NCBI GenBank assembly: GCA_963804755.1
Contig: CAWDRP010000002.1
Coordinates: 118,179-182,178 of the forward strand
Length of the DNA: 64,000 nucleotides
Reading direction: 5' to 3'
Origin: an uncultured Acidobacteriota bacterium
GTDB taxonomy: Bacteria; Acidobacteriota; Terriglobia; UBA7540
In this document: positions 1 through 64,000 of the stretch, piece by piece
Position numbering within the stretch: position 1 is the stretch's first letter
How the letters are laid out: the number at the start of each line of letters is the position of its first letter
The notes under the pieces: generated by a model
Databases searched by the model: none
The model's input: only the letters and a program-made list of their open reading frames with translations
What the model was told of the DNA's origin: nothing
Translations under genes and position numbers: made by a program

Positions 1-101
1 GCGGGTTGGCCGGCCCTGGAATTAATCTGCACGGGTGAGCCTCCAAGCCATTTTAACCCAGTCCTGTACTCTCGCGCCGCGTTTGGTTGGATTGTCTTCC
101 A

Positions 102-150
102 AGCCCGCGAAAGCGGGCGAAGTCCTTTAGCCCACGGCGCAAGCCGTGGG
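102..150. repeat. Solo REP-like double-hairpin module: GCCCGCGAAAGCGGGC followed by CCCACGGCGCAAGCCGTGGG, just 3' of the GH5 gene stop
   Basis: Two adjacent perfect short palindromes. The same ~50-nt module recurs at 9347-9403, 9532-9591 (inverted), 39816-39866 and 42331-42377 (inverted). Confidence 0.6.
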
Positions 151-215
151 TCAACCAGGCGCTGATGTCGCCGCTACGCGGCTTGCACGAACGGAGTCGC
201 TTAGGTTAGCCCCCC

Positions 216-1562
216 TCAGATTTCCATCCTTCTCTGAAGCACGCTCAGCAGGGGGCGGTCAAGTTGATGGCCGTGCCAGTCCTCGAACTTGGTGCCCGGG
301 CGTTCGGTATCGAGAATTCCGAAAGGTCCCCGGAAATTCCATAACGCCCAACCCGTGTGCAGGCTGTTGAGCACGTCCAGCGTGTCATCAAACCAGGCCA
401 GCACGACTTGCGGCGGAGTGTGCTTATACGCGCCCATCTCCCCGAAATGAATGCGAATGCCCTGCTGCGGCAGGCGGGCCCAGGGCTGGAATATCGCCGC
501 CAGGGCCGCGCGGTCGTAAACGCGCCCCTGCCGGTCCGTGAGTGGCCAGGTGGGCACCGGCGTGTCTTTGCTGACGAAACCGCGCGCCCACTCGCATTGG
601 TAGTGCGTCAACAGGGTGGGAATGTAAGTGTGGCAGTTTTGAATGACGCCGGTGTCAAAGAGCTCAGGTATGGGCGAACCCGCCACCGGATATCCGTCGG
701 TGACGATCAAGCGTTGCGGATCAACCGACCGAATCGCGTCAATGGCGGCGCGTGCCACCCGCACGTATTGGCGTTCGTGCTGCTGCTGGATTTCGCGGTT
801 TAAGGGATCATCGGGCTTGAGGGATTTGAGCTTGGTCTCCTCAGCCGCAGTCAGCCGGTACACGGGCTCGTTCACCAGGTTAAAGCTGAGGCGATCGGCA
901 GGTATGCTCTGGTAGCGTTTCGCAAAGTATGTCCATTGATGGACAAAGGCGTCCAGGGTGCGGGCATTTTCGTAAACGCTGGTCTGCTCCTCGGTGATGT
1001 GGATGCCCGTCAGAGCCTCGTCCATCCCGTCCAGAATGCATTCTCCCGGCGCCCTATGCAGGCCGATGTTGACGTGGATTCCATACTTCTCGCCCAGGCG
1101 GATGGCACGGTCGATGGGCTCAACACGCTTCTGGTCTATGGTCATCAAATCACTGCTGGTCCAGAAGCGGTAATCCATCGGCAGGCGGACAAAGTTGAAA
1201 CCCCAATCGCGTATCCAGCGAAAATCATCTTCCAGGAACATGCCGTCGTTCTTATAAGGGAAGTACCTCATCCAGTCCGGGTCCGTGGAAAAGTACTCGA
1301 GCAGGTTAAAGCCGAACCAGGCGGGATTCTTGACGGGCGACGTAGAGTTGTTCCCCGGTTTCCAGAGCGCATTTGGTGAAGGCGCGCTCGCTCCCCATAC
1401 GGCTGAGGGAAGAAGCGCGGCGGTGGCCGACACTGCCAATGTCTTCAGCATGAGGCGGCGGTCCAAAGTACCCGAGGAACACCCACTGTCACAGCCGTTC
1501 GTATTGCCGGCGACTGAGTGTTTTTGCGGGTCTTGGGATGACCATTGCCGAGTATATGTCAT
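216..1562 (-). CDS. Glycoside hydrolase family 5 (cellulase-like), secreted
   Basis: 448-aa ORF. Has the GH5 NEP catalytic motif (FNLVNEPV). The N-terminus carries RRLMLKTLAVSATAALL (Tat/Sec-like signal), so the true start may lie a few codons inside the ORF. Confidence 0.65.
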   Translation of the reverse strand: MTYTRQWSSQDPQKHSVAGNTNGCDSGCSSGTLDRRLMLKTLAVSATAALLPSAVWGASAPSPNALWKPGNNSTSPVKNPAWFGFNLLEYFSTDPDWMRYFPYKNDGMFLEDDFRWIRDWGFNFVRLPMDYRFWTSSDLMTIDQKRVEPIDRAIRLGEKYGIHVNIGLHRAPGECILDGMDEALTGIHITEEQTSVYENARTLDAFVHQWTYFAKRYQSIPADRLSFNLVNEPVYRLTAAEETKLKSLKPDDPLNREIQQQHERQYVRVARAAIDAIRSVDPQRLIVTDGYPVAGSPIPELFDTGVIQNCHTYIPTLLTHYQCEWARGFVSKDTPVPTWPLTDRQGRVYDRAALAAIFQPWARLPQQGIRIHFGEMGAYKHTPPQVVLAWFDDTLDVLNSLHTGWALWNFRGPFGILDTERPGTKFEDWHGHQLDRPLLSVLQRRMEI

Positions 1563-1689
1563 GAGAACTCCCCCCCTTCTCGGGCCAGCATTCTACACTC
1601 TTTCACATCTTCGGTTGAAAACATTCAAGAATCTGGGATAATCGCCGCGTGCGGTCTAACGGAAATTCACTGCTCAACCGGGAGAGTTT

Positions 1690-4600
1690 ATGCGTCGTCT
1701 ACTGATGGCAAGCCTGTTTGTGTTGTTTGCATCTAGCGTGACGTTCGCGGCGGACCCGGGGCCGTTGCTCCTGCAAAGCCCTACGCTCAGCAAAACGCAG
1801 ATAGCCTTCGCCTTCGGCGGCGACATCTGGATTGTCAACCGTGCCGGTGGTGACGCCCAGCGCCTGGTGACCGGCACCGGCGTGCTGAGTCATCCCATCT
1901 TCTCGCCGGATGGCACCATGATCGCCTACACGGGCAATTATGATGGCAATGATGACGTGTACGTGGTTGCCGCGAGTGGCGGTGAACCGCGCCGCCTGAC
2001 TTATCATCCCGGTTCCGATGTGGCCGTCGGCTGGACGAGCGATGGGCGCAATATTCTGTTCCGCACCACCCGCAGCAGCTACTCGCGTTTTGAGCGGCTC
2101 TACACCGCGCCTGCCACCGGGGGCTTCCCTACCCCGCTGCCCTTGCCCATGGGCGTGGAGGGATCGTACTCCCCCGATGGAACGCACCTCGCCTACGTGC
2201 CGCGCTGGAACCGGCGTCTCGGCGCCATTGATGCCTACGTCGCCATCAAACATTATCGCGGCGGTAATGCTGCTATCATCTGGATCGCCGACTTGGCGGA
2301 TTCCAGCATCACCCGCATCCCGCGCGAGAACTCGAACGATTTCAGCCCGATGTGGATTGGTGATCGCGTTTATTTCCTCTCTGATCGTGAGGGGCCCGTC
2401 ACACTATTCTCCTTTGACACCAAGACCCAGCAGGTGAAATCGCTAATCAAGAACGACGGCTTTGACCTGAAATCCGCCTCGGCCGGGCCGGGCGCCATTG
2501 TCTACGAGCGGTTCGGCTCGATTCACCTCTATGACCTGCATTCCGGCAAAACACACGAGGTGCCGATCAGCGTCGCGGGTGACATGCCGCAGGTGCGCCC
2601 GCATTTTGAGAAGATCACGAACCAACAGATTTTGAGTGCGGGCATTTCTCCCACCGGCGCCCGCGCGGTGTTTGAAGCACATGGCGAAATCCTCACCGCG
2701 CCCGCGGAAAAGGGCGATGTGCGAAATCTCACCAATACCCCGGGCGTAGAGGAGCGCGATCCCTCGTGGTCGCCCGATGGCAAGTCCATCGCCTACTTTT
2801 CCGATGAATCCGGGGAATACGCGCTTCACATCCGCGACCAGAACGGACTGGGAACCGTGAAGAAGATTGACCTGGGCAAGCCGCCATCCTTCTTCTATGC
2901 GCCCACGTGGTCGCCTGACAGCAAGAAAATCGCCTACAGCGATAAACGGCTGAACCTCTGGTACGTGGACGTCGATCATCCTTCGCCGATCAAGGTGGAC
3001 ACGGACCGCTTCGATTCACCTTTGCACGAATTTGACATGCAATGGTCACCCGACAACAAGTGGCTCACCTACACTCTGCAGCTCGAAAATCACATGCGCG
3101 CCGTATTCGTGTATTCGCTGGAAAGCCAAAAGACCACACAGGTTACCGACGGCATGAGCGACGCCCTTTATCCGGCCTTCGACAAAAATGGGAAATACCT
3201 CTACTTCACCGCGAGTACCAACATGGGGCTGAGCACCGGCTGGCTGGACATGACCAGCGAAGAGCACCCTGTGACTCGCAACGTCTACGTGGCGGTGCTG
3301 CGCAAGGATCTGCCTTCGCCGCTGGCGCCCGAAAGCGACGAGGAAAAGCCGGAAGCTGCCCCAAAGGCCGGGGCAGACAAATCCAAAGAGGAAGCTAAGA
3401 AAGCGGAAGCCGTTAAGGTGCAAATTGATTTTGATGGACTCAGCCAGCGCGTGCTCGCGTTGCCCATTCCCGCGCGTAACTATTATGGACTGTTTGCCGG
3501 CAAGGAGGGTGTTCTCTACGTCGTGGAAGGTCCACTGGTGGAAAGGGAGTTCGGCCCGCCTCACCTCACCGTGCAACGGTTTGAGATGAAGACGCGCAAG
3601 ACGGAAAAGCTGCTCGACGGCATCTCCGCATTCGACGTTTCCTTCAACGGTGAAAAGGTCCTCTACCGCGAGGGCGAGCATTGGTTTATTAATCCGGCGG
3701 ATAAAGCGCCGCAGTCCGGCAAAGGCATGTTGAACACTGGAGCGATGGAAGTCTACGTGGTCCCTCACGACGAGTGGAAGCAGATGTTCCATGAGGTGTG
3801 GCGGATCGAGCGTGACTTCTTCTATGATCCCCATTTCCACGGACTCGACTTGGAGAAAGCCGAGCAAGCCTATGCGCCTTTCTTGCCGGGAATCACCAGC
3901 CGCGCCGACTTCAATTACTTGCTGGGAGACATGCTGGGCAACATCAACGTGCTCCATATGTATGTGGGCGGCGGCAAGCATCCCGAGATTCAAGCCGTTC
4001 ACGTGGGTCTGCTCGGCGCTGACTACACCCTGGACAGCGGCCGCTACCGTTTTGCGCGGATCTTTAATGGCGAGAACTGGAATCCGCAACTCCACGCCCC
4101 GCTCACCCAACCCGGCGTCAACATGAAAGAGGGTGAATACCTGCTGGCCATCAATGGGCGCGACCTGACCGCGAACGACGAGATATACAGCTTTTTCCAG
4201 GAAACGGCGGGTAAGCAGATCGTGCTCAAGGTTGGCCCGCATCCGGACGGTTCGGGCTCGCGCGATGTAACCGTGATGCCTGTGGACGATGAGACCGCGT
4301 TGCGGGGACTCGCCTGGATCGAGGGGAATCGCCGCAAGGTGGACGAACTCAGCGGCGGGAAGCTGGCCTATGTCTATCTGCCCAACACCGCCGGCGGCGG
4401 TTACACCAACTTCAACCGCTACTACTTCGCCCAAGTCGGAAAGCAGGGTGCGGTGCTGGATGAGCGCTTTAATGGCGGCGGCCAGTTGGCGGACTATATC
4501 ATCGATTACCTGCACCGCCCCGTGATGAGCCTGGTGATGACCCGCGAAGGCGAGAGTTATTCCGAACCCGAGGAAGCCATCTTCGGCCCGAAGGCCATGA

Positions 4601-4983
4601 TCATCAATGAATTTGCGGGTTCCGGCGGCGACGCCATGCCCTGGTACTTCCGCAAGGCGGGCGTTGGGCCCCTCGTGGGCATGCGCACGTGGGGAGGCCT
4701 GGTAGGAATCGGCGGCTACCCCCAGCTTATGGACGGCGGCTCGGTGACCGCGCCGCGTTGGGCCATTTACGGCTTAAAAGGCCAGTGGGAGGTCGAGAAT
4801 CAAGGCATCTCGCCCGACGTTGAAGTTGAGCTGGACCCCAAACTGGTGCGCGAGGGCCATGATCCGCAACTCGAGCGCGCGGTGCAAGTGGTCATGGAGG
4901 CGCTGAAGAACCATCCCCTGCCCACGCACGCGAAACCGGCTTACCCGAACTATCACGACGTGCTGCCGGCGCCGGTGCGATAA
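1690..4983 (+). CDS. Tricorn-protease-like peptidase: TolB/PD40 beta-propeller repeats plus C-terminal S41 peptidase domain, secreted
   Basis: 1097-aa ORF with an N-terminal signal peptide (MRRLLMASLFVLFASSVTFA). Repeated IFSPDGT/WSPDGK PD40 motifs. C-terminal region is typical of the S41 tail-specific protease family. Confidence 0.8.
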   Translation: MRRLLMASLFVLFASSVTFAADPGPLLLQSPTLSKTQIAFAFGGDIWIVNRAGGDAQRLVTGTGVLSHPIFSPDGTMIAYTGNYDGNDDVYVVAASGGEPRRLTYHPGSDVAVGWTSDGRNILFRTTRSSYSRFERLYTAPATGGFPTPLPLPMGVEGSYSPDGTHLAYVPRWNRRLGAIDAYVAIKHYRGGNAAIIWIADLADSSITRIPRENSNDFSPMWIGDRVYFLSDREGPVTLFSFDTKTQQVKSLIKNDGFDLKSASAGPGAIVYERFGSIHLYDLHSGKTHEVPISVAGDMPQVRPHFEKITNQQILSAGISPTGARAVFEAHGEILTAPAEKGDVRNLTNTPGVEERDPSWSPDGKSIAYFSDESGEYALHIRDQNGLGTVKKIDLGKPPSFFYAPTWSPDSKKIAYSDKRLNLWYVDVDHPSPIKVDTDRFDSPLHEFDMQWSPDNKWLTYTLQLENHMRAVFVYSLESQKTTQVTDGMSDALYPAFDKNGKYLYFTASTNMGLSTGWLDMTSEEHPVTRNVYVAVLRKDLPSPLAPESDEEKPEAAPKAGADKSKEEAKKAEAVKVQIDFDGLSQRVLALPIPARNYYGLFAGKEGVLYVVEGPLVEREFGPPHLTVQRFEMKTRKTEKLLDGISAFDVSFNGEKVLYREGEHWFINPADKAPQSGKGMLNTGAMEVYVVPHDEWKQMFHEVWRIERDFFYDPHFHGLDLEKAEQAYAPFLPGITSRADFNYLLGDMLGNINVLHMYVGGGKHPEIQAVHVGLLGADYTLDSGRYRFARIFNGENWNPQLHAPLTQPGVNMKEGEYLLAINGRDLTANDEIYSFFQETAGKQIVLKVGPHPDGSGSRDVTVMPVDDETALRGLAWIEGNRRKVDELSGGKLAYVYLPNTAGGGYTNFNRYYFAQVGKQGAVLDERFNGGGQLADYIIDYLHRPVMSLVMTREGESYSEPEEAIFGPKAMIINEFAGSGGDAMPWYFRKAGVGPLVGMRTWGGLVGIGGYPQLMDGGSVTAPRWAIYGLKGQWEVENQGISPDVEVELDPKLVREGHDPQLERAVQVVMEALKNHPLPTHAKPAYPNYHDVLPAPVR

Positions 4984-5033
4984 GACAGGTGACAGGGGAA
5001 TCAGTATCGATGTTGACCGTAGGGGAGGCCGCT

Positions 5034-6260
5034 ATGAAACGTCGTTCCTTTTTGCAACTAGCAAGCGTGGGGGGAGCCGCGGGACTCGCGAATCTGCCCT
5101 CGGCGACAAAGGCCGCAACGCCGCCGCCCATGAAGATCACCCGCATCCGCTTCTACCTGAACCCGGCCTCCGGGCCGACGTTCAACCAGAGCTTCCACAT
5201 TGTCACCATCGAGACCGACCAGGGGATTACCGGCATCGGCGAAGGCGGCAGCAAAGACATGGTGGGGCAGTGCGCCGCCATGCTGATTGGCGAGAACCTT
5301 TCGCGCATCGACCATCTGTGGCAGATGATGTTCTGCGGCTACTTCTACCCGGCAGGCCGCGAGAAACTGGACGCATTGGGGGCGCTGGACCTGGCGTTGT
5401 GGGACATCAAGGGCAAGGCGCTGGGCGTGCCCGTGTACGACTTGCTCGGCGGGCTTTCGCGCGACCACGTTGAGTGCTATTCCACCGGATTCCCTTCCCA
5501 TGGCAGCTTGAAGGAAACGGCGCGCGCCTGCATCGAAGCGGGTTTCCGAGCCTTTCGCTACGCCACCGCGGACCCACCGCCGGGCCAGGCATTCAACTCG
5601 CATCAGGCGGTGGATAAGACCTACCAGGATTGTGTGGAGATTCGCGAGGGCGTGGGCAAAGACGGCGATTGGGCCCTCGATTATCACACGCGCCTTGATT
5701 TCCCGGATGCAGTACGGCTCAGCACGCTGATTGAGCCGCTGGCGCCTTATTTCGCGGAAGATCTGGTGCGCTCTGAAAACCCCGCCGTCTATCGTGAACT
5801 GCGCCAGCACGTCAAGGTTCCCATCGCTGTGGGTGAGCAGTTCGGCAGCAAATGGGACGTGAACGATCTCATCGAGCAGCAACTCATCGACTACGCGCGC
5901 GTCACCCTTCCCAACGTGGGCGGCATCACCGAGTACATGAAAATCCAGGCGCTCTGTGAGACCCACTATGTGGGATTGATCCCGCACTTCACCGGGCCGA
6001 TTTCGGAAGCCGCGCTGGTGCACGCGTGCTCGGTGTTTTCCGGGCCGGTCCTGATGGAAATGACCGGCGGCGGCCGCCATGACTACCCGCACCTGCCCGA
6101 ATGCTACGACTTCCACAACGGCAAGTTGTGGCCAAACCGCCGACCGGGATTGGGGGTAACACTTGACACCAAGCCGCTGCAACTGGCGGCCGAGATTACC
6201 GAACCCAAACGGCCCATCCCCATGTTTCATCGGCCGGATGGCTCGATTACCAATTGGTGA
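5034..6260 (+). CDS. Enolase-superfamily enzyme (mandelate racemase / muconate lactonizing enzyme-like dehydratase) with twin-arginine signal
   Basis: KITRIRFY...IVTIETDQGITGIGEG N-terminal capping domain and a TIM-barrel region. MKRRSFLQLASVGGAAGLA is a Tat motif. The ORF-track start at 4989 is a likely upstream extension. Confidence 0.7.
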   Translation: MKRRSFLQLASVGGAAGLANLPSATKAATPPPMKITRIRFYLNPASGPTFNQSFHIVTIETDQGITGIGEGGSKDMVGQCAAMLIGENLSRIDHLWQMMFCGYFYPAGREKLDALGALDLALWDIKGKALGVPVYDLLGGLSRDHVECYSTGFPSHGSLKETARACIEAGFRAFRYATADPPPGQAFNSHQAVDKTYQDCVEIREGVGKDGDWALDYHTRLDFPDAVRLSTLIEPLAPYFAEDLVRSENPAVYRELRQHVKVPIAVGEQFGSKWDVNDLIEQQLIDYARVTLPNVGGITEYMKIQALCETHYVGLIPHFTGPISEAALVHACSVFSGPVLMEMTGGGRHDYPHLPECYDFHNGKLWPNRRPGLGVTLDTKPLQLAAEITEPKRPIPMFHRPDGSITNW

Positions 6261-6356
6261 GCGAAGGTTTTAACATCGTTCGAGGAGTTCCAGAAAAGCA
6301 TCGCGGTCAATCCCAGCAGTTCGTATGAGGCCGGAAATGATGCCAGTTCAGGGGAG

Positions 6357-6668
6357 TTAAGCGCGGCACGGTAGGTTCTTCTCGAATCCGAATGGTATTG
6401 GGATGGAAATGGGAAAGGCATTTCGGATATTTCGCGGTTTAGCCTTGAAAGGCACAAATCCCAGTTCTTTCATGGCTTGGTCCAGAGTTCCACGTTCCAG
6501 ACAACTGGCGATGAACAACTCCGACGCCTCGACTAGATTAGCTTTGGCTTCTGCAAGGGTCCGGCCTTGCGTGGTAACGTCAAGCGGAGGGCAATGCGCA
6601 ATAAACCAGTCGCCCTCACGCTTGGCAACGCCGTAAAGTACGAAATTTGCTTGTACCACAACCCTCAT
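6357..6668 (-). CDS. HicB-like (UPF0150 fold) antitoxin-domain protein, orphan
   Basis: The N-terminal 65 aa (DWFIAHCPPLDVTTQGRTLAEAKANLVEASELFIASCLERG) fit the HicB/UPF0150 pattern. No HicA partner is adjacent. Confidence 0.3.
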   Translation of the reverse strand: MRVVVQANFVLYGVAKREGDWFIAHCPPLDVTTQGRTLAEAKANLVEASELFIASCLERGTLDQAMKELGFVPFKAKPRNIRNAFPISIPIPFGFEKNLPCRA

Positions 6669-6852
6669 CGGCTATTCCTCCCGGCTGCGGAACTCGCCTA
6701 TTGAGATGCGAGAGGTTGCCTTCTCAGTGACGCGGATTACTTCCTCTGCCGCTGAATGAGCACTATCCGAATACTATCACAAAGCGGAACGTCGGAGTTC
6801 AGCGCGGTCATTTCGTTTTACGGGCTCTTTTACCGGCGGACGTGGGCCCCGG

Positions 6853-9261
6853 TTACGGCGCCGCGAACGGGTCGGGCGGCGGCTTCAGCCGATATTCCTT
6901 CGGCGGCTCGGCGCCCAGTAGATAGCGCACGAAGTAGTCCCACCGTCTTCGCACCATGTACGGCTCATTGCCGAACCCATGCCGGCGGTTGGGCAGCAGG
7001 AGCAGATCGAAATCCTTATTCGCCTTAATCAACTCGTTCACCACCAGCAGCGTGTTATATGGCGGCACGTTGTCGTCGAGCGTGCCGTGGGCCAGCAGCA
7101 GGTGGCCCTTCAGGTTTTTGGCGATATTCTCGTTGGCTTGGTCGTCGTAGTTCGTAGCGCCGTCCGGTGAGCGCGTCAGCAGTCCCTGGTAGCGCTCGCC
7201 CCAATCGTCTTCGTACTCGCGATTGTCATGGTTACCGGCCTCCGAAATTCCCACCTTGAAGAAATCCGGGTAACGAAACATCGCGTCCGCCGCGGCGTAA
7301 CCTCCGCCAGAATGGCCATAAATGCCGGCGCGTGCGAGGTCGATCCACGGATAGCGCTGGGCCAGTTGAGTCATTCCGGCCACCTGGTCAGGCAGTGTGT
7401 TGTCACCCATGTTCCCGTAATAGGCGTCGTGGAATTTCTTCGAGCGCAGCGGATTACCCATGCCTTCGATCTCGACCACCACGAAACCGAGTTCAGCCAG
7501 AGCCTGTGCGTCACTGCGCGCGGACGCGAACGACCAGTTACCGACACTCCCTTCCTGCGGCCCGGGATAAATTTGGTTGATGATGGGATACTTCTTCTGC
7601 GGGTTAAGTCGAGTGGGTGCGAACATCAGGCCGTAGAGGTCGGTCGATCCGTCGCGCGCCTTAACCATGATCGGCTGGGGCGGTTTCCACCCGGTCGCCA
7701 GCAATTGGGAAATGTCGGCCTTTTCGATGGTCGTCAGGAGCTTGCCGTCGGACTGTCGTAGCACGGTGACGGGCGGAACGTCGGGCCGGGAGTAGCTGTC
7801 CACGAAAAAGCGCGCCGAGCGCGAGAAGCTGACCTCATGGTCGGCATCTTCCGGCGTCAACAGCGCGAGTCCCTGCCCATCGAGTCCCGCGCGATACAGA
7901 TGAGTGAAGTAGGGATTGCACCCGGGTTCCCGCCCGTCGGCCAGAAAATAGACCGTGCGCGCCTGCTCATCCACGCGCAATAACCGGGTGACCACCCAGT
8001 TGCCGGCGGTGATGCGGTCCTTCAGCGTTCCCGAACTCAGGTCATAAAGGTAGAGGTGGCCCCAATTGTCGCGCTCGGAGTACCAGATGTACTCGTTCGA
8101 GCCGAACAGGATGCGCCAGTTCACGCCGCCCTGTCCAGATTCGTACTGCGTCGCGACGCGCTCTTCCATGACGTCCCGAACGCGGCCGTTCGCGGCGTCG
8201 GCAATCCGCAGTGTCTCCTGTTTGTGGTCGCGCGAGGTGGAGAGGAAAGCCAGCCGTGTTGAATCCGGACTCCACTGAACGTCCGTCCAATTACCCGCCT
8301 CCTCAAATGGACCATCCGGGCAGGCGACGTCGTCGCACAGTGAGGACCGGTGAGGATCGGGCGCCATCCGCAGGCGAATCACCTTCGGCGTTTCCACCTC
8401 GATGATGACGCGCTGAATGGTGGCTATTACGTCATCGCCCGGCAGCGGGTACTTCCACGCTTGCAGCGCCGGATGGCCCACCTTGGTCTCAACCAGGTAC
8501 ATCTCGCCCACCTTCCGTTGGTCCTGCTGAAAAGTGGCGATCTTCTTCGAGTCCGGCGACCACATCAGGATCGGCCGGTCACTTTTCTCCCATCCCGCGT
8601 TGTCCAAGGCGTACGAGAAGTCCTTGATGCCGTCGGTGGTGAGCTGGGTCTCTTTGCCGCTGGCCACATCGCGCACCCACAGGTTGTACTCGCGTATAAA
8701 AGCCACTTTCTTCTTGTCCGGCGAAGACACCTCGTTGCCCACGCCGCCCCGCCGCCCTTCCCTGCCGGCTGCTCCTTTCGCGCTGCCCTCCTCAGTACAG
8801 ACCCGGCCCTGGCGGTCGCACTGGAACCGGCGGGAGCCGACGTGAAGCGAAACAGATTGGCCATCGGCCGAGAATTCGATTTCGCGGAACGGAAGCTTGT
8901 TCGGCTCGTAAGTCTTGCCTGCCGCCCGCGAAAGAGCCGCTGACAGCCTGGCGTGATCGAAAGCCGGCTCCTTGGCGAGCTTTATGGGGTCAAAGACTAC
9001 GAAGTGCACGCCATCGGCACTGACATCGCGGTACCACAAACGCTCGTCGCTGGTCCACGCGGGCCGCACCGCGTGATACACCAGCGGCTCCGTGTTGTAC
9101 CCCATGAATCTCTCGGCGCGCGCGTAATCGGCAGCGGTTACGACACCAGGCGCCACCGCGTCCTGCGCGCTGACAGACAATCCGATCGGAAAGACGAGCA
9201 ACATCAGCAGTAGTACCAGACAGTGACAATTGCTTTTGAACGGTTGCAAGCGCATAAGCAT
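6853..9261 (-). CDS. S9 family peptidase (DPP IV-type N-terminal beta-propeller plus prolyl-oligopeptidase alpha/beta hydrolase), secreted
   Basis: 802-aa ORF with a signal peptide. GHSGGGY nucleophile elbow (GxSxG) and DPP-IV-like propeller repeats. Confidence 0.8.
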   Translation of the reverse strand: MLMRLQPFKSNCHCLVLLLMLLVFPIGLSVSAQDAVAPGVVTAADYARAERFMGYNTEPLVYHAVRPAWTSDERLWYRDVSADGVHFVVFDPIKLAKEPAFDHARLSAALSRAAGKTYEPNKLPFREIEFSADGQSVSLHVGSRRFQCDRQGRVCTEEGSAKGAAGREGRRGGVGNEVSSPDKKKVAFIREYNLWVRDVASGKETQLTTDGIKDFSYALDNAGWEKSDRPILMWSPDSKKIATFQQDQRKVGEMYLVETKVGHPALQAWKYPLPGDDVIATIQRVIIEVETPKVIRLRMAPDPHRSSLCDDVACPDGPFEEAGNWTDVQWSPDSTRLAFLSTSRDHKQETLRIADAANGRVRDVMEERVATQYESGQGGVNWRILFGSNEYIWYSERDNWGHLYLYDLSSGTLKDRITAGNWVVTRLLRVDEQARTVYFLADGREPGCNPYFTHLYRAGLDGQGLALLTPEDADHEVSFSRSARFFVDSYSRPDVPPVTVLRQSDGKLLTTIEKADISQLLATGWKPPQPIMVKARDGSTDLYGLMFAPTRLNPQKKYPIINQIYPGPQEGSVGNWSFASARSDAQALAELGFVVVEIEGMGNPLRSKKFHDAYYGNMGDNTLPDQVAGMTQLAQRYPWIDLARAGIYGHSGGGYAAADAMFRYPDFFKVGISEAGNHDNREYEDDWGERYQGLLTRSPDGATNYDDQANENIAKNLKGHLLLAHGTLDDNVPPYNTLLVVNELIKANKDFDLLLLPNRRHGFGNEPYMVRRRWDYFVRYLLGAEPPKEYRLKPPPDPFAAP

Positions 9262-9346
9262 TCTTGGGTAATTCTCCTATCTCGGACGACGCACGATTAT
9301 CCATATGGGCGGCCCCGGAGTCAAAGCCGACACAAGGCTATAAAGC

Positions 9347-9591
9347 CACGTCTGAAAAGCCCGCGCAGTGGGCGCCGTCCTTTAGCCCACGGCGCAGCCG
9401 TGGGATAAAGGTAGCGATGAGAATCTGAGCCCCGGTAGGGGCGACGTCTGGGCGCCGGCAGGGCGGAGATTGAACCACGCGCGAGACCTGACGCCGCCCC
9501 TACCGGGGCTGACGAATCGGTGGGCGCGACCGGTGTCCCACGGCTGCGCCGTGGGCTAAAGGACGGCGCCCGCTGCGCGGGCTAAAATCGA
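9347..9591. repeat. REPIN/MITE-like composite element: two inverted REP-like double-hairpin modules (~36-bp terminal inverted repeats) flanking a 130-nt core with its own 15-bp perfect palindrome
   Basis: Left end AGCCCGCGCAGTGGGCGCCGTCCTTTAGCCCACGGC. The right end is its reverse complement. The core has GCCCCGGTAGGGGCG ... CGCCCCTACCGGGGC. A second composite copy lies at 39816-40010. Confidence 0.6.
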
Positions 9592-9740
9592 TGTCGTGTG
9601 AAGCTGTGGTGTGGGCAAGACGAAGTTTGTGAGACAAAGAGCAATGAGTGCTGATAACCATGGAGGAACGGAGACGCAGGGGGCCGCGGGTCCAACCGGC
9701 ATTCTCTGCGTCTCAGAGTCTGAAGGATCAAAGCAGGTGA

Positions 9741-12029
9741 TTAGTGATGTCCGCCACCACCGCCGCCGGAGAAGCCACCCCCGCTGCTGTGGCTGCCGCC
9801 CGCCGAGGAACTCGCGCCGCTGGAGCGTGCGCCACCGGAGTAGCCACCGCCCGAACTGCCGCCGTGGGAACCGCCTGTGGAGCCATGGGCCGCGACCACA
9901 GCGCCTGAACCGCCGCCGAACGAGCGCGAGCCGCCAGGGTTACTAATAACCGGAGCGCCGCCACTCGAGCCGCCGTGCCTTCCGCCTCCAGTAACAGCAC
10001 TGCCGCGAAACTCACCCGGTGTACCCCGCACAGCAAGGTGGCCTCCCAGCGTCGCGCCCTGGAATGCCCGCAACGGCGCGTGGCCGGCATGATGACTTGC
10101 CAGCAGCGCGCTCTCCTTTGCTGCATCACCCCCCATCAGGATGGTGGAAGGCGCACCGTGGTGTGATGCGAAGCTTGAACTCGAGCCACGGGTCGTCGCC
10201 GATGCTGCCGCCGACGCCATCGCTGCGCCCGTCCCTTGCGGAGAGGGTCCAAAAGGCGGTCGGTCGATCCTGCTTCCCTGCGGGGGCAGAACGCGGGTGG
10301 CGATTTGCGCCGTAATCATTTGGCCATTCTGGAAGGCCGCAGTGGGCACTCGGATCATTTCGGCTGACCTGATGCGGGGACCCGCGCCGGGAGGATGAAT
10401 GCCTACGGGTGGCCGGGGTCCGGGGCGGCCCGTCCCCGGGAATCCAGTACTGCTGCCCGAACCTAGGGGCCGCCAGCCGATCCATCCCGGTCCCATATAC
10501 CAACTGACCAGCGAACCTTCCCAAAGCCCGCATGAGTACATCGGGTTCATCCAATACCAACCGAAGCTCGCGTCGAAATCCCAAAGCCCGCAGTGGTCAG
10601 TCACCCAGCCCCATGGGTCGGCGGAAATCCACGCCCAGCCGTAGCCCGAGTACCATGACCACATCCCATTCGTATAAGGCGACCAACCGGCCAGGGAGTA
10701 AGGCGACCAGCCGAACCTGCCACCGGCAAGCGAAACCCACTCACCGTAGGTGTTCAGGTCACCCCAGCCATAGCTTGTCCCCATCGGATGCACGGCCTCG
10801 TCCATCGCCGTAAGCTCTGCCTGCTTGTCCCGTGCCTCCGCCCACTGGTCCCAAGCGTCCTTCACAATTCGCTTCGGGGAGTTGACGGCCATTTCCGTGC
10901 CGCCTATTCTGCGTTCGAATGTCTTGCCTTCAGTCAGACTGGAAGACACCCCCGGCGCGTCAACATCCACCGAGCCATTGAAAACTTCCACGCGAAAGTG
11001 GTCCTGATCAAGGTCGGTACGGAACTCGCATTTGCCACTCGCCGTCACAACGGCGTCCGCAATCTTGACGCGGGTGGCGCCACTGTACTTGGGGAGAAAG
11101 TGGATAACGCCATCCGCTCCACGCTGTTTGGCCGCGGACGCGAAATTGTGTTCGGGCACAAAGTGGAACGTGCCATATCCCTGTTCAAAGGTCATGCCGT
11201 TCAGCTTGTTGCCGTCGGCATCCAGCGCCAATTGGTGGAAGAGCAATTGCGATTGCTCGCCGATGCGCGCCGTGGACCCGTTTTCAAATTCCACTTCGGC
11301 ATAACCGCCGGCGTCGGTGGAAAGCTCGAACCCCTCCTGAATGGGCGTATTCAGCAACGCCTTGGCTGGTTCCGCGGTGCCGGGCCGCTTGAGCATCACC
11401 GCGCCGCTCACGAAGCTCAGGCGAACCACCCTGGCATGCGATTTCGCAACCTCCGCACCCGGCGATGGCACGTACTCCAGATCCTCCCCCTTGCTCACCG
11501 TAAGGGAGTTGGCGTGTGCCGAGATCGAAACGGCGCCTGACGACACGTACAGGGTCACCTTCCCGGAATTGAAACCGACCAGGAATTGGGCTTTCCCCGA
11601 AGGGGTCAGCGTGGCGTCAGCAACCTTCACCTCGTACCCAGGTTGACGTTCAGATGCAAAGCGAAGGTTGATGTATCCCTTTTCCAAGGCGACCTGGCTC
11701 GGTTGGCCGCCATTGGCCTCGCTACTGAATTGGCTGAATTGCGCGGTGGTGAGTCCCTGGAGTTGAAGGGTGGATCCGTTCGCAAGCGCCACGGCGGCTG
11801 CACCCCCACTCGCCGTTGACAGCTCAAGGCCGTCTTCAATGGGCATGTTCACGGTTGCCGGGATCTTCTCCGCGGCGCCCGCGCGCGTAACCGTCACTTG
11901 GCCGCTCAGCGAAGTAAGCCGCGCTGAGTCAAGCTGGGAAGAACCTTGCTGAGAAAAGAGAGCTGCCGGCAGGAAAAGCAGCCCCGCGACTACAACCACG
12001 AGTACACGACGTACGCAATCGTATCTCAC
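9741..12029 (-). CDS. Secreted FecR-domain protein, paralog A: two FecR-like domains, a Trp/Gly/Tyr-rich module, a Pro-rich linker, and a long Gly/Ser low-complexity tail ending GGHH
   Basis: Alignment with the paralog start at 13739 places a GTG start (VRYDCVRRVLVVVVAGLLFLPAALF signal) preceded by GGAGG. The ORF track extends it to 12173. FecR-type motifs are VVRLSFVSGAVMLKRPG...PIQEGFELSTDAGGYAEVEFENGSTARIGE. The W-rich block is YGWGDLNTYGEW...GWSPY...PGWIGW. Confidence 0.6.
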   Translation of the reverse strand: MRYDCVRRVLVVVVAGLLFLPAALFSQQGSSQLDSARLTSLSGQVTVTRAGAAEKIPATVNMPIEDGLELSTASGGAAAVALANGSTLQLQGLTTAQFSQFSSEANGGQPSQVALEKGYINLRFASERQPGYEVKVADATLTPSGKAQFLVGFNSGKVTLYVSSGAVSISAHANSLTVSKGEDLEYVPSPGAEVAKSHARVVRLSFVSGAVMLKRPGTAEPAKALLNTPIQEGFELSTDAGGYAEVEFENGSTARIGEQSQLLFHQLALDADGNKLNGMTFEQGYGTFHFVPEHNFASAAKQRGADGVIHFLPKYSGATRVKIADAVVTASGKCEFRTDLDQDHFRVEVFNGSVDVDAPGVSSSLTEGKTFERRIGGTEMAVNSPKRIVKDAWDQWAEARDKQAELTAMDEAVHPMGTSYGWGDLNTYGEWVSLAGGRFGWSPYSLAGWSPYTNGMWSWYSGYGWAWISADPWGWVTDHCGLWDFDASFGWYWMNPMYSCGLWEGSLVSWYMGPGWIGWRPLGSGSSTGFPGTGRPGPRPPVGIHPPGAGPRIRSAEMIRVPTAAFQNGQMITAQIATRVLPPQGSRIDRPPFGPSPQGTGAAMASAAASATTRGSSSSFASHHGAPSTILMGGDAAKESALLASHHAGHAPLRAFQGATLGGHLAVRGTPGEFRGSAVTGGGRHGGSSGGAPVISNPGGSRSFGGGSGAVVAAHGSTGGSHGGSSGGGYSGGARSSGASSSAGGSHSSGGGFSGGGGGGHH

Positions 12030-12312
12030 GGCCGGCCTCCTGCGGAGATTATACACCCGGCTTCTATATTGATGGACGAAACAGGATGGAGACGGGTTGC
12101 AGTTCTGAAGGCGAGATTCCGATGCGGCAGAAAATGCGCGAAGCGCCTGGGAGTGCGGCCGCGAAGCTGCCACCTTTGCCGTGGTTCTGGTCTTCTCAAC
12201 GAACGCCAGAAGCGGCAGCTTCGCGGCCGCACTCCAAGGCGCTTCGCGCAGGTATAGAACTCAGTTCTTTCTTACTAGAATTCGTGAGCGCCGGCCCAAC
12301 CACTACGCGGCG

Positions 12313-12500
12313 TTAGTGGTGCGCGCCGCTACTTGTGCTTGGGCCAGAACCGGCCGGACGCCCGGCGCCGGAGGTGCCAGAAACGGCCATGCTGGGCGAC
12401 GAGTTGACTGAATTGGCGCCGCCAACGCGCCCGTTCGAGATCGCCCCGCCCTCCATACCACCTTGGCGAGCAAACGCCGCCTGCTGTCCATGGGGCAACT
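12313..12500 (-). pseudogene. C-terminal stub of a FecR-family paralog (B): Gly/Ser tail ...LPHGQQAAFARQGG...GAHH
   Basis: Matches the C-terminus of the 13988-15625 paralog (LPHGQQAAFARQGG...SSSPSMAVS...GGHH) at protein and DNA level. The upstream body is missing. Confidence 0.5.
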
Positions 12501-12685
12501 GACCAACCAGCCGGTACGCTGCCATGTCTCCGCCCGGCTGCCTTCCCTGTGGCAAATCTCTCAGTTCGTCCCTTGCGTCCCACTCTCGGTTATATGTTGC
12601 TTCTGGTGTCATTTCTACGCCGCTATCCATTTCTTCCAAGTGGAGGGCCGGAATCACTCCCGGCCCCGCCACCGCAAGACACGCG

Positions 12686-13444
12686 TTATTGCCCCTTCGC
12701 CCAGCGAGTGTCTTGGTCAGTCCACCTCTTAAGGTCGTCTGCATCTGGTACGATGCCGGCGTGCTTGTAGACAGCTCCCATCACCACACTGGGCTTGTCG
12801 GCCCGGTAGTCACTAGAAACGCTGAAAAGGGCCGGATCGGGCTCCTCGTAAACCAGACTGTCCGCCTTCTGCTCCATGATTACGTTCCCCTCTTCGTCTA
12901 CCGATTGGTACGCAAGGATCCAACACCCGAGACCCGGTGCCGTTTTTAGGGTAACCACGTGTGGCTTAGTTGCCTCCACGTCGTCTGTAATGACAGCAAC
13001 ACGCTCCCCCAGTATCCTGTCCCATCCCCTAAATGTTTGGTTGGCTGAAACACAGTTGGAGCCGGAATTATTAAATCTCCTGAGGAGAGCACCCGCCATC
13101 ACTTGCGGACTTTGCGCCGGATAGTTGATAACCATGCCCACGCTGTCCATGGTCCTAACATTTCTTCCGTCTGAGAACTGTATGTAACGACTGACTTCAT
13201 TCGCTTTTCCCGGAAAGAGACTCCGCTGCATCACGTTGCTGCCGTCTGCTCTGTAGCCCGCAGTTATGTGGTCGATAACTTGGCCCTGGCTGTACAGGGT
13301 GGCCTTCAGCGTAAACGGCCTGACGGTCACCGCTCCTACCGTCGATTGCGCGCGCACGCGAGTTGGTAGGTGGTTCCCCACCAACCAACTCACCACAATA
13401 GCTAGGATACTGATTGCCGCCAAAACCAGCGTCCGTATTTTCAC
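12686..13444 (-). CDS. Hypothetical signal-anchored protein (252 aa) occupying the place of the missing body of FecR paralog B
   Basis: Clean 252-aa ORF with an N-terminal hydrophobic helix (MKIRTLVLAAISILAIVVSWLV). I recognise no domain. It is flanked by the N- and C-terminal stubs of a disrupted paralog. Confidence 0.4.
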   Translation of the reverse strand: MKIRTLVLAAISILAIVVSWLVGNHLPTRVRAQSTVGAVTVRPFTLKATLYSQGQVIDHITAGYRADGSNVMQRSLFPGKANEVSRYIQFSDGRNVRTMDSVGMVINYPAQSPQVMAGALLRRFNNSGSNCVSANQTFRGWDRILGERVAVITDDVEATKPHVVTLKTAPGLGCWILAYQSVDEEGNVIMEQKADSLVYEEPDPALFSVSSDYRADKPSVVMGAVYKHAGIVPDADDLKRWTDQDTRWAKGQ

Positions 13445-13550
13445 AGTTGAAATCCTCCGGTTCGCTAAATTCTTAGTCTCGACTTAAGGCCCCGGCCGTC
13501 AACAGGGGAGACCGCATATGTTGAAACACGACAAATCCAGATCAGAGAGA

Positions 13551-13739
13551 TCACCGCAAGCTTGAATTGTGTTGGGACAGCACTCCGCAAACCGACGTCA
13601 GCCGCGCTGAACCAAGCTGGGAAGAATCCTGTTGCGAAAAGAGAGCTGCGGGTAGGCAAAGCAGCCCCGCGACCACAACCACGAGTACACGACGTATGCA
13701 ATCGTATCTCACGGTCGGCCTCGTGCGGAGATTATACAC
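13551..13739 (-). pseudogene. N-terminal stub of FecR-family paralog B (signal peptide only, then stop)
   Basis: MYNLRTRPTVRYDCIRRVLVVVVAGLLCLPAALFSQQDSSQLGSARLTS is near-identical to the N-terminus of paralog A. The reading frame closes after 62 aa. Confidence 0.5.
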
Positions 13740-13987
13740 CCGGCTTCTATATTGATAGACGAATCAGGATGGAGATGAGTTGCAGCGTTGAGAGCAAGAT
13801 TCCGATGCCGCGAATAATGCGCGAAGCACCTTGGAGTGCGGCCGCGAAGCTGCCGCCTTCCTGGTTCGTTGGGAAAAGCAGGAACCGCGGCAAAGGCGGC
13901 AGCTTCGCGAACTCCAAGGCGCCTCGCGCAGGTATAGAACCCGGTTCTACCACCATTCCTGAGCGCGGGCTCGGCCACCACGCGGCG

Positions 13988-15625
13988 CTAGTGGTGCCCG
14001 CCACTGCTTGAGCTTGATGGACCGGCGCTGGCTGCGTGCCCGGCGCTAGAACTAGAAACGGCCATGCTGGGCGACGAACTCACTGAACTCTGGCCGCCGC
14101 CGGCCTGCCCTCCGGACGTCGGGCCCCCCTGGCGAGCGAACGCCGCCTGCTGTCCATGTGGCAGCAAGGTCGGCCCGCCCGCGGTGCGCGAGAATTGCGG
14201 TCCGCCCACTCCCTTTTGGCCTTTCACGCCGGCAAAAGCATCGCCACGAAATTCACCCACGCCGCCACCCACCGCGTACAGACCGCCCAAGGTTGTTCCC
14301 ATGCGCGCCCGCAGTGGCTGATGGCTGGAGTGCCCCCCCTCAAGCGCAAGTTCCTTCTCCCCTGCGCCTCCCATGAGAATAGAACTCGGCGCGGACGAGT
14401 GTACGGCGCCCGCCCGGGGGGTGAACAGCGCTGCCGTACTCCCCGAGAGCGGCGTGCCGGAAAGCAGCGCTCCGGCGCCGGGTTCGAAAGGCAGCGTCCG
14501 GATCCTGGTTCCCACCGTCACCGGCACATGGTTCACCGTCTCTGGGCTCACCGCCAGTCCGTTTTGAACAACGCCACCCGGAACGGTGGTGACGATGCTT
14601 TGACCCGCCACCCCAAGCGCACCCTGCGGCGCCCAGCCAATCCATCCTGGCCCTGAATACCAACTGACTAATGCTGGGGAGAAGGCCCCCATATTCCCGG
14701 GTGTCCAGAACCAGCCGAAGCCGGGTGAGAAATCCCAATTGCCGTAATGGTAAGGCAGCCAGCCCCACGGCTCACCGGAGATCCACGTGTAACCCATTCC
14801 CGGATACCAATTCCACATCCCCATCGTATACGGCGACCAGCCGGCCGCTGCGAACGGCGACCAGCCATACCCGAACCCGGGGAAGTACCCCCATTCGCCG
14901 TACGCGTTGAGGTCGCCCCACCCGTAAAGAGGCCCCGTGGCCGGCACTGCCTGATCGTTGAACGACAACTGGGTTTGAGTGTCGCGCTGCGATGTCCACT
15001 TATCCCAGGCATCTTTGGCGATTCCCTGCGTTTCGTTCATCGCCATTTGCTGGGACGCCGTATCAAATTCCAGCACCTTTTCCTTGCCCAATTTCGCGGT
15101 CTTCTGGTTGGGCGCGGCAGCTTCCACGGAGCCTGAGAATACTTCCACCCGTGCTTTACCGCGGTCAAGGTCGGTGCGGAATTCGGTCTTGCCGTTCGGG
15201 GTCAGTGTGGTTTCGGCAATCTTCACGCTGTACGCATCGTGGTGTTCCGGCAGAAGGTGAAATGTTGCGTACCCCTGTTCAAATGTGATGCGGTTCAGCT
15301 TGTTTCCCTGCTCATCCATCGCCAGTTGGTCGAAGTTCACCTTGGAGAGCTCGCCCAAGCGCGCCGTCGAGCCGTTCTCGAATTCCACCTCAGCGTAGCT
15401 TTGGGCGGAAGTCGAAATCTCGAACCCTTCCTGGATGGGAGTGTTTACCTGCGCCTTTGCCCATTCCGTGGAGGTCGGCCGTTTCAGGGCCACGGTGCCG
15501 CTGACGTAGCTCAACCGCACCACCCGCACGTGCGATAGGTTTTGTTGGGCAAAAGCAAAGGTGGATAATCCGAAGATCCCGAGAACCAACAACTGAAACC
15601 CATGACGTAAGGCCTTGCTATTCAT
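13988..15625 (-). CDS. Secreted FecR-domain protein, paralog C: one FecR-like domain, Trp-rich module, Gly/Ser tail ending GGHH
   Basis: A start at MNSKALRHGFQLLVLGIFGLSTFAFA is preceded by a GGAGG ribosome-binding site. The ORF track extends to 15754. Same module order as paralog A. Confidence 0.6.
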   Translation of the reverse strand: MNSKALRHGFQLLVLGIFGLSTFAFAQQNLSHVRVVRLSYVSGTVALKRPTSTEWAKAQVNTPIQEGFEISTSAQSYAEVEFENGSTARLGELSKVNFDQLAMDEQGNKLNRITFEQGYATFHLLPEHHDAYSVKIAETTLTPNGKTEFRTDLDRGKARVEVFSGSVEAAAPNQKTAKLGKEKVLEFDTASQQMAMNETQGIAKDAWDKWTSQRDTQTQLSFNDQAVPATGPLYGWGDLNAYGEWGYFPGFGYGWSPFAAAGWSPYTMGMWNWYPGMGYTWISGEPWGWLPYHYGNWDFSPGFGWFWTPGNMGAFSPALVSWYSGPGWIGWAPQGALGVAGQSIVTTVPGGVVQNGLAVSPETVNHVPVTVGTRIRTLPFEPGAGALLSGTPLSGSTAALFTPRAGAVHSSAPSSILMGGAGEKELALEGGHSSHQPLRARMGTTLGGLYAVGGGVGEFRGDAFAGVKGQKGVGGPQFSRTAGGPTLLPHGQQAAFARQGGPTSGGQAGGGQSSVSSSPSMAVSSSSAGHAASAGPSSSSSGGHH

Positions 15626-15869
15626 GGTCGGCCTCCTGCCTGGAGATGAGGGCATTATACGACATTTCCATGTTTGCTGCTGCAAGTATCTTCCCGTACT
15701 TTGCCTCCGGTCAAATCCTGTACTGTCACGCCGCAATCTGCCGCTCCCCTGCATTCCCCATTGCCTTCCTGCTCAAACCATGGGACTCTGTGGTGCCTCG
15801 CGCGGTGGCGAGCTTGCCTCGCCACATGGCGTCATAGGGGCAAGGTTACCTCGCACCAGGACGGTAGTA

Positions 15870-17189
15870 ATGCCGTCTCCGCATCGTATGGATACCATCA
15901 TTAACTCCGTTGAGAAAACCCGTATCCGTTGGGTCCTGGTGGTATGGGTCTCCTTTATGGGGGCGATCAGTTTCCTCGACCGGGTCAACATCTCCATTGC
16001 CGGGCATTCGATATGCCAGGATTTCCACCTGGCCGACATGCAGCTCGGGAAGATCTTCAGCGCCTTTTTCATCGGCTACGGGCTGTTCCAGGTAGCCGGA
16101 GGCTGGACGGTTGACCGCCTGGGGGCGCGCCGCACGCTGCTCTTGGGCGCCGCGTGGTGGGCCGGCTTCACCGCTCTTACGGCCAGCTTTCCCGCCGGGA
16201 TCGCACAGGCATTCTTGATGATCTGGTCGGTGCGATTCCTGCTGGGCATGGGCGAGTCCGTGATGTACCCGAGTTCCAACCGCTGGATGGCGAATTGGAT
16301 ACCCACCGCCGAGCGTGGCCTCGCCAATGGCCTGATCTTTGCCGGCGTCGGCGGGGGCTCGGCCCTTGCACCTCCGATCATTCGTTACGTCATGGTGCAC
16401 CTGGGTTGGCGCTCGTCCTTCTGGGTATGCGCCGTGCTGGGATTGCTGGCCGGCGCGGCCTGGTATGGGATGGCGCGCGACCATCCTGACCAGCACTCGT
16501 GGGTGAACGATGCGGAGAGAAAGTGGATTCATCAAGGCATCCCACAAGCCGATCCCATTCAGGCGCCTAAACTCTCGTGGGCCACTATTCTCGGAAGCAA
16601 GGACGTTTGGGCACTCACCCTCAGCTACTTCTGTTACGGATACACGCCCGCGATATTCTTCACGTGGTTCTTTATCTACCTCACCCGCGTCCGTGGCCTG
16701 AACCTCCAAACCGCGAGCTACCTCGGTATGTTGCCCTTTATCGCCATGGCGGTGGGGTCGGCGTTGGGCGGCTGGATTGCCGACGCCGTGTGCCGCCGAC
16801 TGGGGCGCCGGTGGGGGCGTTGCGGTGTGGCCGCCTTCGGCATGGTCGGCGCCGGGGCGTTTATGGCGGCGGGTTCGCAACTGTCCACCGCCGCCGCAGC
16901 CAGCGCGATTTTGGCGTTGGGCGCCGGTTCGCTCTACCTCGCCCAAAGCTCGTACTTCGCGCTGTCCGCCGATTTCGGCAAGGGCTCCGCCGGATCGCTC
17001 TCCGGTTTTATGAACATGGGCGCGCAAGCGGGCGGCGCCGTCACCGCCGTCACCACGCCCGCTATTGCCGCGCATTTTGGCTGGACCGTGTCATTCTTAA
17101 CCTCCGCCGCCTTCTGCGCCGTGGGCGGCATCCTGTGGCTGTTTATCAATCCCAATTGCTCACTCCCTCCCCGTAAGCCACGCATGTAG
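15870..17189 (+). CDS. MFS transporter, anion:cation symporter (ACS, hexuronate/galactonate-type) family
   Basis: 12-TM pattern. GWTVDRLGARRT MFS signature and YPSSNRWMANWIPTAERGLANG, typical of ACS-family sugar-acid permeases. The ORF-track start at 15615 overlaps the divergent gene, so an internal ATG was chosen. Confidence 0.7.
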   Translation: MPSPHRMDTIINSVEKTRIRWVLVVWVSFMGAISFLDRVNISIAGHSICQDFHLADMQLGKIFSAFFIGYGLFQVAGGWTVDRLGARRTLLLGAAWWAGFTALTASFPAGIAQAFLMIWSVRFLLGMGESVMYPSSNRWMANWIPTAERGLANGLIFAGVGGGSALAPPIIRYVMVHLGWRSSFWVCAVLGLLAGAAWYGMARDHPDQHSWVNDAERKWIHQGIPQADPIQAPKLSWATILGSKDVWALTLSYFCYGYTPAIFFTWFFIYLTRVRGLNLQTASYLGMLPFIAMAVGSALGGWIADAVCRRLGRRWGRCGVAAFGMVGAGAFMAAGSQLSTAAAASAILALGAGSLYLAQSSYFALSADFGKGSAGSLSGFMNMGAQAGGAVTAVTTPAIAAHFGWTVSFLTSAAFCAVGGILWLFINPNCSLPPRKPRM

Positions 17190-17307
17190 CCGTCAGTTTG
17201 GCTGCGGCTCTGCCGCGCTGTGCCTCAGCGCCTAATGGACTTCTCTCCGCGCCAGTGCTACTCTGGCAGCCGCAAAATTCGGATTCATAGCAAGGAGGCC
17301 TACCATC

Positions 17308-18555
17308 ATGACGACCAAAGCAGGTGATCCCCATGCAGAACACGGCCGCAGCGGCCTGAATCGGCGTGCATTCCTGTCCGGCGCCGGGGCGGCGACGGCA
17401 TTCAGCATCATGAAGCCGGGACTGGCGCGTGGCTCGCAAGTCAGTTCCAAAATTGCGCTCGGCTCCATCGGCTGCGGCAGCCGCGGGACGTGGATTGCCG
17501 GCCTTTTCCAAAAGCACGGCGGATACGAAATCAGCGCGGCCGCGGATTACTTCCCGGACCGGGTGAATGCGTTCGGCGACAAGTTCAATATTCCCGCATC
17601 CCGGCGGTTCACGGGCCTGAAGTGTTACCAGAGATTGCTGGATGCCAAGGTTGACGCCGTCGCCATCGAAAGCCCCCCCTACTTTCACGCCGAGCAGGCC
17701 GCCGCTGCGATTGATGCGGGCGTGCATGCGTACCTCGCCAAGCCGATGGCCGTGGATGTCCCCGGCTGCCGCAGCATTGAAGCCAGTGCGAAGAAAGCCG
17801 GGGAAAAGAAGCTTGCCTATCTCATTGACTTCCAGACGCGCACCGATCCCTTTTACCAGGAAGCCATCCGGCGCGTGCAACAGGAAGGCGACATTGGCCG
17901 CATTATCAGCGGCGAGGCGTCGTACGTGGCGGGCTCTCCGTGGCCAAAGATGATCCCCAACCTGATGGTGAATCCGCAGGATCCGGAACGTCGGCTGCGC
18001 GCGTGGGGCATCAGCCGGGCGCTTTCGGGCGACATCATCACCGAGCAGAACATCCACGCCATCGACGTGATGACCTGGATTCTCGATCAGCATCCGGTTA
18101 AGGCGCTGGGCACCGGCGGCCTGAAGTCCCGTACGATCGGCGACGTGTGGGACTACTTCTCGGTGATCTTCTGGTTCCCCAACGACGTGCTGGTCACGTT
18201 CTACTCCAAGCAGTATGGCCAGGGCGCAGACGATATCCGCTGCCAGATGTTCGGCACGGAAGGCGCCATCGACACGCACTACGCCGGCGATGTGGGGATC
18301 AAAGGCAAGGTGATTTACGCCGGAGGCCGCGACAGCATGCTTTACGCCACCGGGGCGGTCCGCAATATCGCCACCTTTTACGATCAGGTTACATCCGGCA
18401 AGCTCGACTACTGTACGGTGGCGCCGGCGGTGCGCAGCAATCTCGCCACCATCCTCGGCCGGACCGCTGCCTATAAGCAGGCGGAGTTCACTTGGGATGA
18501 ATTGATGCAGTCGGAAGAGCGCCTCGACCCGCACCTGGTGGGGTTGAAGGAATAG
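17308..18555 (+). CDS. Gfo/Idh/MocA family NAD(P)-dependent oxidoreductase with Tat signal
   Basis: RRAFLSGAGAATAFS twin-arginine signal. N-terminal Rossmann segment and AKP variant of the family EKP motif. Likely co-transcribed with the upstream MFS gene. Confidence 0.8.
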   Translation: MTTKAGDPHAEHGRSGLNRRAFLSGAGAATAFSIMKPGLARGSQVSSKIALGSIGCGSRGTWIAGLFQKHGGYEISAAADYFPDRVNAFGDKFNIPASRRFTGLKCYQRLLDAKVDAVAIESPPYFHAEQAAAAIDAGVHAYLAKPMAVDVPGCRSIEASAKKAGEKKLAYLIDFQTRTDPFYQEAIRRVQQEGDIGRIISGEASYVAGSPWPKMIPNLMVNPQDPERRLRAWGISRALSGDIITEQNIHAIDVMTWILDQHPVKALGTGGLKSRTIGDVWDYFSVIFWFPNDVLVTFYSKQYGQGADDIRCQMFGTEGAIDTHYAGDVGIKGKVIYAGGRDSMLYATGAVRNIATFYDQVTSGKLDYCTVAPAVRSNLATILGRTAAYKQAEFTWDELMQSEERLDPHLVGLKE

Positions 18556-18581
18556 ACCAGGCCGGAGTCCGGCGTACACAA

Positions 18582-18980
18582 TCACACCCAAAGGGTGTTC
18601 AGTTCGCTCGCTACGCGTTCAAAATCTCTGTCGCTGGTTACCAAGGCGGCTTTGCGGGAACGGGCTAGGGCGCCAGCGAAAGCATCTGCGTAAGGCAGGT
18701 TGTATCTACCTTTGAGGCTCGCAGCTTCCTCCGTGAGCTGCATGTCGGCGTCCACTACTTCAATGGGGAGTTGGGCGATTTCAAGCAGTTTGGCGCGCGC
18801 GATTTTCTCGCCACGCGCGCGCCAGAGCGAGTAATATACCTCCCCCCAATTGACCACACACATCGCCAGCGGCCGCTCGGCGTCAGCGGCCTTGGCCAAC
18901 AACTCCTCCACCTTAGCGGCGCCGGCGCGGTTCTCGAAAAACGTCATGAGCGCGCTCGCGTCCAGCACGTACGTCGTCAT
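18582..18980 (-). CDS. vapC: PIN-domain toxin VapC
   Basis: 132 aa starting MTTYVLDASALM (PIN signature D). Overlaps the upstream antitoxin gene by 4 nt (ATGA). Confidence 0.8.
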   Translation of the reverse strand: MTTYVLDASALMTFFENRAGAAKVEELLAKAADAERPLAMCVVNWGEVYYSLWRARGEKIARAKLLEIAQLPIEVVDADMQLTEEAASLKGRYNLPYADAFAGALARSRKAALVTSDRDFERVASELNTLWV

Positions 18981-19213
18981 AAAGCGCGCTCCCGCTGCCG
19001 CTCCTGCAACAGTACGTCGAGCGCCGAGGGCTCGCCCTCTAGCGAGCCGCGCAGGCTCCGGATGAATTCGCGGGTGACGGGTTGCAAGATCATGCGCCTC
19101 CCATCCTCTGAAAACACCACCACGGTACCCTTTTTGATCGCAAACCTCCGGCGCAGCCGCGCGGGAATCACGAGTTGACCCTTGGACGTCACCACGCTGG
19201 TTTCGAGCTTCAT
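18977..19213 (-). CDS. vapB: AbrB/MazE/SpoVT-type antitoxin VapB
   Basis: 78 aa, MKLETSVVTSKGQLVIPARLRRRF swapped-hairpin motif. Immediately upstream of vapC. Confidence 0.7.
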   Translation of the reverse strand: MKLETSVVTSKGQLVIPARLRRRFAIKKGTVVVFSEDGRRMILQPVTREFIRSLRGSLEGEPSALDVLLQERQRERAL

Positions 19214-19324
19214 AGGTCACATCTCCTGATTATTGGATACCACACCACGATATGTAAGTCAAATTATTATTATCTTACTTCAAGGATAATGTAGCCCGGC
19301 AGGGACCAGGAGCGAGCCGGTACG

Positions 19325-22057
19325 CTATGTCAGCACCACTTCCAGCGGATGATCGGGCGTGACCGTAATTTCCCGGTCGAAGCTAATGATGCGGCGCGTG
19401 GGCTCCGTTTTCAGGCTTGCCTGCAACGCGTCCTCCCCCAGGCGCGCCGAAACCTTGTTGAATGGGCCTTTGGTGACGCCGTTCACCGCCAGCCGCGCTA
19501 CGGCGACTCTGCCTTCCGTGACCTGAACTTCCACGCGCTGCTCCTGCGGCTTGAGCGTGTGGGTGAAGCTGCCCCATCCCGACGGCACCGACCAGAAGCA
19601 GCGGAACGCCTGGCGGCGCGTGCGCGGCATCACGGTAAGTTCGCGCTCGGATGCGGAGTAGCGGAAACCGCTCCAGGCAAGGAAGCAGGCCCAACTCGCC
19701 AGGGCGCGCGCGTAGTGGTGGCCGCATTCCTGCTCGTTCCAGGGATTACGCCGCTCCCCGTCATGCCGGGCGCGCGTCGATTCCACAACGTTCAGCGCCT
19801 CCGTCATCAAGCCCTCGAACGCCAGCGACGCCGCAAACTGGTAATCCAAGCCGGTCCAAATCTCACCGAAATAAGGGAACGGAATCTCCGGCCGTTTGCC
19901 CAGGGGATACGTAGCCACCACCACGCCGCCTTCATCATTGAGGGCGTAGGTGCGCTGAAGATCAACATGCTCGCTCAGGTCCGGCCGGTAGTTGTATTTG
20001 TAAACCGACTTCAGCGCGGCGCGCACGTGCGCTTCATCCAACAGATAGCCAAGGCCCGCCACATGCGCCTGCATTTGGCCCAATAACTGGTCCGCCAGGC
20101 ACGCGTCGCCCATTTGATATTCCGGTTTCAGTGTGTCGCCTGCCCCCATCCCTACGCGGGTGCCGGGAGCGATTTGGTCGGCGGGCCGTCCTTCGACTTT
20201 TTGGATGTAGTACTCGCCGTTGAACAGGTTCTGGTCAAACCAGCGGCTGCCTTTTTCGAAAAGCCGCCGATACTCTGCTGCCGATTCCTGATCGCCAACC
20301 TGGCGCGCCATCTCCTCGCCCGCGCGCAAGGCGCCCAGGTAGTAAATCCCACAGAGGGGATTGGGGCCGTAGAACTCCACGTCGTACGTGTTGTGTTGGA
20401 CGCCCTCGGCAACGCCATCACGGTTCGCGTCCCAACCATTTTCGACCCAGGCGAATTCCAGCGCGCGCTTGGCGTTGGGCCACAGCCGGCGCAGCCAATC
20501 CGTATCACCGCACAGCCGCCATTCGCGGTAGAGCTTGATGAGGCAGCCCATCTGGCCGTCGGCTGCGGCCCGCGGCCAAATCTGCTTGCCGTCGGGCAGA
20601 TACGAGCGGAAGCCCATCAGCCCGTTCGCCTCGGTGTTGCGCAGGAATTCCGATTCGCGCAGAGAGTGCGCGAGCGTCGGGAAAAGCTGCGCGGTGGCCT
20701 GCTCGTAATTCCAGACGTGCGTGCAACTGCCGTGGCAGCAGCCCTGGTGATCGTTGCACCCTTCGAAGCCGTGGAACTCGCCATCGGCAGTGCGGAAGCA
20801 CGTGTTCACCCGCAACGTAGAAAGCGTGCTGGTGGCCGCATCGAGCACCGCCGGCGGCAAGGTGGATCGTTCCATCGCTTCCGCAAACGACCGGGTGCGC
20901 GCTTCGAGTTGGGGCAGTTGCTCAGCGGCTTGTCGAGCGGCCTCCCAGGCGTTGGCAAAACGTTCCGTGTAAGCGTTGCCCACAATCGTACTGCTGGGCA
21001 CCGCTTCCGGAGCGGGCCAGCCGCAACGTTCCGGCGTGCGATTGGGGAAATGCCAGGCAAGCAGAAACGTGACCGCCGCCTGGCCGCGCGCGGCAATGGT
21101 CTGCGTCACCGCCAGGGAACTCACGGGCATCGCCGCGGGACCACGGGAGTCCAGCGCGCCATCGTCGCTGAAATCATCCCAGAACGTCAGCACTCCATTC
21201 CACCACCCGGCCTGCTTCCAGCCGCGCAGATAAGAGACGCTGCCCGCAGGGGCTCCCGCCACACACAACGCAAACGAGCCCTTGAAAGGATCGAAAGACG
21301 CGAGAAACGGGTTATCCATGTACAAACCGCTCAGATCCGCCGCCTCCCGAAAAGCCGCTTGCCGGCCCGCTTTACCCACGGGGTTCTCGATGCTCCAGGC
21401 CAGGCCGACCCGGGCGGGAGCATCGTTGGGATTCCGGATCGCATATCGCAGTACTGCAAGGGGCCAGCCCGAGGCGTCAACATCCAGCGGAACGAGCGGG
21501 TTGAAAGCTTCCAGGGCAACCTGCACGGGCACGTGGGGATCACTGAAGGCAAGGCGCGCAACCGGGTATGCGCCCGTAAACGTGGCTTCCGCAAAACGCG
21601 GCAGACCGGGAGCATTGTCGGAACCGAGGCCGCTGGAGTTCCGGTCATACGGCGGTTGGAGGCGCGATTCCAGAACGCGCGTCGCCGGCTTCTGGTCTCC
21701 CACCTTGGCCCAAATCGCCGGGAACGCGTAACTCAACTCGTTTCCCGCGTCCGGCCGGTTGAAGATTTCCCAGTCGCGCAGTTGGCCGCGCCCGCCGAGT
21801 GAAATGGTGCCCGTGCCGATGCCCCCCAACGGAAAGGCGATCATCTTCAGGTTGCGCCCGGTGAACACACGGGGGAACTGCACGCGACTGGGGCCGGTTG
21901 CGGAGGGCGACGGCGCCGATCTCTGATTGCCGGCCGCCTTCGCGGCTTGACCGGCTAAGGCGGGGGCGCCTAAGGTCGCACTGAACGCCCCACCGGCAGC
22001 CACCTCCTTGAGGAAATCACGACGAGCGTAGCGCTTCCGACCCCGTTTTTCGGACAT
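19325..22057 (-). CDS. Glycoside hydrolase family 116-like (GBA2-type beta-glucosidase/glucosylceramidase) with Tat signal
   Basis: The N-terminal domain motif GGIGTGTISLGGRGQLRDWEIFNRP and a large (alpha/alpha)6-type C-terminal domain fit GH116. The start was moved to MSEKRGRKRYARRDFLKEVAAGGAF (Tat motif), which is preceded by AGGAG. Confidence 0.65.
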   Translation of the reverse strand: MSEKRGRKRYARRDFLKEVAAGGAFSATLGAPALAGQAAKAAGNQRSAPSPSATGPSRVQFPRVFTGRNLKMIAFPLGGIGTGTISLGGRGQLRDWEIFNRPDAGNELSYAFPAIWAKVGDQKPATRVLESRLQPPYDRNSSGLGSDNAPGLPRFAEATFTGAYPVARLAFSDPHVPVQVALEAFNPLVPLDVDASGWPLAVLRYAIRNPNDAPARVGLAWSIENPVGKAGRQAAFREAADLSGLYMDNPFLASFDPFKGSFALCVAGAPAGSVSYLRGWKQAGWWNGVLTFWDDFSDDGALDSRGPAAMPVSSLAVTQTIAARGQAAVTFLLAWHFPNRTPERCGWPAPEAVPSSTIVGNAYTERFANAWEAARQAAEQLPQLEARTRSFAEAMERSTLPPAVLDAATSTLSTLRVNTCFRTADGEFHGFEGCNDHQGCCHGSCTHVWNYEQATAQLFPTLAHSLRESEFLRNTEANGLMGFRSYLPDGKQIWPRAAADGQMGCLIKLYREWRLCGDTDWLRRLWPNAKRALEFAWVENGWDANRDGVAEGVQHNTYDVEFYGPNPLCGIYYLGALRAGEEMARQVGDQESAAEYRRLFEKGSRWFDQNLFNGEYYIQKVEGRPADQIAPGTRVGMGAGDTLKPEYQMGDACLADQLLGQMQAHVAGLGYLLDEAHVRAALKSVYKYNYRPDLSEHVDLQRTYALNDEGGVVVATYPLGKRPEIPFPYFGEIWTGLDYQFAASLAFEGLMTEALNVVESTRARHDGERRNPWNEQECGHHYARALASWACFLAWSGFRYSASERELTVMPRTRRQAFRCFWSVPSGWGSFTHTLKPQEQRVEVQVTEGRVAVARLAVNGVTKGPFNKVSARLGEDALQASLKTEPTRRIISFDREITVTPDHPLEVVLT

Positions 22058-22178
22058 TTTATCTCCTGCAATCAAAACAAGAAAAAAGCGGCCCTTTGTT
22101 TTCATCAACATCGCCGGATGCACCTTCATTTTTTGTAGCAAAGCCGGAAGGCAAGCCTGCAACCTCAGCAGAGAAAAT

Positions 22179-22206
22179 CTGGCACCTGACACCTGGCACC
22201 TGACAC
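22179..22206. promoter_or_regulatory. 14-bp tandem direct repeat CTGGCACCTGACAC x2 in the divergent GH116 / TonB-dependent-receptor intergenic region
   Basis: A perfect tandem duplication read directly in the sequence. Candidate operator for a shared regulator. Confidence 0.3.
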
Positions 22207-22486
22207 CTGTTCTTCCCTCCTCGCAATTCGGCGACACACCAGCCGCCGGTTGCCGAACCACAGAGTTCTAGCCTATATTCTTGGGAGAGGTCAAGCAAAA
22301 TCGTTGGAACATCAAATTCAAACTGAGCCACTACCAAAAATCATCGCGCGCGTGCATCGGCGCCCACGTTCCGATACAATAAGTTTTCGGGGTGCTGCCC
22401 GAGCGTATTCGGGTTCAGATTCAAATCCTGCTTCAGCAACCCTGTCCACGTACGGGCTCAATCATGGGTGGACCGGGCATGGGGTG

Positions 22487-24799
22487 ATGCCTGTGTTGAC
22501 GTCTCGACGAAACGCCAGGGCATGGGCGTTCGTTGCGCTGCTGCTCGCGAGCGCTGCGGCCGGGCGCGCCCAGGAAAAGACGTTTTTCCAAATAGAAGGG
22601 GTCGTTCGCGATAGCTCCGGAGCCCCGGTGCCGGACGTTGAAATCACCCTCAGCGGCGAGCATTTTCGCGCCCTCCAGAGGACCGATGGCGAGGGACGAT
22701 TCCAATTCCGCAATGTACCCGTGGCGTCGGGCACGATCAGCGTGCAAAGCGGCGCATTCAACCCCGTTCAACAGCACTGGGAGGCTCGCTCCCCAGGTTC
22801 CCAACCGTTGGAAATTACACTGGTCCCGAGGACGGTTGCCGCACGGGTGACGGTAACGGCCACCCGCACCACACAACGTGTGAGCGATACGGCCGCGAGT
22901 GTTGCGGTGCTGGATCACCAGGACCTCGCCACCAGCGGAGGGATTACGCTGGATGATACGCTGGGCGAAATTCCCGGATTCATGCTCTATCGCCGCAATG
23001 GCAGCCTGACCGCGAATCCCACATCCCTCGGCGTCTCGCTACGCGGTGTCGGGACCAGTGGCGCCAGTCGCGCGCTGGTGATTTCCGACGGTATCCCACT
23101 CACCGATCCCTTCGGGGGCTGGGTCTATTGGGACCGCATCCCGGAAACCTCCGTGAGCGCCGTGGAGGTGGTCGAGGGCGGCGTTTCCGACCTCTATGGG
23201 GGCGATGCGCTGGGCGGCGTCATCAACGTCATCCCGCGCCGGCTGCGCGAATCCTCCCTGTCACTCGAGACGTTCTACGGCAACGAAGAGACACCGGATG
23301 CGTCGCTGACCGGCAGCCTTCGTGCCGGCCCCTGGATGGCGGATATTTCCACCGAGGGTTTCCACACCAACGGCTACGTTTCCGTGTTGCCGCCACTTCG
23401 CGGCTCCGTCGATACGCCCGTAGCGTCTGAGCACTTCGTCGGACAGCTCACACTCGAGCGCCTCTTCGCCGGGCAGAACCGCGCCTTCGCGCAGGGGTCG
23501 ATCTTTGAAGATGCGCGGAAGAACGGCACACCGCTGCAAAACAACGACACCCGCGTGCGCCAGCTTGCCGGGGGTGCAGACTGGCAGTCGGCCGCGGCCG
23601 GCTCCATGACCCTGCGCCTCTACGGCGGCCCGGAAGACTACGACCAATCGTTCTCCTCGATTGCCGCCAACCAGAACAGCGAGACGCTCACGGACATCCA
23701 GCGGGTGCCCTCGTACCAAGCCGGACTTTCAGCCGGGTGGACACGCACCGCGGGCATTCACCAGACGCTGGCGGCCGGCTTCGATGGGCAGGAGGTCCGG
23801 GGCGCCAGCGACGAACTGCTGTACTCTGCCGGCGCCGTTCCCTCCGCCGTGGGTGCAGGCGGACGGCAGCGCTTGTGGGGTATCTACGGCGAGGACATCG
23901 TCCGCATCAACACCCGCTGGCTGATCACCGGCGGCGCGCGCGTGGACGACTGGCAGAATTACGACGCGCTTTCCGTCACCCGGCCGCTGGCCAGATCCGG
24001 GCCACTGCAAGTAACGAACTACGCCGCGCGGTCCGCGCAGGCGTTCAGTCCCCGGCTTTCCACGCTCTTCCGCGCCAAGGGAAACATGGTGATCCGCGCT
24101 TCCATGTATCGGGCGTTTCGTCCTCCGACGCTGAACGAACTCTATCGGAACTTCCGCCAGGGAAACACCGAGACGCTGGCCAACAGCGCCCTGACCGCCG
24201 AGCAACTGACCGGGGCGGAAGCCGGCGCCAGTTACACGGGATGGCACGAGCGGCTCAGCCTGCGCGGCACCTTGTTCTGGAGCGACATCAGCCGCCCCAT
24301 CGCCAATGTGACGCTCTCCACCACGCCGAACCTGATCACGCAGCAGCGGCAAAACCTGGGGGAGACGCGTTCCCGCGGCATCGAACTGGAGGCGGAAAGC
24401 AGCCCGACCCCATCGGTTACCTTGTCCGGCGGCTACCAATTCGTGGACGCGACCGTTACCCGTTTTCCCGCTGAGGCATCATTGGTGGGCCTGCTGGTTC
24501 CGCACGTGCCGCGGAATGACCTCACCTTCCAAGCCCGCTACTCGCGCCCGCACCGCCTAACTGCTTCTTTACAAGGGAGCTTCATCGGCTCGACGTTCGA
24601 CGATGTCCTGAACACGCTTCCCCTGTACCACTATTTCCTGCTGGATGCACTGGTTTCGCGCCCGCTACGGCACGGGATGGAGGTCTTTGTGGCCGGCGAG
24701 AACCTTTTCAACCAGCGCTACGACGTGGCCCGCACGCCCTTCCTCACCAATGGCCCTCCCGTTTTATTTCGGGCGGGTTTCCGGCTCATGATCCGTTAG
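22487..24799 (+). CDS. TonB-dependent receptor with N-terminal carboxypeptidase-regulatory-like (CarboxypepD_reg) domain
   Basis: Signal peptide, a CarboxypepD_reg-like beta-sandwich, plug-domain motifs (DTLGEIPGF...GVSLRGVG...ISDGIPLTDPFGG) and a long beta-barrel. This architecture is typical of Acidobacteria/Bacteroidetes TonB-dependent receptors. Confidence 0.8.
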   Translation: MPVLTSRRNARAWAFVALLLASAAAGRAQEKTFFQIEGVVRDSSGAPVPDVEITLSGEHFRALQRTDGEGRFQFRNVPVASGTISVQSGAFNPVQQHWEARSPGSQPLEITLVPRTVAARVTVTATRTTQRVSDTAASVAVLDHQDLATSGGITLDDTLGEIPGFMLYRRNGSLTANPTSLGVSLRGVGTSGASRALVISDGIPLTDPFGGWVYWDRIPETSVSAVEVVEGGVSDLYGGDALGGVINVIPRRLRESSLSLETFYGNEETPDASLTGSLRAGPWMADISTEGFHTNGYVSVLPPLRGSVDTPVASEHFVGQLTLERLFAGQNRAFAQGSIFEDARKNGTPLQNNDTRVRQLAGGADWQSAAAGSMTLRLYGGPEDYDQSFSSIAANQNSETLTDIQRVPSYQAGLSAGWTRTAGIHQTLAAGFDGQEVRGASDELLYSAGAVPSAVGAGGRQRLWGIYGEDIVRINTRWLITGGARVDDWQNYDALSVTRPLARSGPLQVTNYAARSAQAFSPRLSTLFRAKGNMVIRASMYRAFRPPTLNELYRNFRQGNTETLANSALTAEQLTGAEAGASYTGWHERLSLRGTLFWSDISRPIANVTLSTTPNLITQQRQNLGETRSRGIELEAESSPTPSVTLSGGYQFVDATVTRFPAEASLVGLLVPHVPRNDLTFQARYSRPHRLTASLQGSFIGSTFDDVLNTLPLYHYFLLDALVSRPLRHGMEVFVAGENLFNQRYDVARTPFLTNGPPVLFRAGFRLMIR

Positions 24800-25082
24800 C
24801 CGTCCAGAGGTGTTCGAGAACGCCAGCCTGTCAGCGCCGAGATAAAAGGAAGCCAGTTTCATCAAGTTGAGCAAACCAGCTTTTTGAGACCCCCCTCGGC
24901 GGAAACACGGTAAGAACTCGATATCAGAAAATCCAACGGTCAGAAAGACACTGAGATGGCTACCCGCTTCCACTGTCGCTGCCATGACCCAAGGGATTTC
25001 GCTCCTGCTTGCAGATTAATCGGGACAGTGCTATGGTTAGTGGTGTAAGATAAAGATTACAAGCAGTCTGCCGATAAAATGT

Positions 25083-25409
25083 GTGGAAGCAAAGCGGAGA
25101 AAGCGAAAAACGTACAAGACCGAAGATGGGACTGAACCCATCTTAGATTGGATGAAGGGTGTCCGACATCTTCCGCAAGTTCTTTCCAGGGTCTTTGTAT
25201 GTTTAGACCGGGCCGAAGCTGGGAATTTTGGGGACCATAGAAGCGTCAGAGAAGGGGTAATCGAGTTGCGGATTGATTTTGGACAGGGGTACCGTATTTA
25301 CATCGGCGTAGATGCGGACGACATCATACTGCTCTGGGGAGGAACCAAGAAGACCCAGGATGCTGACATTGAGACGGCGTTAAGATTTTGGAGAGACTAC
25401 AATGCCTAA
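25083..25409 (+). CDS. RelE/HigB-superfamily addiction-module killer protein (TIGR02683-like)
   Basis: GVIELRIDFGQGYRIYIGVDADDIILLWGGTKKTQDADIETA matches the family core. Overlaps the downstream HTH antidote gene by 8 nt. Lies in a local AT-richer stretch. Confidence 0.7.
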   Translation: MEAKRRKRKTYKTEDGTEPILDWMKGVRHLPQVLSRVFVCLDRAEAGNFGDHRSVREGVIELRIDFGQGYRIYIGVDADDIILLWGGTKKTQDADIETALRFWRDYNA

Positions 25410-25806
25410 GAGAACTGGCGATTACGATAGTTGGATGCTTGGAGAACTGACCGACCCTCGACTTGCGGCCAGCTATATAAACGCTGCCATGTCTGAAGAC
25501 CCAAGCTTGCTGAAGGTCGCTCTGGGGAATGTCGCGAAAGCTCACAGTATGAAGAAAATTGCGAAAGAGGTTGGCGTTGCGCGAGAAAGCTTATACACGA
25601 GCCTATCCGAGTGCGGAAATCCAACGTTATCCAACCTCATCGCCATCCTAAAGGCTGTCGGCCTAGCTATGGAGGTTGTAGCGCGGGTGCCGGAAACTCA
25701 AAACAACGCCTCCATTTCGAAGCGCCAGCCGCCGGGCGGATCACGCAGGAAATGGCGAGGTTCCTCCATTGGTTCGACCGAGGACCGGAGGTTGACCCGC
25801 TATTGA
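25402..25806 (+). CDS. HTH addiction-module antidote protein (HigA/TIGR02684-like)
   Basis: IAKEVGVARESLYTSLSECGNPTLSNLIAILKAVGL is the family HTH region. The C-terminal 35 aa of the ORF may be a read-through extension. Confidence 0.65.
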   Translation: MPKRTGDYDSWMLGELTDPRLAASYINAAMSEDPSLLKVALGNVAKAHSMKKIAKEVGVARESLYTSLSECGNPTLSNLIAILKAVGLAMEVVARVPETQNNASISKRQPPGGSRRKWRGSSIGSTEDRRLTRY

Positions 25807-26209
25807 AGGCCGGTATGGCGCAGTTGTGGTTCCGTCCCAAACCTTGTTCCGTTCATACGCTTCGTAGCGAGACGCCAATTTGGCTACAAACTTATCGGCT
25901 TCGCCTACACGGAGGTCCACCATAATCCCATTAGCCCCTGCTATCTCCATTTATAACCGAAGCACGGTCAACACGAAGAATGGGATATACGCCGAACACG
26001 AAGCACTTTCAACCAGTGATGAACTTCCTACCCAGGGACTAATTATCGGCTGGAGTGAACCCGCCGTCACGCAGCAAACACCGTCAAGGCGGTCGGCCCT
26101 ACCGGTGGGCTGAGGTCCAACATTATAACCTCTGCCACCCATGCAAACGTATTGATCAGCGCTTTTGGCTACCCCGGAAAGCGGGTATACTGCAACTGAG
26201 GAAAGTCCA

Positions 26210-26512
26210 ATGACCGTCACGTTGGGGCTACCGGACGACTTGGCTTCCGCCTTCACTTCTTCGGGCCAAGACCTTGGGCGCGTTACGCTCGAAGCTCTTG
26301 CTCTCGAAGGATACCGAACCGGGCGGTTGACGGAAGCTGACGTCCGACGAATCCTGCGCTTCGAGACCCGCATGGAGGTGCATGGCTTTTTGAAGGAACG
26401 CAGGGTTGCTCTGCACTATACGGTCCAAGATCTTGAACACGATCGCCAAGTCGCGCGGCTCGCCCACAATCAGCGACAGGAAGAATCGATTGAGAACCGG
26501 CTTCTCAAATGA
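26210..26512 (+). CDS. UPF0175-family antitoxin (partner of DUF3368 PIN-like toxins)
   Basis: MTVTLGLPDD...LEALALEGYRTGRLTEADVRRILRFETRMEVHGFL...ALHYTVQDLEHD fits UPF0175. GAGGAAAG ribosome-binding site. Confidence 0.6.
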   Translation: MTVTLGLPDDLASAFTSSGQDLGRVTLEALALEGYRTGRLTEADVRRILRFETRMEVHGFLKERRVALHYTVQDLEHDRQVARLAHNQRQEESIENRLLK

Positions 26513-26581
26513 TCGTTATTGCCGATACGAGTCCAGCCAATCATCCCATTCTGAAACCCACACCACAGGAGACTTCCATCC
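26509..26581 (+). pseudogene. Truncated DUF3368 (PIN-like) toxin remnant: only the first ~17 codons (MIVIADTSPANHPILKP) survive
   Basis: The canonical DUF3368 N-terminus overlaps the UPF0175 stop by 4 nt, as in intact pairs. The frame then degenerates into the signal-peptide region of the PQQ dehydrogenase. Confidence 0.4.
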
Positions 26582-26621
26582 ATGCCCGATCGATTCAACC
26601 GCCGCAGGTTTCTGAAGCACA

Positions 26622-28469
26622 GTGCCTCAACCGTTCTCGCCGCGTCGGCATGGAGTGCGCCCATCGTCGCTGCCCGGCCCCTCAGGTTCCAGTCCCAACC
26701 GTGAGTGGCGCGTCTATGGCGGCAATCCCGCGGGGACCAAGTATTCGCCGCTCGACCAGATCAACCGTTCCAACGTGCACAAACTTCAGGTTGCCTGGAC
26801 GTATCACACCGGCGACAGCCGCCTGAAACCCGCCACCACCATCGAGTGCAATCCGCTGGTCGTGAACGGCGTAATGTACCTCACCACGGCGCAACTGAAG
26901 CTCTGCGCGCTCGAGGCGGACACGGGCAAACCCGACTGGCAATTCGACCCGTTCGAAGGCATGGAGGAGGACATGCCGCGCGGCGTGAATCGCGGGGTGG
27001 CATACTGGGAATCCGGCAACGACCGGCGCATCCTGTTCGTGGCGCGCGCCCGGCTGTTTGCCCTCGACGCCCGAACCGGCAAGCTCATTCGCGAGTTCGG
27101 CCAAGGCGGCAGCGTGGATCTGACGCACGGCCTCGGCCGCAACATCAGCGGCTTGACCTACGACGTCACCTCCCCGGGCATCATTTACAAGAACCTGATC
27201 ATCCTGGGATCGATGTGCGGGGAGGGTCCGGAGCCCGCCGCGCCCGGCCACATACGCGCCTTCGACGTCCGCACGGGCGTAATGGCCTGGATCTTCCACA
27301 CCATTCCCCGTCCGGGAGAGTTCGGCAACGACGGTTGGCAAGGCGATTCCTGGCGCACCACGGGGGGCGCCAACGACTGGGGTGGAATGACGCTCGATGA
27401 GAAACGCGGCTGGGTGTTCGTTTCCACCGGCTGTGCGGCGTTTGATTTCTACGGCGGCCAGCGCCTGGGCACAAACCTGTTTGGCAATTGCGTCATCGCG
27501 CTGGATGCCGCCACCGGCAAGCGCATCTGGCACTACCAGGTGGTGCATCACGATTTGTGGGACCGCGACCTTCCCTGCCCCGCTGCCCTGGCAACGCTGA
27601 AGATCGGCGGCAAACGTGTGGACGCCGCCGTACAGCCCACCAAGTTCGGTCAGCTTTTCGTGCTCGATCGCGAGACCGGCAAGCCCGTGTTCCCGGTGGA
27701 AGAGCGGCCGGCGCCGCCCTCGGACGTGCCCGGCGAACAGGCATCGCCCACCCAGCCGCAGGTATTGCAGCCGCCGCCTTACACGCGCCAGGTTTTCACG
27801 GAAGATGACATCACCAATATCTCGCCGGAAGCGCACGCGTACATTCTCGACAGCTTCAAGCAACATCGCAGCGGCACGTGGCAACCGCCGAGCTTGCAGG
27901 GAACCATCGTCTTTCCCGGCTTCGACGGCGGCACGAATTGGGGCGGCGGGTCGTTCGATCCCACCACCGGCTGGTATTACGTCAATTCGCACGATGAGCC
28001 GTATATCATGACCCTGGTACAAGCCCCGGAAGGCTCCGGCTATCCTTACGCGCACACCGGCTACAATCACTTTCTTGATCAGGAGGGGTACGCGGCCATC
28101 AAACCGCCCTGGGGACAGCTCACCGCGTTTGACTTGAATCGAGGGGAGATCGCATGGCAGGTGGTGCTGGGCGAGTTCAAGGAATTAACCGCGCGCGGCC
28201 TCCCGCCCACCGGCACGCAGAACATCGGTGGGTCCATCGTAACGGCCGGCGGCATTGTTTTTGTTGGTTCGACGCAGGATGAGATGTTCCGCGCGTTTGA
28301 TAAGACCACCGGCAAGGTGTTGTGGAAAGCGCAACTGCCCGCGGGCGGCTATGCCACACCATGTACCTTCGAAGCCAAAGGCAAGCAGTACGTCGTCATC
28401 GCGGCCGGCGGCGGGGGCAAGATGCGCACGCGCTCCGGCGACGCCTTTGTGGCGTTCGCGCTCCCCTGA
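26622..28469 (+). CDS. PQQ-dependent dehydrogenase (quinoprotein 8-bladed propeller, glucose/alcohol dehydrogenase family). The Tat signal peptide at 26582-26704 is in a different reading frame.
   Basis: YGGNPAGTKYSPLDQINRSNVHKLQVAWTYHTGD and repeated W-containing propeller blades. In the neighbouring frame, 26582-26704 encodes MPDRFNRRRFLKHSASTVLAASAWSAPIVAARP (twin-arginine signal). That frame stops 20 codons before the EWRVYGG start of the mature domain. Confidence 0.75.
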   Translation: MPQPFSPRRHGVRPSSLPGPSGSSPNREWRVYGGNPAGTKYSPLDQINRSNVHKLQVAWTYHTGDSRLKPATTIECNPLVVNGVMYLTTAQLKLCALEADTGKPDWQFDPFEGMEEDMPRGVNRGVAYWESGNDRRILFVARARLFALDARTGKLIREFGQGGSVDLTHGLGRNISGLTYDVTSPGIIYKNLIILGSMCGEGPEPAAPGHIRAFDVRTGVMAWIFHTIPRPGEFGNDGWQGDSWRTTGGANDWGGMTLDEKRGWVFVSTGCAAFDFYGGQRLGTNLFGNCVIALDAATGKRIWHYQVVHHDLWDRDLPCPAALATLKIGGKRVDAAVQPTKFGQLFVLDRETGKPVFPVEERPAPPSDVPGEQASPTQPQVLQPPPYTRQVFTEDDITNISPEAHAYILDSFKQHRSGTWQPPSLQGTIVFPGFDGGTNWGGGSFDPTTGWYYVNSHDEPYIMTLVQAPEGSGYPYAHTGYNHFLDQEGYAAIKPPWGQLTAFDLNRGEIAWQVVLGEFKELTARGLPPTGTQNIGGSIVTAGGIVFVGSTQDEMFRAFDKTTGKVLWKAQLPAGGYATPCTFEAKGKQYVVIAAGGGGKMRTRSGDAFVAFALP

Positions 28470-28590
28470 GCGCCCGACGTACCGCCGGCATCCCTTCGCT
28501 TTGCTTAGCGCAGGCCTGCCGACGCTGGAGTTTCTGCAATTTGCTTTGTCGCTTGGAAACGGCGGCGAAATCAAACGATAATTCTATCCC

Positions 28591-29136
28591 ATGAGATCAT
28601 CAGGCCTTTGGGTTAAACGCCAGCCGATTCTCGCCGTGATCGCGGCAGCTGGGTTTACAGCACTCACGGGAACGGGCAGACTTGGACCCCAGGACAAGCC
28701 GCCCGCGCCGCAGAATGCGAAACCGCAGCCCCTGCCGTTCAGCCACAAGGTGCACACGCAGTTTCTGCCGGCGTGCCTGGATTGTCACCAGGTTGCGTTC
28801 GACGGCTGGACCATGATGTATCCGCCGGAATCCAAGTGCATGACCTGCCATGCCACTGTCAAGGCGGACAGCCCCGCCATCAAAAAACTGGCAGAATACG
28901 CGGCGCAGAAGAAGCCCGTGCCCTGGGTGCAAATCTACAAGGTGCCGGACTATGTTTATTTTTCCCACCGGACCCACACCCAGAAGGCGAAACTGGATTG
29001 TGAAGCCTGCCATGGTCCGGTTCGAGAACGGGACGTGGTGACAAAGGAAAAACCCATCTCGATGGCGGCCTGCATCGCTTGCCACAAGGAAAAGGGCGCC
29101 CCCACCGGCTGCCGCACCTGTCACGACACCATTTGA
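28591..29136 (+). CDS. Pentaheme c-type cytochrome (five CxxCH motifs), secreted or membrane-anchored
   Basis: CLDCH, CMTCH, CEACH, CIACH and CRTCH in 181 aa. N-terminal hydrophobic segment. Immediately downstream of the PQQ dehydrogenase, so a likely electron acceptor. Confidence 0.8.
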   Translation: MRSSGLWVKRQPILAVIAAAGFTALTGTGRLGPQDKPPAPQNAKPQPLPFSHKVHTQFLPACLDCHQVAFDGWTMMYPPESKCMTCHATVKADSPAIKKLAEYAAQKKPVPWVQIYKVPDYVYFSHRTHTQKAKLDCEACHGPVRERDVVTKEKPISMAACIACHKEKGAPTGCRTCHDTI

Positions 29137-29151
29137 TCCGGCGGCGAGGCC

Positions 29152-30162
29152 CTATGGCGCGGGGTAGGTCTTTGAGTATCCATTGCGGCTATTGGTGACC
29201 GTGAACTCGCCATCGGGTTTCGCCGAGAGCTTGATCCAGCTCACCTTGGCGTCCTGATCCACGTTGACAATGAAAGGCTCGGGCGCGTTGTTCTCCTTGC
29301 CGGCATTCTGGGCGTAGTGCAACTGCCAGACGTCTTGAATGCCCGGCGAGGTGCGAATGGTGTGCAAGGCTTCGGCGGAGCCGCCCTTGGTAGCGCCGTT
29401 ATTCGTGATGGCCACGCGCGGCCGCAGCGCATGCACGAGCGCGGGGCAGTTGGACAAATCCAAACCGTGGTGGGTGCTCAAATAGACGTCCACGGTCCCA
29501 ACCTTGTTGATGGGGCAGGCAAGCTGCATTTCCTTGTTCCACGTCAGGTCGCCCAGATCGATCATGCGAAATCTGCCCAACGTAATCAGCATCCCGATGG
29601 ATTGAGCATTTTCAGAGGGATCGGTCTCCCGCGGTTTCGTGGCCGCACAAGTGGCATTCGCCTCTCCTGCCCCCGGCAGCGGCCGCAGGATTGCCTGGCC
29701 CGCCGCGGTCAAGACGTGCACCTGGATTCCCTCTACGGGGATCGTGTTGCCCGCTCGGACAATCAGGTGGGACGCGCGGTCGCGGACGGCCACATAAGAA
29801 GGATAGAGTCCGACGGCTTGCGGATCCGTGTCTACTCTTCGGCCGTGATCCACGTAGGTGGCGATGGGGATGCGCTCCGCGAGTTGCGGCACACCTCCCA
29901 CATGATCCATGTGGAAGTGGGTAATCACCACGTAATCGAGGCGAGTGACGCCCGCGACCTTGGCCACGGCAACAATGCGGTCCGCATCGCGGCCGTTGAA
30001 ATCCCCCCAACCGGTATCCACCAACATCGACTGCCCGGACGGCGAGACGAAGAGCGTGGATTGCCCGCCTTCCACGTCAATGAAGTACACATCAAGGGTG
30101 CCCGCCGCCCGCAGCGGCGCGCTAAGAAATGCCAGGATGACAATCAGGAAAAGTTTGCGCAA
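29152..30162 (-). CDS. MBL-fold metallo-hydrolase, secreted
   Basis: HFHMDHVGG (HxHxDH) zinc motif plus a signal peptide. Confidence 0.75.
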   Translation of the reverse strand: MRKLFLIVILAFLSAPLRAAGTLDVYFIDVEGGQSTLFVSPSGQSMLVDTGWGDFNGRDADRIVAVAKVAGVTRLDYVVITHFHMDHVGGVPQLAERIPIATYVDHGRRVDTDPQAVGLYPSYVAVRDRASHLIVRAGNTIPVEGIQVHVLTAAGQAILRPLPGAGEANATCAATKPRETDPSENAQSIGMLITLGRFRMIDLGDLTWNKEMQLACPINKVGTVDVYLSTHHGLDLSNCPALVHALRPRVAITNNGATKGGSAEALHTIRTSPGIQDVWQLHYAQNAGKENNAPEPFIVNVDQDAKVSWIKLSAKPDGEFTVTNSRNGYSKTYPAP

Positions 30163-30226
30163 GGGCTTAGTATCCTAACCGAAGAAGAGTAGGTAGAAAT
30201 TGGAGGCCTGCCGGCACGATTCAGAT

Positions 30227-30439
30227 TCAGAGCAGTTTCCGGAATTCGTCAATGCTGAAGCCTGCATCACGGACGATCCCTGCCATGGTGATGGCGTTGA
30301 CCGGGTTGTGGCGCGGTATCGTGACTTTGCGGCCACCATTTGTCATTACGACGTGCTTGCCCTGTCGCACGATTCGAAACCCGGCCTTTTCGAGGGCGCG
30401 AACAGCAGTCAGGTGGTTGACTCCGGGCAATTTTGCCAC
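30227..30439 (-). CDS. hicA: HicA mRNA-interferase toxin
   Basis: 70 aa, ...GFRIVRQGKHVVMTNGGRKVTIPRHNP... (HicA/YcfA signature). Confidence 0.8.
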   Translation of the reverse strand: MAKLPGVNHLTAVRALEKAGFRIVRQGKHVVMTNGGRKVTIPRHNPVNAITMAGIVRDAGFSIDEFRKLL

Positions 30440-30441
30440 GA

Positions 30442-30639
30442 CTAACCTGCAACCTCGACTTCCCGAACCTCCGCTCCGTCGCTTTGCTGGACGTCAGCGT
30501 CCAAATACTCGCGGATTGCGTCGCTGATATTGGCCAAAGCTTCTTCGCGGGTCGTCCCTTGTGACCAACAGCCCGGCAAGCTTGGTGCGCAGATGGCGAA
30601 CCCCTCTTCCGATGGGTAGAGTATGACTTTGACCTTCAT
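30442..30639 (-). CDS. hicB: HicB antitoxin (UPF0150)
   Basis: 65 aa, VILYPSEEGFAICAPSLPGCWSQGTTREEALANISDAIREYL. Lies 2 nt upstream of hicA. Confidence 0.75.
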   Translation of the reverse strand: MKVKVILYPSEEGFAICAPSLPGCWSQGTTREEALANISDAIREYLDADVQQSDGAEVREVEVAG

Positions 30640-30713
30640 TTGAAACTCCTGCCCAAAGTATACCGAAATGCCATCGCAGCGTCCAACGCCTCATGGAATT
30701 CATCGGTGAGGAT

Positions 30714-31178
30714 TCAACCGGAAACCGTGTCAATGGTGATGTGCTCGCTGACGTCATAACCGGCGTAGTAGAGCTCAACCATCAGCTCCGGCCGCTCCTT
30801 GGCCAGCGCCGCCCGCGCTCGCCGTAGGTCTTCTTCCTGGCGCTGGCGCGGCTGCGTGGAAGAGTGGAGGTGAACCGGCAGTTCCTTGTACCAGCCACAA
30901 TCCTGGTGCTGGATCAGAATGAGCCGCTTCAGGTCATGTGCTTCTACGAGGAACCGAAACCACTTCCAGCCCGCCCAGGAGAACTTCGGGAGATATTCCA
31001 CCAGCGTCAGGCATTGCGGACCGCCGGGCAGCACCAGCAAATCGTAATTTTCATTGAGGTTCAGCTTGGCATTCAGGAACTCGTGAAATCCCGCCTGGAA
31101 GCGATGGTCGCTGCAATAGATGGCCAGCACTTCCGCGTCGTTATCGTGCAGCGTGGACGAGAGTTGGAGGCTCGGCAT
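30714..31178 (-). CDS. Small beta-carbonic-anhydrase-like protein (CxDxR ... HxxCG zinc-site motifs), last gene of the nfeD-flotillin operon
   Basis: YCSDHRF (C22-x-D-x-R) and HQDCGW (H91-x-x-C94-G) with spacing close to that of the beta-CA zinc ligands. Only 154 aa, so a divergent or minimal form. Confidence 0.4.
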   Translation of the reverse strand: MPSLQLSSTLHDNDAEVLAIYCSDHRFQAGFHEFLNAKLNLNENYDLLVLPGGPQCLTLVEYLPKFSWAGWKWFRFLVEAHDLKRLILIQHQDCGWYKELPVHLHSSTQPRQRQEEDLRRARAALAKERPELMVELYYAGYDVSEHITIDTVSG

Positions 31179-31198
31179 AGGTTGTGTCTCCGGGGGAA

Positions 31199-32803
31199 TT
31201 AGCTGCTCACCTGGTGCGCGGCGCCAGCTTCTTTCTTCTCGACATGTTCTTCCACCTGGGGTGGCGCCGGTTTCAGCGACGCCGGCAACTGGGCTTCCAG
31301 GCCGAGCTGTGCCAGGACCGAAGGCACGTCCAGCCCCAACGCCTGGAGCTGCTGGAGCAAGCTGAACACCAGCGCCGGCCCCGTTTGCGCGATCCGCCCA
31401 ATACCGCCGGTGCCGTTGGCTGCGCCGTTGCCCTGCTCAATTACCACCACCTTATCAATATTGCCGAGCGGCGCCGCGACAGCCCCGAACACGCCCGCCG
31501 ACGCTTGCAGGACGCTGGGTAATTTCTCGAGCAGCGTTTGCAGTTTCGCCGCGTCGTTGAATTGGCGCCACGCCTCCGCCTTTTTCAGGATCGCCTGGGC
31601 TTCTGCCACGCCTTGCGCTTCGATGGCGCGCGCCTGCGCCAACCCCATGGCCTCGATCTTCGCCGCTTCGGCGCGGCCCTCTGCCTCCACCGCTGCCGCG
31701 CGGCCCAGTCCTTCCTGCGTCAGCTTTGTCTGCTGCGCTTCGGCCAGGGCGATTTGCGCGGCCTTTTGGCCTTCCGCCTCCAGGATGGCCGCCTGCTTTT
31801 TCGCCTCCGCGCGCACAATAGCGGCTTGCCGCTCCGCCTCCGCCGCTTTGATCACCGTGGCTTCCAGTTCCTTCTGTTTGCGCAGGACCTCCTGCTCCTG
31901 CACGGCGATCTGTTCCTGTGTGCGGGTCTTCTCCACGCGCACTTCTTCCGCCACCACCGCCTGCTTCGCTTTCGCCTCCGCCAGGGGTCCGGCCTGTGCG
32001 GACTTGGCCTTTTCCATTTCAATTTCGGCCTGGTATTGGGCCTGCCTCACCTGGAATTCACGATTCGCGCTGGAAATGTTGGCGTCCGCGTCGAACTTCG
32101 CCTTTTCCCCTTCCTGCATCGCCAGGGCGGATTTGATCTTCGCGTCGCGCGTGGCCTCTGCTTCACCAATCGTGCCGTCGCGTTTGACTTCCGCCGTGCG
32201 CTTCTTGCCCAGTGCGTCCAGGTAGCCTTCCTCGTCGCTGATGTCCTGAATCGTCAGCACGTCCACGCCAATGCCCATGCGTTCCAGGTCGAGGGTGGCT
32301 TCGGAGGTCAGCTTCTGGGCAAAACTGGCGCGATCACTGTTGACCTCTTCCACAGTCAGAGTGCCGAGAATGGATCGCAAGTGGCCTTCCAGCGTCTGGA
32401 AAATGACCTTCTGGATGGTATCGTGCGTCATGCCCAGAAAGCGTTCGGCGGCCGCCGCGAGCGACATATCATCGCCCTTGATCTTCACGTTGGCCACGGC
32501 CTTCACGGAAATGGGCACGCCCTTCAGGGTATAGGCGCGCTTGATTTCCAGGGGAATGGTAATAACGTTGAGAGACAGGTAATCCACCTGCTCCAGCAGC
32601 GGCCAGCGGAAGGCCGCGCCGCCCCGCACCATCCGGTAGCCCACGATACGGCCGTCGGGCAGCTTGTGTTTGCGCCCGCTGAAAATCGCCACGGCGTTGG
32701 GCGGCACTTTGATGTAGTTCTTGGCAAAACGGGAAATCGCCAGCAGCAGCGCAATGGCGGCAATCGCCGCCAGGACGATAACAAAGGGCGGAAATGATAG
32801 CAT
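31199..32803 (-). CDS. Flotillin-like SPFH/band-7 protein (FloT/YqiK type)
   Basis: N-terminal TM, SPFH domain, then a long Ala/Glu-rich coiled coil (AEAERQAAIVRAEAKKQAAILEAEGQKAAQIALAEAQ). Confidence 0.85.
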   Translation of the reverse strand: MLSFPPFVIVLAAIAAIALLLAISRFAKNYIKVPPNAVAIFSGRKHKLPDGRIVGYRMVRGGAAFRWPLLEQVDYLSLNVITIPLEIKRAYTLKGVPISVKAVANVKIKGDDMSLAAAAERFLGMTHDTIQKVIFQTLEGHLRSILGTLTVEEVNSDRASFAQKLTSEATLDLERMGIGVDVLTIQDISDEEGYLDALGKKRTAEVKRDGTIGEAEATRDAKIKSALAMQEGEKAKFDADANISSANREFQVRQAQYQAEIEMEKAKSAQAGPLAEAKAKQAVVAEEVRVEKTRTQEQIAVQEQEVLRKQKELEATVIKAAEAERQAAIVRAEAKKQAAILEAEGQKAAQIALAEAQQTKLTQEGLGRAAAVEAEGRAEAAKIEAMGLAQARAIEAQGVAEAQAILKKAEAWRQFNDAAKLQTLLEKLPSVLQASAGVFGAVAAPLGNIDKVVVIEQGNGAANGTGGIGRIAQTGPALVFSLLQQLQALGLDVPSVLAQLGLEAQLPASLKPAPPQVEEHVEKKEAGAAHQVSS

Positions 32804-32816
32804 GGTTCACCTCCCG

Positions 32817-33026
32817 GAGTTCGAAACTCGAAACTGGAAACTCGAAACTGGAAACTCGAAAATCGAAATTCGAAAATCGCACCAAGATCTAGGCCTAACG
32901 CTCGAAGTTCGGAAATCGGATTTGCCTGATTTCAGGCTCAACCCTTAACCTAATCTCGTTGCGAACTGCCAGCTTCGAGTTTCGATCTTCGAATTTCGAC
33001 TTTCCAGTTTCGAGTTTCGACCTTCG
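32817..33026. repeat. Heptamer-array hairpin: about 9 tandem NNCGAAA/CTGGAAA heptamers facing about 8 inverted copies across an ~85-nt loop, between the nfeD stop and the flotillin ribosome-binding site
   Basis: Read directly from the sequence: TTCGAAACTCGAAACTGGAAACTCGAAACTGGAAACTCGAAAATCGAAATTCGAAAATCG ... CTTCGAGTTTCGATCTTCGAATTTCGACTTTCCAGTTTCGAGTTTCGACCTTCG. The 3' arm on the mRNA strand ends CUCCGGGAGGUGAACCAUG, so it abuts the flotillin ribosome-binding site. Confidence 0.6.
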
Positions 33027-33593
33027 TCATTTCTCTGTGGCCGCGGCCTTTTGCTCCGCGCGATCTACCAGGACGACCTCTCCGACGATCGTGCTGATTC
33101 TTACCAGCGTGTTGACGGGAATCTCTTCGTTGGTTGCAGCGCGGGCCACCTTTTCCACCACCGTATCACCCAGCGTGCAGCGCACCTGGCCCATTCCACC
33201 CGGCGGAATCGCGACACTCACCTGGGCCATATTGCCCACCAGGTCGCCCGTCCGGACGTGGCTGGACGCTTGTTGGCTGTACAGGAAACTGGCGAAAACG
33301 TAGATTATGCCCGCGAACAGCACTCCGCCGCCGAAGCCCATGGCCGTGCTCGCACCCACCCCAAATCCGATGTGAATTCCAATGGCGCCAAAACTTCCAA
33401 ACGCGGTGACGAAGACGCTCAAAATGCGGCTGCTCAGCAGGCTGGGACCGGCGCCATGACCGTCGGCGTCGTGGCTGAAATCTCCATGTTCGAACAGGTC
33501 GCCCAGGACAGAACTGCCGAGCAGAAAAACAAAACCAAACACCGCGATGGCAACGAAGGTGACAAATGCCGATGTGCTTGCGAGCAGGATCAT
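33027..33593 (-). CDS. NfeD-family membrane protein (partner of flotillin)
   Basis: Three to four TM helices, then a C-terminal OB-like segment (VRCTLGDTVVEKVARAATNEEIPVNTLVRISTIVGEVVLVD). Directly upstream of the flotillin gene. Confidence 0.7.
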   Translation of the reverse strand: MILLASTSAFVTFVAIAVFGFVFLLGSSVLGDLFEHGDFSHDADGHGAGPSLLSSRILSVFVTAFGSFGAIGIHIGFGVGASTAMGFGGGVLFAGIIYVFASFLYSQQASSHVRTGDLVGNMAQVSVAIPPGGMGQVRCTLGDTVVEKVARAATNEEIPVNTLVRISTIVGEVVLVDRAEQKAAATEK

Positions 33594-33825
33594 GTCAATG
33601 GCCTCTGAATCAGGAGAATCCGTTGCACCTCGCGCAAAGGAATGGGGCAAACTACGCCAGCGAGGGCTACTCTAAGGCCGCGGCGCAGCGAAGTCAAGGC
33701 GGGTTCGCGGCAGGCCGTGTTGACATGCTAAAGACAGGCGGGTTCGCACCGGGGTGTGCAATACGAAATTAGAAATAGGATATCGCTTGATCAGATGGCC
33801 CCGAAGGGGCTAGCCATGAGAGGGC

Positions 33826-33999
33826 TTAAGGAGCAGGATACATAATCCAGCCGAGCACCAGCGCCACGACGACAAACGTTACAAACACGCGGGCGCCGTA
33901 TAAAATCCGGCCGCGCGGGTCATCCTTGCTCAGCAGGCCGAACCCCACCGAGACAAGGAAGGCGAACAAACACATTGCGGGAAAGTGTTGGAGAGGCAT
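33826..33999 (-). CDS. Small two-TM membrane protein (57 aa)
   Basis: MPLQHFPAMCLFAFLVSVGFGLL...VFVTFVVVALVLGWIM. The start lies 9 nt downstream of the CAGTGAA heptamer hairpin. Confidence 0.3.
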   Translation of the reverse strand: MPLQHFPAMCLFAFLVSVGFGLLSKDDPRGRILYGARVFVTFVVVALVLGWIMYPAP

Positions 34000-34007
34000 T
34001 TTAGAAA

Positions 34008-34137
34008 CCAGTGAACAGTGGACAGTGAACAGTGAACAGGAAAAACCAGTCCACTTTCTATCTTCCACTGTTCATCAAAACCACTGAACAGCGGACACGC
34101 AAAGTCTGTTCACAGTCCACTGTTCACTGTCCACTGT
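34008..34137. repeat. Heptamer-array hairpin (CAGTGAA/CAGTGGA x4 facing TTCACTG/TCCACTG copies, ~70-nt loop) between the stop of the 138-aa membrane protein gene and the start of the small membrane protein gene
   Basis: CCAGTGAACAGTGGACAGTGAACAGTGAACAGG ... CTGTTCACAGTCCACTGTTCACTGTCCACTGTC. Confidence 0.55.
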
Positions 34138-34140
34138 CTT

Positions 34141-34557
34141 TCAGGGCTTTCGCCCATTCGCGATGTCGTACGCGTCGAGAATCGAGAGCGTGTTCAGCAT
34201 GCCGGCGGCCACGAGGAAGGCCGTGCCGAAATCGGCGCTCACAAACAGCGGATTGCCCCCGCCATAGCCGAAGAACCGGGCCGCGGGCATGGCAATGCCC
34301 ACGCACAACTCGCCGAAATAACCCAGCGTTTGAAGATAGGCTCCCGAACCGGTAGTGAAAAACTCGCCTTGCATGCCAAGGCCCAGCAGGAACGTTGATA
34401 CAATCGCTGCGAAAAGGATCAGCGCGCGCCACTTGCGGCCCAGCAGCAAATGGCCCAGGCCCGGCACCAGCCACGCTGCCACGCACAAACGCACCAGCGC
34501 GGCCGTTTTGGGCGGTGCGGGACGGGAAACGGTTTCATGAGCAGTTTTGTTGGCCAT
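34141..34557 (-). CDS. Hypothetical 4-TM membrane protein
   Basis: Hydrophobic segments throughout. I recognise no family. Confidence 0.4.
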   Translation of the reverse strand: MANKTAHETVSRPAPPKTAALVRLCVAAWLVPGLGHLLLGRKWRALILFAAIVSTFLLGLGMQGEFFTTGSGAYLQTLGYFGELCVGIAMPAARFFGYGGGNPLFVSADFGTAFLVAAGMLNTLSILDAYDIANGRKP

Positions 34558-34603
34558 AGGTCTGCGCCATCACATCGACTTTGACCTTCCAACCTAACAC
34601 ACC

Positions 34604-35785
34604 TTATCCGGCTGCGGCAAGGATGGGCACGATCTCGTTTTGGATTTCCCCCGTTACACATGCATCGCGCGCCCCGGTAAAGACATTCACTTCGCTGCGG
34701 ACGCCGAAGTCGTGCATATAAATCCCAGGCTCGACAGAAAAGCAGAGGCGGGAAACGATCCGGCGCTCATCGTGGGTTTCAAAATTGTCCATATTGGCGC
34801 CGTTGCCGTGCACGTCTTCGCCAATCGAATGGCCGGTGCGGTGCACAAAGAACGTGCCGTAGCCGTGTCGCTCGATCACGTCGCGCGCCGCGTCATCAAC
34901 CTCATAACCGTGGAGGATGCGCCCGGCTTCCAGCGATTTCTGCACCAGATTGATGGCCGCGTCGCGCGCCTCACGCACCACGTCGAACACCTTCGTGTAT
35001 TGCTCAGGAACCTTCTCGCCGACGTACCCCATCCAGGTAATGTCGAAATACACGGCGCCGGGCTTTTTCAGCTTGCCCCACACATCCAACAGCACCAAAT
35101 CACCCGCGCGTATGGGCTGCGACCCCTCGCGCGAGGGCGAATAATGCGGATCAGCGGTGTGGGCGTTGACCGCCACGCAAGGTGGTTCGTCAGCGATCAC
35201 GTTCTTTGCCTCAAAGAGCCGCACCATTTCCTGCTGCACTTCGTATTCGCCAATCTCTTTGCCGGCGCGCACCGCCTCGCGAATGGCCGCGAACGCCTTC
35301 CGCACCGCCTCGTGCACCACCTGCCCCGCCGCCAGATGCGAGTGCCATTGCTCGTCGGTCCAGCACGCCTCAAACTGCTGCACCAGGTCCGCCGAGGAAA
35401 CCACTTCCACGCCGCAACTCGTCACCAGTTCCACCGTGCCGGCGTCCACCAGCCCCACGTACGGAATATTATTCAGCGCCGAGTATTGCATCGCCACCCG
35501 CCGCTTGCCGTGCAGCAGCCGGCTGAGCCCTTCGCGTTGCTCGCGCCACGAAGAATAACGGTCTTCTGTACCCGGCAAGCTCGCCAGGTTGTGCGCCTCA
35601 ATGCGGTGAACTAACTTCCCCGGCTCCCCTTCCCACGGAATCAGATAGTACCACCGGCGCGTACACATGGGAGGATTGAGGTTGAGCACTCGATACGCAA
35701 TGGGGTCCCGGCGGTGGTGGTCATAAAAGAGCCAGCCGTCAAGTTTGGCTTCACGCAACGCTGTCTGAATGTCTTCGAGGTTCAT
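34604..35785 (-). CDS. M24-family metallopeptidase (Xaa-Pro amino/dipeptidase type)
   Basis: Pita-bread fold motifs DITWMGY, HRTGHSIGEDVHG and an N-terminal creatinase-like domain. Confidence 0.8.
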   Translation of the reverse strand: MNLEDIQTALREAKLDGWLFYDHHRRDPIAYRVLNLNPPMCTRRWYYLIPWEGEPGKLVHRIEAHNLASLPGTEDRYSSWREQREGLSRLLHGKRRVAMQYSALNNIPYVGLVDAGTVELVTSCGVEVVSSADLVQQFEACWTDEQWHSHLAAGQVVHEAVRKAFAAIREAVRAGKEIGEYEVQQEMVRLFEAKNVIADEPPCVAVNAHTADPHYSPSREGSQPIRAGDLVLLDVWGKLKKPGAVYFDITWMGYVGEKVPEQYTKVFDVVREARDAAINLVQKSLEAGRILHGYEVDDAARDVIERHGYGTFFVHRTGHSIGEDVHGNGANMDNFETHDERRIVSRLCFSVEPGIYMHDFGVRSEVNVFTGARDACVTGEIQNEIVPILAAAG

Positions 35786-35906
35786 GCGGTTCCTCCCGTA
35801 AGATTAGACAGTAGGCAGAAAGCAGTAGGCGGAAAGCAGTATGTGGTCCCATGGTTGCGCGGGTTGGACCGCGTCGTATACTCTCGAACGGTACGACCGC
35901 CGAGCG

Positions 35907-36332
35907 TCACGGCTTGCGGCCGGCAAGCTGGTATACCACGAGGTTTAAGCCAGGAATATCCTCGAAATCGTGACGATTTCGCGTCAGTAGGCAGCAGGCG
36001 TATTGCAGAGCCTGACTTGCCAGCCAGAGGTCCTGGACGCGGTAACGATGCTGCCGACCAGCCGCCTTGATTTGGGCAGCGAGACTGCCGAAAATTCCTC
36101 CTGTGGTGCCATCGATCGTTAGAAGAGGTCTACGCTCCAGGCGACGCAGCGCAGCAAGTCGCTTCTGGCGAATCCCAGGATCGGGCGCAATCTCCGCACC
36201 AAATCGCATCTCGGCGACGGTCACCGGCGAGATAAACACCGGCTCGCCGCGAGTGAGCACCTCAACTTCGGCCGCAGAGAGTACTCCACGCTCTATGTCT
36301 ATCAGTACGCACGTGTCGATCAAGAAGCCCAT
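35907..36332 (-). CDS. vapC: PIN-domain toxin VapC (second pair)
   Basis: MGFLIDTCVLIDIERG...LTRNRHDFEDIPGL. Confidence 0.75.
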   Translation of the reverse strand: MGFLIDTCVLIDIERGVLSAAEVEVLTRGEPVFISPVTVAEMRFGAEIAPDPGIRQKRLAALRRLERRPLLTIDGTTGGIFGSLAAQIKAAGRQHRYRVQDLWLASQALQYACCLLTRNRHDFEDIPGLNLVVYQLAGRKP

Positions 36333-36595
36333 GGGTCACGAACGCCGTTGTCCAGCCGATCTCCCTTCCACGGACCCTTCCGGCCGTCCGCTTCCCATGT
36401 CGAGCCGACATCTTCGGGAAGCGTCCGATAGAGATCAGACAACGCCTCAAGAGCTGTTTGGTGTACTGGACCCGGAAGTAGACGTGCCACCTGGCGCCGG
36501 TTTCTCTCGATCACGATCTCCTGGCGCTCAGTCGCCAATTCGTCCAAGACCCGGCTCAAATTCCGTGCCAACTCCGTAACAGTAATGATCTTCAA
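36320..36595 (-). CDS. Phd/YefM-type antitoxin (second pair)
   Basis: MKIITVTELARNLSRVLDELATERQEIVIERNRRQVARLLP. Overlaps vapC by 13 nt. Confidence 0.65.
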   Translation of the reverse strand: MKIITVTELARNLSRVLDELATERQEIVIERNRRQVARLLPGPVHQTALEALSDLYRTLPEDVGSTWEADGRKGPWKGDRLDNGVRDPWAS

Positions 36596-36752
36596 TCACT
36601 CACCTCGATGCGGGAAATCTGGTCATATCAAATTCTACCACGATCTAAAGCCGCAACCACCAATTGGGCGCTCGGGTTCGGCCCTCGTTTGAAAAAGTCT
36701 ATTTGACTCACCCGACAGGAAGTGTGACACTCAACTAAGCGGAGGGACCGCC

Positions 36753-36932
36753 ATGCATCCGGGAATAACGATGCACAAGATTCCTGTTAAAGGAACAGCG
36801 GGACTTCTCTTTACCGCAGGCGTGGTTGCCGCGACTCTGGTATCGCTTCCTCAGGCCCGATGGTTCCTTGCCTTAAGCCTGCCAACCGGCATCATTATTG
36901 GAATTATCCTACGCTTGACCCGCCGAGACTAA
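36753..36932 (+). CDS. Unlisted small ORF: 59-aa two-TM membrane protein
   Basis: ATG preceded by GCGGAGGGACCGCC (GGAGG, 6-nt spacer). Translation MHPGITMHKIPVKGTAGLLFTAGVVAATLVSLPQARWFLALSLPTGIIIGIILRLTRRD. Absent from the ORF track only because it is under 60 aa. Confidence 0.3.
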   Translation: MHPGITMHKIPVKGTAGLLFTAGVVAATLVSLPQARWFLALSLPTGIIIGIILRLTRRD

Positions 36933-36957
36933 GTGCTTATCTGCGAACCCTGTTCTT

Positions 36958-37893
36958 CTAATTCTCCGAAGGCCTCTCGATGTGCTCGATGACGAGGTAT
37001 TCCACGGGGCCCTTGGCCGGTTTCAGCTTCAGACCGAGCTGTTGCTGAAGCGCCGTAAAGATGGAGGGCCCGGATTGGATCTGAGGAGCGTCATCCGTTT
37101 CCAGTGGGCGCTGCCTCGCATACTGGAGCTTGATGTAGCAGAGGCCCTTGATCCCGGTTTGATCCAGCACCGGCCGGCCGCTTGACCATGTGCACCAATC
37201 TGCCAATCGGGCCATGGTCGTGTATGCCTGGAGACATGCACACCCTGGCGGACACGGCGTGCGCTGGGCGGCGGGCAGTACCGTGGCAAGTTCTGGAGAT
37301 AAAGAGGTTGGAAACTTGGCTCCCGCCTTGTCCGCCACCAAGGCATAAACGGGACCTACTCGGGTCTCGCGCCTTACCTTCAGCTTGAACCGGTCCGCAA
37401 AAAGGGACTGAAGCATCAGCAACATTGGCTGCCGATAGCCGCAACTGCCGCGGAAAAACGCTTTGCCACAGGCTTGACCAAAACTCGCGGCGAGCGAGTC
37501 GTCGACCTTCCCGTCAAAGTCGTATCCTTCGTATCCGAACGCTGAGTCATGGATCCAATCCGGTCCCCCCACCAGTCGATCATCTCGCACTTGCAGAAGA
37601 CCAAATTTGCCCAGGTCCTGCCCGTAGGCAATTTCAATGAGGCGTGCGGTCAAATAATTATGGGCGCTAAACCTCCCCGGTAGGACACGGAACGATTCGT
37701 TTTCCCGCGGGTTGCTCCGCCTGACGGACGTAATCTCGAACGAGGGCTGGGCCGCGCCGGCGGTCGGCTCGGTTTGCGCGGGGATTGGCCGGACGAGGGC
37801 CTGAGCTAAGGCAGCAGCCAAAAGCACGGATCGCCAGAGGTGGCTAACCGGGGTAGTGCCAGCCCATATCGCTGACCCGTTATTCGTGTTCAT
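36958..37893 (-). CDS. TIGR03435-family (Acidobacteria 'soil-associated') secreted protein
   Basis: PSFEITSVRRSNPRENESFRVLPGRFSAHNYLTARLIEIAYGQD...GGPDWIHDSAFGYEGYDFDGKVD matches the TIGR03435 N-terminal pattern. Confidence 0.6.
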   Translation of the reverse strand: MNTNNGSAIWAGTTPVSHLWRSVLLAAALAQALVRPIPAQTEPTAGAAQPSFEITSVRRSNPRENESFRVLPGRFSAHNYLTARLIEIAYGQDLGKFGLLQVRDDRLVGGPDWIHDSAFGYEGYDFDGKVDDSLAASFGQACGKAFFRGSCGYRQPMLLMLQSLFADRFKLKVRRETRVGPVYALVADKAGAKFPTSLSPELATVLPAAQRTPCPPGCACLQAYTTMARLADWCTWSSGRPVLDQTGIKGLCYIKLQYARQRPLETDDAPQIQSGPSIFTALQQQLGLKLKPAKGPVEYLVIEHIERPSEN

Positions 37894-37957
37894 GATTTAC
37901 CCTTCTTTCCTGTGCGCCGGCAGCAGGGCCAAAGGCCGCTCGGACCTATGCGACGGT

Positions 37958-39238
37958 CTACTCACCTGCTTCCGGTTCACCGGGCCTCAGAGCCTTATCG
38001 TAAATAAACATCAGCACGGCGCCCATCAGACCCACACCTGTCACCACCCACCACATCTGCCGCGGGCGGTGCAGGACGTCGCCGAATTCATGGAGAAGAT
38101 ATCCGCCCAAAGGGCCGGCAATGAGATACCCAATCGCAATGGGAAGGAACGCGTAACCCATGTAGAGCCCTTGCTGGCCGGAAGGCGCCAGGCGCGAAAT
38201 GTATTCGTAGTACCGCGCCGATTGGGTCATTTCGCCAAGCGCCAACACGATCAGTGCGGCCACCAAGCCGGGCGTAGAGGGAAAGAAAACCAAAATCAAC
38301 CACGCCAGGCTGGAGATCACCAGCCCCAGGGTCATCGCCGGGAACGTAGGGATCTTCCGCGTCACATAGCTGACCAGAATCTGGAAGCAGATCACCGCCA
38401 GGGCGTCAACGGAAAGCACCAGGTCGGCATTCGCATTGGGGTCGACGTAGCCGCGCAAGAACAGCGGCGCAGAGATGAACTCCTGCCAGAACACAATATA
38501 GAAACTCGAAAATATCAGCAGGAACAGAACGAACCGGAAATTGGCCAGCACCACAACCATATTCTTCAGGGCGTGCGCAACACTCGCTACCTTCTGTTCC
38601 TCAGATTTCGCGGGCTCGCGGAAAAACACCAGCGTAACGAGAAACATCAAGAACACACTCACGGCGGAGACGCGAAAAACGTTTTCGATGCCCCAGCCCA
38701 GTCGTTTGCGCACCAGCCACGCCACGAGGGGACCCAGCGTGCCGCCAATGTTCACGATCGTGTAATAAATGGAATAACCAATCGAGCGAACGTTCTCCGT
38801 GGAAGCGCGCGCCGTGGTGCCCGCCACGCACGGCTTCACCACCGCCGGCCCCAGCGCCGGAACCATCAGAATGGCGAACACCAGCCACTTGTCGCCCATG
38901 GCTTGGCGCGTGGCCTGCATCCACGTCGCGGAAAGAGAACCCAGCAGGAAATAGCCCACCGTCATCACCAGGTACGCAAACATCAGGGCACGGCGAAAAC
39001 CAAAACGGTCGGCCAGCGTTCCGCCCAGCACCGGCAAGAGCCACACAACGAAGCCGAAGGTCCCCATCATCCAGCCGGCAAGTTCTTTTGAAAAGTGCAG
39101 TTGCTCGGTGAGGTAAATGGCCAGAACGGCGCTGGCGGCATAGTAAGCCAGGCGCTCAAAAAGCTCGGTAGTATTCGCCACCCAGAAAGCCCGCTCGAAG
39201 CCAGTGCGAATTTCAGCCAGCCGGTCGGTGAAGCTCAA
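37958..39238 (-). CDS. MFS transporter of the proton-dependent oligopeptide (POT/PTR2)-like type
   Basis: ELFERLAYYAASAVLAIYL (ExxERFxYY signature), 12 TM. TTG start with a GAGGAG ribosome-binding site. Confidence 0.65.
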   Translation of the reverse strand: MSFTDRLAEIRTGFERAFWVANTTELFERLAYYAASAVLAIYLTEQLHFSKELAGWMMGTFGFVVWLLPVLGGTLADRFGFRRALMFAYLVMTVGYFLLGSLSATWMQATRQAMGDKWLVFAILMVPALGPAVVKPCVAGTTARASTENVRSIGYSIYYTIVNIGGTLGPLVAWLVRKRLGWGIENVFRVSAVSVFLMFLVTLVFFREPAKSEEQKVASVAHALKNMVVVLANFRFVLFLLIFSSFYIVFWQEFISAPLFLRGYVDPNANADLVLSVDALAVICFQILVSYVTRKIPTFPAMTLGLVISSLAWLILVFFPSTPGLVAALIVLALGEMTQSARYYEYISRLAPSGQQGLYMGYAFLPIAIGYLIAGPLGGYLLHEFGDVLHRPRQMWWVVTGVGLMGAVLMFIYDKALRPGEPEAGE

Positions 39239-39260
39239 AAGTTTATCTCCTCAGAATCAG

Positions 39261-39482
39261 TCGCGAGTGACAAGTGACGAGTGACAAGCAGGCAAAACGC
39301 GCACCTCGGATGAAGTCGGTCGTCACCAGGCAATCGGCAATCAACAATCGGCAATCTCGTCATTCGCCACTTGTCACTGGATGCGAAAAACGAACTCCAA
39401 AAGTCGAAGCGCGATTTTCGATTTTCGATTTTCGAGTTTCGGTCCTAGTGACTCGTCACTTGTCACTTGTCACTCGTCACTA
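39261..39482. repeat. Heptamer-array hairpin: GTGACAA/GTGACGA x4 facing the inverted array across a ~155-nt loop that itself carries CAATCGG x3 and CGATTTT x3 tandem heptamers. Sits between the yggU stop and the POT transporter ribosome-binding site.
   Basis: TCGCGAGTGACAAGTGACGAGTGACAAGCAG ... TAGTGACTCGTCACTTGTCACTTGTCACTCGTCACTA. The right arm encodes the last 6 codons of yggU (VVTSDK*). The left arm ends 4 nt before the GAGGAG ribosome-binding site of the transporter. Confidence 0.6.
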
Positions 39483-39768
39483 CCTTTCCGATCCGCTCAA
39501 TGCTTTCCTCCGCCGAGCGTCCCGCGATGCGCAGCAATTTGCGCCGCGACTTCTGGCCGGAAACGATCACGACGCACGCTTGGGGCAGGCGCAACTCGCG
39601 GGCAAAAAAACGGACGCACGCGTCATTGGCCTGGCCTTCCGTCGCGGGGGCGTGCAGTTCCAGGCGCAGTTCGCCGGATGCGTCCACGGTCAACCGCTCG
39701 CGCGCGGCACGGGGCTTCACCCGGAGCCAAAAGGTTACGTTCTGGCCTTCTACTTTGAAGTTGGCCAT
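39463..39768 (-). CDS. yggU: YggU/DUF167 family protein
   Basis: MANFKVEGQNVTFWLRVKPRAARERLTVDASGELRLELHAPATEGQANDACVRFFARELRL is the DUF167 core. The ORF-track start at 39813 is a likely upstream extension. Confidence 0.7.
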   Translation of the reverse strand: MANFKVEGQNVTFWLRVKPRAARERLTVDASGELRLELHAPATEGQANDACVRFFARELRLPQACVVIVSGQKSRRKLLRIAGRSAEESIERIGKVVTSDK

Positions 39769-39815
39769 TGAGTTGGCGTTGGGTTTTCCCATTTTCGAAT
39801 TTCGCTGTTCCATGC

Positions 39816-40010
39816 AGCCCGCGAAGCGGGCGTCGTCCTGTAGCCCACGGCGGAAGCCGTGGGACAGCCGTCACGCCAGCCGAGTGGTTAGCTCCGGCAG
39901 GGGCTGGGCGCCGCCAGAGCCGAAATTGGACCACGCGTGACCGGACGCCGTCCCTGCCTGGGCTGAAATTCTCATCGTAACCTTTATCCCACGGCTTCGC
40001 CGCGGGCCTC
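39816..40010. repeat. Second REPIN/MITE-like composite element (left REP-like module intact, right module internally deleted, core homologous to the 9347-9591 element in inverted orientation)
   Basis: AGCCCGCGAAGCGGGCGTCGTCCTGTAGCCCACGGCGGAAGCCGTGGGA at the left end and ...TTTATCCCACGGCTTCGCCGCGGGCC at the right. The core CTGGGCGCCG...GAAATTGGACCACGCGTGACC...GCTGAAATTCTCATCG is related to the first element. Confidence 0.55.
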
Positions 40011-40148
40011 GAGTTTCTACATTTTTGTGTCGCAGAGCTGCTTAGCAGGAGCCATTGGCCACTGCGCGACAAGGGCGTTATATGGCCAAGTGGGTTAGAC
40101 CACCGAGCCGTGGAGTATCCAGAGCCGGGAAACACCGCGTTACCAGGT

Positions 40149-40568
40149 CTAGGTCCAGGGATTCAAGAGGGCCTTCAATATCGGATGAAAGTGTGCAGTG
40201 TTGCGGGTTACAAGGGTTAATTGGTAAACTTGGGCAGTGGCCGCGAGCAAGGCATCCATGGCTTCGACTGGCCGCCCCGCCGCCTCGCTCTTTGCCACCA
40301 ACTTGCCGCAGGCGTCGGCGATAGCCGCATCAATGCTCAGAACCCTCCCTTCGAATCGCGTCGGCAGATCATTCTCCAGCCATGCTCTCAACTGTTTTTG
40401 ACGCCGGCCCGTGGCGATGCGCTCGACGCCATGCCGCAGTTCTGCGAGAGTCACCACGCTGAGAAACACCTGGTCTTCGTCTGTACCGGCCAGCCACGCC
40501 ACGACGCCCGGATTAGGCCGTGGCTTCACCCATTCGGAGACGACGTTGGTATCGACCAGAAAACTCAC
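40149..40568 (-). CDS. vapC: PIN-domain toxin VapC (third pair, FitB-like)
   Basis: MSFLVDTNVVSEWVKPRPNPGVVAWL...LVTRNTAHFHPI. Confidence 0.8.
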   Translation of the reverse strand: MSFLVDTNVVSEWVKPRPNPGVVAWLAGTDEDQVFLSVVTLAELRHGVERIATGRRQKQLRAWLENDLPTRFEGRVLSIDAAIADACGKLVAKSEAAGRPVEAMDALLAATAQVYQLTLVTRNTAHFHPILKALLNPWT

Positions 40569-40819
40569 AGTTCCGCCTTGCGAACGCCACCGCGCAGGCG
40601 TTCAATCTTCAGTCCCGACCGCCTCAGGGGCGACGACGCAAAGAACTCCACCAGGTTCCCCTGGCGCCGGGTCTTGCGCTCCCATTGGTCAGCAGCAACT
40701 ACCACGGCAGCCTTGCGTCCGTTGCGCGTAATGGTTTGCGGCCCCAGGGATCGCGCCTTTTCGATAACTTCGCTGAATTTCGCCTTGGCTTGGGCGACTG
40801 TCCATGCATCCACTCCCAC
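40565..40819 (-). CDS. vapB: VapB/Phd-type antitoxin (third pair)
   Basis: 84 aa. 4-nt overlap with vapC. Confidence 0.65.
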   Translation of the reverse strand: MGVDAWTVAQAKAKFSEVIEKARSLGPQTITRNGRKAAVVVAADQWERKTRRQGNLVEFFASSPLRRSGLKIERLRGGVRKAEL

Positions 40820-41152
40820 GGTGTAACCTCCCTGCGGTTGCAGTTAATATAGTCATGATAGTCATTTTGATCTCGCGAAAGCAAGCGTGAATGAAACACG
40901 CGTCGGGACGGCCGCGTGGGAGCGCGGTGGTTTGGGCGTTTCTCGGCAACTTGGGTTATGGATGATTTCTTCGCTTCGCAAGACTGTAGCCACGGTCAGT
41001 GCTCGACCGACCCTGGGCTCTTCCTTGAACTCGGCAGGTGGGCGGTGTTAATCTACGTGCGTGTCGAACGTCCGCTGCCTATTCCTGTCTGATCGAGTTT
41101 TGCTCTTCGGAAGACTCCTGGAAAGCAACTGGCTGAGGCGTCGCCAGGTAAC

Positions 41153-42124
41153 TTGATGGCTACAGATGACCCCGGCCCCGCTACACGCAGCGCTTGGACA
41201 CCGGACCGACAGCCTTCGGCCAGCGCGCCGGTTCCCTCCGATGCCACCGTATACAGTTTCTCGCCCGAACTCGCGTGGATAATGTTCGCGTGCGTCGTAT
41301 TCAGTACGGGGATGGCGATCGGTGTGCTTGCCTGGGGCATCGTCCAGCCTGCACAGTGTTCCGTTCTGCTTCTGCTTGCTTGCGTTGCTGTATTCGCACC
41401 TATGGCGGTTTTCGGCTTTCAGTCGTTTCGCAGGCTTCGAGACAGCGTCGCCGTCAATGACGAAGGGTTGTGGTATTTGCCCCGGAACGGGAGTCCCAGG
41501 TTTCTGGCATGGCGCGACGTTGCCACCGTACGCGCGGCCGATACCGCTCAACGCCTGGTGTTAAGCGATGCATACGGCGAGCGCGTGATCCGGCTGGAGT
41601 ATCAACTTGACAAGTTTAACCAACTGCGCGAATTCGTCGTCGAACATACTTCGGCTTCTTCGCAGGGGCGTGGGTCGGCCACCCCTAGCGTGTTTCATCA
41701 TTCTTGGATAAACAAAGGGATATTTTTGTTCCTTCTGGTTGTGTCCGGCATCCCCCTTTCGCTATTGATTCGTCGTGGGGACCCACATGCCCTCCAGGCG
41801 CTTGGCGTCATGGCTGTGATATGTCTCGGGTTATTTATTCGTGATCCGTCTCGAGTCCGCCTCGAGTCTCACGCCGTCATAATCGAATACCCTGGCTGGA
41901 GGCGCTCGATTCCGTACAATACAATTATCGGGATCGAGCTTACCGCGATGCAAAACCGCGGCAACACGTGGGCAGTGGTTCTGATTCGTCGCAAGAAAGG
42001 CCGCCCGATACGGCTCATAAGATTCAACGAGGGCTCCATCGTGCTCCGCGAAGCGCTCGACTGCGCCTGGCGGGCCGCCGGCGGTGATCGGGCCAGTGGA
42101 CAGGGCGGAGGTTTAGCAAGGTAG
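41153..42124 (+). CDS. Hypothetical membrane protein with two repeated (TM hairpin + ~100-aa soluble) modules
   Basis: Internal duplication: a TM pair followed by a PH-like soluble segment, twice. No family assigned. Confidence 0.4.
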   Translation: MMATDDPGPATRSAWTPDRQPSASAPVPSDATVYSFSPELAWIMFACVVFSTGMAIGVLAWGIVQPAQCSVLLLLACVAVFAPMAVFGFQSFRRLRDSVAVNDEGLWYLPRNGSPRFLAWRDVATVRAADTAQRLVLSDAYGERVIRLEYQLDKFNQLREFVVEHTSASSQGRGSATPSVFHHSWINKGIFLFLLVVSGIPLSLLIRRGDPHALQALGVMAVICLGLFIRDPSRVRLESHAVIIEYPGWRRSIPYNTIIGIELTAMQNRGNTWAVVLIRRKKGRPIRLIRFNEGSIVLREALDCAWRAAGGDRASGQGGGLAR

Positions 42125-42330
42125 CGCGACGCTTTTTAAAGGTCCGAGATTCGTCCCCGATTACATCAAAAGCAGTGGACCGAACTGGTTCGCGCAACCG
42201 CGGGAGTCGGCGTGCTGGTCTCGGTGGCGTTCAGTTGACGAGAAGTCGGCTTACCGCTTCTCTGGCCCACGGGGGGATGTTCTTGGGCCCGGTCCGTGGG
42301 AAACCCCAGTAGAATGTAGAAACTCCAGTC

Positions 42331-42377
42331 CCACGGCTTCGCCGTGGGCTACAGGACGACGCCCGCTTCGCGGGCTT
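42331..42377. repeat. Solo REP-like double-hairpin module (inverted orientation) between convergent gene ends
   Basis: CCCACGGCTTCGCCGTGGGCTACAGGACGACGCCCGCTTCGCGGGC. Confidence 0.55.
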
Positions 42378-42470
42378 TGAAAGCGACCGTCGGGCTTATC
42401 CTAACGCCCACGGGGTCAGTGGTGAGGGGCGCATGATCCCTTTTATTAAATCTTACATGGCGTATCGTCC

Positions 42471-43184
<714 letters not shown>

Positions 43185-43275
43185 CGGGTTCGGGCGTGGC
43201 CGGGGCTACGCGAAGATATTTTGCATCTCGGGACAACAAAGACGTGTCATTCTATCACTCCCTTGCTCTATACGC

Positions 43276-43304
43276 TTGACAAAACCAACTAAATAGGCTA
43301 TAGT
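43276..43304 (+). promoter_or_regulatory. Consensus sigma-70-type promoter TTGACA-N17-TATAGT with no protein gene downstream
   Basis: cTTGACAaaaccaactaaataggcTATAGTatt. It diverges from yggS. No credible ORF follows for 1.2 kb. Confidence 0.45.
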
Positions 43305-44003
43305 ATTGGTCGATGGTTGCGGCTCGGCGTCTCGAAACCGGCGCTTCGGTACGGCCGGCGCCAGGGAAATCAGATCCGGGCATGGCTAGTCAAAAGGCGA
43401 ACATCGCGCAATACGCCCGGAGACACAATGTCCTCAGCACGTGCATCCTCCCGAACCTGAGAAGTTATTGAAAACACAAGGCCTGAAAACAGGTTTTTCA
43501 CCTCTCGAACCTGAGAACATAGTGAAAACACAACCAGTTAAGTCAAATATGAAAAAGTGAAAACGGCATGACACAATGTCCAGCCGGGCTAGCCGATAGC
43601 CTCCAGGCAGTCACCGCCTGGCACGAGCCCCCCGCCTCCATGCAGCCCGATCTTTGCTTCTCTTCGATCGTCTGGCCGTCCTTCTCTCCCGGTCCTCCAA
43701 CATCTTTGGCGGGACCCTGGGTTTTTGGCCAGGGCTTCGTCAAGGTCGCTTTTAGTGAGATCACAATGCATGCCTCCTTTTATCTCTTGGGAACTAATCC
43801 ATCAGATAACGGCATAAAAATTGCTAGCCGTACCGGATGGAGGTGTATCTTCTGCTCGGAATGGCGCAGCCCGGTAGGCTCGCGAGGCTCCTGGCCGCCC
43901 CTGACGCGCTCGGCCGCGGCTCCGCCACGTGCCTTTCCCCATGGCCTCAGCAAAAAACTCGCATCCCGCCGGCCCGCGGGGCGGCCCGCCGGGGGCCGTG
44001 GAA

Positions 44004-44082
44004 GCTCGAAATTCGAAACTGGAAACTGGAAACTGGACACGGCCTTGAGTTTCGAGTTTCCAGTTTCAAGTTTCGCTTTTTC
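44004..44082 (+). terminator. Heptamer-array hairpin (CGAAATT/CGAAACT/GGAAACT x5 facing an inverted array across an 8-nt loop) followed by a T5 run: intrinsic-terminator-like
   Basis: GGAAGCTCGAAATTCGAAACTGGAAACTGGAAACTGGA cacggcct TGAGTTTCGAGTTTCCAGTTTCAAGTTTCGC TTTTTCC. Confidence 0.4.
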
Positions 44083-44194
44083 CTAACCCTAACGCCACGG
44101 TCAGGGAAGGTGGACGGAAGAAAAAAAATTTACGAACGAAGCCACCAAGTTATTGAAAACAAAGGATCGCAGAACAAATTGACCGAAAAAAAGC

Positions 44195-44271
44195 GGACAT
44201 TTTGGTTTAAGTATCGGACATTTTGGTTCAACGTGGTGACATTTTGGCGTGGCCATGCAGCATTTTTCGGA
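44195..44271. repeat. Three perfect plus one degenerate GGACATTTTGG / GTGACATTTTGG direct repeats phased at exactly 21 bp, ~280 nt upstream of tmk
   Basis: Copies start at 44196, 44217 and 44238 (GACATTTTGG), with a GCATTTTTCGG degenerate copy at ~44260. Phasing at two helical turns suggests iteron-like or cooperative binding sites. Confidence 0.45.
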
Positions 44272-44547
44272 CACTTCGGCATGACGTGGTGACGTCTTGG
44301 ATGCCAACACCGAACGGGACCGGAAGAGGAGGACGGGCCATTTCCGACTTACCGATGTTTAGCGCTCCCACCGTCTGAACCGCCGCGACTTTGACGTGAC
44401 CCTGGGTTTTTGGCAGCCAGGCTTGTTTACCATGATCGGCGAGTGCTAGGATTCCAAATCTGGGATGACGAAACGCGAGGTTCTCACGAGCCTCGAACTT
44501 GGAGTCTCCATCCCTCCGCTTAACGCGAATCAGCGGTCCGAACCAAC

Positions 44548-45222
44548 ATGAATTCAGGCCTGTTCATCACCTTTGAAGGACTGGACGGCACGGGCAAGAG
44601 CACGCAATTGCGCCGCGCCGTTCAATACCTGCGCAAGTGCGGCCACACCGTGGTCGTGACGCGAGAACCGGGCGGAACGCGCACCGGAGAGCGCGTGCGC
44701 GACATCCTGCTGGCATCGAAAACGGAAAAGCTCGCGCCCCTGGCGGAACTGGCGTTGATGTACGCGGCGCGCGCCCAACTTCTGGATGAGGTGGTGCGCC
44801 CGGCGCTGGCCCGCGGCGACGTGGTGGTGAGCGATCGCTATAACACTGCGTCGTTCGCGTATCAGGGTTACGGGCGCGAACTGGGTACAGCCACCGTGCG
44901 CGCGTTTGACCGTGTGATTTGCGGCAACACCCAGCCCGACCTGACCATCGTCCTCGACCTCGATCCCGAGCGCGCGTTGGGGCGTGCGCTGGGACGCGAC
45001 GTCCGGCGGCGATCCCGCCATGGACGGTTCGAGGCGCAGGGCTTGGCATTTCATAAGCGTGTACGGGCGGGGTATCTGGCCATCGCTCGTGGCGCGCCGC
45101 AGCAGGTAAAGCTGGTGGCTACCGGCCAGCCGATTGGCCAGGTTCAGCATGAAATCCGCAACCTCATTGATGCACTCCTGATGCGCCGGGGCAGGAAGCG
45201 GCAGCCAAGCCACAAAGCTTGA
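44548..45222 (+). CDS. tmk: Thymidylate kinase
   Basis: FITFEGLDGTGKSTQ (P-loop) plus the DRY motif. Confidence 0.9.
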   Translation: MNSGLFITFEGLDGTGKSTQLRRAVQYLRKCGHTVVVTREPGGTRTGERVRDILLASKTEKLAPLAELALMYAARAQLLDEVVRPALARGDVVVSDRYNTASFAYQGYGRELGTATVRAFDRVICGNTQPDLTIVLDLDPERALGRALGRDVRRRSRHGRFEAQGLAFHKRVRAGYLAIARGAPQQVKLVATGQPIGQVQHEIRNLIDALLMRRGRKRQPSHKA

Positions 45223-45278
45223 CGCGGTGTTATACATTAGGTTATAACTATAGAGGATAGATCAACGAGCTGTCCTAT

Positions 45279-46358
45279 ATGGGCTTTGACTCCTTTATCG
45301 GCAATCCGCAAGCAGTAGCGGCGGTCCGCGAGATGCTGGCCGCCGATCGCGTGCCGGGGGCATTGCTTTTTGCCGGGCCCGAGGGAGTGGGCAAAAAGAC
45401 GCTGGCACGTATGTTCGCCAAGGCGATGGTGTGCGAGCGCGGCCCTTCGGATTTCTGCGATGAATGCCCGCGCTGCCGTAAGGCTGAGCAAATGCTAGCG
45501 GCCGGACAGGAGGATTTGGCGCGGCGCCGGGAGATCAAGGAATCTGCGCGCCGGGTTGAGGGGCTGGTTTATTTCGATATTCAGATCCTCGAGCCGCTGA
45601 CCAAATTCATCCTCACCGAACAGATTCGCCAGTTGCGCGCCATCGCGTACACGCGGCCGTTCGAGTTTCCACGCCGGGTTTTTATAATCGATGAAGCTCA
45701 AACCATTCATTGGCAGGCGGTTGACCTGCTGCTGAAAGTGTTGGAAGAACCCCCGGAAACGACGCGGTTCATACTGATTTGCCCGAACGCCTTTGAGTTG
45801 CGACCGACCGTCCGGTCCCGCTGCATGCGCATGACCTTCCAGCCGGTTGACCAAGCGCTGATCGAAGACCTGATATCGCGCGAGCGGGGTTTTACCGGAC
45901 CCCAGCAGGCGCTCGCCGCGCGGGTGGCGGCAGGCAGCGTGGCTCGGGCGCGCCGCTTCGACCCCGCCGACTACGCGCGCCGGCGCCAGCCCTGGGTGGA
46001 TTTCCTGGAGGCCATAACCCGCCGGGGCGCTCCCGGCGCCAACCCGGACTGGCGGCCGGTGTTTGACTCGGCGCGCGCTCTGGCGGAGGATCGCGATGAT
46101 TTCGAAGGAACACTGAAGGTTGGCTACTCCCTGCTCTCCGATCTACTGCATGTCCGGCTCGATCAGGCGTCAGACGCCGTGGTGAATGTTGATCTCGCGG
46201 CGCGCCTTCAGGGCTGGGCGTCCAAGCTGGCGCTCAGCGGCATCGAGCAGCTTAAGGCCGGCCTTGACCAAGCTTGCCGCCTGCAAATCCGCAACGTAAA
46301 TCCCCAACTTGGGTTTGAGACCCTGGGTATCGACATCCGATCATCCCTGGCCGATTGA
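45279..46358 (+). CDS. holB: DNA polymerase III delta-prime subunit
   Basis: ALLFAGPEGVGKKTLARMFAKAMVCE...CDECPRCRKAEQ (zinc module), AAA+ clamp-loader layout. Follows tmk as in many bacteria. Confidence 0.85.
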   Translation: MGFDSFIGNPQAVAAVREMLAADRVPGALLFAGPEGVGKKTLARMFAKAMVCERGPSDFCDECPRCRKAEQMLAAGQEDLARRREIKESARRVEGLVYFDIQILEPLTKFILTEQIRQLRAIAYTRPFEFPRRVFIIDEAQTIHWQAVDLLLKVLEEPPETTRFILICPNAFELRPTVRSRCMRMTFQPVDQALIEDLISRERGFTGPQQALAARVAAGSVARARRFDPADYARRRQPWVDFLEAITRRGAPGANPDWRPVFDSARALAEDRDDFEGTLKVGYSLLSDLLHVRLDQASDAVVNVDLAARLQGWASKLALSGIEQLKAGLDQACRLQIRNVNPQLGFETLGIDIRSSLAD

Positions 46359-46723
46359 TCGTCGAGGCGGGCGACGAAGGCCGGTGGGCGCGATTTCTGA
46401 CGACCGGCAGCCGAAACTTCGCTGCGTCGGGCAACGATGGACATCCGCCACGCCATCCAATTCTATGAATCCCGAACGGCCAGCGCTGTTGGTTCAAAGA
46501 CCAGACTGGGCACCGATCCCGGCCAAATCCATTGCGGGCCGCGTTCGCCTGTGTTATTGTTCACATCATCCGCGGTTGTGTTCCTTTCACGGAATTTTTT
46601 TGTTGACCGTATGAAACCTGGACACCGGGTGGAACGTCTCAGCTAACAGAGCCGATCCGCATCTTTCGCCGGGATACGTTCGGAATCCGTGCCCGTTCGT
46701 TAGGGCTTCAGGAGCAAATCAAC

Positions 46724-47101
46724 ATGAATCGACGATTGATCCGTCCAACCCTGTCTGACGTACAGGATCAACTGGGCGCACGCATGCAGCGCAAGAAACC
46801 CGCTCCACCTGACCAGACCAACGCCGAAAACTTCTATTATCTGAAGCAAATGCAGGCTCGCACGCCAATGGTGGTCGTCTTGGATCAGGGGGAAACCATC
46901 CGGGGGGTAATCGAATGGTACGATAAGAATTGCATTAAAGTGCACCGTTCGAATGAACCCAATCTCCTGGTTATGAAGTCGTGCATCCGGTTTATGTACA
47001 AAGAGGGAGATGTCCGCAACGGCGGTAACCACGAAGGTGAGATCCATAACCCGCCAGAGGATAGATCAGGCGGAGTAGTCGGCTCGAGTCACGCCCGATG
47101 A
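46724..47101 (+). CDS. Sm-fold protein, divergent Hfq-like RNA-binding protein with an extended C-terminal tail
   Basis: Helix then 5 strands: AENFYYLKQMQART / PMVVVLDQGE / TIRGVIEWYD / KNCIKVHRSN / EPNLLVMKSC / IRFMYK. This parallels Hfq ([27 protein letters not shown]...QMVYKHAISTV) with YKH replaced by MKS. AGGAG ribosome-binding site. Confidence 0.4.
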   Translation: MNRRLIRPTLSDVQDQLGARMQRKKPAPPDQTNAENFYYLKQMQARTPMVVVLDQGETIRGVIEWYDKNCIKVHRSNEPNLLVMKSCIRFMYKEGDVRNGGNHEGEIHNPPEDRSGGVVGSSHAR

Positions 47102-47394
47102 TCTGCCATGGCACAAAAACGCGGCGTAGGGCTTGAATTTCAGCTCAGGGGCAAGGAGGACGATCCGGTGAAGCGCAATCGCCACCGGGTGGGGTGTTCC
47201 TTCGCCCCCCCGTCTCGCATCGCACTTGACAGCCTGGCCGCGCCTCGCCTAGCATTAGCCTGTACATGAATGTCTCACTGCATGGATTCCATCGTGAAAA
47301 TCGCTCCTTTTACGCTATGTTAATCTGCAAAGGGTTCGACGCGTGCGGCGGCCTTTAGCAAGGTTGCTTCGCGCCGGCGCAATGTGCGGCGGCA

Positions 47395-47760
47395 GTGGTT
47401 TTCGCCATTTTCTTTCTTACAGTTGCAGCCCGGGCGCAGGAGGAAGAAAAACCCAAGATTCCAGGCCTGGACAAGATCATCAGCGCCAACGAGCACTTGC
47501 TGTTCACCGGCACTGTCAAGTCAGTGGACGAAAAGCATAACATCCTGAGCGTCAGCTCTGAGGTGGGCGTGGATACGGAGATTTTTCCTATCAAGCACGG
47601 CACCCGCGTCGAGACTGCTGACGGGTTCAGGAAAAAGCTGGATGTTCTTTCCCCTGGCACCCGCGTCATGGTCTACTACGACCAACGGGCAGACCACCGG
47701 ACGGTAACCCGCATCGAACTGTTCGCCAGCGAATCAAAGAAGAAGGAGCCGCGCTCTTAG
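47395..47760 (+). CDS. Hypothetical small secreted protein
   Basis: GTG start and an N-terminal hydrophobic segment (VVFAIFFLTVAARAQ). No family recognised. Confidence 0.3.
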   Translation: MVFAIFFLTVAARAQEEEKPKIPGLDKIISANEHLLFTGTVKSVDEKHNILSVSSEVGVDTEIFPIKHGTRVETADGFRKKLDVLSPGTRVMVYYDQRADHRTVTRIELFASESKKKEPRS

Positions 47761-47802
47761 CCGCCTCGCGACGGTTCGGCGCCTCATCCCCACAGAATCA
47801 TT

Positions 47803-48937
47803 ATGCGCATCGGAATCACCTGCTATCCCACCTATGGTGGAAGCGGCGTAGTTGCGACCGAACTCGGCATTGAACTGGCCGCACGTGGGTATGACGTTCA
47901 CTTTATCAGCTATGCCATGCCGGTGCGGATCACCGAGGCCTCGGACCACATCCACTTCCATGAAGTGGAGATGATGAACTATCCGCTGTTTGACCACCCT
48001 CCTTACACCTTGGCCCTCGCCACCGCCATGGCCAACGTGGCCGTAAATGAATCGCTCGATCTGCTGCACGTGCACTATGCGATTCCGCATTCGGTGAGCG
48101 CCTATCTGGCGCGCGCCATGCTGAAGCCGCGCCGCCTGCCCTTTGTCACCACCCTGCACGGTACGGACATCACCCTGGTCGGTTTGGATCGTTCGTATCT
48201 CCCCATTACCCGTTTTTCCATCGAGGAAAGCGATGCCGTAACGGCCATCTCCGAATATCTCCGCGACGTCACGCTGCGCGAGTTTGACATTGGGCGGCCC
48301 GTTGAAGTCATTCCCAATTTCGTTAACTGCGATATTTTCAGTCCTGCTGACGGCAAATGCCGGCGCGAGGAATTTGCGCCGGCGGGGGAAAAGGTGTCTG
48401 GTGCATTTGTCAAACTTCCGGCCTGTCAAGCGCGTCTCTGACGTCGTGGAAATCTTCGCCCTCGTTCGCCGGGAAATGCCCGCCAAGCTTCTGATGATCG
48501 GTGATGGGCCGGACCGGACGGTGGCTGAATGGATGGTCCGGGAAAAGAAGCTCAGTCCGGATGTGATTTTCCTCGGCAAGCAAAACCAGGTGCAGGACTT
48601 GCTCAATTGCGCGGACGTATTGCTGCTGCCCAGCGAGATCGAGTCGTTCGGCCTGGCGGCGCTGGAAGGCATGGCGTCAGGCGTGCCTGCCATTTGCTCC
48701 CGCGTGGGGGGTGTGCCGGAGGTAATCCGCGATGGGATCGAGGGATTTCTGGTGAATGTCCGCGACGTTCAAACCATGGCGGCACGGGCCATCGAAATCC
48801 TTGCCGATCCCGAACGGCAGAAAGAAATGTCCCGGGCCGCTCGCCAGCGCGCCCTGCGCCAGTTCTGCAGCAAGAACATCATTCCTCTCTACGAAGATCT
48901 TTATCGGCGCGTACTCCAGGACGACAAAAAGCAGTAG
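47803..48937 (+). CDS. GT4 glycosyltransferase, BshA-like (N-acetyl-alpha-D-glucosaminyl L-malate synthase type), with an apparent 1-nt frameshift near 48385
   Basis: [36 protein letters not shown] is a near-canonical BshA N-terminus. Frame 1 (47803-48441) carries ...[31 protein letters not shown]. Frame 2 (48284-48937) continues with [23 protein letters not shown]...LLMIGDGPD. The junction follows a GGGGGAAAAGG homopolymer stretch. Confidence 0.7.
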
Positions 48938-48948
48938 GCAGTAGCTTT

Positions 48949-49677
48949 CTACTTGGGCGTCACTTCTCCTTCGTAGTGCTCTCTCCAGGCTCGGTTGTAC
49001 CGATCCACGTAGTCAGCATCGATGTTGAACTTGATGAGGACGCCGGAGTCTTTGGAAATCCAAGCCGTTCCCTTGCAATCCTTGATGGTGGACAATACCA
49101 TACGCGCTGCTTTCAGGCCCACTTTCTGCGACGGAGTAGCCGCGGAGGTATCAAAGGTATACTCATCCGCCGGGGCGAGTCCCACCAGATCGGCGACGGG
49201 CGGCGTCGCTACGCCGGATGCCACCGCGATCACGAGGTTCGGATTGGTCAGGGTTCCTAGCGTCGTCACGTTCGCCATGGCCCAGTTCGTCTCGTCTCCC
49301 CATTTAGCCTTGATTTCCCTCTTGGTTGAGCCGCGCGTCTCGACCAGATCGAGTTCCTCGGGAGAGATGTCCGCCTCCAAAGCCACGGGGGCCACCAGCG
49401 GTTGCTGGGTCTGGTCCGCTGCGAATCGGTCGTCGATGTTTTCCTGACCTTTAAAGCTAAAGTGGAATGATGTAGTGGGCTTGTTCATTGCATCAATCAG
49501 CTTGGTGGCGCCGTTGTTCAGCCGCCGAACGTCGGTCATATTCGGCCCGGAGGCCTCGAACGACGACGAAGGATTCGTGGTGGGTCCGGCTTTCTTGCTG
49601 CACCCTAACAAAGCACCCGCCACCATCAAGCCCGCAAGTGTCGCCCACACCCTCCTATATGATTTTACTCGGTTCAT
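48949..49677 (-). CDS. Hypothetical lipoprotein
   Basis: Signal plus lipobox (ALLGCSKK). Confidence 0.5.
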   Translation of the reverse strand: MNRVKSYRRVWATLAGLMVAGALLGCSKKAGPTTNPSSSFEASGPNMTDVRRLNNGATKLIDAMNKPTTSFHFSFKGQENIDDRFAADQTQQPLVAPVALEADISPEELDLVETRGSTKREIKAKWGDETNWAMANVTTLGTLTNPNLVIAVASGVATPPVADLVGLAPADEYTFDTSAATPSQKVGLKAARMVLSTIKDCKGTAWISKDSGVLIKFNIDADYVDRYNRAWREHYEGEVTPK

Positions 49678-50027
49678 TTTGCTTCAGCTCCCATCCCTCT
49701 AAGTACGCCCATAGCGCGGAAAAACTCGTGGGGCATTCTATGCGGAACGAGAGAAGCGCGCAACTGGTGTGGCGCCGTGCTGGTGTGGCGCCGTGCGGCG
49801 CCGTCGGGTATGCGATACTAAATTCAAGGCGTCGTGAGAGACCAACCCAGAAATTGAGAAGGTTCGTGGTGTGAAATTGTAAGGCGGGCGCCAGAAGCCG
49901 TGAATGAATGAACCGTTTGACGCAAAGGCGCCAGGACACAAAGGAGACGCTCGTTTTTCTCAGCGTTCCTTTGCGTCCTGGCGTCGTTGCGTGACTTGTT
50001 TCCTTGGCCGACGAGCAAGGAGCTAGC

Positions 50028-51692
50028 TTACTTCGTGGACATCTCAACCTTTGACCGTTCCGCGTAGAGGGTCAAGCTGGGCGTGATGGGCGTAATCTGG
50101 AACGGCAGCTTCTCACTGGCGTCGGCGACCGCTACGCCCTTCCGGGTGGTAAAGGCGAGCGATCCGTCCCAGGCATTCACCTGCACCCGTGACCCCAGCG
50201 GCAGCGCGGCAATCTGAGTCACGTCCTTGGGCGCCAGGGTGGGAGAGGTATCGATGAGCGCCGCCATGCGGAGCAGCTTCTGGCTGCCCTCGGTTAACCC
50301 ATTGCCCAGGTGAGCTCCGAACAGGTGCGGCACATTGGGAGAGGCAGCGGCGGCCGCGCGCAGAAACAGGCCGGCGTGCGCAAGGTTGTCTTTGTAAGGG
50401 GAATTCTTCAGAAACTCAATTCCCTTGGCATCTGCGGCCGCTTCATCTTCGGCGCTGCGGGCCAAATCCAGGCTGGCAAGCAACTCCTCGTCGGTCACTA
50501 ACATGCGGTCATTGAAGGCGTACTTGGTATCCAGTTTCTGTCCCAGCGAAATGTGCGCCAGTTCGTGGGCAAGGATCATGGCCAGGCTCGCCTCATCGGG
50601 TAGAACGTCGATCAGTCCCCGGCTCACGACAATCGTGAATGCCAAACTGAACGATTCCAGGGATGAAGTCTCCATCACCCGGCACTGAAGGGGAGGCAGG
50701 CTGTCAAGATGGTTGGTCACCCGCAGGTTGCTGACCACGGTTTCCAGCACCTTATCCACAGATCCCGGTGGTGCGATAAGGCGCGCTTTCTCCAGCCGGT
50801 CCAGCACGTTGCGCTCTGCTTCCATACTCAAGAACCGCTTGCTCTCAACGGGGCTCAGATCCGCCCCATGGTCGCTGCTGTCCCGGACCGGCGCGGGGGC
50901 CTCAACCTGAATATTCGTCCACTCCTGCTGCTGGCGGCGCGCCGAGAGGTCGTATCCCCACAGCCGCGTCTCTGACTTGAAGCGCAGCCGATCGCCCAGA
51001 TCTGATTCCTCGCTGTAAATGTAGACAGGCAGCCACAACCCCGGTTGAAGATTCTCCCGCCAGCAATCAAAGTGAACGTAAAAATTGAGGCGGGGCGGAT
51101 GGAGCCGTGTGCCGTTCAGCCGAACGATGGCATAGCTATGGTCCTCAACCCAAATGCGCCCTTTGAAAACTCCCGTACCTCCTGGTTTCCGGGGATGGAC
51201 GTCAAAAGCCAGGCAGCGCACGTCGCCCAAGTATTCCCAGCGGACCGGCTCGAATATGTAATGTTGCCGATCAAAACTTCCTGAGTCGACCGTCAACGAT
51301 TCCAGCGCAAAGTAATCCGGACGAAGATGCCGGCGCAGCGTGTGGTTCTCCCAACCGGCGTTGGGATCATCAATAAACGAAGTCTCCTTCGCTCCTTTAT
51401 CAGGATTGAACCGACCGAGAAAAAGGGCGTCGTTCTTGGCGATATCTCCCAACTGGGCGTCCTGCTGATAGTACTGAATGTACGTCTCGATCCGAGGCGA
51501 GAAGTCCATTATCTTGTGGCTGTACTGGTTCTCGGTGGCGATGACGTGATTGATAATGCTGGTCAGTTCTGGGGACTCCGGCTGCACGCCCGGTTTTTGA
51601 CTGCCCGTTTTACCCATCCCGGTCACAGGGAGCACCATCACAAACACCAAAGCAGCACTCCACATGGCTCGTCTGACTTGAAATATTGGCAT
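50028..51692 (-). CDS. M48-family zinc metallopeptidase, secreted
   Basis: HELAHI (HExxH) in ILAHELAHISLGQ. Signal peptide. Lies 14 nt downstream of tonB. Confidence 0.75.
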   Translation of the reverse strand: MPIFQVRRAMWSAALVFVMVLPVTGMGKTGSQKPGVQPESPELTSIINHVIATENQYSHKIMDFSPRIETYIQYYQQDAQLGDIAKNDALFLGRFNPDKGAKETSFIDDPNAGWENHTLRRHLRPDYFALESLTVDSGSFDRQHYIFEPVRWEYLGDVRCLAFDVHPRKPGGTGVFKGRIWVEDHSYAIVRLNGTRLHPPRLNFYVHFDCWRENLQPGLWLPVYIYSEESDLGDRLRFKSETRLWGYDLSARRQQQEWTNIQVEAPAPVRDSSDHGADLSPVESKRFLSMEAERNVLDRLEKARLIAPPGSVDKVLETVVSNLRVTNHLDSLPPLQCRVMETSSLESFSLAFTIVVSRGLIDVLPDEASLAMILAHELAHISLGQKLDTKYAFNDRMLVTDEELLASLDLARSAEDEAAADAKGIEFLKNSPYKDNLAHAGLFLRAAAAASPNVPHLFGAHLGNGLTEGSQKLLRMAALIDTSPTLAPKDVTQIAALPLGSRVQVNAWDGSLAFTTRKGVAVADASEKLPFQITPITPSLTLYAERSKVEMSTK

Positions 51693-51706
51693 CTTATTCT
51701 CTCCGA

Positions 51707-52774
51707 TTACGTCGCCTGGTCCGCCAGCCGGAACTCAATGCGTAACGTCGCTGGAAAATCCACCGGCTTGCCATCTTGATGGGCCGGCTTGAAACGAATC
51801 TGCGAGGCAGCTTGTTCCGCCGCCTGGTCGAGCCCATGTCCTAACGACTTGAGAACTTCTAGAACGCGGATTCCACCTCCGGCCTGGAAGACCACAGAAA
51901 GGGTGACTTCACCTTGAATCCCCAATCGGCGTGCCTCGTCGGTGTAAGTGGGGGAAGGCTTGGAAATTACCTCGACGGGCTGGAAATCCACGGGCGCGTG
52001 CGCGGGCAGACTTTTCAGTGGAAATTGCGCAATTTGGGCCACTTTCTGGAACCCACCCACCGCCACTCCGGAACCACTTTGAGCCTGGCCATATCCCCGG
52101 TTGGCGACCCCGTTAGCAAAACCGGCGCTGGCCACCACTCCGCGAACACCGTGAGCTCCGCCTGTTCCATTTCCGTAACCGGGGCCGTCTGGAAGCCCGA
52201 AGGCCCCCAACTTCGGAACATTGCCTGCGCTGTCGCCTTTTGCCTGCCCGCGGAATCCCTGCGGACTTCCAAACCCTCCCGTCTGCACTTGGTCCGCCGG
52301 ACGTTTGGTGGTCACTTGGTTCGATGCGCTATCGAACCCGCCCGTTAGCACAACGGTCTCCATCTTTTGAACTTTAGGGGACGGATCAACCTGGGCAAAC
52401 ACCGGGGTCGGCGAGGGCGGGGGTGGAGCGGCGAGAACCAGCAAGGGAGCCTTGGGTTCAGCCTTCGGAATGTTAGGATTAGGCGCTACGTAGACAGGCG
52501 CATCCGGGGTCGGGGGAGGATCCAGTTTCGGCAGAAGTACGCGCGCCACCCTGGGTACAGGCCGCACCACCGGCGCCGGTCGAGTCAAGGTAGGCATCAG
52601 AAGCATGACGTAATGCCGGGCGCTGACTCGCAACTCCTGCGGGAACAACATCCCAAGCAGAACAGCCACGGTGATCGTGGCCACTTGAACCACCAACCCG
52701 CTCATCATTGAGATAGTTAGCCGTGTTCGACCTTCCGATAAGTTGTCCAAGGTGCTGAACATTGCCGGCGACAT
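51707..52774 (-). CDS. tonB: TonB-family energy transducer (N-terminal TM anchor, Pro-rich spacer, C-terminal TonB domain)
   Basis: Pro-rich PPPTPDAPVYVAPNPNIPKAEPKAPLLVLAAPPPPSP. C-terminal GEVTLSVVFQAGGGIRVLEVLKSLGHGLDQAAEQAASQIRFKPAHQDGKPVDFPATLRIEFRL. Confidence 0.75.
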   Translation of the reverse strand: MSPAMFSTLDNLSEGRTRLTISMMSGLVVQVATITVAVLLGMLFPQELRVSARHYVMLLMPTLTRPAPVVRPVPRVARVLLPKLDPPPTPDAPVYVAPNPNIPKAEPKAPLLVLAAPPPPSPTPVFAQVDPSPKVQKMETVVLTGGFDSASNQVTTKRPADQVQTGGFGSPQGFRGQAKGDSAGNVPKLGAFGLPDGPGYGNGTGGAHGVRGVVASAGFANGVANRGYGQAQSGSGVAVGGFQKVAQIAQFPLKSLPAHAPVDFQPVEVISKPSPTYTDEARRLGIQGEVTLSVVFQAGGGIRVLEVLKSLGHGLDQAAEQAASQIRFKPAHQDGKPVDFPATLRIEFRLADQAT

Positions 52775-53352
52775 AGATTCCCCCTCAGGGCAAAGGCTCT
52801 TACCGAGCTGATTCTGAGAACCCGGGCTCAGTATCGACCGATGGGGACAAAAGTACAACCATTTCGGACGGACACCTATAGTACCAGGGTACTACCTTCG
52901 ATGTTAATGGTTTTCCAAGGACATACAAAATACTGTGTCCCCAGAACAAATTCATACTACATATAGACGCCATTGGGCCCGTTGAGACCGATGCCAACGC
53001 CCGTCCCCGTCTAGGGGATGGATACCCTCAAACTGAGTTCAAGGGTTAGGGAGTGGCGGCCCAACGAAACCAGAGCCGGTGCTCTGGCTTGCACTTGCCT
53101 ATTTCTATCCTACCAGAGTTTTGGTCGATTTAACAACCGCATACAAAGATACTGGGTGTGCGACAGTAAAATCGATCTGAAATACAAGGGAGGGACACCA
53201 AAAACATAGGGCAAATAAACCCAGCCGATGCCCCAAAGCGCAGAATTCCGCCAATCAAACGAGGGTCAACTTCTTTGAATATCATTGTGCCTTGGCGTTC
53301 TTGCGCGAAATTGTGGACTTTTCCAGGGCTTCGAACCCCCGCGCCACCTACG

Positions 53353-54255
53353 CTAACCATTTCGATAGCGCAAAAGCACCTCCCGCGCCGTCGTCCAATG
53401 CATACCGGGATAACAGCCGTTGTCCAGCGGGTTCAGCTTGGCCCGGCCGCAAAACATGTTGCGCATATATTGCATCCCCTGCCAGGCGGGGTAGAGTCGC
53501 GTCCCCCCCGGGGCGACGGCGCGCGCAACCTTGATTAGCGCGCCGAGCATCCCCAGGCTGCCGGCGCGGAACAGGCGAAACTCCTTCCCGATTACCTCAC
53601 TGACCCCCGCAGCCAGTTCCCGGGCGCTGAGTTGGTCGCCGGCGATGCGAAGAAAGCGCGGGGTGGAACGATCGAGGGCCGCGCTCGCCGTGAAGGCGGC
53701 CGTGTCATCAACTGTCGTAAAGTCCATGCGTTGGTCCGCGTCTCCCCAATACAGGACTCGTTTTCGTTTGAAAAGAATCAGCGGCATCTGGCCGGTCAGC
53801 ATTTCGGCAAACGCACCGTTGAAAATCGTGGTCGCCGAGATGGGACGGTTATCCAAGCGCTGATGGAATTCCCGGCGCAAATCGAGATTGCGATTCTCTC
53901 CGGGTGGAAGCTTGGTGAAATCGATCGAGAAGTCGGAGGGGATAAATCGGGGGACGCCCGCCTTGACCGCCGCCTCGAGCAGCACCGTCTGCGTATCCAC
54001 AATGACGTCGCGCAAACCCGCCAGTGCAGAAACCACACACGCTGCACCCGAGCATGCCGGCGCGAGTTGCGATACGCTGCTCATGTCAACGGTAGCAACG
54101 GTTACGCCAAGGTCCTGCAGCCGCTGACGCTTGTCGCGCGCCGTCCCGTCCCGAACCAGTGCTGTTACGCTGGCTCCCCGCTCGAGCAAAGCTCGCACGA
54201 TGCGGCCGCCAAGATTGCCGGTACTTCCTGCCACGACGATCGTCGAGTGATTCAT
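53353..54255 (-). CDS. NmrA-like / atypical SDR NAD(P)H-binding protein
   Basis: IVVAGSTGNLGGRIVRALLERGASVTALVR Rossmann motif. Confidence 0.75.
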   Translation of the reverse strand: MNHSTIVVAGSTGNLGGRIVRALLERGASVTALVRDGTARDKRQRLQDLGVTVATVDMSSVSQLAPACSGAACVVSALAGLRDVIVDTQTVLLEAAVKAGVPRFIPSDFSIDFTKLPPGENRNLDLRREFHQRLDNRPISATTIFNGAFAEMLTGQMPLILFKRKRVLYWGDADQRMDFTTVDDTAAFTASAALDRSTPRFLRIAGDQLSARELAAGVSEVIGKEFRLFRAGSLGMLGALIKVARAVAPGGTRLYPAWQGMQYMRNMFCGRAKLNPLDNGCYPGMHWTTAREVLLRYRNG

Positions 54256-54773
54256 GTCGCCAAGATTACAAGATTCGCGAGCCGTTGCAAAGGGGGTGTA
54301 CGTGAGGGAAAACCCCAACCCTGTACCGAAGCGACTACGTTACAGGCTGGCAACCGCCCGCGCCACAATTCTAGTCGTCGATCGGTCGGGATGAGAGTGG
54401 CAGCTTCTGGTTTGCCTTCGTCAATCGCTTCAATGTCCGCACGCATTTAAAAACGTAGAAATCTGAACAGATGCCGGGAGGAGAGTGGATCAGCACCATC
54501 GCCGTAGGCGCGTTTGGGTTTGAGTGTCAGCGCCTCTCAATATCATAGCGTGCGCCGAATTTCTTAATGCCGAAAAGCGAAAAACCCCAAAAGTCTCTGG
54601 AAAGCGAGACTCTGTGCCTGGTGGTAATGAATTGCAGTTTACCCGGCGTGCCGGTGCGTTTGTAGAGTGTGCCGCTTCCGGAGAGTATACTGTTGAGCAT
54701 TCCGGGTCGGATGGCAGTCCTGGTTGAATGCCAAGCGAATGAGCGACAAGGTGGACGCCGAAGCGAAGGGAAT

Positions 54774-55628
54774 ATGACGCTGACGATAAAACAGAAAGCG
54801 CAGGTGGCGGGCTTACTCGTTGCGCTCATGGTGTCCCCATGTTCATTCGGCGATATGAAGGGCAAGCTGGAAATGCACTATTCGTATACGATTGCCCCGC
54901 CCGGCGTTCAAAAGGAGTCAACACTGGTCGAGGTCTTTTACGTTCAGGGGAGCGCGCGGCGAAAAGACCAAGGGGGTAAGGTTGGCACGCGTTCTGCTGT
55001 CATCCGCGATTGCGACAGTGGCAAAGGGTACTCGGTTGATCTCGTTCGCAAGGAGTACTGGGAGCTGAGGCCCCTCCGCGAGTCCAACTACGACTATCTA
55101 CGAGATCTTTATCACGGAACCTCTCCCAGTCTGTCAGCCAAGATGCCGAGGGTTATCGTCAGAAGCCTGACGGTCGAGAGTGGGGAACCGCGCGTGCTCT
55201 TCGGCCGCGCTGCCCACCACTTCGTAACCACTGCGAAGGAGTTCCTGGGCGATTCGGAGCAGGTACTCCACGCGGAGGAGACCATTGAGGGATGGTATTG
55301 GCCCGGGGTTCGGCCCTTTAGCGAGGCCTGCATGCCGGCGGATCTGGCCGCTCAGCCTTTCGCCTGGATTGGGGAACCGGATCCCATTACTGATGCTGTG
55401 CCGGTTTTTCGACACACTGGACCCTCCCCCATCGGTTTCCCCGTTGAGGAAACGCGGACCCTTCGGACCAAGCCCGCCCGGGGGGGTAGCGAATGGACGA
55501 CCCTCACTGTTGTAGGTAGACTTATTGAGTTCTCAAATAGCCCGCTCGATCCTTCGCTCTTTCAGATTCCGAGCGGGTTCGCAAGAGTGCCACGCCCGCA
55601 GTTCTATAAGCTGAACGAGCGTAAATAG
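54774..55628 (+). CDS. Hypothetical secreted protein (285 aa)
   Basis: Signal peptide MTLTIKQKAQVAGLLVALMVSPCSFG. No recognisable domain. Confidence 0.4.
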   Translation: MTLTIKQKAQVAGLLVALMVSPCSFGDMKGKLEMHYSYTIAPPGVQKESTLVEVFYVQGSARRKDQGGKVGTRSAVIRDCDSGKGYSVDLVRKEYWELRPLRESNYDYLRDLYHGTSPSLSAKMPRVIVRSLTVESGEPRVLFGRAAHHFVTTAKEFLGDSEQVLHAEETIEGWYWPGVRPFSEACMPADLAAQPFAWIGEPDPITDAVPVFRHTGPSPIGFPVEETRTLRTKPARGGSEWTTLTVVGRLIEFSNSPLDPSLFQIPSGFARVPRPQFYKLNERK

Positions 55629-55899
55629 CGGGTAGCGTGTAGGGCATCGCCGCAGGCGCGTTCGGGAACGGCAGGATTTGGTAGGATGAATTCCCGGAGG
55701 CGTACAACGTTGTGCTGCAGGCTGTCGAAGTGGTGGAAACCGCCACAATATCTTTAAAGGAGACGGTGCTTAAGCCCTCCAGCGCCACGTTTCGCACCAG
55801 CTCTTCATGCCCGTCGGAGAAGACTTTGTAAGCAACGAGGGCCATCTGGGCGGGCCCCCCACCGGCCTGTCCCGGCATAAAGCCTTCTTAACAATGGGA

Positions 55900-56547
55900 T
55901 CAGCTTGTGATGGATGACGCGATAGGCTGGAGGACTTTCGCCGTGGTGACGGTGCGAACGCCGGCCGCCTGCAATTCCTCCAGCGTCTTGCGCCCACCCT
56001 CTTCGGTGATGGGTTGGATGGCGTCGACCACGAGTTCCACATCGAAACTTCGTTGACGCAACGCCAGCGCCAGGGCGCGCACGCAGTACTCCGTCGCCAC
56101 GCCAAACACCACCGCCCGGCGTCGGCCCAGCGCCTGCAGGATAGCGTCAAAGTTGGGGTTGCCCTCCATAGAATAGATGGGCTTTTCCACGATGAACTGA
56201 CCCACCCAGCGCGCGGGAGGTTGGAAGGCGCCGCGCTGGGCAGGAATAACCTCCGGGGCGGGAAAATGCGTTTCCGGAATGCGCTTCTGCCCGGGAGTGC
56301 CCACGACGCAATGGGGCGGCCAGGTTTTGAACTCGGGATCGTCAGGCTGGTGTGCGTCGGCCGTGGAGATCACCGGGACATCGTTCTCGCGCGCCCACCG
56401 CATTAAGCGTTGGAGATTGGCCACGATCTGTTCCGCGCCCGGAACGTAAAGCCGCCCGTCCGGCCGCATGAAATCCACCTGCGTATCGACATCGAAAAAA
56501 ACCAGCGGCGCACTGGGGACGGATCTGTGTCCGGCATCGGTATTCAT
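55900..56547 (-). CDS. pncA: Isochorismatase-family nicotinamidase
   Basis: FFDVDTQVDF (Asp), VATEYCVRALAL (Cys nucleophile region). Lies 17 nt downstream of pncB. Confidence 0.75.
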   Translation of the reverse strand: MNTDAGHRSVPSAPLVFFDVDTQVDFMRPDGRLYVPGAEQIVANLQRLMRWARENDVPVISTADAHQPDDPEFKTWPPHCVVGTPGQKRIPETHFPAPEVIPAQRGAFQPPARWVGQFIVEKPIYSMEGNPNFDAILQALGRRRAVVFGVATEYCVRALALALRQRSFDVELVVDAIQPITEEGGRKTLEELQAAGVRTVTTAKVLQPIASSITS

Positions 56548-56564
56548 CGTGGAACCACCACCAT

Positions 56565-57920
56565 TCAGTGAGATGACTTCACCGCGCCAAAGTGGTGTAT
56601 GTGAATGTCTTCCAGCAACTGCTCGAGTTTGGCGCTTTTTTCGACGCGATACGCGGGCGCCCCGCGCAATGCGCGGTACGCTTCCGGCAAGCGGGAAAGA
56701 TTGGCGAGGGTGCGCTCGCGAATTTCTTTCACCGGGGGCGCCGGTCCCAGGCGACTTCCGGCGCGCATGACCGGTTCGAGCAGGGGCGATGCTTGGGGAT
56801 AATCTTCGTCGGCGCAAGCAAGCAGGTCATGATGGTATTGCCCGTCACGGGAAAAACGGAAAACCTGTTTGCGGCCGGGCCAGTAAACCTTCTCCTCGCT
56901 GAATTTGGTCTTGGGCTCCACCACGCCGCCGCTTTCCGTCTCCACCAGTTTATAAACCACACTCAAGGCCGGCACGTCGCGCGAGGTCACCATTTCCGTA
57001 CCCACGCCGAAGGAATCAATCGGTGCGCCATTCGCCACCAACGCCTCGATCTTGTATTCGTTCAAATCGCCGCTGACCACGATCTTGGTGTCGCCCCGGC
57101 CGTGGCGGTCAAGAATCTGGCGAACGTGCCGCGTTTTTTCCAGCAGATCGCCACTGTCAAGCCGCACGCCCGGCACTTTGGTCTCCAGCGTAGCCGCGAT
57201 CTGTGCGCCCACCAGGGGATCGTAAGTGTCAATCAGCAGGATGGCCGAATCGGGAAAGGTCTCAAGCAGTGCCTCAAAGCTGCGCCTTTCGCTGGGAAAT
57301 ACCTGTGTCCAGGAATGCGCCGCCGTGCCCGCCAGGGGCAGATCGTAAAGCGCGCCCGCCAGCACGTTGGAGGTGGCCAAGCAACCGCCCACGCACGCCG
57401 CTCGGGCAGCTCGCACTCCCGCTTCCGGCCCGTGCGCCCGGCGCGTTCCGAATTCCAGAACGCTGCGCCCGCCGGCCGCCCGCACCACACGCGCCGCCTT
57501 CGATGCCACCAGGGTTTCGTAATGGATCACCGACAGCAGATACGTTTCCGCGATCTGGGCCTCCGCCACCGGGGCCGTCACCTGCATCAGGGGCTCTTCC
57601 GCAAAGACCACCGTGCCTTCTTGCACCGCGTGAACGTCGCCGTTGAAACGAAACTCCCGCAGGTAGTCAAAGAATTCCGGCGAAACGGTGTGAAAGGCCG
57701 GCTGTTCCAGCAGGAAGCGCACATCATCGTCACTGAACCGCAGGTTTTCCAGGTAGGCAAGCGCCGAATCAAGGCCCGCCGCCACCAGGTACGAGCGCTG
57801 TGACGGCAAATGTCGCACAAAGAGCTCGAATGTAGCGCGGCAGTCAATCCGATGCTCAAAATACGCCGCCGCCATCGTCAATTCGTAAAGGTCTACCAGT
57901 AACGCTCGATCAGTGTCCAT
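56565..57920 (-). CDS. pncB: Nicotinate phosphoribosyltransferase
   Basis: LVDLYELTMAAAYF... NAPRTase family throughout. Start placed at MDTDRALL. Confidence 0.85.
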   Translation of the reverse strand: MDTDRALLVDLYELTMAAAYFEHRIDCRATFELFVRHLPSQRSYLVAAGLDSALAYLENLRFSDDDVRFLLEQPAFHTVSPEFFDYLREFRFNGDVHAVQEGTVVFAEEPLMQVTAPVAEAQIAETYLLSVIHYETLVASKAARVVRAAGGRSVLEFGTRRAHGPEAGVRAARAACVGGCLATSNVLAGALYDLPLAGTAAHSWTQVFPSERRSFEALLETFPDSAILLIDTYDPLVGAQIAATLETKVPGVRLDSGDLLEKTRHVRQILDRHGRGDTKIVVSGDLNEYKIEALVANGAPIDSFGVGTEMVTSRDVPALSVVYKLVETESGGVVEPKTKFSEEKVYWPGRKQVFRFSRDGQYHHDLLACADEDYPQASPLLEPVMRAGSRLGPAPPVKEIRERTLANLSRLPEAYRALRGAPAYRVEKSAKLEQLLEDIHIHHFGAVKSSH

Positions 57921-58062
57921 TGCAGGGGTCCTTCGCCCAAAACCCAAGGGCAGTCCAGTATGTCGCCACGAACCAAAAGCAGTCAAGCATGGGGACGGCC
58001 CCCCGCCCCGCTCCTCCTTCCAGTAAAGGGATTCGAAAAGCAAAGTGAGTCGAATCGCACTC

Positions 58063-58926
58063 TCACACGCTCAACACCGGGCAAGGAGCGTCCCGAACCA
58101 TGGCGTAGACCAGATCTCGCAAGCGTCCCTGGGCGCCCGGTTGCGAACTTCTACCCATGATGAGCACGTCCGCGTGCAGTCTGCACGCCGCCTGGGCTAG
58201 CGCGTCCTTGACAGGGCCAACAACGATTAGCACGCGAGCATGGGAGCCCAAAGTCCTTTGCAGTTCTTCAATGCGTTTCCGGGCCGCTCGCTTTTCCACC
58301 GATTCCACACGCTCTTCGAGGTCCAATTGAACAGGCAGCCCGCGTTCAGCAGCGGGAATGGCATGAATGATGGTGAGGTTGGCGCGAACAGTTTCCGCAA
58401 GCGCTGAGGCACAGCGAAGCACACGCCCCGAATCCGCGCCCAATCCAATCGTACAGACCCATTCCCGATGCTCAAGCCCCCTGGGCGATATAGTTTCCGC
58501 ATGTTGCGTGGTCAGGACTAAACTGTCGGCATCGTTCAAAACCTTTGCCGTGGTGGATCCAAGGAGCATCCTGCGGAATACTCCGGCATGGGTAGGCATG
58601 ACGATCAACTCGAAACCGCGCTCCCGCGCGATCGTGGAGATTTGAGCGGCTGCTTCTCCCAGCGCCAGTAATCTTGGTGTCTTGCGCACTGGGAATTCCG
58701 AGGAAAGGTACGATTTAAGTCTGTCGCAGGCGCATTTTTTGCGGTCCTCTTCGATGTCCGGCACGGGGCGCGCCAGCGGCTCGAATCCCGCAGCAGAAGG
58801 CTCGAGAACGTTCAAAAGGGTTACTTTGGCAGCCAGCATCGTTGCCGCGCGATTGACGAAGGGCCCCATGGCATCGCACGAGGCCGAGAAATCCACCGGG
58901 AACAGAATCTTCTGAATCTTCAGCAT
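58063..58926 (-). CDS. Universal stress protein, tandem UspA domains
   Basis: Two Usp domains (ILFPVDFS... and ...VLSV ends). Confidence 0.75.
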   Translation of the reverse strand: MLKIQKILFPVDFSASCDAMGPFVNRAATMLAAKVTLLNVLEPSAAGFEPLARPVPDIEEDRKKCACDRLKSYLSSEFPVRKTPRLLALGEAAAQISTIARERGFELIVMPTHAGVFRRMLLGSTTAKVLNDADSLVLTTQHAETISPRGLEHREWVCTIGLGADSGRVLRCASALAETVRANLTIIHAIPAAERGLPVQLDLEERVESVEKRAARKRIEELQRTLGSHARVLIVVGPVKDALAQAACRLHADVLIMGRSSQPGAQGRLRDLVYAMVRDAPCPVLSV

Positions 58927-58988
58927 AGACCGATTCCTAATTGGGAGGCTGGTCCGGGTCGCCTGCACCGCTCCAAGCGCTCCAAGCG

Positions 58989-59279
58989 TCAGCGCATTGC
59001 GGCACCAGCCTCCGAAAAGGGTTCAATCATTTGCTCATCGACGTAGCACCATCCCCAGTCCTCGCCGGATTCGAGTGATCGCATGATAGGGTGATGCGTC
59101 TTGTGAAAGTGCTTGGTGGCGTGCCGGTTCTTTGAAGAGTCGCAGCAGCCGACGTGGCCGCAGGTCTCGCAGATACGAAGATGAACCCACAAGTCGCCCA
59201 GTTTTAAACACTCCTCGCACCCATCGGTGTTGGGCGATGGGTGACGTATTTGGTCAACATGTGAACAGATCTGTGGCAT
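58989..59279 (-). CDS. UBP-type zinc-finger (zf-UBP) domain protein
   Basis: C-x2-C ... WVHLRICETCGHVGCCDSSKNRHATKHFHKTHHPI ... WGWCYVD matches the zf-UBP Cys/His scaffold. Confidence 0.7.
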   Translation of the reverse strand: MPQICSHVDQIRHPSPNTDGCEECLKLGDLWVHLRICETCGHVGCCDSSKNRHATKHFHKTHHPIMRSLESGEDWGWCYVDEQMIEPFSEAGAAMR

Positions 59280-59291
59280 TTCATTCCTCCA

Positions 59292-60776
59292 TTAAGCAGT
59301 GGCGGCCGGGGTAGTGGGCTGGGTTATGGGCAAGTAAATCTGGAATCGAGTATCTCCGGGGTGCGAATCAACGCGGATTTCGCCATGGTGGTTTCTAATG
59401 ATGCGGCACGCCGTGTCCAGCCCCAGCCCCGTTCCCTCTCCTATCGCCTTGGTGGTGAAGAAAGGCTCAAAAATGTGCGGCAGAACTTCGGGAGGTATCC
59501 CTGGCCCGTTGTCTCCAACCTCCACAAGCACGCGATCAAGTTCCTGCGCGGTTCGCACCCTCAGCTCGCCCTTGCCATTCATGGCTTCGATGGCGTTAGT
59601 GATCAAGTTGGTCCAAATCTGGTTCAACTCACCGCCGTACGCGCAGATCTTGGGCAGATTTTTGGCATAATCGCGGACAACATGGATTCCGCCTTTCAAG
59701 CGGTGGTGAAGCATCGTCAGAGTGTTCTCGAGCCCCTGATGCAGATCGATTTCCTGCATCGATGCCTGGTCCATATAGGAGTATTCCTTGATGGCGCGAA
59801 CCAGGTCCGAGATGCGCCGGGTGCTGATCTCAATCTCGCTGATCAGTTTCGAGATGGTCAAAATCGAGGTGATGCGGGTGAGGGCATCGCACAGGACGTC
59901 GTCGCCAACTTGGGTGGCCAAAGCTTCCAATTTCGGTACTTCGACGCCCGCATCAGCAAGTACTGGCGCGACCTCCCAAGCATCCGGAAGATGGCGTCCC
60001 TCCAGCCAGGTGGTGATACGCTCTTCGCGATCACTTTGAACGAGGGGATCGGCGGGAACGGTGGGAGCTTCCAACGCCTCCCCCTCGAACCGGATAATCA
60101 GTTCGCGTTGTTCGCCGGAAAGTGCATGGCGGGCCAGCCGAATGCCGGCATCGCGCACCGTCACGAGCGCCTCACGAAGGCTGGCAGTTGCCCGTTGCGC
60201 CGCAGCGGCCGGGTTGTTCAGCTCATGCGCCAACCCTGCGGAAAGCTTGCCAAGCGCCGTCAACTTCTCGCGTTGGGTGTCAATCCGGGTGGTCTCACGG
60301 ATGCGGTCTGCCATTATCGCCACCAAACGCGGACCGAGCGGAGGGATGCGCTGCATCATCTCCGGGAAAAACCTTTTGTGAAGGCGCACGATGCGAGTAG
60401 GCATTACAGCGCGCGCCGTGCCGCTGAAGTGCGTCAGTCGGGAGTATGGGAGCAGGCCCGTAACTTGGCCGGCGAAGGCGACATAAATAGACCCCTCCGC
60501 TTCGCTCCCTCGCTGATAGCGTATCTCGCCTTCCAGAACCACGTTCAGATACTCCACCGGGTCGCCCGGACGGACAAGAATGGCACCCGCCTGGTAACGG
60601 ACTTCCTCAAACCTTTCGGCGAGCCAGGCGAGCTGCTCCGGCGTGAGGTCTGAGAAGACTTCGATCTTGCGCAGGTCCTCAATCAAACCGCTCCGCGTTA
60701 CGCTATTAACGTTCTCGGCCAAGTTACACCTCACTGAGGTATTGATGGGTGAACTGTACGGCAATTGAGCCTTCAC
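59292..60776 (-). CDS. Cytoplasmic sensor histidine kinase with an N-terminal cyclic-nucleotide-binding (CAP effector-like) domain
   Basis: cNMP-binding beta-barrel (VFSDLTPEQLAWLAERFEEVRYQAGAILVRPGDPVEYLNVVLEGEI), HisKA (LAHELNNP) and HATPase (GTGLGLDTACRIIRNHHGEIRV). The start may lie ~20 codons inside, because the ORF overlaps the upstream gene by 53 nt. Confidence 0.75.
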   Translation of the reverse strand: MKAQLPYSSPINTSVRCNLAENVNSVTRSGLIEDLRKIEVFSDLTPEQLAWLAERFEEVRYQAGAILVRPGDPVEYLNVVLEGEIRYQRGSEAEGSIYVAFAGQVTGLLPYSRLTHFSGTARAVMPTRIVRLHKRFFPEMMQRIPPLGPRLVAIMADRIRETTRIDTQREKLTALGKLSAGLAHELNNPAAAAQRATASLREALVTVRDAGIRLARHALSGEQRELIIRFEGEALEAPTVPADPLVQSDREERITTWLEGRHLPDAWEVAPVLADAGVEVPKLEALATQVGDDVLCDALTRITSILTISKLISEIEISTRRISDLVRAIKEYSYMDQASMQEIDLHQGLENTLTMLHHRLKGGIHVVRDYAKNLPKICAYGGELNQIWTNLITNAIEAMNGKGELRVRTAQELDRVLVEVGDNGPGIPPEVLPHIFEPFFTTKAIGEGTGLGLDTACRIIRNHHGEIRVDSHPGDTRFQIYLPITQPTTPAATA

Positions 60777-62394
60777 CCACGCCCGATGCTACTCGTTTCA
60801 CCGAACCGTGGCGGACGTCGCCCGCGGCAAAGATGCCCGGCACACTGGTTTCCGGCCAGTAGGGATCCCGGCTCAGGGGCCAACTTGCGGGCCATTTGCC
60901 GTCGCGCATCAGGTCCGATCCAGTCAGAATAAAACCCCGCTCATCACGCTCCACCACGCCCGCTAGCCATTCCGTAAGAGGTTCGGCGCCAATAAATATC
61001 GCCAGCATGTTGGTGGGCGCCTTGAACGTTTCGCCGCTCGTGTCGCAGCAAATGGAAATGGCTTCGAGGTGGTCCTGGCCGTGGGCTTCCACCACCCGGC
61101 AGTGCGTTTCAACCTGGATATTCGGCGTTTTCTTGATCTGGTCGATCAGGTACTGCGACATCGACGCGGAGAGCGACTCGCCACGAACCAGCATCACGAC
61201 TCGCCGGGCGTACTTGGAAAAATACATCGCCGCCTGTCCGGCCGAGTTCGCACCACCCACAATGTAAACGTCCTCCCCGCGGCACGACATGGCCTCGGTC
61301 ATGGCTGAGCCGTAGTAAACACCGGCTCCTTGCAGACGCTCGGCGCCAGGCACGTTAAGCTTGCGGTAGGAGACACCCGTGGCAATCAGGAGGACTTTGC
61401 AACCGATGTTCACTCCCCCTTGTAATGTGACCGTGCGGGAAGGGCCTTCCACCGTCACACGGGTGACTTGTTGGGGAGATAGAATCTCGACGCCGAAACG
61501 CCGGGCCTGGGCGACTGCGCGACGTGCCAAGTCGCCGCCGCTCAATCCGGAAGGAAACCCCAGATAATTCTCAATGCGGGAGCTCATTCCCGCCTGCCCG
61601 CCGGGAGCGTCCATTTCAATCAGCACCGTGCGCAGTCCCTCGGATGCTCCGTATACCGCCGCCGCCAATCCGGCGGGCCCGCCGCCGGCGATCACCATAT
61701 CGTAGAACGCGATCTCGGGACTAACGCGCAGGCCGAGTTTTTCCGCTATTTGGGTGATGGTAGGAGTCGTCAAGGAGGAACCATCGGGAAAAAGCACCAT
61801 CGGTAGGGACGAAACTTCCGCGCCTGCCGCCTCGATTAAACTATGGTGCTCGGAACTCTGCCCTGCCGTCTCCACGTCGACCCATTGATAAGGTGTTTGG
61901 TTGCGCGCCAGAAAATCCCGGATGACGTAAGATTGAGGAGACCAGCGGGTACCGAGAACACGTACGCCCTCAAAAGGCGGCCGGAACGATGCGGTCCAGT
62001 CTCCCAACAGGTCATCGAGCACCGGGTAGAGGTTCTCTTCCGGTGGATCCCACGGCTTCAGCAGATAGTGGTGAATTCGTGCCTCATTAATGGCGCGAAT
62101 CGCCGCGTCGGTATCCGCATAAGCGGTCAAGAGAACGCGCTTGGCGTCCGGGAAAAGATCCATCGCTTGTTCGAGGAATTCCACGCCGGTCAACTGCGGC
62201 ATCCGCTGATCGGCCAGAAGCAAAGCTACGGAAACATTCCGACGCTTGAGCCCGCGCAGCGATTCCAGTGCAACCGCGCCAGAGTCCGCGCGCAAAACTC
62301 GAAACCGGTCTGCATACCGGCGCCGAAGGTCCCGCTCGATAGCCCGCAGTACCTCGGGGTCATCATCAACTGTTAATAAGACAGGTTTCTGCAT
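60724..62394 (-). CDS. Response-regulator receiver fused to a thioredoxin-reductase-like FAD/NAD(P) flavoprotein that lacks the CxxC redox centre
   Basis: REC (LLTVDDDPEVL...LLLADQRMP...KPWD), a middle thioredoxin-like segment, then a TrxB-like domain (VIAGGGPAGLAAAVYGAS...VYIVGGANSAGQAAMYF...GIFAAGDV). MTEAMSC sits where the CATC of TrxB would be. Confidence 0.75.
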   Translation of the reverse strand: MQKPVLLTVDDDPEVLRAIERDLRRRYADRFRVLRADSGAVALESLRGLKRRNVSVALLLADQRMPQLTGVEFLEQAMDLFPDAKRVLLTAYADTDAAIRAINEARIHHYLLKPWDPPEENLYPVLDDLLGDWTASFRPPFEGVRVLGTRWSPQSYVIRDFLARNQTPYQWVDVETAGQSSEHHSLIEAAGAEVSSLPMVLFPDGSSLTTPTITQIAEKLGLRVSPEIAFYDMVIAGGGPAGLAAAVYGASEGLRTVLIEMDAPGGQAGMSSRIENYLGFPSGLSGGDLARRAVAQARRFGVEILSPQQVTRVTVEGPSRTVTLQGGVNIGCKVLLIATGVSYRKLNVPGAERLQGAGVYYGSAMTEAMSCRGEDVYIVGGANSAGQAAMYFSKYARRVVMLVRGESLSASMSQYLIDQIKKTPNIQVETHCRVVEAHGQDHLEAISICCDTSGETFKAPTNMLAIFIGAEPLTEWLAGVVERDERGFILTGSDLMRDGKWPASWPLSRDPYWPETSVPGIFAAGDVRHGSVKRVASGVGEGSIAVQFTHQYLSEV

Positions 62395-62403
62395 AATGAC
62401 ATA

Positions 62404-63669
62404 TCACCAAAGCTTGACGTGCGGTTCCACTGACATTCCGGGCCTGAGCGGATGCGCGCGATCCTGGCCTTTATCGAACACGATCTTTACCGGAATTCGC
62501 TGCACGACCTTCACGTAATTTCCCGTGGCGTTTTCGGGTGGTAGTAAGCTGAAACGGGCTCCGCTGGCGCCCGCAATGTTGAGAACATGCCCATCGTAGG
62601 TGCGATCATAGGTATCGACGGAAATCCTGACGGGCTGGCCGGGCCGCATATACTTCAGTTGGGTTTCCTTGAAATCGGCGGTCACCCAGATATTCTGGCT
62701 GTCCAAAGGGACGATCGTCATGAGTTGCTGGCCCGGCGATACGTTCTGGCCCGGCTGGACCGAACGTTGCCCCACGACCCCGCTGACGGGCGCCACGATG
62801 GTGGTGTACTGCAAGTTCAATTCCGCTTGGTGCAAGACGGCCAATGCCCGCTGCGTCTCGGCGGCCGCTGCGCGCGCCCGGGAGTTTTGGACCGAAATCT
62901 GCTGCGGGCGAGTCTCCGCATATTGCAACTGTGCTTCAGCTTCCGCCAGCCGGGCGCGGGCCTGAGCGACGGACTGTTCCGCTCTGGCGGCATCGGCCTG
63001 CGAGCCCTGGACAGCGGCGGCGGTGGCCTTCTCGCTATCGACGGCTTGAGTATAACGTTGCTGAGGAATCTCATCCTTAGCCGCCAGTGGCTTGAACCTG
63101 TTCACATCGTCCTGCGCCTTTAAATCGTTCGCTTCGGCCTGTAGCACCGCTGCCTGCGCGGCGTCGAATTGGCGTTGCGCGGCCTCGAGGCCGGCAGTGG
63201 CATTTTGGATGTCCGCTCGAGCGCTGGAAAGCTGGCTGGAAGTGTTTACGGAAGTGAGCGGGACGGTTGTAGCACTAGCTGCCGCACTTGCCTGATCGTT
63301 CGCGAACGTGGCAGTGGCATTGGCCACCGCGACACGGAAGTCTTCCGGATCAAGTTGCACCAACACGGTGCCGGCTTCGACGTATTGGTTATCGTCGACG
63401 GTCACGCGCGTTACATACCCCGAGACACGGGAGCTGACGGGGTAGATGTAACCGTCGATCTCCGCGTCGTCGGTTGACTCCCAGGCGGCGAAGTGCCGAT
63501 ACAGTAGAACCGATGCGACGCCAATCACGAGCACAACCGCCAGGATAAGTAATACCTTTCGTAACTTCCGCGGGCGTGCAGGCGGTTTTCCCGGGCCCAC
63601 TCCGGTGCCCGATAACTTTACGTCACCGGTCCTCTGTGTGTCTCGAACCTGTGTCACTGCGTCTGCCAT
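62404..63669 (-). CDS. HlyD/EmrA-type periplasmic adaptor (membrane fusion protein)
   Basis: N-terminal TM, coiled coils, YVTRVTVDDNQYVEAGTVLVQLDPEDF hairpin and lipoyl-like regions. Confidence 0.8.
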   Translation of the reverse strand: MADAVTQVRDTQRTGDVKLSGTGVGPGKPPARPRKLRKVLLILAVVLVIGVASVLLYRHFAAWESTDDAEIDGYIYPVSSRVSGYVTRVTVDDNQYVEAGTVLVQLDPEDFRVAVANATATFANDQASAAASATTVPLTSVNTSSQLSSARADIQNATAGLEAAQRQFDAAQAAVLQAEANDLKAQDDVNRFKPLAAKDEIPQQRYTQAVDSEKATAAAVQGSQADAARAEQSVAQARARLAEAEAQLQYAETRPQQISVQNSRARAAAAETQRALAVLHQAELNLQYTTIVAPVSGVVGQRSVQPGQNVSPGQQLMTIVPLDSQNIWVTADFKETQLKYMRPGQPVRISVDTYDRTYDGHVLNIAGASGARFSLLPPENATGNYVKVVQRIPVKIVFDKGQDRAHPLRPGMSVEPHVKLW

Positions 63670-63671
63670 AT

Positions 63672-64000
63672 TTACCTCACTCCCAAATATTGAAGCGCGG
63701 ATTGCTCGGCGACCCCGAGCGCCTCCGCGAGTGAGAGTTTTGCCTCGTTAAACGCGTAGAGGCTTGAGATGTAAGATTGATTGGCGGTGGCTACGGATTC
63801 CTGCGCTTGAACCACTTCGAGATTGTCCGCCACACCCGCTCTAAAGCGGTCCCGGGCTTGGGCCAACGTCTGGTCGGCAAGATCGATGTTGCTTTTGCTC
63901 ACCGCCACCAGATCGGTTGAGGACTTGAGGTTAAAGAAGGCGGTGCGCACTTGATCGTCGATCTTCCCTTCAAGATCCGCGAGTTCCGCCTTGCGTTGTT
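63672..64000 (-). CDS. TolC-family outer membrane efflux protein, C-terminal part (gene continues beyond the window end)
   Basis: ...DLADQTLAQARDRFRAGVADNLEVVQAQESVATANQSYISSLYAFNEAKLSLAEALG is a TolC/OprM C-terminal repeat. Confidence 0.6.
   Translation of the reverse strand, partial: QRKAELADLEGKIDDQVRTAFFNLKSSTDLVAVSKSNIDLADQTLAQARDRFRAGVADNLEVVQAQESVATANQSYISSLYAFNEAKLSLAEALGVAEQSALQYLGVR

Follow-up and report, generated by a model that had tools for sequence, protein, structure and literature searches.

A tmk promoter region of an uncultured Acidobacteriota bacterium, very probably enlarged by two insertions of non-coding mobile DNA, the younger from a dispersed ISAs1-type family

The Correia elements of Neisseria and the enterobacterial ERIC/IRU sequences are bacterial MITEs with regulatory side effects: non-autonomous and bounded by inverted repeats, they occur in multiple intergenic copies beside genes and can bear IHF-like sites as well as outward promoter parts. 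Correia elements measure 100–155 bp, duplicate TA and show no strict orientation to promoters. Fixed orientation to the neighbour gene, at a reproducible distance from a landmark, is seen in Tn7 at attTn7, where a dedicated target selector serves a single site downstream of glmS. Iteron origins, such as the lambda origin within gene O, contain direct repeats, three to six in number, which have a core of 11 bp, are phased at two helical turns and adjoin an A/T-rich stretch. Members of the ISAs1 family (ISAs1 of Aeromonas salmonicida, ISArsp11, the E. coli H-repeat) are 1.2–1.5 kb in length. The inverted repeats of ISAs1 elements are described as 14–22 bp long with CAGGG at the start, and their direct repeats as measuring 10 bp (PMC11946415); for ISArsp11, the inverted repeat is CAGGGCTGATGCAAAGTCG and the direct repeat is likewise 10 bp long (PMC6305408). 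The locus considered here lies in a stretch of 64,000 nucleotides from an uncultured Acidobacteriota bacterium (hereafter, the window) and comprises the spacer between a yggS-type gene and tmk-holB. This spacer is understood, very probably correctly, as a normal divergent promoter region of about 224 bp that was enlarged by two insertions of non-coding mobile DNA (Table 1).

The order yggS<>tmk-holB, including the yggS-type gene of the left flank, is kept in nine related Acidobacteriota genomes (L001–L006 and L008–L010), and the spacers there measure 190–430 bp. With 43266–44404 taken out, the spacer of the window is reduced to 224 bp and becomes colinear end to end with those of L001–L006, both conserved promoter blocks included. 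The shortness of the relatives' spacers, and their colinearity once this segment is removed, are among the grounds on which we read the spacer as an insertion-swollen promoter region. The segment itself, for which conservation upstream of tmk had been considered in a preliminary description of the locus, is absent from the spacers of all nine syntenic relatives, which thus present empty sites. A conserved block TGATAGAAT on the minus strand (43249–43257) may represent the extended −10 of yggS; the tmk promoter has the conserved form TTGTTA-17-TAGGAT in the nine relatives, and in the window its −35 begins 19 bp past the right end of the younger insertion. The course of events suggested is that of two successive insertions at one and the same point, between the promoters of yggS and tmk, which would have enlarged the spacer to its current size. 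Neither a disrupted protein gene nor an assembly artefact, both named in the preliminary description as possible flaws of its own reading, applies here. It was an overstatement that intergenic space is almost lacking elsewhere in the genome; the stretch 46359–47733 of the window, for example, contains short ORFs only.

Table 1. Features of the yggS–tmk spacer and its flanks (positions in the window)
Feature	Position	Strand	Remarks
yggS-type PLP-binding protein gene, left flank	42471–43184	−	Pfam Ala_racemase_N, E = 3e-24
Ancestral left part of spacer	43185–43262		aligns to L001 and L005; colinear with L001–L006
Older insertion, about 457 bp	43263–43719	+	left border uncertain, within 43263–43275
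Sigma-70-like promoter TTGACA-17-TATAGT (predicted), inside older insertion	43276–43304	+	11 of 12 consensus positions
Two copies of 33-nt module, CCTCYCGAACCTGAGAA..TA.TGAAAACACAA	43447–43479, 43501–43533	+	88% identity
Left copy of 10-bp target duplication, GGTTTTTGGC	43720–43729
675-bp non-autonomous ISAs1-type element (MITE-like)	43730–44404	+	inverted repeats, copies elsewhere, no protein match
Left terminal inverted repeat, CAGGGCTTCGTCAAGGTCGC	43730–43749	+	16 of 20 positions complementary to right repeat
(GAAACTN)n heptamer hairpin	44004–44082	+	−47 kcal/mol, z = −5.25; followed by T5
Third copy of 33-nt module, ACGAACGAAGCCACCAAGTTATTGAAAACAAAG	44132–44164	+	67% identity; conserved in all element copies
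Array of GGACATTTTGG-type sites	44195–44300	+	spacing 21 or 11 bp
Right terminal inverted repeat, GCGACTTTGACGTGACCCTG	44385–44404	+	reverse complement CAGGGTCACGTCAAAGTCGC
Right copy of 10-bp target duplication, GGTTTTTGGC	44405–44414
Orthologous tmk promoter TTGTTT-18-TAGGAT	44423–44452	+	conserved in relatives
tmk	44548–45222	+	Pfam Thymidylate_kin, E = 3e-44
holB	45279–46358	+	Pfam DNA_pol3_delta2, E = 2.3e-36

The younger insertion is bounded by 20-bp inverted repeats that start with CAGGG, in the length range of the ISAs1 elements (14–22 bp), and by a target duplication of 10 bp, exact in the window, where 8–10 bp would be expected of the family. Read as its reverse complement (CAGGGTCACGTCAAAGTCGC), the right repeat has 16 of 20 positions the same as the left one; both are nearly invariant among the copies of the element, and the pattern CAGGG......CAAAGTCG is common to the element and the inverted repeat of ISArsp11. 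An encoded DDE transposase is lacking, with no ORF giving a Pfam or PHROG match, and the younger element is therefore at most a non-autonomous ISAs1 derivative. Its traits mark it as a MITE-like derivative of an ISAs1-family insertion sequence: inverted repeats and target duplication without transposase are complemented by dispersed copies in unrelated contexts, at 18 distinct loci, and by empty sites in relatives. The target duplication is exact (10/10) also in the L083 composite and nearly so (9/10) in L097 and L100; it is lacking in three of eight complete copies (L087, L094, L101) and displaced by 13 bp in L084. Complete copies measure 582–690 bp, as compared to a usual MITE size of less than about 600 bp, and L083 harbours a 202-bp mini version (9761–9962). 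A length of 580–690 bp, on the large side for a MITE, and an interior without similarity to any transposase gene speak against such a derivative. The members of the ISAs1 family share with the element the CAGGG-starting ends of about 20 bp and the 10-bp duplication, but they measure 1.2–1.5 kb as compared to 580–690 bp; the element lacks a transposase gene, and its interior is unrelated non-coding cargo. With Correia and ERIC/IRU elements it has in common the non-autonomous, inverted-repeat-bounded, multi-copy and intergenic character and the position beside genes; it is 4–6 times larger than Correia elements, contains a phased repeat array and is constant both in its orientation and in its distance from the −35.

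Mobilisation of the younger element would presumably occur in trans, by an ISAs1-type DDE transposase. Across 1.7 Mb of related sequence, no autonomous ISAs1 partner with matching ends (CAGGG...CGTCAARGTCGC) came to light: a paired-end search there for such ends 150–2500 bp apart returned only the known non-autonomous copies (window, L097, L100, L101). A DDE_Tnp_1 gene in L083 was rejected as autonomous partner, having no CAGGG ends, and so was a link to the IS1595 transposase adjoining the L084 copy, the ends of which are unrelated.

All five sequence features listed in the preliminary description are present at the positions given there. The cargo of the younger element includes the hairpin of heptamers and the 21-bp-phased GGACATTTTGG array, and one TTGAAAAC motif lies in its A-rich stretch. 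The hairpin, earlier considered to end a transcript, is real and precedes a run of five T, but as a terminator it fails: the terminator scan makes no call, the stem is built from A/T-rich heptamers, and the T5 run is found in the window only, not being kept in the other element copies. It constitutes a hypervariable module, variable or missing in those copies, and belongs to a separate family of dispersed hairpins; similar hairpins occur at 32823–33018 of the window and in L001, L002, L003 and L005. The 33-nt module present further downstream has a reverse complement that resembles the IHF consensus at eight of nine specified positions; motifs similar to the module are found in L007, L011, L013 and L015. 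The array comprises GGACATTTTGG at 44195 and 44216 and TGACATTTTGG at 44237, in exact 21-bp spacing, followed by a degenerate fourth site at 44258 and by the variants GGACACTTCGG and TGACGTCTTGG at 44269 and 44290. It is nearly invariant among copies, each having two to four units, and is among the best conserved parts of the element across the 18 copies, with 92–99% conservation in the array and the left 150 bp as compared to 43–83% in the middle. Its form agrees with the protein-binding or iteron-like site proposed in the preliminary description, yet control specific to tmk-holB is not supported, and the array would not be a tmk-specific operator. Most likely it serves as a binding array for a protein that takes part in transposition or targeting of the element or that acts on the adjacent promoter.

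The older insertion ends in CTTTGGCGGGACCCTG, which agrees with the right inverted repeat of the family at 15 of 20 positions, with the 10-bp target of the younger element directly behind it; moreover, a 33-nt module lies 272 bp from its end, at the same distance as in the younger element (offset 685). A left inverted repeat is lacking, and searches elsewhere yielded no homologue beyond motif-level similarity to L006. Judged from its right end and architecture, the older insertion is probably a decayed, partly deleted related element. It would have brought into the spacer the TTGACA-17-TATAGT promoter and the TGAAAAC repeats other than the one in the younger element. The promoter, earlier described as a perfect consensus and matching it at 11 of 12 positions, is the only promoter-like site in the scan of 42900–44800, with 0.4 obtained from shuffles, and has no homology to the tmk promoter of the relatives past the consensus hexamers. 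TGAAAAC is indeed present five times (43468, 43483, 43522, 43558, 44153); it clusters locally because the 33-nt module is repeated, and across the window the 9-mer is not enriched (13 matches as compared to 11 expected). The word GACCCTGGGTTTTTGGC occurs exactly twice, at 43713–43729 and 44398–44414, with 0.19 occurrences expected even if three mismatches are allowed, and the repeat is really 26 bp long. What was described as a duplicated hairpin is, however, the end of the element plus the target duplication. A diverged 685-bp tandem duplication was considered and rejected: two repeat pairs share that offset, yet there is no similarity between the anchors, and the arrangement was therefore reinterpreted as two related elements of the same architecture. 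The 26-bp repeat was also rejected as an integron attC site or the boundary of a cassette, since on inspection the core motifs do not fit the consensus.

Copies of the younger element, 77–92% identical, are located at 17 further loci, all distinct and surrounded by unrelated genes, upstream of genes such as uvrB, lpxK, pyrF, ilvD and an ECF sigma factor gene. Two protein searches, in which spurious ORFs served as queries, and a scan of metagenomes retrieved them; since most derive from a small number of metagenomes of peat or soil, and several of them from a single sample, the loci may represent few genomes. The downstream gene is on the strand of the element in 16/16 loci (p about 1.5e-5). 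In 6 of 13 distinct flanks, a TTG begins at position +19 or +20 as counted from the right end, placing a −35 hexamer 18–19 bp off; the binomial p of this spacing is 4e-6 to 3e-5, or 3e-4 to 8e-4 when corrected for the post hoc choice of position. For five of the six −35s so spaced, a −10-like hexamer with A in position 2 and T in position 6 follows at 17–18 bp, four of these hexamers being in agreement with TANNNT, and the −35 at the fixed spacing in the window belongs to the orthologous tmk promoter. The element family inserts into, or persists only in, 5′ upstream regions, its right end always facing the gene, typically 18–19 bp before the −35, whereby the host promoter is left intact. Promoter-proximal oriented insertion is, to our knowledge, not a described property of the ISAs1 family. 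As a tentative possibility, we suggest that the family is promoter-guided, such that the transposition machinery or an array-bound protein would read the upstream edge of a sigma-70 promoter complex, directing insertion to about −55 and to a single orientation. The targeting, and the targeting only, finds an analogy in Tn7, which has the same fixed orientation to a neighbour gene and reproducible distance to a landmark; unlike in Tn7, the landmark here is a generic −35/−10 promoter upstream of many genes, and no selector protein is known.

The strict orientation and the fixed distance to the −35 could be explained differently, if the element had been co-opted as a portable upstream regulatory cassette whose array binds a host regulator and whose copies are kept for placing genes under it. 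The superior conservation of the array and the left 150 bp would suit such a function, as would the outward-facing TTGACG that both inverted repeats bear; conservation is, however, equally explicable by what the element needs for its own mobility, and targeting accounts for the fixed spacing more readily than does selection from insertions made at random. The genes downstream share no common function, and GGACATTTTGG array-like sites occur outside the element only once in 1.6 Mb of related genomes, so that no resident regulon is visible. We consider co-option doubtful.

Highly improbable is the interpretation of the spacer as what is left of a replication origin from a plasmid, phage or satellite, with the array providing Rep iterons beside an AT-rich stretch and an IHF-like site. 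The array does resemble iterons: at least three phased direct repeats of about 17–22 bp are present, their 21-bp phasing (two helical turns) and 11-bp core with variable spacers are iteron-like, an A/T-rich stretch adjoins, and GC content falls to 0.44 across the array region. Among three spacer motifs scanned in viral contigs, two gave no match and the third, the array pattern, matched two iteron arrays (L081, L082), in or adjoining replisome-organizer genes and built on the same GGACATTTTGG core, which is an analogy only; that two viral arrays share the 11-mer core could, by our estimate, be chance, iteron arrays being very many in viral data. Unlike in iteron origins, there is no initiator gene: neither the spacer nor the window contains a rep-like gene or other replicon context adjacent to the array, and tblastn of the two initiator-like viral proteins against the window was negative. 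The collections of plasmids and phages gave no blastn match in distant mode, and the array is situated inside a dispersed unit, bounded by inverted repeats and target duplication, that has many chromosomal copies.

Less probable still is a resident regulatory region of tmk-holB, as favoured in the preliminary description, in which one or more non-coding RNAs (about 770 nt, the interval that separates the consensus promoter and the hairpin) would act together with an operator array. The near-perfect promoter, the very stable hairpin followed by T5 and the conserved array had made this plausible, but hairpin and array travel with a mobile element that is missing in the nine relatives and found at 17 unrelated loci, and the transcript would start in one insertion and end in the other, spanning their junction. 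Folding is no better than in shuffled sequence for either part (z = −1.06 for 43311–43729, +0.56 for 44085–44404). The Rfam 15 search of the spacer, proposed earlier as a check, returned no family, its sole match being sau-19 on the hairpin (28.2 bits, threshold 80); nothing in the whole window attained an Rfam gathering score, and the scan for tRNA and tmRNA found none. From the comparative data, this reading of the locus appears already largely refuted. The spacer was rightly described as gene-free, none of its ten ORFs having a Pfam or PHROG match. The least probable reading of all is that of a small, aromatic-rich repeat peptide (...TEKKRTFWFKYRTFWFNVVTFWRGHAAFFGHFGMTW) encoded by the array region: the frame is open in most copies, gene callers place it in 14 protein clusters and the first few substitutions examined seemed synonymous, but the RTFWF-repeat ORF, synonymous-biased in its look with five copies, fails the coding test with 12 (variable sites 21:21:19 over the three codon positions, with no third-position excess), has in-frame stops in L083 and L093 and a frameshift in L084, varies in its start (TTG, ATG, ATT, TTT) and C-terminus, and owes its frame to a 21-bp repeat that keeps it automatically.

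The understanding of the spacer as a promoter region with inserted mobile DNA is of importance in showing that stacked insertions of mobile elements can be all there is to a striking spacer that lacks genes but displays promoter, "terminator" and "iteron" features, and that comparison with relatives quickly resolves such spacers. The non-autonomous ISAs1-type family of uncultured peat and soil Acidobacteriota is previously undescribed, and it is distinguished by strict orientation, with about half of the copies at a fixed distance of 18–19 bp to a downstream −35. If the promoter-guided reading is true, the family would represent a bacterial transposon targeted by promoter architecture, and the element would be the means by which a protein-binding array is brought to the upstream side of many housekeeping genes. 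If the pattern arises from targeting rather than selection, it would constitute a rare bacterial case of promoter-directed transposition and a natural system for spreading a conserved array before essential genes (tmk-holB, uvrB, lpxK, pyrF, ilv).

The spacer between the YggS-type protein gene and the Tmk and HolB genes is best read as stacked insertions of non-coding mobile DNA in a compact divergent promoter region. All features listed in the preliminary description are present (see the table), and the spacer is gene-free as proposed, none of its ORFs having a Pfam or PHROGs match. The predicted consensus promoter at 43276 is the sole promoter match in 1.9 kb (0.4 expected); the bare TGAAAAC 9-mer lacks enrichment across the window. 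A Tmk search retrieved MAGs of uncultured Acidobacteriota (Terriglobia; top match, 87% identity), nine of which (L001-L006, L008-L010) keep the divergent yggS/tmk-holB order with spacers of just 190-430 bp. These short spacers have two blocks in common: GTGCCATTCTATCAYTCC, which on the yggS strand we read as a putative extended -10 (TGATAGAAT), and CCTTGTTAC-N-TGTTAGGATGC, representing TTGTTA-17-TAGGAT at 90-170 bp upstream of tmk. Removal of 43266-44404 leaves 224 bp in colinear alignment with L001-L006, so the ~1.14 kb removed is lineage-specific inserted DNA. The orthologous tmk promoter is not the consensus promoter at 43276.

Coordinates of features in the window and in related loci
Feature	Position	Detail
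First common block, GTGCCATTCTATCAYTCC	43244-43262	
Older piece	43263-43719	left border uncertain
Predicted promoter	43276-43304	TTGACA-17-TATAGT; 11/12 positions match
12-bp direct repeat, GACACAATGTCC	43422-43433; 43570-43581	exact
33-nt module with TGAAAAC	43447; 43501; 44132	last copy weaker
26-bp direct repeat	43704; 44389	contains GACCCTGGGTTTTTGGC
10-bp direct repeat, GGTTTTTGGC	43720-43729; 44405-44414	
Younger element	43730-44404	inverted repeats CAGGGCTTCGTCAAGGTCGC (left), GCGACTTTGACGTGACCCTG (right)
(GAAACTN)n hairpin	44004-44082	-47 kcal/mol, z = -5.25
GGACATTTTGG-type array sites	44195, 44216, 44237; weaker 44258, 44269, 44290	spacings 21 or 11 bp throughout
Second common block	44423-44452	TTGTTT-18-TAGGAT
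Other heptamer-repeat hairpins	32823-33018; 39250-39490; L100 981-1075	also in close relatives
Heptamer hairpins in tmk 5'UTRs	about 9900-10000	L001-L006, L008
Viral arrays	L081 1-130, 500-540; L082 6190-6300	GGACATTTTGG or GGGACATT 11-bp core

Protein searches and a metagenome scan placed the younger insertion, a mobile element, at 18 distinct loci. A spurious ORF of 172 aa spanning the region matched, besides its own copy, three related "hypothetical proteins" whose contigs contain copies ~90% identical to 43730-44404 in unrelated neighbourhoods; an ORF over the array led through 14 protein clusters to further loci, and the scan with the right-end sequence added seven. The two inverted repeats are complementary at 16/20 positions and nearly invariant across copies. 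Flanking 10-bp repeats recur in L097 and L100 (9/10 match) and, as TCATAAGTCC, around a composite in L083, and are absent from three other complete copies. End type and duplication length are those of the ISAs1 family, with inverted repeats of 14-22 bp beginning CAGGG and a 10-bp direct repeat (PMC11946415), as in ISArsp11 (CAGGGCTGATGCAAAGTCG; 10-bp direct repeat; PMC6305408). Because a transposase is absent, the element is a MITE-like, non-autonomous derivative, and its non-autonomous ISAs1-type family is new; no autonomous partner was found in 1.7 Mb of related sequence or at the L083 transposase gene. At L083 9761-10611, a single 10-bp duplication encloses a tandem pair made up of a 590-bp copy and a 202-bp mini element that has the CAGGG ends too, such elements being stacked at one site there as in the window.

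The older piece ends in CTTTGGCGGGACCCTG, agreeing with the family's right end at 15/20 positions, and is likewise directly followed by the GGTTTTTGGC target. The first of its 33-nt modules is 272 bp away from this end, a distance identical in the younger element, which accounts for the 685-bp offset common to two repeat pairs. A sequence distantly related to the element core (L006 17184-17318, minus strand; nhmmer E = 1.5e-5), from a genome whose Tmk is 72% identical, combines TGAAAACAAAGG with GTGACACAATGGCC, the latter resembling the twice-occurring GACACAATGTCC, and so unites motifs found apart in the two window insertions. The older piece is probably a member, more ancient and in part deleted, of a related family that inserted at the same point; it lacks a left repeat, and no homologue was found elsewhere. 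The GACACAATGTCC repeat flanks both its 33-nt modules and may be the trace of another small insertion. The transcript predicted from its consensus promoter shows no unusual folding.

The downstream gene lies on the element's strand at all 16 loci where one is identifiable (p ~1.5e-5); these genes include tmk, uvrB, lpxK, pyrF, a hexapeptide transferase gene followed by hisS, ilvD, an acetolactate synthase gene, T6SS genes and an ECF sigma factor gene. Six of 13 distinct right flanks (window, L083, L084, L087, L097, L101) have a TTG starting at +19 or +20, with a -10-like hexamer (A at position 2, T at position 6) 17-18 bp past it in five (TAGGAT, TAGAAT, TAACGT, TAGGAT; CATCAT in L084), and two further flanks have good promoters from +11 or +12. 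The +19/+20 enrichment (binomial p = 4e-6 to 3e-5) amounts to p = 3e-4 to 8e-4 when corrected for post hoc position choice. In the window, the +19/+20 TTG belongs to the host's orthologous tmk promoter, which hence lies outside the element; the TTG spacing thus places the right end near -55, with the host promoter core intact. Both window insertions used an identical 10-bp target. The oriented promoter-proximal pattern could reflect promoter-guided insertion or the survival of such insertions only; the exactness of the spacing would favour a mechanistic component.

The element's cargo comprises the hairpin, the array and one TGAAAAC module. Conservation across copies is 92-99% in the left 150 bp and 88-98% in 44105-44254 (A-run, TTGAAAAC module, array), and 43-83%, with many indels, in the middle including the hairpin. 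The array has two to four units depending on the copy. The suggestion of an iteron-like site holds for its form, since arrays with the same core, at 21-bp (and 11-bp) spacing, occur in or beside replisome-organizer-like genes of the viral contigs L081 and L082, where both proteins have a QNV heptad encoded by the repeats. Unlike those, the window array has no initiator gene, and plasmid and phage collections gave no similarity to the spacer, which argues against a replication origin. A tmk-specific RNA or operator locus, as first proposed, is contradicted by the absence of the insertions from relatives' spacers and by hairpin and array travelling with the element; stacked mobile DNA explains most of the listed features, and the "duplicated hairpin" of the 26-bp repeat consists of the right end of the element together with the target duplication. 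At the element's left junction, the older piece's CCCTG end pairs with the younger CAGGG start across the 10-bp target. A terminator role for the heptamer hairpin is unsupported because its T-run varies among copies. The array's open frame (...RTFWFKYRTFWF...), annotated as a gene in many assemblies, fails as coding sequence (variable sites 21:21:19 over codon positions, in-frame stops in two copies, a frameshift in one, start codon unconserved), and constraint therefore acts on DNA.

The hairpin is a member of a distinct family of long heptamer-repeat hairpins, dispersed through the clade, whose arms are tandem heptamers differing by locus (GAAACTN, GTGACNA, GGCAATC, GGGATAAG, GTCCGTN). In relatives, the tmk leader has a hairpin of this kind at a constant position with differing units, GAAACTN in L002 and L005, GTCCGTN in L001, L003, L004, L006 and L008. 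At the conserved left end (43755-43790, minus strand), AAAGGAGG followed by ATG/GTG faces outward across the left inverted repeat, and the short peptide lacks conservation among copies. Two other loci (L013 17482-17650; L015 17067-17240) have AAGTTATTGAAAACAAAG, then after ~22-25 nt a TTGACA/TAAGAT promoter, and ~90 nt beyond it a terminator-like hairpin, a candidate small RNA gene by its layout, with no significant Rfam match. The ~1.4 kb downstream of holB (46359-47733) holds short overlapping ORFs only (<=125 aa). For the element family itself, the cargo and the oriented promoter-proximal placement are unusual.

Follow-up and report, generated by a model that had tools for sequence, protein, structure and literature searches.

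A conserved bacterial histidine kinase and response regulator pair with a predicted thioredoxin reductase-fold flavin output that lacks the CxxC motif

Few response regulators have an enzymatic output, and to our knowledge a redox enzyme has never been characterised as the output of one. In regulators of the CheB, PleD/WspR, RpfG and RsbU types, a catalytic domain fused to the receiver is switched when the latter is phosphorylated, as is proposed here for the regulator under study. Their outputs are hydrolysis, cyclase or phosphatase activities, whereas a flavin/NAD(P)H redox output is predicted in the present case.

Low-Mr thioredoxin reductase (TrxR) TrxB (PDB 4ZN0, 7AAW, 1TDE) shares with the C-terminal part of our regulator the two-Rossmann TrxR fold, the FAD motifs GxGxxG/GD and the NAD(P)H motif GxGxxA, at ~30% identity. 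Unlike TrxB, the regulator reads G..TE in place of CxxC and VRG in place of HRR, falls below the TIGR01292 equivalog cutoff, and carries an added N-terminal receiver, a glutaredoxin (Grx)-like domain and an insertion at ~495-512. AhpF (PDB 1HYU) and the NTRC-type fusions also place an N-terminal thioredoxin-fold domain on a TrxR-like flavoprotein, and AhpF was the top Foldseek match of the whole chain. In contrast to these proteins, here both dithiol centres are gone, a single Grx-like fold is found instead of two Trx folds, and the corresponding HMM scores lie far below their cutoffs. The TrxR-type ferredoxin/flavodoxin-NAD(P)+ reductases (YumC/FNR2; PDB 3LZW, 3AB1, 2ZBW), for their part, have the TrxR fold without CxxC and deliver electrons from NAD(P)H to a non-thiol protein acceptor, and by analogy would offer the nearest model for the working of the module. 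However, their sequences are far more remote (E 1e-12 to 1e-15), they are devoid of sensor or Grx-like domains, and their C-terminal FAD-stacking sub-domain was not identified in the regulator, whose AF2 model is of low confidence around the flavin site. The same module, with 40-50% identity, occurs in proteins of Paraburkholderia, Rhizobium and Rhodococcus plasmids named by PGAP 'Cyclic nucleotide-binding domain-containing thioredoxin-disulfide reductase', which are often preceded by a zf-UBP gene. In these the sensor is fused directly, whereas a kinase and a receiver are used here.

REC-TrxB response regulators are already listed in the Galperin and P2CS censuses (PMC5847659, PMC9739842, PMC9953108), so the architecture itself was known before, a correction to the initial annotation of this DNA. 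By catalogued architecture, census members of the TrxB class, such as Streptomyces coelicolor SCO7298 with its kinase SCO7297, resemble our regulator in combining REC with a pyridine-nucleotide-disulfide oxidoreductase and in being kinase-paired; SCO7298, named 'trxB3', is induced by polysulfide (PMC9952706). Full-text literature yielded these census listings and one expression note and no functional study of REC-TrxB regulators, as the initial annotation had expected for CxxC-less receiver-TrxR fusions.

The window, i.e., the whole 64,000-nucleotide stretch of DNA analysed, contains the two open reading frames that had been annotated as a soluble kinase and its regulator, of 494 and 556 aa, respectively (Table 1).

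Table 1. Features of the kinase-regulator locus, in positions of the window
Feature	Coordinates	Strand	Evidence
Response regulator, 556 aa	60724..62394	(-)	ORF; Pfam and NCBIfam; 57-81% identical orthologues at 80 genomic loci
Regulator architecture: REC, Cys-free Grx-like domain, CxxC-less TrxR-fold FAD/NAD(P)H domain	60724..62394	(-)	
Receiver (REC), residues 7-118	62041..62376	(-)	Pfam PF00072 Response_reg, 51.5 bits (cutoff 30.2)
Phospho-acceptor Asp62 codon	62209-62211	(-)	
Glutaredoxin-like adaptor domain, residues 144-220	61735..61965	(-)	AF2 topology; sub-cutoff TIGR02200 match; conservation
TrxR-fold FAD/NAD(P)H module, residues 229-556	60727..61710	(-)	Pyr_redox_2, TIGR01292, PDB TrxRs, Foldseek
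Motif G358-V-Y-Y-G-S-A-M-T-E-A368 at the TrxR C-x-x-C-D position	61291..61323	(-)	Alignment to 4zn0, 7jyp, 7aaw
Soluble histidine kinase, longest ORF 494 aa	59292..60776	(-)	ORF list, Pfam
Likely kinase start, TTG (476 aa) or TTG (464 aa)	60722 or 60686	(-)	
CAP/cNMP_binding-type sensor domain, residues 59-143 of the 494-aa ORF	60348..60602	(-)	PF00027
All-helical insertion of ~100 aa, residues 205-305	59862..60164	(-)	AF2 helices, partial HisKA match
HATPase_c catalytic domain, residues 384-485	59322..59627	(-)	PF02518, 91.1 bits; Foldseek: ZraS, CckA, HK853
Small zf-UBP zinc-finger protein, 96 aa	58989..59279	(-)	PF02148, 53.8 bits (cutoff 22.7)

Pfam detected Response_reg and Pyr_redox_2 in the regulator and no DNA-binding domain, in concordance with the absence of a DNA-binding output claimed initially. 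All the catalytic residues of the receiver (D10, D11, D62, T90 and K113) are present and are kept in 75-76 of 76 orthologues, and by these residues the receiver is competent; the closest receiver types are the RpfG/NosR and HupR types. The middle domain, described before as Trx-like, turned out to be a Cys-free Grx-like fold, with the beta-alpha-beta-alpha-beta-beta-alpha succession of the Trx topology in the AF2 model and a weak match to mycoredoxin (TIGR02200, E 6e-7, 29.7 bits against a cutoff of 89.5). The position of the glutaredoxin C-P-x-C (CPYC) motif is occupied by S-P-Q-S, no CxxC or CxxS being found in the domain, and cis-Pro198 is invariant. When this domain alone was submitted to Pfam, no Grx match and nothing meaningful was obtained (DUF3088 at E 0.037).

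The C-terminal module matched Pyr_redox_2 over residues 231-542 (117.9 bits); its best sequence matches in the PDB were TrxRs (E 1e-44), and AhpF and TrxRs headed the Foldseek results. The FAD motifs GGGPAG (GxGxxG) and AAGDVRHG (GD), together with ATG, are invariant. The NAD(P)H motif GGANSAGQAA and R404 are conserved, but the TrxR 'HRR' reads V-R-G with Ser for the third Arg, which makes the use of the coenzyme uncertain. A family-specific insertion lies near residues 495-512, with W505, R509 and P511 invariant. The AF2 models (pLDDT 73.5 for the regulator, with values below 50 in the FAD-contacting loops, and 69.0 for the kinase; low TM-scores) were kept out of any inference about the active site or docking.

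Residue-level alignment to solved TrxRs placed the C-x-x-C opposite G362 and T366 of GVYYGSAMTEAMSC, and paired Cys371 with Phe. Thus, the replacement of the redox cysteines in a TrxB-type domain, proposed from the single sequence, was confirmed with the FAD and NAD(P)H motifs in place. No CxxC was found in any of the 76 orthologues or in 150 distant representatives (50%-identity clusters, reaching down to 38% identity), and no Cys is invariant; the orthologue of Deinococcus aetherius has one Cys in 555 residues. Neither of the two outcomes that the initial annotation had named as refuting it, missing FAD/NAD(P) binding motifs or a canonical CxxC in homologues, was obtained. A conserved G-A-x-x-T-E motif takes the place of CxxC; in it G362 and E367 never vary and T366 hardly does, both in REC-type relatives and in those with a CAP domain. 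Since G..TE is conserved at the CxxC position in the 76 orthologues and 150 representatives, the active site appears to have been re-purposed rather than to have decayed, and, judged by these alignments, the loss of CxxC is a family trait. By the same residues the protein is misannotated as a thioredoxin reductase, and dithiol chemistry is impossible for it. With every catalytic Cys gone, some redox job other than thioredoxin reduction would therefore be expected.

The kinase was soluble as annotated, its maximal 19-residue hydropathy being 1.37, versus 3.06 in the membrane-anchored HlyD neighbour. The H-box, LAHELNNP with His184, is conserved among the kinase homologues. The Pfam HisKA match was partial (residues 175-203, 18.5 bits against a cutoff of 26.9), the contiguous two-helix DHp being interrupted: the helical insertion follows the His184 helix and precedes the second helix of the DHp, splitting the hairpin, and holds conserved residues.

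The sensor domain had been taken as cyclic nucleotide sensing. An N-terminal cNMP_binding domain is indeed present, scoring 37.1 bits with PF00027 (cutoff, 27.5) and forming a beta-barrel in the AF2 model. However, its phosphate-binding cassette is degenerate. In CRP (E72/R82) and PKA RI-alpha (E200/R209) a Glu and an Arg anchor the nucleotide by its ribose 2'-OH and cyclic phosphate, and CAP-fold domains that lack this pair, as in CooA, FNR, CprK and NtcA, recognise ligands of other kinds. Here the two positions are Leu108 and Phe117, for which reason the sensing of cAMP or cGMP is unsupported. Of ~50 aligned kinase homologues, just 2 (loci L070 and L072) have the Arg, within a canonical GEMxLL..(A/P)R(T/S)AS cassette. 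The Arg is likewise absent from the CAP domains that are fused to the module itself, whose cassette reads GEVPLLLGSPAIAS and which hhalign aligned with the kinase sensor domain at a probability of 96.8%. As far as these residues tell, it is improbable that the kinase sensor is a receptor of cyclic nucleotides.

Orthologues of the regulator, 57-81% identical, were found across about eight phyla, including Acidobacteriota, Cyanobacteria, Chloroflexota, Actinomycetota, Verrucomicrobiota, Gemmatimonadota and Deinococcota, and one of them is archaeal (Nitrososphaeraceae). Such identity across phyla points to strong purifying selection. The family comprises at least 594 genomic matches and thousands of metagenomic clusters. 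The kinase gene lies directly downstream of the regulator gene at 55 of the 80 genomic loci (56 with the frameshifted copy in L001) and within 6 kb at 9 further loci, 5 of the 80 being too short to tell; in a second sample it adjoins the regulator at 28 of the 28 metagenome loci with room for it. The adjacency that the initial annotation had suggested checking is thus kept across phyla. It supports the assignment of the two proteins to a cognate two-component system, and by its distribution this is a real, widespread and unusually conserved bacterial signalling pair.

The 53-nt overlap reported between the two genes was seen with the longest ORF only. It is doubtful and probably a longest-ORF artefact, because the homologous kinases have their starts where residue 19 or 31 of the 494-aa ORF would align. 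Close relatives are called as 463-477 aa by gene callers, and the position matching residue 31 follows the regulator stop by a median of ~26 nt (55 loci). In the window, GAGG precedes TTG 60722 and GGAG precedes TTG 60686.

The flanking genes were as described: OEP/TolC-like, HlyD, zf-UBP, tandem Usp, NAPRTase and isochorismatase. In tblastn searches Usp, NAPRTase, isochorismatase and HlyD were found near the regulator at none of the 80 loci, and a functional tie of the system to NAD salvage or efflux was rejected for this reason; that surrounding, formerly presented as its context, is without demonstrable link. All-against-all ORF clustering of 80 REC-type and 46 CAP-type loci yielded no conserved neighbours beyond the kinase and zf-UBP, and no obvious substrate gene among the conserved neighbours, the remaining large clusters all being antisense shadow ORFs. 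The sole recurring neighbour besides the kinase is thus the zf-UBP gene, which in the window starts 12 nt past the kinase end. It adjoins the REC-type regulator at 17 of the 80 genomic and 9 of ~35 metagenomic loci (about 20-25%).

The Grx-like plus TrxR-like module is not restricted to the REC-type regulators. In thousands of sequences it is joined to an N-terminal CAP domain, and it was also found with a C-terminal CAP domain, EF-hands, SnoaL plus a receiver, or pseudo-receivers, and standing alone; degenerate pseudo-receivers are common among the distant relatives. A regulated output domain would be expected to occur in just this way, behind several sensor domains. The CAP-fused form has three conserved Cys not found in the REC type, and no kinase adjoined it at any of 46 loci. 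The zf-UBP gene also stands beside the CAP-type and sensor-less forms, hence beside all three main forms, and the zf-UBP and module genes are at most 1 kb apart in 24 of the 26 plasmid records listed for both. The zf-UBP protein of the window shares the Cys/His pattern CxxC...CxxCGHxGCC...H with the Rhizobium and Rhodococcus copies. By this linkage, zf-UBP is a recurrent partner gene and the best genomic candidate for a partner of the flavin module. The other sensor fusions and the solo form of the module, and the recurrence of zf-UBP beside the three main forms, are new here.

Our preferred reading, to which we lean by a small measure, is that this conserved unit of two genes (three at about a fifth to a quarter of the loci) would act as a flavoenzyme that draws on NAD(P)H, is switched by a signal and reduces an acceptor other than a disulfide. 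The soluble kinase would use a CAP-family beta-barrel without the cyclic-nucleotide contacts to sense a small ligand or state, autophosphorylate on His184 and hand its phosphoryl group on to the regulator's Asp62. The output would be, instead of DNA binding, the Grx-like adaptor plus the TrxR-fold module, predicted to bind FAD and NAD(P)H and without redox Cys. Phosphorylation of the receiver would gate the passage of hydride and electrons from NAD(P)H via FAD to the non-disulfide acceptor, probably by altering the packing of receiver and adaptor against the flavin module or the dimerisation of the latter. As its partner, the zf-UBP protein encoded alongside, rich in Cys and His, is the best genomic candidate. 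The sequences and loci show the domain anatomy, the conservation of the motifs, the lack of CxxC throughout the family, the obligate pairing with a kinase, the exchange of sensor domains and the linkage to zf-UBP. We infer that the module is catalytically active, and which way control runs and what the acceptor and signal are is proposed on the same footing.

Of the other explanations, the one that deserves most attention, although we consider it unlikely, is that the protein is non-catalytic and senses redox state or NAD(P)H. The flavin module would then be a second input reading NAD(P)H/NAD(P)+ or oxygen, and signalling would proceed by protein contact, for instance with zf-UBP, or back to the kinase with the regulator as a phosphate sink. 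The loss of all redox Cys in both the Grx-like and TrxR-like domains, the lack of a conserved substrate gene nearby and the degenerate pseudo-receivers of many distant relatives would agree with this, and the high conservation of the whole surface would fit multiple protein contacts. Nevertheless, the FAD and NAD(P)H sites and the motif at the former active site are all kept, and the module occupies the output position behind REC, CAP, EF-hand and SnoaL plus REC, or occurs solo, which is atypical for a sensor. More improbable still is the relay from cAMP or cGMP to redox chemistry envisaged by the initial annotation: the above-cutoff Pfam match, the two homologues with a canonical cassette and the alignment with the directly fused CAP domains speak for it, and are outweighed by the substitution of both contact residues and by the loss of the Arg in nearly all the kinase homologues and likewise in the directly fused family.

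We give next to no credence to a genuine NADPH-thioredoxin reductase or an AhpF-like peroxiredoxin reductase. The IMG family name, 'thioredoxin reductase (NADPH)', and the best PDB and Foldseek matches would suggest one, but the scores remain under the cutoffs (208.6 against 343.45 for TIGR01292; 152.7 against 502.9 for the AhpF model TIGR03140) and, with no CxxC and no invariant Cys, canonical function is refuted at the sequence level. An equally negligible chance is left to a degenerate paralogue or decaying pseudo-enzyme peculiar to the source genome. The lost catalytic motif, taken on its own, would fit decay; this explanation was rejected, as every relative examined across phyla has the same substitutions at 57-81% identity, with the replacement motif conserved.

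A broader version of the flavoenzyme reading, which we regard as quite speculative, is that the Grx-like plus CxxC-less TrxR-like module might constitute a distinct, widespread class of signal-gated flavin oxidoreductases with zf-UBP as dedicated partner. It would be controlled by a non-cyclic-nucleotide ligand of the CAP-fold sensor, either directly (one-component) or through kinase and receiver. The zf-UBP protein would then be the electron acceptor, in the manner of rubredoxin reductase systems, or a trans-acting carrier of the lost thiols, and if so, bacterial zf-UBP proteins would gain their first function. The analysis leaves three testable points: the TrxR misannotation, a sensor that is probably not a cyclic-nucleotide receptor, and zf-UBP as candidate partner. 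If an activity and an acceptor were found, the system would represent a new bacterial way of turning a signal directly into electron flow. Members of the family are present in tractable organisms, among them Nostoc, Gloeothece PCC 7822, Deinococcus, Streptomyces, Rhizobium and Rhodococcus.

The regulator (the response regulator with receiver, Grx-like and CxxC-less TrxR-fold domains) and its kinase form a real, conserved pair. In the window both ORFs are co-directional on the minus strand, and Pfam matched Response_reg (residues 7-118) and Pyr_redox_2 (231-542) in the regulator, and cNMP_binding (59-143), part of HisKA and HATPase_c (384-485) in the kinase. At least 594 relatives emerged from a scan that took one genome per species; the best 80 were 57-81% identical to the regulator and came from Acidobacteriota, Cyanobacteria, Chloroflexota, Actinomycetota, Verrucomicrobiota and Gemmatimonadota, plus one Nitrososphaeraceae archaeon; cultured plasmid or chromid hosts include Nostoc, Gloeothece PCC 7822, Deinococcus aetherius, Caballeronia, Streptomyces, Tsukamurella and Nocardia. 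A kinase homologue covering both sensor and catalytic domains directly followed the regulator gene in the same orientation in 55 of these 80 loci (56 with the frameshifted copy of L001) and was within 6 kb in a further 9, while 5 had too little room to tell. In an independent metagenome sample, the kinase adjoined the regulator in 28 of 28 loci of the receiver-bearing (REC) type with room for it (27 downstream, 1 upstream).

The window neighbours listed in the initial annotation were all recovered, namely an OEP/TolC-like gene, which is a fragment, an HlyD adaptor, zf-UBP (a small zinc-finger gene), tandem Usp, NAPRTase and isochorismatase. The string runs in the order TolC-like, HlyD, regulator, kinase, zf-UBP, Usp (tandem), NAPRTase and isochorismatase; the gaps between its first seven genes measure 2-20 nt, and the earliest terminator-like hairpin on the minus strand (56516-56502) lies past the NAPRTase gene. 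In this genome the eight genes may be transcribed together as a single long RNA. Its outer genes were not conserved elsewhere: Usp, NAPRTase, isochorismatase and HlyD were near the regulator in none of the 80 loci, and all-against-all ORF clustering revealed no conserved neighbour besides the kinase and zf-UBP.

Coordinates of the gene pair, its surroundings and the zf-UBP genes of related loci
Feature	Location	Coordinates	Strand	Remark
Regulator ORF	window	60724..62394	-	556 aa
Kinase ORF, longest form	window	59292..60776	-	494 aa
Helical insertion of kinase	window	59862-60164	-	all-helical, about 100 aa; between His184 helix and second DHp helix
zf-UBP gene	window	58989-59279	-	
Co-directional gene string	window	55900-63998	-	eight genes
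zf-UBP gene	L082	7670-7945		metagenome locus; ahead of CAP-type gene
zf-UBP gene	L165	4001-4306		Rhizobium leguminosarum plasmid; ahead of CAP-type gene
zf-UBP gene	L163	4663-5031		Rhodococcus qingshengii; ahead of 420-aa sensor-less form

Several loci have features of their own. In the nearest relative among the genomes (81% identity, among the best 80 of at least 594) the kinase homologue matches as two pieces meeting at 8347 (L001, 7619-9069), probably through a frameshift or an assembly error. A Nitrososphaeraceae MAG contig (L055, 5997-7802) carries a regulator of 57% identity, followed by the kinase, suggesting either horizontal transfer of the pair into archaea or a binning error. Two tandem CAP-domain kinase paralogues were observed near a single regulator gene in L006, L009, L015, L029, L036, L041, L042, L047 and L065.

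The TrxR-like domain lacking CxxC was borne out by alignment to the solved TrxRs 4zn0, 7jyp and 7aaw, whose C-x-x-C lies opposite G362 and T366 of GVYYGSAMTEAMSC, with Cys371 opposite a Phe. According to NCBIfam, the C-terminal half is nearest to thioredoxin-disulfide reductase, with a score (208.6) below the equivalog cutoff of 343.45. The initial annotation had allowed that homologues might retain the motif and this copy be degenerate; no cysteine occupied these positions in any of 76 aligned sequences (75 extracted from genomic loci plus the window protein), where the consensus was G-x-G-V-Y-Y-G-A-x-x-T-E-A, and neither CxxC nor an invariant Cys was present among the top 150 representatives of 50%-identity clusters (lowest identity 38%). 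The loss, shared by orthologues and representatives and accompanied by a conserved replacement motif, is thus an old, fixed trait of the family. None of the cysteines was invariant among the 76 sequences (C332 and C371 each occurred in 59), and the Deinococcus aetherius orthologue has a single Cys among 555 residues. The cofactor motifs were kept, as initially proposed: GGGPAG, ATG and GDVRHG for FAD, and GGxNSAGQAA and R404 for NAD(P)H, were invariant in the family alignment, with V-R-G in place of the HRR triplet of TrxRs. The IMG name 'thioredoxin reductase (NADPH)' is wrong on the present evidence, the CxxC being absent family-wide; NCBI uses 'FAD-dependent oxidoreductase'.

Receiver residues D10, D11, D62, T90 and K113 were kept in 75-76 of the 76 orthologues. 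Residues 144-220, which gave a weak mycoredoxin-like match in NCBIfam, are predicted to have a glutaredoxin/thioredoxin topology, beta-alpha-beta-alpha-beta-beta-alpha in the AF2 model (pLDDT 73.5 overall, about 80 here); S-P-Q-S stands at the CPxC position, and cis-proline P198 never varies. A Foldseek search with the whole chain ranked AhpF first, a TrxR-like reductase that carries a fused Trx-fold domain, with many TrxRs after it. Given this match and the Grx-like fold ahead of the TrxR-like domain, the layout is therefore AhpF-like, although both dithiol centres are gone.

For its part, the kinase is soluble, as had been stated, with no hydrophobic segment and a maximum 19-residue hydropathy of only 1.37. 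The 53-nt overlap with the regulator gene, in contrast, is most likely a longest-ORF artefact, since close homologues are annotated with 463-477 aa, the alignments of more distant ones begin at about residue 31 of the 494-aa ORF, and the equivalent of that residue follows the regulator stop codon by a median of about 26 nt (55 loci). Two starts are plausible: TTG 60722, preceded by GAGG and 1 nt past the regulator stop, and TTG 60686, preceded by GGAG, whose product starts IEDLRKIEVFSDL and resembles the N-terminus of CAP-fused relatives. Pfam HisKA matches only half of its domain because an unusual, conserved helical insertion splits the DHp helices.

The sensor domain of the kinase is a CAP-fold beta-barrel (Pfam; AF2 model). 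The canonical phosphate-binding cassette reads G-E-x-x-L-x(4)-R-[ST]-A; its Glu and Arg contact the cyclic phosphate and the ribose 2'-OH in CRP and PKA, and many CAP-fold domains lacking this pair have ligands of another kind. The kinase cassette reads G107-L-L-P-Y-S-R-L-T-H-F117-S-G-T-A, without the canonical Glu and Arg, and only two homologues (L070 and L072) have the canonical pattern; the proposed sensing of cyclic nucleotides is therefore not accepted.

The Grx-like plus CxxC-less TrxR-like module also occurs in several other forms, at 40-50% identity. In a very large family, named 'cyclic nucleotide-binding domain-containing thioredoxin-disulfide reductase' by PGAP, an N-terminal CAP domain replaces the receiver. 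In rarer fusions the module comes with EF-hand calcium-binding domains (P0268), with SnoaL-like domains plus a receiver (P0136 and P0137) or, in a REC-type protein, with a CAP domain added at the C-terminal end (P0125); it is also joined to degenerate pseudo-receivers, and stands alone in P0197 and in the Rhodococcus copy of L163. No kinase adjoined the CAP-fused gene in any of 46 loci. The CAP domain of these forms lacks the cassette Arg and matched the kinase sensor domain with an hhalign probability of 96.8%. Judging from these comparisons, one sensory logic appears to exist in one-component (CAP-fused) and two-component (kinase plus receiver) versions, which argues for the flavin module as effector, a regulated output.

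The best-supported reading is a gated NAD(P)H-FAD-acceptor reaction in which the enzyme can contribute no protein dithiol of its own. The kinase would sense a ligand and transfer a phosphoryl group to Asp62 of the regulator, whose phosphorylated receiver would, via the Grx-like adaptor, gate electron flow from NAD(P)H through FAD to an acceptor; we infer signal, catalysis and acceptor alike. The closest working precedent is that of the TrxR-type ferredoxin/flavodoxin reductases, which likewise lack CxxC, although the regulator is much nearer in sequence to true TrxRs. The main rival is a non-catalytic role in redox or NAD(P)H sensing.

In the CAP-fused sister family (that of P0154; e.g., L081, 8001-9701) three cysteines are invariant or nearly so: C116 (region of the CAP C-helix), C157 (second position of the former Grx CxxC) and C490. 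The REC-type family lacks all three, and the sister family may be a thiol-regulated variant.

The REC-TrxB architecture itself is already catalogued (PMC5847659), a TrxB class including SCO7298/SCO7297 of Streptomyces coelicolor also being listed in one census of response regulators (PMC9739842) and a REC-TrxB entry in a cyanobacterial one (PMC9953108). In keeping with the initial annotation, no functional study of REC-TrxB regulators was found in the literature searched, and the window copy thus belongs to a kind already known but uncharacterised. So far as could be checked, that literature does not contain the family-wide absence of cysteine, the degenerate cNMP cassette, the equivalence of one- and two-component forms or the zf-UBP linkage.

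The zf-UBP gene, the sole recurring window neighbour besides the kinase, was linked to the module in each of its main forms (REC, CAP and no sensor) across phyla. Of the REC-type loci, 17 of 80 from genomes and 9 of about 35 from metagenomes had it, usually after the kinase, as in the window. Among CAP-type loci (45 from metagenomes plus two via protein look-up), many of them on short contigs, the link was found in 1 of 46 (L082). In the plasmid collection, the host spectra of zf-UBP and the module gene were very similar, and the two lay no more than 1 kb apart in 24 of the 26 records common to both searches. The linkage is clade-dependent. We know of no function for bacterial zf-UBP proteins. 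A 2008 survey described highly conserved zf-UBP mini-proteins, without assigned function, in Acidobacteria, Actinobacteria and Cyanobacteria (PMC2602986). In L165, a kinase, a DNA-binding regulator and a single-domain receiver (412-3976) precede the pair of zf-UBP and CAP-type flavoprotein genes. A Dps gene near that pair, together with the tandem Usp genes of the window, hints at a stress-related context.
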